From NCBI GenBank assembly GCA_040220235.1, contig JAVJTO010000120.1: DNA of 22,658 bases; one strand, given 5' to 3'. Below the pieces are notes generated by a model, which was not told where the DNA came from, searched no databases, and saw only the letters and a list, made by a program, of their open reading frames with translations. A program made the translations under genes and the position numbers. Source of the stretch: Coleofasciculus sp. B1-GNL1-01 (GTDB lineage Bacteria > Cyanobacteriota > Cyanobacteriia > Cyanobacteriales > Coleofasciculaceae). Below are positions 1 through 22,658 of the stretch, one piece after another (position 1 is the stretch's first letter; each line of letters opens with the position of its first letter).

Positions 1-159
1 TTTTCTCATGCTTTACCCCCATCATGATTACGCTAAGGAGCGCTCTAGTTGGCAATCGTGATCCGTTTTGGCATGACCACCAGCGATAATTGCACCTGTG
101 GACTATCATACTATGTGCAATCAACCGGATTCGATATTAAAAGTAGCTAGCCTAACCCC

Positions 160-209
160 GCCGTGGAATCAATTCCACGGCTCATAGCTCAAGTCCATTG
201 AAATGGACT
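160..209. repeat. Double-hairpin dispersed repeat, copy 1
   Basis: GCCGTGGAAT-ca-ATTCCACGGC (160-181), linker TCATAGCTCA, then AGTCCATT-ga-AATGGACT (192-209). Same architecture as 10004-10053. Confidence 0.75.
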
Positions 210-326
210 CAAAGCCCCCTCAAGCTAGCCGCATCAACTGTTGCAGCATGAACTTTCAGCGTCTGGCGCTATCTGACTCCCTACACTTTGTAGAAAACCA
301 AGTTTGCTATACGCTTCATAGAGTGA

Positions 327-375
327 GGAAGGGGAAACGAAACAGGAAAACTACCTCCAGAAAGTTTCCCCATCC
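327..375 (-). promoter_or_regulatory. Putative structured leader hairpin, divergent from XRE gene 1
   Basis: Minus strand GGATGGGGAAAC-25 nt-GTTTCCCCTTCC. Conserved at +1040 (1367-1415). Confidence 0.5.
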
Positions 376-391
376 ATGCTCATGTTGTTTA

Positions 392-410
392 ACTCTACAA
401 GTTGTAGAGT
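392..410. promoter_or_regulatory. Palindromic putative operator upstream of XRE gene 1
   Basis: ACTCTACAA-G-TTGTAGAGT, perfect 9-bp inverted repeat ending 8 bp before ATG 419. Confidence 0.6.
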
Positions 411-418
411 CACCTAAG

Positions 419-661
419 ATGGTAAACGATAGAAATCAAAATATCAACCCTAATGTGCCAAGCTTAAAAGAAATTCGCCTACGCTTGGGTTTGACCCAAG
501 AGGAATTCGGGAAAGCACTAGGAATGGCAGCGAATACAATCAGCCGCCACGAACGGGGGCAACACAAAATTAGGTTTTCTGTGAGTCAGGTTAAACGCCT
601 CAAAGAACTCCTAGAACAGGTGGGAATGTCAATCGATGACTTACCCGACGATATCGATTGA
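419..661 (+). CDS. XRE/Cro-C1 family HTH transcriptional regulator (80 aa)
   Basis: LKEIRLRLGLTQEEFGKALG...TISRHERG HTH motif. Start set by colinearity with the paralog at 1459. Confidence 0.88.
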   Translation: MVNDRNQNINPNVPSLKEIRLRLGLTQEEFGKALGMAANTISRHERGQHKIRFSVSQVKRLKELLEQVGMSIDDLPDDID

Positions 662-666
662 GATAA

Positions 667-740
667 TATCAGTTCATCGGGTGTCTCAAGACTAGGCAGC
701 AACAGCGATAGAGTAAGACGAAAAGAAGGTGTGCGATCGC
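667..740. repeat. Conserved 3' flank of the XRE cassette ending at HIP1, copy 1
   Basis: TATCAGTTCATCGGGTGTCTCAAGACTAGGCAGCAA identical to 1707-1742. Similarity continues to GCGATCGC at 733-740. Confidence 0.85.
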
Positions 741-826
741 GCCAATCCTTCCCATATTCCAAAACAATATGACTGTAGGCGCTTCCTGGCATACGCCCAT
801 CAAATTATCGGTGAGAATCGCAACCT

Positions 827-854
827 TAGAGGGCGCAGGTCCTTGCGCCCCTAC
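827..854. repeat. Short GTAG-type REP-like palindrome
   Basis: TAGAGGGCGCA-ggtcct-TGCGCCCCTAC. Confidence 0.7.
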
Positions 855-871
855 CCAAATGGGATAAAATG

Positions 872-1362
872 TCACTCTTGAGCGGTAGAAGTCACCGCAT
901 CTACATCGAAAACCACCTCAAACTGTGCATCAGGCATCCATTTTGCCAGAAAGCGTTGGTGATTCTGGGCTTCTGTGCGACTGTAGAAGCGAGCCACCGT
1001 ATAATGTTGAGCATTCGGCAAAAGCCTCACCAGTGTCCAAGGATAATTTTGTTGTTGCCAAAAGCTTTGGTTAGACTTGGGTGATGGTTCGGCTGTGCGC
1101 CCACATCTCCGATGCTCCAAAATAGAACGAATCATCGCTAAAAGTCGCTCTCGCTGTGGCGTTCCATCATTGGGTAACAAACTCCACTCATTGATTGGCG
1201 CGGGTAGCCAAGTTAACCGATAAGTCACTGAATCTTTGCGAATGTGCCAAGACAAGCGACGTGGTTGTTTACGACAGTTGAACCCATCAGAACGAAAAGA
1301 CGCAACAATCCTGTCGCCTTCAGCTTGCAGGCGAAGCCATTGAGGTGTGAGAAACTACCCAT
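872..1362 (-). pseudogene. Cyanobacterial hypothetical protein with apparent 1-nt frameshift right after the ATG (or alternative start; TTG at 1255 gives 127 aa)
   Basis: Frame is open 1354->872 (FLTPQWLRLQAEGDRIVASF...PWTLVRLLPNAQHYTVARF...FEVVFD). ATG 1362-1360 is one base out of frame. The C-terminal part resembles a small hypothetical protein family I recall from cyanobacteria. Confidence 0.6.
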
Positions 1363-1366
1363 AGAC

Positions 1367-1415
1367 AGATAGGGAAACAGGAAGTATTGGGACTTCCCCA
1401 AACGTTTCCCCATCC
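1367..1415 (-). promoter_or_regulatory. Putative structured leader hairpin, divergent from XRE gene 2
   Basis: Minus strand GGATGGGGAAAC-25 nt-GTTTCCCTATCT (12 bp with G-U pairs), inner GGAAGT/ACTTCC stem, ATG 4 nt downstream. Confidence 0.55.
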
Positions 1416-1431
1416 TTTTTGTTGTCCAATT

Positions 1432-1446
1432 AGGACAAGTTGTCCT
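1432..1446. promoter_or_regulatory. Palindromic putative operator upstream of XRE gene 2
   Basis: AGGACAA-G-TTGTCCT. Shares the ACAAGTTGT core with 392-410. Confidence 0.6.
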
Positions 1447-1458
1447 TTGCTGATTAAA

Positions 1459-1701
1459 ATGGTAGACGATACAGATTGGAATAGCAACCCTCACTTGCCA
1501 ACTCTTAGACAAGTTCGTGAACGCCTAAATATGACTCAGGAAGAATTTGCGCGTGAACTGGGGACAACAACCAGAACCATTGGACGTCACGAAAGAGGGG
1601 AACACAAGCTGAGGCTGACTTTAGGACAAATCAAACGCCTCAAAGAACTTCTCGAACAAGCAGGAATGTCAATTGATGACTTACCCGACGATATCGATTG
1701 A
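1459..1701 (+). CDS. XRE/Cro-C1 family HTH transcriptional regulator (80 aa), paralog of 419-661
   Basis: LRQVRERLNMTQEEFARELG...TIGRHERG. C-terminus KRLKELLEQxGMSIDDLPDDID shared with the paralog. Confidence 0.88.
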   Translation: MVDDTDWNSNPHLPTLRQVRERLNMTQEEFARELGTTTRTIGRHERGEHKLRLTLGQIKRLKELLEQAGMSIDDLPDDID

Positions 1702-1706
1702 GGCGG

Positions 1707-1780
1707 TATCAGTTCATCGGGTGTCTCAAGACTAGGCAGCAAAAGGGATAGAGCAAGACTGAGAGACGGTATGCGATCGC
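1707..1780. repeat. Conserved 3' flank of the XRE cassette ending at HIP1, copy 2
   Basis: Colinear with 667-740. HIP1 at 1773-1780. Confidence 0.85.
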
Positions 1781-1831
1781 GTGTTTTGGAGTGGAGAGTG
1801 CGATCGCCTCTCCAATCAGATCCAATCCGAT

Positions 1832-2116
1832 TCAGTTTTGAGCCACTTCGCTGAGTGCTTCATGAATCACTTCATCACTCACGCCGCGACGCTTTAGACT
1901 AGCAATCAAAGCAGAAACCGTATCCCCTTCTAATCGCTCCAGATCAGCTCGTAGCCCCTGACCAATATAAGCGCGGATTAAGGGTTGATAACCCGAAAAT
2001 CCCAGTAATGGAGCCACTCGCTTGAGATCCTCTACCACATCTTCAGGAATGCGAATGGTGATACTGGTCATCGGACGGTTTTTATCCAATCGTTTTTTCA
2101 AAGCTTCAGGTTTCAT
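1832..2116 (-). CDS. CopG/BrnA-like ribbon-helix-helix antitoxin (94 aa)
   Basis: RPMTSITIRIPEDVVEDLKRVAPLLGFSGYQPLIRAYIGQGL, an RHH pattern typical of BrnT-partner antitoxins. Confidence 0.75.
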   Translation of the reverse strand: MKPEALKKRLDKNRPMTSITIRIPEDVVEDLKRVAPLLGFSGYQPLIRAYIGQGLRADLERLEGDTVSALIASLKRRGVSDEVIHEALSEVAQN

Positions 2117-2141
2117 AATATTCACGCTCCTTAGCATACAT
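2106..2141 (-). pseudogene. Remnant of a BrnT-like toxin gene (MYAKEREYYET*)
   Basis: KEREYYE resembles the BrnT C-terminus. Its end overlaps the antitoxin start, as in TA operons. Confidence 0.5.
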
Positions 2142-2162
2142 ATATACTGAAAAATTCCTTAT

Positions 2163-2267
2163 TATAGCGCTTCGCGCTGGTCTAGTTACACTTTGTTTGT
2201 ACGAACATCCCATCTGGACTCAGTTTCAGGTAAGGAAGTTGTAAATACACCAGAGCGATTTGCTATA
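2163..2267. mobile_element. MITE-like element with TATAGC...GCTATA ends
   Basis: Imperfect 27-bp TIR: TATAGCGCTTCGCGCTGGTCTAGTTAC vs reverse complement of the right end TATAGCAAATCGCTCTGGTGTATTTAC. Confidence 0.7.
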
Positions 2268-2279
2268 ACGAAAGAGGGG

Positions 2280-2380
2280 CTACGAGACCCGCCTGCGCGG
2301 GTTTCCACACCCCTGGTTTTTCGTGAATCCGCGTAGGCGGACTTTGTTTGTATAGCCGCGATTTTAATCGCCGGAGTTTA
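2280..2380. repeat. Cyanobacterial dispersed palindromic repeat
   Basis: ACCCGC-ctgc-GCGGGT, TCCGC-gtag-GCGGA, GCGATT-tt-AATCGC. Degenerate copy at 8234-8282. Confidence 0.65.
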
Positions 2381-2386
2381 AGGTTT

Positions 2387-2445
2387 AAGTGCTGAATCAC
2401 GGTGAAAATCTGATCACTCAATTCCAATGTTAAAATCTGGCTCAT
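2387..2445 (-). pseudogene. 5' fragment of an antitoxin-like gene truncated by a repeat
   Basis: MSQILTLELSDQIFTVIQ looks like an RHH antitoxin N-terminus, then runs into repeat DNA. Confidence 0.45.
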
Positions 2446-2476
2446 GGGATCGTAGATTCTGGCAAATTATCATCCC

Positions 2477-2516
2477 AAAAAAAAGGGGTTGGAAGTCTAT
2501 CTAAACTTCTAACCCC
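2477..2516 (-). terminator. Intrinsic terminator of the PEP-CTERM gene
   Basis: Minus strand GGGGTTAGAAGT...ACTTCCAACCCC followed by T8. Confidence 0.8.
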
Positions 2517-2544
2517 ATCAACCAGCCGATTAACAATTAAATAC

Positions 2545-3330
2545 TTAGCAAGACTTGCGGCGACGCGCTGCGGCTAAGGAACCCCCAATTAAGGCTAAAC
2601 CTGCCAGCGTACCGGGTTCGGGGACAGATACGTCACCATTATCATCAGGATCAGCGTTGGGAATTCTATTAACCAGTAACTTGTCAGAACCCCCTCCAGC
2701 ATTGACATCCTGGAAGCGAGCCACAGCGCGGAATTCTTCACCATTAAATAAATTCGCAAACGCTTGTTCAACCGCTTGTGCATTATCACTTGTATCGAGG
2801 ATGAATCTAACTTGTGCAGACTGTCCTGGATTGAGTCCACCATTTGGGTTTCCACCACTAAACGTTCCTGAGCCAGCAACGCGAATGCCAATGTCAAAGA
2901 CATTTTGACCACCAGCACCACTAATTACCGCAGCATCCTCCACAGTATCTGAAGTTAAACTGTCATTCCCAAAAAGCCGAATAAAGGGACTACTCAGACT
3001 ATTGTAGGTGTAGGATGAAATCGAATCAGACACATCAAATCCAAAGGCGACAAATTCCGAGTCAGTGGCTCCTAACCCAAAAGAATCATCCAGTTGACCT
3101 GTGGTATTGAGTAAGGTTAAATCTAGCTGAACACCACCCCCTTCAACATCAACGAAATCAAAGTCTACCTGAGCCGAAGCACCTGTGGCTAAGTTATTGG
3201 TTGAGGTACTGGTGCTATCAAAGTTAATGGTTAAGGCTTGTGCGGCGTTGGCTGCAACTAAAGAGGACGCGAGAGCAATGCTTGTAGCGAGTAAGCCGGA
3301 ACCCAGTAAACGAGAGGTGAAGGTTGTCAT
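2545..3330 (-). CDS. PEP-CTERM sorting domain protein (261 aa)
   Basis: Signal peptide ending AAQA; C-terminal VPEPGT, transmembrane segment and basic tail RRRKSC. Confidence 0.92.
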   Translation of the reverse strand: MTTFTSRLLGSGLLATSIALASSLVAANAAQALTINFDSTSTSTNNLATGASAQVDFDFVDVEGGGVQLDLTLLNTTGQLDDSFGLGATDSEFVAFGFDVSDSISSYTYNSLSSPFIRLFGNDSLTSDTVEDAAVISGAGGQNVFDIGIRVAGSGTFSGGNPNGGLNPGQSAQVRFILDTSDNAQAVEQAFANLFNGEEFRAVARFQDVNAGGGSDKLLVNRIPNADPDDNGDVSVPEPGTLAGLALIGGSLAAARRRKSC

Positions 3331-3594
3331 GTTCTTTTACTTTACTTGTGGACTAGAAAACGTGTTGGACTTGTTTACGATGGCAGAAGACTCAGTACCT
3401 GGTTCTTATTTACTACGTTACTGACTGTTTGACGGTGTTGTCTATAAAAAGTATCCAAGTTTATGAGAACTTTAGTAAAACGGATTCATTTATAAAGCTA
3501 TGATAAATAGAAAGGAATAAAATACAGTATATTGCCTCCGCCAATCCTTTTCATCCGTAAAAACACCTAAACCTAAAACCCCTCCTTACTCCTC

Positions 3595-3661
3595 TAGAAG
3601 GGCAGGTTTAGTCAAATTCTTGGACATCGACGGAACGTTCTCAGTAAAACCCGCCCCTACA
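3595..3661. repeat. Long REP-like inverted repeat (GTAGGGGCGGGTTT...AAACCCGCCCCTAC family)
   Basis: Arms match copies at 8109, 11714, 11843 and 21505. Confidence 0.75.
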
Positions 3662-3682
3662 GCTTTGCTCCTTCACAAATAC

Positions 3683-3722
3683 AAAGAAAAGGGTAAGAAG
3701 CATTATTTAACTTCTAACCCTT
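3683..3722 (-). terminator. Terminator paralogous to 2477-2516
   Basis: GGGTTAGAAG...CTTCTTACCC plus T-rich tail on the minus strand. Confidence 0.65.
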
Positions 3723-3750
3723 ATCAGCTAACCGACAAACATGGCAATAT

Positions 3751-4080
3751 TTAGCAAGACTGCCGATAACGTGCGGCTGTGGCAGCGATAGAACCAATGA
3801 TTAAGATAAAACTTATTAGCATAGTGGGTTGGGACGTAGAACCATGATCATGATTAGGATTATGCTCAGGAATATGAGGCATAGTGCTAATGAGTAATCT
3901 CCTATTTGCCTCATTTACTTGAGCGGAAGCGTCATGGGTAAGTGTATTTGTTGATGTGCTGGTGTTATCAAAGGAAATAGGTGAGGCTTGTACTGCATTG
4001 GCTGAAACAAAGCCAGACATGAGGGTAATGCTGGTAGCGAGTAAGCTGGAACTTAGGAGACGTAAAGGTAGTTGTTTCAT
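3751..4080 (-). CDS. Short internally deleted paralog of the adjacent PEP-CTERM protein (109 aa)
   Basis: Aligns to the signal peptide and N-terminus (FDxTSTSTNxL...ASAQV) and to the C-terminal TM/tail (IGxSxAA...SC). Core is absent and PEP is replaced by SQP. Confidence 0.7.
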   Translation of the reverse strand: MKQLPLRLLSSSLLATSITLMSGFVSANAVQASPISFDNTSTSTNTLTHDASAQVNEANRRLLISTMPHIPEHNPNHDHGSTSQPTMLISFILIIGSIAATAARYRQSC

Positions 4081-4421
4081 GTTCAATAGAGGGGGAATAG
4101 GTTTAGAAAACTCAGGGTACTCTGGCTTAAAAACTTAATAAGTAGTAATCCCTTATCGTTTTCTACTTTACTGAATCCGTAATTGTCTTGTCTATAGAGA
4201 TTGAAGGATTTTACAGAAGATTCAGCAAGGCTTATAGATTTGTAAATTCTAAGTAAATATGAATTTCAGTTTAATTTGTGTTGAAAAAACGATAAATTTA
4301 AAAGTCAAGACAAGTAAATTTATGGCAATTATCAACTTTAAGTTCAATCGGACGCAAGGCTTTGCGCCCCTAAGGTTTGCGGGCGTAAGCGTCATTCATA
4401 AAACTCGGTGTGTCACGCTAC

Positions 4422-4566
4422 TATAGCGCTACGCGCTAGGCAATGGGCAATGGGCAATGGGCAATGGGCAATGGGCAATGGGCAATGGGCAACACCGAGC
4501 GAAGCCGAGGTGTTGAGCGATTTAAATTTTTCTTCTTTTGTCCTAACGTGTGTGCGTAGTGCTATA
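4422..4566. mobile_element. MITE-like element with (GGCAATG)7 heptamer tract and a nested small hairpin repeat
   Basis: TATAGCGCTACGCGCTAGG...CCTAACGTGTGTGCGTAGTGCTATA. Sister copy at 22378-22506. Confidence 0.8.
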
Positions 4567-4642
4567 CAATTTGCTTTGCCCCTGAAAAGATGTAAGTGAC
4601 CCTCAAATAAGCATTTGAGATCGCCAAAACCTTTGATATACC

Positions 4643-4663
4643 GTAGGGTGGGCATTGCCCACC
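4643..4663. repeat. GTAG-REP-like palindrome
   Basis: GTAG-GGTGGGCA-t-TGCCCACC. Confidence 0.7.
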
Positions 4664-4701
4664 GGGAGTAGCAGCCTTAAGTCAGTGACATTCAACTTAG
4701 T

Positions 4702-5895
4702 TTAACGTCGCGCTTTCTTTAAATCTCGCAGCAATGATTCGGCTTTCTTGACACCATCGCGATTGTCCTGACGCCGGAAGAGATCACGCGCTTTTTCCAC
4801 AGCCGTAATCGCTTCTGCTATGCGCTCTCGTCCTTTTAATGCTAATCCTAAATTATAGTGGGCTTGGGCATCTTGGGGGGCAATTTCAATTAAGCGTCGA
4901 TAGGCGACAATGGCTTCTAAGTAATTTCCCTCGGTGAGTAAAATATCACCAATAGCGGCTTGAGCTTCAACTAAGTCTGATTGAACCGCCACGGCTCTTT
5001 GAAAGGCTTTCAATGCACCGACGAAATCTTCTTGAGCTTGGAGGATTTTGCCAATTTGCAGATAAACTTGACTATTATTGGGTTCTAGTTTTGCCGCTCG
5101 GTCAAAAACCTTCAGTGCGGTGTCGATATCGCCCTGACTCAACCAAGCCATACCCAATGTAAGCTGAATATTACTATCCAGAGGCGCTAAGGATTCAGCT
5201 TGTTGGAGTGCTTTAATCGCCTCTTGGGGACGCCCCTGCTGGAGAAAAACGGTACCTAGTAACTGGTGTGCCTGAGCATTCTTGGGTTGAAGACTGATGA
5301 CTTGGCGGTAAACTTGGATGGCTCCGTCATAGTCCTTTTGACGCAAGAGGACGACCCCCAATCCCCAATAGGAGTTAATATGGTTACGATCGCGCCTTAG
5401 GGCTTGACGATAAGCCTCTGCTGCTGGTGCATTCTCTCCGGCATTGGCTAAACTGTAACCGAGAGCATACTGAAATTCTGCATTATTCGGCTCCAGGGCA
5501 ATTGCCTGTTGATACGCCCTCGCCGCTTCTCGGAAGTTCCCCTGACGCGCCTGGAGATAACCGATTCCGGAGAAAATCTTGGCATTATCTCGATCTAGAT
5601 TAGCCGCTTGTTGATAGGTTGCGATCGCCTGAGGATAATTTCCCGCATCCACTAAGTCTCGCGCTTGGCGGAGTAACTCACGCAGTCGCTGTTGTTCCGG
5701 CTGTAGCTGGCTAAATAGCTGGGGTTGACTGACCCCCGCCACAGGCGTTAGGGTTATCGTCAGCCCAGTGACGAATAGGCTACTCATCAGAAATAGAGTC
5801 GGCTTGGACACAGCTAATCTTCTCGTCGCGATGGAGTGTAATGGTTTTGGTTTACGCCAACCAGAGCTAGGCATCAGGACATCCTCAAGAGGCAT
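4702..5895 (-). CDS. Tetratricopeptide repeat protein with N-terminal hydrophobic segment (start uncertain, probably downstream of 5895)
   Basis: About 9 TPR units (e.g. AQAHYNLGLAL...EAI) and a signal/TM-like LFLMSSLFVTGLTITL segment. Confidence 0.9.
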   Translation of the reverse strand: MPLEDVLMPSSGWRKPKPLHSIATRRLAVSKPTLFLMSSLFVTGLTITLTPVAGVSQPQLFSQLQPEQQRLRELLRQARDLVDAGNYPQAIATYQQAANLDRDNAKIFSGIGYLQARQGNFREAARAYQQAIALEPNNAEFQYALGYSLANAGENAPAAEAYRQALRRDRNHINSYWGLGVVLLRQKDYDGAIQVYRQVISLQPKNAQAHQLLGTVFLQQGRPQEAIKALQQAESLAPLDSNIQLTLGMAWLSQGDIDTALKVFDRAAKLEPNNSQVYLQIGKILQAQEDFVGALKAFQRAVAVQSDLVEAQAAIGDILLTEGNYLEAIVAYRRLIEIAPQDAQAHYNLGLALKGRERIAEAITAVEKARDLFRRQDNRDGVKKAESLLRDLKKARR

Positions 5896-5978
5896 ATTCT
5901 AGGGTTCAGTGCCAGTTTTCCAGCAGAAATTTTGAACAAAGAGGATTGTAGCAGAGAAAACCCATAACTTTAACCCAA

Positions 5979-6668
5979 TCAGGTACGTGCATAGCGTCCA
6001 ATCAGTTCTGAAGAAGCCAGAATATGACCACTCATCGCCGCTTGAAGCTGCTCTTTGGTTGCCCCGGCGTCTAATTTCAGTGTGCGGTCAAGGGCATAGA
6101 GTTTAAAAAAGTAACGGTGGATGCCACTGGGAGGACATGGCCCCCCATACCCTAAATTACCAAAATCATTCTTACCTTGAGTTCCACCCTTCGGTAGTGG
6201 CTCTTGCGCCGGAATTCCTTGAGGTAACTGGCGAGTTTCTGGGGGAATATCATAGACAACCCAGTGAACAAAGGTTTGCCCAGGCGCATCGGGGTCATCG
6301 ACAATTAACGCAAGGCTCTGGGTTCCTGTGGGGGGTGCATCCCAGTGGAGTTCAGGAGAAATCTCTTCTCCATCACAGGTGTACTGGGAAGGAATCATCT
6401 CGTTGGCGTTAAAGGCTTGACTTTCCAGGTTCATGGGTGTAGATGATGGGGTTTGCGAGTCTGTGGACGTGGACTTGGGATTCTCCGAGCGGCAACCCAC
6501 CAGAGATAATCCCAACAACCCCAGTAAATTAACACTTTGTCGCAGAAAGACTCGTCTACCCAAAGCATTAGGATTTTTCTGCCACGTTGGGAGTAAACGG
6601 CGGAAAGACGCGAACGGCTTTGTCGGTGTGGAGGAGTTAGAGAAGTTGGCCATATTTTCTATGGGCAA
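5979..6668 (-). CDS. YbhB/YbcL (PEBP/Raf kinase inhibitor-like) protein, putative Tat lipoprotein (start uncertain)
   Basis: Motifs DPDAP, FVHWVVYDIP, YGGPCPPSGIHRYFF. N-terminal GRRVFL and LSLVGC. Confidence 0.92.
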   Translation of the reverse strand: MPIENMANFSNSSTPTKPFASFRRLLPTWQKNPNALGRRVFLRQSVNLLGLLGLSLVGCRSENPKSTSTDSQTPSSTPMNLESQAFNANEMIPSQYTCDGEEISPELHWDAPPTGTQSLALIVDDPDAPGQTFVHWVVYDIPPETRQLPQGIPAQEPLPKGGTQGKNDFGNLGYGGPCPPSGIHRYFFKLYALDRTLKLDAGATKEQLQAAMSGHILASSELIGRYART

Positions 6669-6716
6669 GACACAATAGAAGATAGTGGCAAAAATCTTCT
6701 AATGGTAGGTGACAAC

Positions 6717-8102
6717 ATGAGTACAACAACCGTCAATCCCTTTTTAGCAGGAAACTTTGCCCCAGTCCAGAATGAAATCACGGCGGATGAACTAACCGTG
6801 ATTGGTGAACTTCCTCAGGACTTATCGGGGATGTTTGTCCGCAATGGTCCAAATCCTCAGTTTCCCTCTAGCGAGAACTATCACTGGTTTGGCGGCGATG
6901 GGATGTTACATGGAGTACACATTCGTCATGGTAAAGCCTCTTACCGCGATCGCTATATCCGGACTCCCAGGTTTGAAAAAGAGCGAGAAACAGGTCAGCC
7001 TCTTGAGGGGTTAACCGCATCAGTTCAGAATCAGGAGTCCTCACCCTCGTTGACAAATAGAGCCAATACCTCGGTTATTTGGCATTCGGGTCATTTTCTA
7101 GCGCTGTACGAAGGGGGAGAACCCTATGGGATTAAGCTTCCGGAATTAGAGACGATTGGGGCTTATACCTTCGAGGATAAGTTAGCCTCTGCCTTCACAG
7201 CACATCCCAAGATTGATCCAGTCACAGGCGAAATGATGTTTTTTGGCTACTCTCCCCAGCCACCCTTCTTAACCTATAGCATTGTTTCGCGATCGGGTGA
7301 ATTGGTGCGTACTGTGCCAATTGACTTGCCTGAACCTGTAATGATGCATGATTTTGCCATTACCCAAGATTACACCCTGTTTATGGATCTGCCGATGGTG
7401 TTTAATCCCCAGGGAGAGGCTATGCTTCAGTTTAAATCTGAACGTCCCAGTCGGTTCGGTATTGTTCCCCGTCACGGTGACAACAGTAATATCCGTTGGT
7501 TTGAAAGTCCGTCCTGCTATGCCTTTCATATTCTGAATGCTTATCAGGAAGGGGATGAGGTGGTACTGATTGCTTGTCGGATGAGTTCATGCACTGTGTT
7601 AACCGCTTCGGAGAAAACAGGGAGTGATCCGGATTCAAATAAGCCTCGGTTGTATCAGTGGCGGTTTAACCTTCGCACAGGTAATGTGCAAGAAGGGCTA
7701 ATAGATGAACGCCTCTCCGAGTTTCCTCGCATTAATGAGCAGTTAATCGGACGCAAAATGCGCTATGGTTACACGGCAAAGATTGCAGATAATCCGATGC
7801 CATTGTTTGAGGGTGTGATTAAATATGACTTTAGCAATGATACCTCCCAGGTTCATAGCTATGGGGCGGGACGTTATGGCGGTGAGGTGGTATTTGCGCC
7901 GCGTCCCCAGGGAACGGCTGAAGATGATGGCTGGCTTGTCACGTTTGTCCATGATGAAAATTCAGGAACCTCTGAACTGGTGGTGTTAAATGCTCAAGAT
8001 TTGACAGGGGAACCTGTGGCGCGGGTTTTGATCCCTCAACGAGTTCCCTATGGGTTTCATGGGACTTGGGTGACTCAAGAACAGTTAATTCATTTAATTT
8101 AA
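6717..8102 (+). CDS. Carotenoid oxygenase (RPE65/CCD) family dioxygenase
   Basis: GNFAPV, RNGPNP and four Fe-binding His (TAHPK, MMHDF, AFHIL, GFHG). AGGTG lies upstream of ATG 6717; alternative start 6702. Confidence 0.95.
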   Translation: MSTTTVNPFLAGNFAPVQNEITADELTVIGELPQDLSGMFVRNGPNPQFPSSENYHWFGGDGMLHGVHIRHGKASYRDRYIRTPRFEKERETGQPLEGLTASVQNQESSPSLTNRANTSVIWHSGHFLALYEGGEPYGIKLPELETIGAYTFEDKLASAFTAHPKIDPVTGEMMFFGYSPQPPFLTYSIVSRSGELVRTVPIDLPEPVMMHDFAITQDYTLFMDLPMVFNPQGEAMLQFKSERPSRFGIVPRHGDNSNIRWFESPSCYAFHILNAYQEGDEVVLIACRMSSCTVLTASEKTGSDPDSNKPRLYQWRFNLRTGNVQEGLIDERLSEFPRINEQLIGRKMRYGYTAKIADNPMPLFEGVIKYDFSNDTSQVHSYGAGRYGGEVVFAPRPQGTAEDDGWLVTFVHDENSGTSELVVLNAQDLTGEPVARVLIPQRVPYGFHGTWVTQEQLIHLI

Positions 8103-8108
8103 GCTTAG

Positions 8109-8175
8109 GTAAGGGCGGGTTTTGTTGAAATGTTATCGGTAAGCCCATCTTTTTAACGGCTAAACCCGCCCCTAC
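8109..8175. repeat. Long REP-like inverted repeat
   Basis: GTAAGGGCGGGTTT...AAACCCGCCCCTAC just after the oxygenase stop. Confidence 0.8.
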
Positions 8176-8302
8176 AGGGTGAATGTCTTGAGAGTTATGT
8201 GCTTTCAAATTTCATATTCCCCTTTATAACTCAGTCCGCGCAGGCGGAGGCAAGTTTGTGTAACTATGACTTTCAGTCACCGACGTATCAAGGACGTTAC
8301 TA

Positions 8303-9052
8303 TTAGTTTTTTGGACAAACGCTACGGCTTTCGCCAATCTGGAGATCAACACAACCTGCATAGTCCATCGCTGGAGTATTGGCTGGTTTGAACACTAATA
8401 CTGCTGTTGTACCTGATGCATCTCCATGCTTGATTAATAAGTCTCCCTCTAAGAACCTCACATAGCCAATGGTATCCAACGAATAGGTAGAAAATTCATC
8501 CGGTAAGGATTGAGAACCTGGTACTTGGACTCGATAAATGGCGTAAGCACCCGGTTGAGGATCGATAATGAAAACGGCACTAAAATTCGTCGCCGCAAAA
8601 TAATCGAGAACTACGCCAACAGCAATGTTACCTGTTTTGGGATCAACGCTGATGCTATCTCTGACGAAACGTTGACCCCTCATGACTTTTTCAACCGGAT
8701 TGTAGGTTTCAGGATCGACGCTATTCATCAGCCGCACGTTTAGCTCATTAACGTTAATGCTATACGTCTCTCCTTGCCATTCCCATTGCAGTTGTGTGCC
8801 ATCGGAAACGATTTCAACCGATTCAGGAATAGCTGAGGCGTTTCGGCTAGCTGGTGGCGAACCTTGGGCAAAGTCCAGAGAGTCAACGATAAACTGGGTC
8901 GGAATTGATTGAGTTTTTGGCTCGTTTTGCTCTATCCTTTCTGCCTTAATTTGTCCGATACTGGGGGGCGATTTAACGATAAAACTGAGAGAGCTAATCA
9001 GGGTTACCAGTAGAAAAAGAGTATATTGAGCTACTTTTGATGGCGTTGGCAT
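8303..9052 (-). CDS. Hypothetical exported protein (249 aa from ATG 9052)
   Basis: Long ORF. Hydrophobic signal-like TLFLLVTLISSLSFIV follows this ATG. Beta-rich body with two C-terminal Cys. Confidence 0.7.
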   Translation of the reverse strand: MPTPSKVAQYTLFLLVTLISSLSFIVKSPPSIGQIKAERIEQNEPKTQSIPTQFIVDSLDFAQGSPPASRNASAIPESVEIVSDGTQLQWEWQGETYSINVNELNVRLMNSVDPETYNPVEKVMRGQRFVRDSISVDPKTGNIAVGVVLDYFAATNFSAVFIIDPQPGAYAIYRVQVPGSQSLPDEFSTYSLDTIGYVRFLEGDLLIKHGDASGTTAVLVFKPANTPAMDYAGCVDLQIGESRSVCPKN

Positions 9053-9244
9053 TAGAGAATAATTGTTAACTAATTTCTCAGGATAGATAGACGTTTGTTT
9101 ACTCAGTTTGTTCCATAATATATCCGCCTCAAAAAATTCAGCACCTGTATGATCCTGTGTATTCCCGGAGTGTAGAAGAGACTTGTTATAGCGTGTCTGG
9201 GTTATATTCAACTCTTGCACCATTCTCAATAAGTAAAACTGTCG

Positions 9245-9362
9245 TGGTGTGACACAGCTAAAATTGTGGAATAGATTTCACCATTGAATCGGGCGCACGT
9301 CTGTGCGCCCCTACGGTTTCCGGGTGTCAGGTTAATTCATCTTGCTTAGATGTGCCACGCCA
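9245..9362. mobile_element. MITE-like element (TGGTGTGACACA...TGTGCCACGCCA) with an internal REP-like palindrome
   Basis: Imperfect TIR. 5' half repeated at 11911-11966; 3' half resembles about 4346-4422. Confidence 0.65.
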
Positions 9363-9599
9363 GTAACCAGTAGGGCGAGGAGATCGTTCGCGTAGTGTTT
9401 CCGAAGGGTAGTGTAATGCTCCATTGCTCAAGGTTTTGAGGCTTACTGCTGCCGCCTAATTTAGGTCATACTAAGCCGATTGCAATTAGTGCAACATATC
9501 ACTTAGGGTACGACTGATAGTATAACTCTAGGATGAGGTGGAACAAACGTATAATACTTATACTAGATTCAATCGTTTGATTAAGCTAAAGAGATAGGT

Positions 9600-9959
9600 A
9601 TGGATTTGCAAAACCTTCAAGAGAAAGGGAAAAATGTAGTGAATCAAGTCACGAATACGCTGGAAGAAAAAGGACAACAGGTTAAAGAACAGATTACCAA
9701 TACGACTCAAGATAAAGCGTCAGAGCTGTCTGAGGAGGCGATAACAACGGCAGTTGATCGCGCTGTCAATGTGATGCAAATTGCTAGTAAACGGGTTATT
9801 GAAAAAGATATTCCGACGGAAAATGTATCGTTAGAAGTTAGTGTGAATGTGATGGGTTTAGGGCAACTGAAAATGAAAACGGATGTCCCTAAAGCGGGAG
9901 AATTCCAAGAGGTTGATGTGGATGTTACTGAAAAAGGGGAAGCCGGGGGCGTAAGTTGA
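9600..9959 (+). CDS. Hypothetical protein (119 aa) with LEA-like amphipathic N-terminus
   Basis: Clean ORF with purine-rich upstream sequence. Repeated EKG..V..Q.TNT. Confidence 0.75.
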   Translation: MDLQNLQEKGKNVVNQVTNTLEEKGQQVKEQITNTTQDKASELSEEAITTAVDRAVNVMQIASKRVIEKDIPTENVSLEVSVNVMGLGQLKMKTDVPKAGEFQEVDVDVTEKGEAGGVS

Positions 9960-10003
9960 AATCTGTTTTAGGTTATATTAAACAGGTTCGCTTTCACCCG
10001 TCC

Positions 10004-10053
10004 GCCAAGAACTCAAGTTCTTGGCTTATAGCTTAAGTTGGTTAAAACCAACT
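10004..10053. repeat. Double-hairpin dispersed repeat, copy 2
   Basis: GCCAAGAACT-ca-AGTTCTTGGC, linker TTATAGCTTA, then AGTTGGTT-aa-AACCAACT. Confidence 0.75.
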
Positions 10054-10251
10054 GATTTATTAGCATTAAAAATATTTTTTACAGTGAATATATCTCCCTG
10101 CCCTTTAGAAACTCGTGACGCGATTCGGACTCGGGTGACTCGTTGTGATTAGAGTGTGGAGCAAGTGTCCTGGTATTTTGCCCCTCAATGAAATCTGGTC
10201 TGACCTGGCTGAGGATATAACTAAAATATCCATATTCTATCAGACATGATA

Positions 10252-11499
10252 TCATTCATTTCCAGGTGGTAGAGGTTCGGGTATTACTGTCAATTCCAAG
10301 GTGTCACCATTCCGTTGCACTTCTAAAGGTAAGGGATTATCGACGCCATTTGCTTCAACTAACTGTTGAACGGTTTCCGCCTCGGTCACAGATTGATTGT
10401 CAATTGCTTGGATAACATCACCTGCTTCCAATCCCGCTTCATCAGCCGGAGAATTGGGCATAACCCGAACAATCAGGATGCCTTCATCTGGCTGAACTTG
10501 CATCGTATTGTTGGGATTCGTATTGATTTTTTGTTTAATGTCTGGTGTCAGTGCTACCATTTGAATACCAAGGTAAGGATGTTCAACTTTTCCCTGAGTA
10601 ATCAGTTGTTGAGAAATTTGTTTGGCGATGTCAATGGGAATAGCAAAACCGAGTCCCTGCGCTCCTTGGATAATGGCAGTATTTACGCCAATGACTTCAC
10701 CTCGCGCATTTAGTAAAGGTCCACCAGAGTTACCGGGGTTAATGGCGGCGTCAGTTTGAATAAAGCCAATTCGTTTATCAGGAACACCAACTTCGCTACT
10801 AGACCGATCAATGCCACTAATTACGCCGACGGTTACTGTTTCTTGTAACCCTAAAGGATTTCCGATCGCTATCGCCCATTGTCCGGTTTGTAAGTCTTGA
10901 GAATTGCCCAGTTCCACCGTTGGCAAGTCGTCGGCGGATACTTTGACTACAGCAATATCAGTGACAGGATCTTCGCCCAACACTTCACCTTCAAATGTGC
11001 GACCATCGGGAAAGGATACGGTTACGGTGTCGGCTTGATTAACGACGTGAGCATTGGTGATAATTTCTCCATTATCACTAATCACAAAACCCGAACCAAT
11101 ACCCCGCACAGTTCGTTCTTGAGGCTGGGGAACTGCGCCACCAAAAAAACGCCGGAAGAAGGGGTCATTAAAGGTATCGGGAATCTGGGGTTCTACGGTT
11201 TTTTCGGTGTTAATTCGTACTACTGCGGGTTCAACCTTGTTCACTACATCAACGACAAAGTTGGTATCTTCAGGGGTTGGCTCTAGGGCGCGATCGCGGA
11301 TATCATTGTCATCTTCAACCACTTGAGCTGTGGTTTGTTGCTCAGAAGAGACTGTGGAGGGGTTAGAGCAGCCTGCTACACCCAAAATGGTAATCCCTGT
11401 GCCAATCAGGGATAGCACTCTGTAAAGAGCGGCTGTTCGCTTTTCCGGTTGCTTCTGGCTAAAACGAGTGGGGTGGCGATCGCAGGATTTTGATTTCAT
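10252..11499 (-). CDS. HhoA/HhoB/HtrA family serine protease with one PDZ domain
   Basis: Triad motifs TNAHVV, DIAVV, GNSGGPL; PDZ YLGI; lipobox-like LGVAGC. Confidence 0.95.
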   Translation of the reverse strand: MKSKSCDRHPTRFSQKQPEKRTAALYRVLSLIGTGITILGVAGCSNPSTVSSEQQTTAQVVEDDNDIRDRALEPTPEDTNFVVDVVNKVEPAVVRINTEKTVEPQIPDTFNDPFFRRFFGGAVPQPQERTVRGIGSGFVISDNGEIITNAHVVNQADTVTVSFPDGRTFEGEVLGEDPVTDIAVVKVSADDLPTVELGNSQDLQTGQWAIAIGNPLGLQETVTVGVISGIDRSSSEVGVPDKRIGFIQTDAAINPGNSGGPLLNARGEVIGVNTAIIQGAQGLGFAIPIDIAKQISQQLITQGKVEHPYLGIQMVALTPDIKQKINTNPNNTMQVQPDEGILIVRVMPNSPADEAGLEAGDVIQAIDNQSVTEAETVQQLVEANGVDNPLPLEVQRNGDTLELTVIPEPLPPGNE

Positions 11500-11713
11500 G
11501 TTGCTTTATTCTCCTTATAGTGCAAATGATTAGTATAGTTCTTGTTTAAGATTTAGCTGTTCACCGCACTATTTGTCATCTGTCTAAAGAGTTCTATATT
11601 CTAGATTAGAGCTAACCCAGTTCAGAGCGATTGAAATTGTGGCTACTTGGGAATTAATTTCTGACTGGTTAATTAAAAAAATCGCCTGATGTTAGTTGGC
11701 GATGATTAAATCT

Positions 11714-12083
11714 GTAGGGGCGGGTTTTACTAAAAACGTAACAGTTGTAGGAATTAACGTATCTAAACCCGCCCCCTCTCCACCCCAATCGTGCCAAATA
11801 ATTATGCCTAATCAGGACATCCTACCAACATCATAAATTGAATAAGAGCGGGTTTTGTTGAGCATTTCGCCAGTCGCCAGCTTACTTGAATGGCTAAACT
11901 CATCCCTACAGGTGTGACACAGCTAAAATTGTGGGAGAGATTTTATGATTGAATTGGGCGCACGTCGGTCATTGGTGTCAACTTAAGCGGAAAACCCAAG
12001 CAATACCTTGACTCTACCCCACCCTAACCCTCCCCTTATCAAGGGGAGGGAACATTTCCCCCCTTAGCAAGGGGGGATTAAGG
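11714..12083. repeat. Cluster of stacked repeats (two long REP-like IRs, truncated MITE, CCCCTT-N-AAGGGG hairpins)
   Basis: 11714-11776, 11843-11910, 11911-11966, then CCCTCCCCTTATCAAGGGGAGGG and CCCCCCTTAGCAAGGGGGG. Confidence 0.75.
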
Positions 12084-12503
12084 TCGGAACGCGGTTATGC
12101 TTTTGCCAGTGGGGTTATGCTTGCTGCATCGGTGTTTGACCTGATTTTTCCGGCAATTCAACGCGGTGGTTACACCCAAGGGGTCATTGGGTTAGTTATT
12201 GGTACTATCTTTTTTATTATCAGCGAATCCTGGCTAGGCGATCGCGAACCTAAAATTGGAGAAATCCGGGGAGCTTCCGCACGGCGAGTGCTTTTAATTC
12301 TGGGAACGTTGTTTATTCATAGTTTCCCTGAAGGTGTAGCGGTGGGTGTTGGCTACGGTGCGGGTAAAACGTCCTCCCAATTAGGTCTTTTATTAGCCCT
12401 GGCAATTGGCATCCAAAATATCCCCGAACGAATAGCTGTCGCCCTACCTTTGCGGGCTGAAGGTGTGCCTGTTTCCCGTTGCATTCTTTTGGCAATTTTT
12501 TAG
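12084..12503 (+). pseudogene. ZIP/GufA family metal transporter fragment
   Basis: GYAFASGVMLAASVFDLI, HSFPEGVAVGVG, IQNIPE. The first TM and the C-terminal TMs are missing. Confidence 0.85.
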
Positions 12504-12516
12504 TTAAATTACATAG

Positions 12517-13293
12517 TTAATTTTTGGCTATTGCAATAAAATTAGAGGCTTGAAACGGATACTGCAAAGCATTATTGAATCGCTCATAGTCAAGGGGCGG
12601 GTTGTCTTTCAGAAAATCTTTTAACAGAAAGACTGAATAGGATTGGTGTTGGGTTAAAAACTCGAATATTTGGGTGGACGTGAAGCCAGAACGAGATAAT
12701 CCTGCCCTGTTACACTCGAATAATAGAGCAGGACGATAACGTTTCAGTGTATCTACCGCTCCACGTAGCACTGCTAATTCATAACCTTCCACATCAATTT
12801 TAATGAAATCCACACGGTACTCAGGACTAAGAATGTTGTCTAACCGTTCACATTGAATACTGATTTCCAAAAATGTTTCTTTGTTCTTAGGATTAGGCTT
12901 CCCAAGTCCACTGAAACCTGAGCGACCAGTATTGACATAAAATTTTGTTTCACCCGACGTATCACTAAGGGCTATGTCTCTAATCTCAATTTCGGGGAAT
13001 TTCTGTTTCAGCCAACGTGCTTTATAGGATGTTGGCTCAAAGGCTATGTGATGTCCCTTGGGTGCTAGCCTTAGAATATCACTGAGCGTTGAGCCGAGAT
13101 GACAGCCGATATCTAAACAGTTGGCAGAATCAAAGAGGATGCGCTGCATTGCCTGCTCAATCCTCAATGGTTCCATGTAAAGTTCACCAAGTTCAGGACG
13201 CTGGCTACGCCGCCTGAATTTAAGTAGTTTTTGTATTTTCTGAGCGGGTTTTTCAAAAGGTGTACGAATAAGCAAATGTTTGATGTATTCCAT
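12517..13293 (-). CDS. FkbM family methyltransferase
   Basis: LDIGCHLG, AFEP, FIKIDVEGYE. Alternative TTG start at 13305. Confidence 0.92.
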   Translation of the reverse strand: MEYIKHLLIRTPFEKPAQKIQKLLKFRRRSQRPELGELYMEPLRIEQAMQRILFDSANCLDIGCHLGSTLSDILRLAPKGHHIAFEPTSYKARWLKQKFPEIEIRDIALSDTSGETKFYVNTGRSGFSGLGKPNPKNKETFLEISIQCERLDNILSPEYRVDFIKIDVEGYELAVLRGAVDTLKRYRPALLFECNRAGLSRSGFTSTQIFEFLTQHQSYSVFLLKDFLKDNPPLDYERFNNALQYPFQASNFIAIAKN

Positions 13294-13322
13294 AGCAAAT
13301 TTCAACCTTAAATTAATCTTTG

Positions 13323-16103
13323 TTATATCTTGTTTTTCTGAGATTTGTATCGACGCAACCCTTTATCCAATTCCATTGCCCAAATCACAATCGTACTCAT
13401 GGCGAGACTGATGCCTAAATCATACAATGACAACCCTGTGGTATTAAAAATGTCCTGTAAGAAGGGGACATACACCACCGCCAATTGTAATAAAAAGGTT
13501 AAAACAACTGCGCCTAATAAGGGCTTATTTGACAGTAAATTTAAACGAAATAGGGATTCTTGCTCCGATCGCATGCTTTGAGCCAAACCGATACGGGAAA
13601 ATGCCAATATACTAAATACCATCGTCTGCCAAGCTGCTTGACCCGTAAACCAATAGTGATAATCAACGACTAATAAAACAAGTCCTAGGAGTAACCCAAT
13701 CCAAACAATATCTCGACCAACCCCCCGACTAAAGATACTCTCTTGCGGATTATGAGGTGGGCGGGACATGATATTCGGCTCCGCTGGTTCGACGCCTAAT
13801 GCCAAGGCTAACAATCCATCCGCTAATAAATTAATCCAGAGAATTTGTAAGGGAAGTAGCGGTAAAGGCATCCCTAAGAATGGCGCTAATATAATTACCC
13901 ACAGTTCACCACAGTTCCCGGTTAATGTATATTTAATAAACTTACGGACGTTATCGTAAATGACTCGTCCTTCTTGAGTCGCTGCTACAATCGTGGCAAA
14001 GTTATCATCCAACAGCACCATATCGGCGGCTTCTTTCGCCACATCTGTCCCCGTCAACCCCATGGCTACACCAATCTCGGCTTTTTTTAAAGCGGGTGCA
14101 TCGTTGACGCCATCCCCTGTCATTGCCACAACATGTCCCCGGTTTTGCAGCGCTTGGACAATTTCTAATTTGTTCTGGGGCGAAACTCTGGCATAAATAG
14201 ACACCTGATCAACTTTTTCGGTTAACTCTGAGGCGGATAGTTTTGCCATATCCTGACCCGTTAACAGTAAACCATTGGTAGAAATACCTACGTCTGAAGC
14301 AATATGGCGAGCGGTTAGGGGATGATCGCCAGTAATCATGATCGGACGAATTCCCGCTTTCTGACAGGTCAAAACCGCCTGTTTTACTTCTGGACGGGGC
14401 GGATCAATCATACCAATCATACCGATGAAAATCAGGTCTTTTTCGAGAATATCCTCGTCTCGTTCTAGGGGAAGTGTGGCGAGGAGGTGAGAGTCTACGG
14501 GACGAACGGCGATACCCAGGACACGGATTCCATTTTCAGCCAGTTGGTTGTTGGCATGAGAAATTTGCTCATACCTGCTATTATCTAATCGAGTAATCTG
14601 ATCATCGAGCCAAACCTGGCTAGAAATCTCTAAGAGACTATCAACCGCACCTTTAGTAAAGGCAATATAGGGCGCATGATTAAACAGTAATTCCCAAGGC
14701 TTGAGCCAACTTAGTTCCTCTGGACATTTATCGGGGGTGGTGGGAAGGGGGTGAACCGTCGTCATCCGCTTGCGTTCCGCGTCAAAGGGAACCTCGGTTA
14801 TCCGTTCAAAATCATGTTCTATATCCGTTTTCCATAACCCAAAACGGGTGGCGGCGACAATCAAAGCGGTTTCTGTGGGATCACCGAGAACCCGGATTGG
14901 GTTGGATTGCTCCAGATGAAACTCTGCGATCGCATCATTACACAGCGTCGCCGCCGTGAGTAGTAAGGCGACTGTGGGTTCTTCTTTTAACCGTTGGGAC
15001 TGTTCATCCTTTTCCGAGGGCATCATTAACTCATCGAGTTCTGGCATAGTTAACTCAATTTGCTGCCCAATCAAATCCAGACGAGTAACCGTCATCCGAT
15101 TTTGGGTGAGAGTCCCGGTTTTGTCTGAGCAAATTGTGGTGACGGAACCCAAGGTTTCTACGGCGGGTAATTTCCGAATCAGGGCTTTCTGTTTCAGCAT
15201 CCGTTGAGCGCCCAAGGCTAAGGCGATGGTGACAACGGCGGGTAATCCTTCGGGAATCGCCGCAACTGCTAAACTAACCGCCATGAGGAACATTAAGCGA
15301 ACCGATTCCCCCTGGAGTAGTCCCAACCCAAAGATAACCAGGACTAGAATTAAAATCGCGATCGCTAATACCCATCCCAGTTGATCTAATCGTTGCTGGA
15401 GGGGGGTGGCTTCCCGTTCTATCCCTTGAATCGCTTTGGCAATCTGACCCAATTCCGTCTTCATGCCTGTTTCGGTGACGACGGCTAATGCCCGCCCATA
15501 ACTAATCACTGTACCCATATACGCCATATTCTGCCGTTCTGCCAAAGGCAGATTCGCCGTGGCAATCCGTTGGGCAAATTTATCGATGGGTTCAGATTCC
15601 CCGGTGAGGGAGGCTTCTGAGGTGCGGAGGTTGGTACTTTCGAGCAACCGACAGTCCGCCGGGACTAAGTTCCCGGCTTCTAGGATAACGATATCCCCCG
15701 GCACCAGTTCACGGGCGGAAAGTTGCTCTAGGATGCCATCGCGACGCACTTTCACCGTCGGCACCGCCAGCTTTTTCAGCGCTGCGATTGACTGTTCAGC
15801 TTGGTATTCTTGGCGAAAACCGAGGATGGCATTAAATACCACGATTGAGAAGATCGCGATCGCATCCTTATATTCACCCAACACCGCCGAAATCACCGCC
15901 GCTATAATCAACACCACCACAACGGTTGCTGTAAACTGCTCCCAGAGAATTTTCCAGGGACTTTCCAGGGGGCGATCAGTTAACTCATTGAGTCCGTAGA
16001 TGTCCTGACGTTGACGAGCCTCGTTCTCACTTAACCCGATGGCGGCATCGGTATTAAGCTGTTTGAGAACATCGACAAGATTGAGGGTGTACCAGGTAGT
16101 CAT
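13323..16103 (-). CDS. Cation-translocating P-type ATPase (P2A, Ca2+-type)
   Basis: TGES, PEGL, DKTGTLT, KGA, TGD and GDGVND motifs. Confidence 0.96.
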
Positions 16104-16190
16104 TGGTCATTCGTCCTTTGTCCGTTGTCCTTTGTCATTAGTCCTTTGTCTTTTATCCGGTTCAAAAAATAGCCAATGACCAATGACTAA
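16103..16190. repeat. STRR2-like heptamer tract
   Basis: Seven degenerate TT(T/G)GTC(C/A) units at 16103-16151, plus inverted units at about 16173-16190. Confidence 0.75.
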
Positions 16191-16194
16191 AGAT

Positions 16195-18471
16195 TTAATC
16201 CTCTAAATCTTCATTACTTGCCACACTACCGCCACTAACGGTTACCAAGTCAATTTGCTGACGGTAATAATCCACACTCTTAACTTGAACTTCGACATGA
16301 TCGCCCAATCGATACGCTGTGCGGTTTTTGCGACCAACTAAACAAGCATGACGAGAGCGATATTCGTACCAGTCATCTTTTAGGGAACTGACGTGAACCA
16401 ATCCTTCGACTAACAAGTCTTCAATTTCGACAAAGAAGCCATAGGATTGCACGCCTGTAATCAAACCACTGAAGACATTACCCGTGCGTTCTTTCATTTG
16501 CTCGGCTTTTTTCAAGCCCTCTAAATCAATCTCCGCATCTTCGGTGAGTTTTTCCCGGTCATTGAGATGGGGAACCAAGGTGCTTAATTGACTTTCTAAC
16601 TCCTGTTGAGTCTCAGGGGGTAAAACATTCCAGTTAATGTTGCCATGGGCGCTACTGTGGTGGAGATTCACCCGATCTTTCGACCGAGTGGTACGGCGAT
16701 CGCGTCCTTCGCTAAAGGTGTATTCTAAAACCCGTTGAACAAATAAATCCCCATAGCGCCATACGGGGGAGACAGCGTGGCAATAGCTGGTATCCAAGGC
16801 TAAACCAAAGTGCAATCCAGGCTTAGAACTATAGGCGATCGGTTTTAAGGTTCCCTCAAGTAAGTGATTCAGAACTTTAGCCGCCGTTGATTTCGCCAAA
16901 AGTTGGGTCAAGCGCTGATAATCTTGGGACGTGACATCTTCCTCCAAGGATTGCTCGACATCCAGTCCCAAATTGTTGGCTAACTTGAGTAAATCTTCCA
17001 GTTTTTCTAAATCGGGAGTCGGATGCACACAATAAATCCCTGGCAAGGATAAGGCGTGCAAATGGGACGCTATCACTTGATTTGCCAGGATCATCAATTC
17101 TGCCAGGAGCGATCGCAAGGGCATAGAACCCGAAACCTTGATCGCCCCTTGGCGTCCTTCATCTTTACTGTGGGGAGTGGGTCGAGCAATGGCTTCTTGG
17201 GGCAGTGTTCCATTCAATTCAAACGCGCCCCGTTGTTGTCGCACGGCTCTGAGTGCTGGAGATAAGCTGAAGAAGAGTTCCTTGAGTTTGTCTACAATCG
17301 GTGCGAGTTCGGGTTCGCTTTCTTCATGTCCGCCCAACAACGCCTGTGCTTGTTCATAACTGAGTTGGTGATCCACTTGGATGATACTAGGTTGAATTTC
17401 AAATTCAACCAGTTGTCCAGATTCCGTTAACGTGAGCAGCACGGACTGGGTTAAACGATCTTCACCGGGAATCAGGGACACTTGAGATAGGAGTTTTTCC
17501 GGCAGCAGGGGAAGAACCGTATCGCCCAAATACACAGCCGTTCCTCGCTTGCGTGCCTCTCTATCCAGGGGTGAATCGAGGGGTATCCAATGGGCGACAT
17601 CAGCGATATGGATACCTACTTGCCAATTTCCAGTCCTGGTTTTTTCCAAGGTCAAGGCATTTTCGACAATGGTGCTATCTGGGGAGGCTGACTCGCCTTC
17701 TATCGTCATCGTCAGTCGTTTCCGCAGATCCAGGCGCTTTTTTAAGTCTGTTTTGCGGAGGGAGTCGGGTAAGGCTTCAATCGCTTGCAGTACAGGTTCA
17801 GGAAACTGACGGCGTAGGTCATGTTTACAACAGACAATATCCGTATCAGCGGCGTCTTCGGCATCACTCCCTAAGATGCGAGCCACTTTGCCCAGGGGTG
17901 GGTTTTGTCCCAGGGGATAGCGCAGAACTTGCACATGAACCAGATGCTCCACCGCCTCTTCTAGGGGGGCGCTATTGGGTCGTAAATCCAGTTCAAAGAG
18001 CAGGCGGTCATCCAGAGGGACGGCGTGATAACTGCCATCTTCAGCCCGTCGGACTCGTGCTAGTACCGAGGGATTAACTCGTTCGAGAATCAAGCGTACC
18101 TGTCCTTCTGGAGAACGGCGACGACTCCCTTCTTTGGTCACTTTCACCAAAACGCGATCGCCATTCCAAGCGCTACTGAGATGATTCTTTTGAATGTAAA
18201 TATCATCAGCGCCTTCAACATCTTGAATGGCAAAGCAAAATCCTTTACTGGAGCAGCGCAGTTTGGCTTCGACCACATCCTCTTCATAGACTCGTCGATA
18301 TCGACCTCGTTCTTTTTCCAAAATGCCAACTTTCTCCAGCACATCCAGAGCAATCTGGAGTTTTTGCAGGCTTTCGGAGTCCTGACACCCCAGTTTCTTC
18401 TCTAAAACTTTGGGGGCGACTGATTTGTCATCGGTCAAATTGGAGAGTAATGTAGCGATTGAAAATTCCAT
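16195..18471 (-). CDS. RNase II/R family protein, cyanobacterial Zam-like (758 aa)
   Basis: Start MEFSIATLL, cold-shock domain (KGFCFA), RNB domain (HIADV, ELMILAN), S1 domain (GFFV...EGLVHVSSL). Confidence 0.92.
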   Translation of the reverse strand: MEFSIATLLSNLTDDKSVAPKVLEKKLGCQDSESLQKLQIALDVLEKVGILEKERGRYRRVYEEDVVEAKLRCSSKGFCFAIQDVEGADDIYIQKNHLSSAWNGDRVLVKVTKEGSRRRSPEGQVRLILERVNPSVLARVRRAEDGSYHAVPLDDRLLFELDLRPNSAPLEEAVEHLVHVQVLRYPLGQNPPLGKVARILGSDAEDAADTDIVCCKHDLRRQFPEPVLQAIEALPDSLRKTDLKKRLDLRKRLTMTIEGESASPDSTIVENALTLEKTRTGNWQVGIHIADVAHWIPLDSPLDREARKRGTAVYLGDTVLPLLPEKLLSQVSLIPGEDRLTQSVLLTLTESGQLVEFEIQPSIIQVDHQLSYEQAQALLGGHEESEPELAPIVDKLKELFFSLSPALRAVRQQRGAFELNGTLPQEAIARPTPHSKDEGRQGAIKVSGSMPLRSLLAELMILANQVIASHLHALSLPGIYCVHPTPDLEKLEDLLKLANNLGLDVEQSLEEDVTSQDYQRLTQLLAKSTAAKVLNHLLEGTLKPIAYSSKPGLHFGLALDTSYCHAVSPVWRYGDLFVQRVLEYTFSEGRDRRTTRSKDRVNLHHSSAHGNINWNVLPPETQQELESQLSTLVPHLNDREKLTEDAEIDLEGLKKAEQMKERTGNVFSGLITGVQSYGFFVEIEDLLVEGLVHVSSLKDDWYEYRSRHACLVGRKNRTAYRLGDHVEVQVKSVDYYRQQIDLVTVSGGSVASNEDLED

Positions 18472-18543
18472 CCAACAATCCTTTTTCTTTGATCCGGCGT
18501 TTACTTGAATTTGCCTAGTGGCAATACGCTCACGTGAAGGGCG

Positions 18544-18778
18544 CTCCCATTTAACTGGGGTAACGTTTGCCTTGCCAATGTTATGCCTCGGTACTTTCTC
18601 CAGCACACTGGCTTAACCCTGTACACCTGTTTAATGCTGAAGTTCTAGCAGCTCAGGGCTGGCACACACCCCAAGGTAGGAACTTTAACTCTTGGGCATA
18701 ACGTAGACCATGTAGGTCTTAGGCTCGTCAGGTATGGGCTTTTTCAAGCCCACGGCTGTAAGCCGAGAGGTTCCTGAC
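18544..18778 (-). ncRNA. IscB-type omegaRNA (HEARO-like) scaffold, orphan
   Basis: Minus strand GTCAGGAACC..GGGCTTGAAAAAGCCC..CCTGACGAGCCTAAG..CTACGTT..GTGCCAG..TTAAACAG..CCAGTG..AACATTGGCAAGGCAAACGTTACCC. Landmark order as I recall for HEARO, with intact stems. Confidence 0.8.
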
Positions 18779-18943
18779 AGAATGGGATCTGTCAGAATCA
18801 AACCGTCTTTTGCTGACGCGATCGCGATCAAGCGGATAGTGTTTGAGCTATCCAGTTTCAGGTTGACGGACACCTATTAACCCACGACCTGTTACGGATA
18901 ATTGCCGATCTTCGCTCGCTTAATCGCGTTGCGGCAAGGATGC

Positions 18944-20250
18944 GTAAACTACCCAACACCAACCCTTCCGGGTATAGTGTGGGCTTTTAGTAGCCCTGGT
19001 TCTATTGCACAGGACAATAGTTCCGAGCCTCCAGGCTGGTTTACTGCACAGCCCCATAACTCAATCATTTTTGCTCCATTAAAGTCCGCATCCCCTAGCC
19101 ATCCACACACCAAGTTTGTGCATTTAAACTGCTTGTTAGTTCTCTGTCCAATATGCAAGCAACAATGACAGGTCTGGCTGGTATAGGCTGGCGGTATGGC
19201 GATCATCTCAATCCCTTCTTTTATTCCTTTGTACTCTAGGAATATCCTTAACTGATAGAATGCCCAGGAATTTGACCGTCTTCTTTCGCTCTTTGTCCTG
19301 GGTTTTTCATTTGTTCGTTCCCGGATTCCGGTTAAGTCTTCAATCGCCACCGCCGACTTTAATGCCTTTGCTTCTTCTATGATTGATTTACTGATATTGT
19401 GGTTTATCCATTTCTGAAATCTTCTCTCGCGCCCCGATAACCGTTTCAAGACAGTCCGGCATCTTCGCCTTGTTGTCCTTGTGCCTTGGGTTGCTTTCTT
19501 TTGTAGAGAAGCTCTCACTCTAGTGTATTTATCTCGGGTCTTGTTTAGTTGCTTTCCCTCCCATCCTTTATCTGTACTGGTTTTCGCTATCTCCCTGCGT
19601 CCCAAGTCTACCCCAATCACAATGTTTGATTTAATCGGTTTGGGCGGCTCACTTTTGAGTTGTATATGCACATACCAATACCCGTCCCGATGCAGGCAAA
19701 CTTGGGCGCTGGTTGGTTTTTTTCCTGTCAATTTGTTCCGATGGTAGTTACTGGCACGAAGCAGACACCTTACCCGCTTCCCAATCGTGCTTAGGCTTAC
19801 TGTCCAGTCTTTCTCGAAAAACTGAAATGTTCTGGCATCACAGTCAAAAGTTGTCGGCTTAAAAGCGTTCACTTTTTTGCCTTTGTGTTTGGCTGTTAAG
19901 CGATTGGCGGCTACCCGGGCACAAGCTCTCACTACATGGTTTGATGTCAGCCCCCATTGGGCTTTGATGTCGTGGTAACAAACTGCCTGGATTGAATTTC
20001 GATTCGTTAGCTTTGGGTTAACTGTGGCATTTATCGCGTTACAAGCGGCAGCAAAACTTCCCGCCGTTTCCATGAGCAGCCTTTGTTGCTCTTCGGTGGG
20101 TTGAAGTCTTACAACTATTGTCAATACTTGCTTCACGTTTATCCAAAACTCACGAAAATGAGTATAATTCAAACTTTAACAGACTGGCAATTCCTCCCCG
20201 CGTTGAATCACAGATTACAATGGGGGCTTCCTTGCCGGAGTAGGTGAGTT
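18944..20250 (-). mobile_element. tnpB-only IS200/IS605-family element (IS1341-like)
   Basis: Right-end hairpin ending GTAGTTTAC at 18944. Left-end GGCAAGGAAGCCCC...GGGGAGGAATTGCC at 20186-20237. No tnpA. Left boundary approximate. Confidence 0.85.
18949..20136 (-). CDS. tnpB: RNA-guided endonuclease TnpB (395 aa from GTG)
   Basis: RuvC D (GVDLG), E (IEDL), D (DADFNGA); zinc finger YTSQTCHCC...CTNLVC. Confidence 0.95.
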   Translation of the reverse strand: MKQVLTIVVRLQPTEEQQRLLMETAGSFAAACNAINATVNPKLTNRNSIQAVCYHDIKAQWGLTSNHVVRACARVAANRLTAKHKGKKVNAFKPTTFDCDARTFQFFEKDWTVSLSTIGKRVRCLLRASNYHRNKLTGKKPTSAQVCLHRDGYWYVHIQLKSEPPKPIKSNIVIGVDLGRREIAKTSTDKGWEGKQLNKTRDKYTRVRASLQKKATQGTRTTRRRCRTVLKRLSGRERRFQKWINHNISKSIIEEAKALKSAVAIEDLTGIRERTNEKPRTKSERRRSNSWAFYQLRIFLEYKGIKEGIEMIAIPPAYTSQTCHCCLHIGQRTNKQFKCTNLVCGWLGDADFNGAKMIELWGCAVNQPGGSELLSCAIEPGLLKAHTIPGRVGVG

Positions 20251-20482
20251 ACACTCAACTGGGACAGTATGTCATTATTGTAGATTCTCGTGCCCCTACC
20301 TTGGAAGTCAACTGTCAAAAGTTATGCATTTGTGGCGTTAAATGTCTGTTGGTATGCCGAAGTGCAACAGACGCCAAGAATTGGTAAATTTGTACTAAAT
20401 CGCCGTTGATTAAAGGGTAGCTTGCACTTACCCCTTCTTGTCCTAGGGAGTTTCCCAAGCCCCAGGACTGTGGTTCGGGTCT

Positions 20483-20501
20483 ATGTAACATTATGTTACA
20501 T
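20483..20501. promoter_or_regulatory. 19-bp palindrome, candidate transcription-factor site
   Basis: ATGTAACAT-T-ATGTTACAT, about 100 bp upstream of ATG 20602. Confidence 0.45.
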
Positions 20502-20601
20502 GTTTGTGCAGACAGGCTCTCACCGTACTAATACTACTGTCGCTGTCTATGCCAACTGTCCAAAATGTACCCTGTTCATGTACCGCGTTGAGTCAAGTTT
20601 T

Positions 20602-21489
20602 ATGAATCCTACATTGAATAAATTCCGAGTTTCTTATCCTCAAGGGAGTCTGATCAGTGATCTTTTAGCGATCGATCACGGTCAGTATATTGTGCGCGTC
20701 AGTGTGGAAATTGATGGCGTAACCCGATCAACAGGTCTAGCTGCGGCTCAAACGGTGGAACTAGCAGAAGACCAAGCCAGACAACGAGCGATAACTGTTT
20801 TAGCGGTTGATCGGGAGAGTTCTACAGACACCGAAACATCTCTACCTCATAGCCACACCCAAACATCAGTGGCGGCTGCTGAGGTTCCCTCATCCCCTGA
20901 GTCGATTCCTAACTCGGCTCCCGCTTTTGCGGCAAAAAGGATGGTATCAAAACCTGAGGGTGAAGATACTCCAAGTCCTAGTCCAATCGATACCCACCCG
21001 ATATCGGCAAAACCCAGTCCACCCCCTGAACCAACGGAACCCCTCCCAAAGACGGTTGAACCACCTTCCCCCCCTAAGACAAAACCCAGTCCCCCCCCGG
21101 AACCGACAGTAACACTTCCTGAGACCGTTGAACCGCCCTCCTTAACGGAAGACGTATCAACATCAGAGACGCCTCTGTTTAAGGAAGAGACACCAACCCC
21201 AGTGGGAGTCACTCAATCGTCGTTAGAGCCAGAATCAACACCACCGCCACCTCCTGCACAAAAGGAAGCTGAACCCGATATCCAGAGTCAACCCAAATCC
21301 GAAACACCCATTGACTTTTCCGAAATTATTGCCCGAACCAATGTGGAACTCAAACGGCTAGGGTGGACGAATCAACAGGGACGAGATTACCTGATCGAAA
21401 CTTATGGTAAGCGATCGCGTCAGTTGTTAACCGATGAAGAGTTACTCGACTTCTTGCATCATCTGGAATTGGAACCGACACCCGACTAA
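20602..21489 (+). CDS. Conserved cyanobacterial hypothetical protein with Pro-rich linker (295 aa)
   Basis: N-domain YPQGSLIS...AEDQARQRA and C-domain ELKRLGWT..GRDYL..TYGKRSR..LTDEEL. 72-nt tandem duplication at 21009-21142. Confidence 0.85.
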   Translation: MNPTLNKFRVSYPQGSLISDLLAIDHGQYIVRVSVEIDGVTRSTGLAAAQTVELAEDQARQRAITVLAVDRESSTDTETSLPHSHTQTSVAAAEVPSSPESIPNSAPAFAAKRMVSKPEGEDTPSPSPIDTHPISAKPSPPPEPTEPLPKTVEPPSPPKTKPSPPPEPTVTLPETVEPPSLTEDVSTSETPLFKEETPTPVGVTQSSLEPESTPPPPPAQKEAEPDIQSQPKSETPIDFSEIIARTNVELKRLGWTNQQGRDYLIETYGKRSRQLLTDEELLDFLHHLELEPTPD

Positions 21490-21504
21490 TCAGATTTGAG
21501 GAAA

Positions 21505-21567
21505 GTAGGGGCGGGTTGAGTCACTTTCGTCTTGCTGTTGATGATAACGTTTGTGTAAAACCCGCCC
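21505..21567. repeat. Long REP-like inverted repeat between convergent genes
   Basis: GTAGGGGCGGGTT...AACCCGCCC. Confidence 0.75.
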
Positions 21568-21615
21568 AGACCGAGGTGTAGGGACGGGTTTCACGCTTGC
21601 CAAAATTAAAATTGG

Positions 21616-22224
21616 CTAGCCCACCGTTGCGGGAGTCCGGGTGGCGGAAGGACGCCGATTAATTACTTGATCAATTAAGCGGTAGTCCTTGGCTTCCTCG
21701 GCTGACATAAAGAAGTCCCGTTCTGTATCTTCAGCAATTCGATCTAGGGGTTGATCGGTATGTTCAGCCAGAAGCTGATTCAGCCGTTGTTTGTGATACA
21801 GGATTTCTTTTGCTTGAATCTCAATATCACTCGCTTGTCCTTGAGCGCCGCCTAAGGGCTGGTGAATCATAATTCTGGAATGGGGTAAGCTCATCCGTTT
21901 ACCCTTCGCCCCAGCACTCAGCAGAAACGCACCCATACTCGCCGCCAAACCCACACAGATGGTGCAGACATCGGGACGGATTTGATTCATGGTATCGTAA
22001 ATCCCCATTCCTGCGGTTACAGAACCGCCTGGGGAGTTGATGTAGAGATAAATGTCTTTTTCGGGGTCATCGGCTTCCAGGAATAAGAGTTGAGCCACGA
22101 TGAGGTTCGCCAAATCTGAGTCAACCTGTTGTCCCAGAAAAACAATGCGTTCCCGCAGTAGACGAGAGTAGATGTCAAAGGCGCGTTCACCGCGACCGGA
22201 TTGTTCGATAACTGTAGGAATCAT
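21616..22224 (-). CDS. clpP: ATP-dependent Clp protease proteolytic subunit (202 aa)
   Basis: [42 protein letters not shown]. Confidence 0.97.
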
Positions 22225-22300
22225 GCCAATTACGGTAAGTTTATGCTCATATTCTTCTAGATTGTAGCGATTGACGCCGGATGAGGGGTGGAGGGGTTGG

Positions 22301-22336
22301 GGGAGATGGGGAAGATGAGGGAGATGGGGAAGATGG
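22301..22336. repeat. 9-mer tandem repeat GG(G/A)AGATG(G/A) x4
   Basis: Directly visible upstream of clpP. Confidence 0.8.
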
Positions 22337-22377
22337 GGTTCTGAACTGTTGCTGCTTAAATTGTAGAAAATTGTAGA

Positions 22378-22506
22378 TATAGCGCTACGCGCTAGGCAAT
22401 AGGCAATAGGCAATAGGCAATAGTGAAGACAAAAGCTTACCTGAAAAGGGATTGAGCGATTTTAATTTTTCTTGATTTTGTCCTAACGTGTGTGCGTAGT
22501 GCTATA
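22378..22506. mobile_element. MITE-like element with (GGCAATA)4
   Basis: Both ends identical to those of 4422-4566. Confidence 0.8.
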
Positions 22507-22556
22507 TATAGTAAAATTGAGTCGGCTTCTGTAGAGATGGTCGGGGGCGGCTGCTC

Positions 22557-22658
22557 ATGAAATTGGTAGAAAGACACATCATCAACCGAAATCATGCCAA
22601 TTGGCAGGAGGCAGATAAATTGGCATTTAAGTCAAAGAATCTGTACAACTTCTCTAAC
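22557..22658 (+). CDS. TnpB-family protein, N-terminus only (runs off the window)
   Basis: MKLVERHIINRNHANWQEADKLAFKSKNLYNFSN, an N-terminus typical of a cyanobacterial IS605 OrfB clade. Not in the ORF track. Confidence 0.75.
   Translation, partial: MKLVERHIINRNHANWQEADKLAFKSKNLYNFSN

Follow-up and report, generated by a model that had tools for sequence, protein, structure and literature searches.

The locus lies in a window of 22,658 nt (the whole stretch of DNA analysed), which is contig C120 of the 8.66-Mb assembly of Coleofasciculus sp. B1-GNL1-01; the genome encodes PsbO, NdhK, and an slr1353-family protein, a gene content that points to a cyanobacterium. Read on the minus strand, the order is tnpB, 165 nt of intergenic DNA, a HEARO sequence, and a VacB/RNase II-family gene, with the intact tnpB gene just upstream of HEARO on the same strand. 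The features are listed below; a slash within a sequence marks a junction or a target site.

18944-20243, minus strand: complete tnpB-only IS200/IS605-type element, 1300 bp long, preceded directly by TCAC (20247-20244) and ending in ...TTTAC.
18949-20172, minus strand: tnpB ORF, 407 aa from the first TTG, matching Pfam OrfB_IS605 and Cas12f1-like TNB and NCBIfam guided_TnpB (176.8 bits).
18779-18943, minus strand: host intergenic DNA of 165 nt that separates the two elements; it opens with the TnpB guide position and closes with the IscB guide position.
18779-18798, minus strand: guide-position sequence (...ATTCTGACAGATCCCATTCT), the host flank immediately 5′ of the scaffold, conserved in element-free relatives.
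18560-18778, minus strand: HEARO/IscB omegaRNA scaffold, full Rfam model (RF02033).
18533-18559, minus strand: stretch by which the omegaRNA exceeds the Rfam model on its 3′ side, made up of the hairpin CCCAG..TGGG followed by one half, the 5′ one, of a terminal hairpin (GCGCCCTTCACG).
18530-18533, no strand assigned: element/host junction CACG/TGAG, read as a deletion scar, where relatives continue and host homology resumes.
18472-18532, minus strand: the part of the RNase gene's host leader that is kept, with AAGGA ahead of the ATG; homologous in relatives with and without the element.
16195-18471, minus strand: zam-like gene for a VacB/RNase II family 3′-5′ exoribonuclease of 758 aa (Pfam RNB, OB_RNB, CSD2, and S1).
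18400-20250, no strand assigned: tract nearly identical, by mismatch counts, among the six genomes with both elements.

A covariance-model scan of the whole window returned HEARO (RF02033) as the sole Rfam family above its gathering score. The match, at 18778..18560 on the minus strand, scored 133 bits against a gathering cut-off of 83 (E = 7.5e-28), and its alignment is untruncated, spanning model positions 1-211 of 211. An earlier note on this DNA, made from the letters alone, had called an IscB-type omegaRNA here and had named the Rfam HEARO model as the way to check it; the match over the full model, above the gathering threshold, bears out that call. All six stems drawn in the note are present in the covariance-model alignment, at the same coordinates and on the minus strand, as follows.

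GTCAGG paired with CCTGAC, 18778-73 with 18732-27.
CGGCT paired with AGCCG.
GGGCTT-GAAA-AAGCCC, a hairpin.
AGACC paired with GGTCT.
GTTATGCC paired with GGCATAAC, 18702-695 with 18587-580.
CTTGGGG paired with CCCTGAG.

For the pseudoknot, the Rfam model predicts pairing of the distal UUGGC (18578-74) with GCCUA (18724-20), where the note had proposed the hairpin-loop GCCA as the partner. The next ORF 3′ of HEARO is the RNB-domain gene, whose ATG at 18471 lies 88 nt past the end of the Rfam match and 61 nt past the element/host junction. Thus the earlier statement that no iscB follows in cis was correct, the next ORF being that of an RNB/S1 exoribonuclease, which scores above the cut-off of NCBIfam TIGR00358 and below that of the RNase R equivalog.

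The ends of the element were placed by comparison with six closest copies from sister genomes (L060-L065), which are 80-83% identical to the window copy and all begin at GTCAGG. As similarity to these copies starts at GTCAGG and host homology in element-free relatives stops at 18779, the 5′ boundary of HEARO at 18778 is exact, with a left junction of ...CCCATTCT/GTCAGG and a 5′-GT(CA) terminus present in the window copy. The 5′ end of the scaffold therefore coincides with the transposon end, and the guide position is flanking DNA, as the note had predicted in ending its guide at 18779. At the other side, all six relatives extend past the Rfam model through a small hairpin, of which CCCAG..TGGG is the window copy's version and which shows compensatory changes among the related copies (alignment columns 254-265, beyond the Rfam model). 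The 3′ extension is common to L060 and L062 as far as 18533, and five of the six relatives continue past the equivalent of 18533 with a further hairpin, L061 differing. The window copy ends CACG/TGAG at 18533, in the loop of this second and last hairpin, with GCGCCCTTCACG as the last shared sequence, and then runs into host DNA (TGAGCGTATTGCC...); where it stops, the relatives go on with ...CACGGGGCAA and a tail of ~310 nt. This tail is shared by L062-L065 and in part by the genome's own C6 copy, and it ends ...GGGGTTTCCATTCACCCCC...AATTTTCG/ATGA. The CG-3′ terminus with its subterminal hairpin before ATGA, found in the related copies, is absent from the window copy, so the note was right that no other IS end follows: the far end of the closest relatives (...CG/ATGA) is missing. 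Without this end, a Y1 transposase can neither excise nor move the window copy. Host homology to two element-free relatives (G005 and G008) restarts at 18530, and the trinucleotide ACG is common to both partners at the 18533 junction, which fits an illegitimate deletion. Relative to the element-free relatives, the window type lacks ~270 nt of ancestral host DNA.

None of the six closest copies has an RRXRR or HNH domain downstream. In L061 (positions 990-1060, plus strand; species G001), ~25 codons of an IscB N-terminus (MFVFVVDKNRNALNPCHPARARK...) stand between the omegaRNA and the shared tail; it represents an intermediate stage of nuclease-gene loss. The tail-bearing copies are thus internal-deletion derivatives of ISC transposons. 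The tail itself has a few matches in the genome, none of them beside a listed IscB locus. The ORF-less relatives retain the fold: of 54 predicted pairs, 17 show compensatory changes, which may predate the loss of the ORF.

We further compared the site in relatives, searching a 701-nt region against 40 related genomes and then comparing 19 orthologous loci; within the genus, eight other species (G001-G008) were covered. Two of these, G003 and G001, are collinear with the window. Another three, G007, G004, and G002, retain HEARO (128.5, 133, and 106.8 bits, respectively) but carry differing internal deletions of tnpB (19741>19048 in G007; 19943>19236 and 19027>18906 in G004; 19999>19702 and 18977>18751 in G002), the last of which reaches into HEARO, removing its nt 1-27 together with the guide position and the flank. 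G006 is without the tnpB element (20244 joined to 18945) and holds only nt 1-72 of HEARO, with host DNA, ATGATGACTG, directly after the 72-nt stub. Both elements are absent from G005 and G008, whose flanks are 84-89% identical to the window and which have 498 and 278 nt of unrelated host DNA, respectively, and no HEARO between the window-equivalents of 18779 and 18530. The empty site of G008 reads ...CCTATTCT-ATTTCT-ATGACTG, with the ATGA 6 nt beyond the junction. A member of another genus (G024) has 334 nt of host DNA at the site, also with no HEARO. None of the 14 loci L046-L059 contained HEARO at the gathering threshold, none of the genomes searched keeps iscB at the site, and metagenome contigs, scanned for the flank/HEARO junction as an exact pattern, gave 0 matches. 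The window type, G006, and G002 thus represent three independent truncations of one insertion.

In G008 and G006 (L048:1852-2004 and L046:1833-1994, minus strand), zam is directly preceded by a possible ORF of 50-52 codons that includes a hydrophobic stretch and begins at the ATGA adjoining the insertion site. In the G005 version (L047:2116-2220, minus strand), the start is ACG and a stop comes early; in the window type, the region is deleted. The possible ORF matched no Pfam or NCBIfam family, and we do not claim it as a gene. The ancestral leader region of G005 (L047), between the window-equivalents of 18779 and 18530, is ~220 nt longer than that of G008, the extra piece being seemingly flanked by inverted GGCAGAAGG and CCTTCTGCC, and this piece may be another small mobile insert.

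The neighbouring tnpB element, on which the note is silent, also has empty sites, in G006, G005, and G008, where window position 20244 is joined straight to ~18945-18938. Its tnpB stop codon lies 3 nt before the element end, so the TnpB omegaRNA scaffold must sit inside the 3′ end of the ORF; the TnpB guide position would be GCATCCTTGCCGC... (18943 downward). The host stretch of 165 nt that separates it from HEARO is 84-89% identical in congeners with neither element; the figure for another genus is 73%, over 104 nt. The host DNA that the TnpB element splits (18779-18943 and 20244-20320) is conserved to this degree and has a TACAAT-like motif near 20280, which the other genus shares; the RNase gene may have had its ancestral promoter and a long leader here. 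A scan for sigma-70-type consensus sites only, and thus a weak one, found no promoter-like site on the minus strand of 18472-18948. An equally weak consensus scan of that strand from tnpB through HEARO to zam found no terminator-like site, so HEARO would be co-transcribed with zam if upstream transcription reads through.

Across the genome, the HEARO model gave 19 matches, 13 of them above the cut-off, among which the window copy ranks fifth. Eight of the 13 are linked to IscB, with an RRXRR frame starting 29-50 nt after HEARO, and HNH was confirmed in all four linked loci scanned; the window HEARO outscores four of these eight. The remaining five, the window copy included, lack a nuclease gene, and each lies directly before a host gene. 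The other four (C6:80876, C21:29654, C30:84682, and C53:110862 in G000) are followed by genes for an NdhK-like protein, an SrpI-like encapsulin, psbO, and a metallophosphoesterase. Placement of ORF-less HEARO before host genes fits insertion at ATGA start codons. RRXRR (PF14239) gave 26 matches, 13 in open frames of 378-482 aa, and Y1 transposase gave 13. iscB is thus abundant, and a partner in trans is available. No second copy with the same boundaries exists in the 8.66-Mb genome; the best other match to the window copy is the ORF-less C6 copy, 78% identical over 189 nt, while the closest IscB-linked scaffolds are 72-78% identical to the window HEARO over 76-145 nt. At these identities, the window copy is old relative to its paralogues. 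The earlier note had tied a decaying remnant to patchy presence among strains and a genome free of iscB; presence is indeed patchy among the relatives, a pointer to decay, but the 26 RRXRR matches show that the genome is not iscB-free.

We then compared the window with the five other carriers of both elements (L066-L070). Within 18400-20250, mismatches to the window numbered 4/1851, 8/1851, 6/1159, 4/1025, and 7/1330 (0.2-0.5%), compared to 6.1-7.5% left of 18200 and 4.6-11% right of 20400 (comparison over 13400-22400). The edges of this tract are sharp, at ~18430 or 18270 on one side and ~20254-20350 on the other. Besides the tnpB element (20243-18944) and the HEARO remnant, on which it is centred, the tract takes in the 165-nt flank and the very start of zam; it reaches ~500 nt beyond the TnpB element on the guide side and only 10-110 nt on the other. 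Since that flank is nothing but host DNA, homologous recombination must have carried the block from species to species. The exchange would have come after the truncation and the tnpB insertion, and the differing tnpB deletions later. Given 0.2-0.5% inside the tract against 4.6-11% outside, the apparent conservation of HEARO reflects recent transfer, not selection. Among G003, G001, G007, and G004, HEARO has 4 substitutions in 876 sites versus 18 in 5010 for the rest of the tract; with <10 substitutions per genome in the tract, a selection test on these counts has almost no power and neutrality is unproven, and the substitutions give no support for a putative constraint on HEARO. The RNA is intact in five of the six carriers, and the adjacent tnpB is hit by deletions in three.

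Taken together, these data show that the stretch 18778-18533 on the minus strand is a genuine IscB-type omegaRNA gene. It is most likely what is left, immobile and with no function under selection, of an IS200/IS605-superfamily transposon of the ISC type (IscB/IsrB). The order of events, which we infer from nine genomes that recombine mutually, would be as follows. An ISC element, either full-length or by then reduced by deletion to an ORF-less derivative, would have inserted with its 5′-GTCA end after ...CCATTCT, at or next to the ATGA that starts the possible 50-codon ORF upstream of the RNase gene. In the window lineage, a deletion at the ACG microhomology would then have fused the last hairpin, within its loop (18533), to the host sequence that begins 61 nt ahead of the zam ATG, probably taking the 3′ part of the element and ~270 nt of host DNA. 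The tnpB-only IS would have inserted later, 165 nt upstream, after which the ~1.85-kb block of tnpB IS, flank, HEARO remnant, and zam start would have recombined among six species, and tnpB would afterwards have suffered differing deletions in three of them. Several points speak against such a leftover: the scaffold is complete and outscores four of the eight IscB-linked copies; the deletion stopped only ~27 nt past the model, which could reflect retention of the RNA; the RNA is intact in five of six carriers, whereas the tnpB beside it is damaged in three; and the many IscB genes and 13 Y1-transposase matches make a partner in trans available. The fold kept in the ORF-less relatives fits continued use of such RNAs as a class.

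The earlier note had taken the RNA for either a stand-alone trans-acting guide or an omegaRNA domesticated as a leader; its omegaRNA identity, the absence of a cis iscB and of another IS end, and the guide end all held, but neither of these two roles is supported. In the first, the remnant would carry a flank-derived guide, be loaded by the genome's IscB, and cut the uninterrupted allele (...GACAGATCCCATTCT next to ATGA), whether in other copies of the chromosome or in DNA entering the cell, whereupon repair would copy the insertion-bearing allele; such an immobile, homing-only guide might have helped to spread the 1.85-kb tract. We regard this as unlikely. The full-length scaffold would suit it, as would the plentiful genes for IscB with RRXRR and HNH (8 HEARO-linked above the cut-off, 26 RRXRR matches), the 72-78% identity of IscB-linked scaffolds over 76-145 nt, the centring of the near-identity tract on both elements, and the kept fold of ORF-less relatives; PATE-like elements, according to Meers et al. 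(2023, 10.1101/2023.03.14.532601), often carry omegaRNAs that would likewise need use in trans. However, the last hairpin is cut in its loop, and the guide finds no target in the genome: with 0 mismatches, the guide-position sequence matches its own locus only in the 8.66-Mb genome, and a 16-mer with 1 mismatch has a single match, at C6:27021, where ~0.2 are expected by chance. These 16-20 nt are host flank, present also in element-free relatives. In the empty-site alleles of G008 and G005, the guide match is set apart from ATGA by an additional 6 nt, and there are mismatches as well, so these alleles would not serve as targets in their present form. G002 has lost the guide position and the first stem with no visible consequence, and the intact TnpB IS next door would be an equally good or better driver of the tract. 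That a transposition-dead omegaRNA, loaded by IscB as a homing-only guide, drove the 1.85-kb allele through six species together with the TnpB element, with the sharp-edged tract as the trace of this drive, is accordingly a speculation that we consider improbable.

We think it quite unlikely that the zam leader has recruited the omegaRNA fold for a role in cis, such as that of a structured 5′ UTR acting on stability or translation. The RNA and zam share a strand, with 61-88 nt from the RNA to the ATG and no terminator-like site between tnpB, HEARO, and zam, and four other ORF-less HEARO copies also stand directly before host genes. Moreover, since ~270 nt of the ancestral leader region is deleted, the present zam leader must start in or upstream of the element. 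On the other hand, zam is intact alike with the ancestral leader, with the 72-nt stub, and with the 5′-truncated copy that lacks the first 27 nt and the guide, and HEARO shows no excess conservation within the tract. Position before genes would follow from the N/ATGA target of this ISC group, and selection is unnecessary to explain it; furthermore, the scan of 18472-18948 gave no promoter-like site on the minus strand. A complete, mobile, ORF-less mini-transposon of ~250 nt, similar to PATEs, is extremely improbable: ORF-less HEARO elements with both ends do occur in the genus, but the window copy is without the shared tail, the subterminal hairpin, and the ...CG/ATGA end, the host DNA at its right junction (CACG/TGAG) sits ~270 nt from the left junction in element-free relatives, and its best other match in the genome (78% over 189 nt) does not share its boundaries.

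We also inspected window positions 17800-20400 in four sequencing runs (X3, X4, X5, and X14) as assembled contigs, three of them from the 11 runs on record as RNA and one of unspecified kind. The libraries labelled as RNA have contigs of up to 78 kb, which means that DNA is present. Environmental runs labelled as metatranscriptomes contain a G002-like allele (joints 18734>18980 and 19701>19999) in contigs of 4-5 kb, and a further run contains a G007-like allele (joint 19047>19741); such deletion variants thus occur in natural samples.

A 133-bit covariance-model match "conserved" in six species would normally suggest function. Here, the conservation stems from a recently exchanged tract, and the RNA would be a truncated passenger, which calls for caution in reading such matches. 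The site offers a natural series, with empty, 72-nt stub, 5′-truncated, and 3′-truncated states, both with and without the TnpB neighbour, and a 0.2-0.5% tract in a 5-11% background makes it a convenient site for asking whether the RNA-guided nucleases of IS200/IS605 elements promote the spread of alleles between strains.

ORF-less HEARO copies and stand-alone omegaRNAs have reportedly been described before, by Weinberg and colleagues in 2009 and by Altae-Tran and colleagues in 2021. A limited literature search, in which the Greek-letter term was unsearchable, found no papers on truncated or orphan IscB omegaRNAs before host genes. The window RNA resembles known HEARO/IscB omegaRNAs (RF02033) in its full-length model match and in having its 5′ end at the transposon end, but differs in that no iscB or isrB follows it and that its last 3′ hairpin, past the model, is cut. 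RF02033 matches occur in 65% of the 5′ UTRs of the nucleases of Goltsman et al. (2022, PMC9755519), and Meers et al. (2023, bioRxiv 10.1101/2023.03.14.532601) have HEARO bounded by the transposon end upstream of iscB. Among ISC transposons with an N/ATGA target, ISC1-1_MA of Microcystis has 5′-GT(CA) and CG-3′ ends and the target N/ATGA, verified by Kapitonov, Makarova, and Koonin (2016, PMC4810608). The window copy shares the 5′-GTCA terminus and may share an insertion at or next to ATGA before a host reading frame, and its closest relatives end ...CG before ATGA, whereas it has itself no 3′ terminus, hairpin, or nuclease gene. With PATE-like IS200/IS605 elements, as described by Meers et al., it has in common a nuclease-less omegaRNA gene with nucleases and Y1 transposases elsewhere in the genome, but PATEs keep both ends and the window copy keeps one. 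The neighbour at 20243-18944 is a tnpB-only IS200/IS605 element (IS1341/"IS605B") by its guided_TnpB match, its exact empty site, and the TCAC before it; it is separate from the HEARO remnant, with which it has no more than the intervening 165 nt of host DNA in common. Both omegaRNA elements that lack an ORF and decayed copies of IS200/IS605 are already known, and this locus is a further, truncated example. Less ordinary is the sharply bounded tract around two elements of RNA-guided nucleases in six species, which could reflect nuclease-assisted spread or plain recombination.
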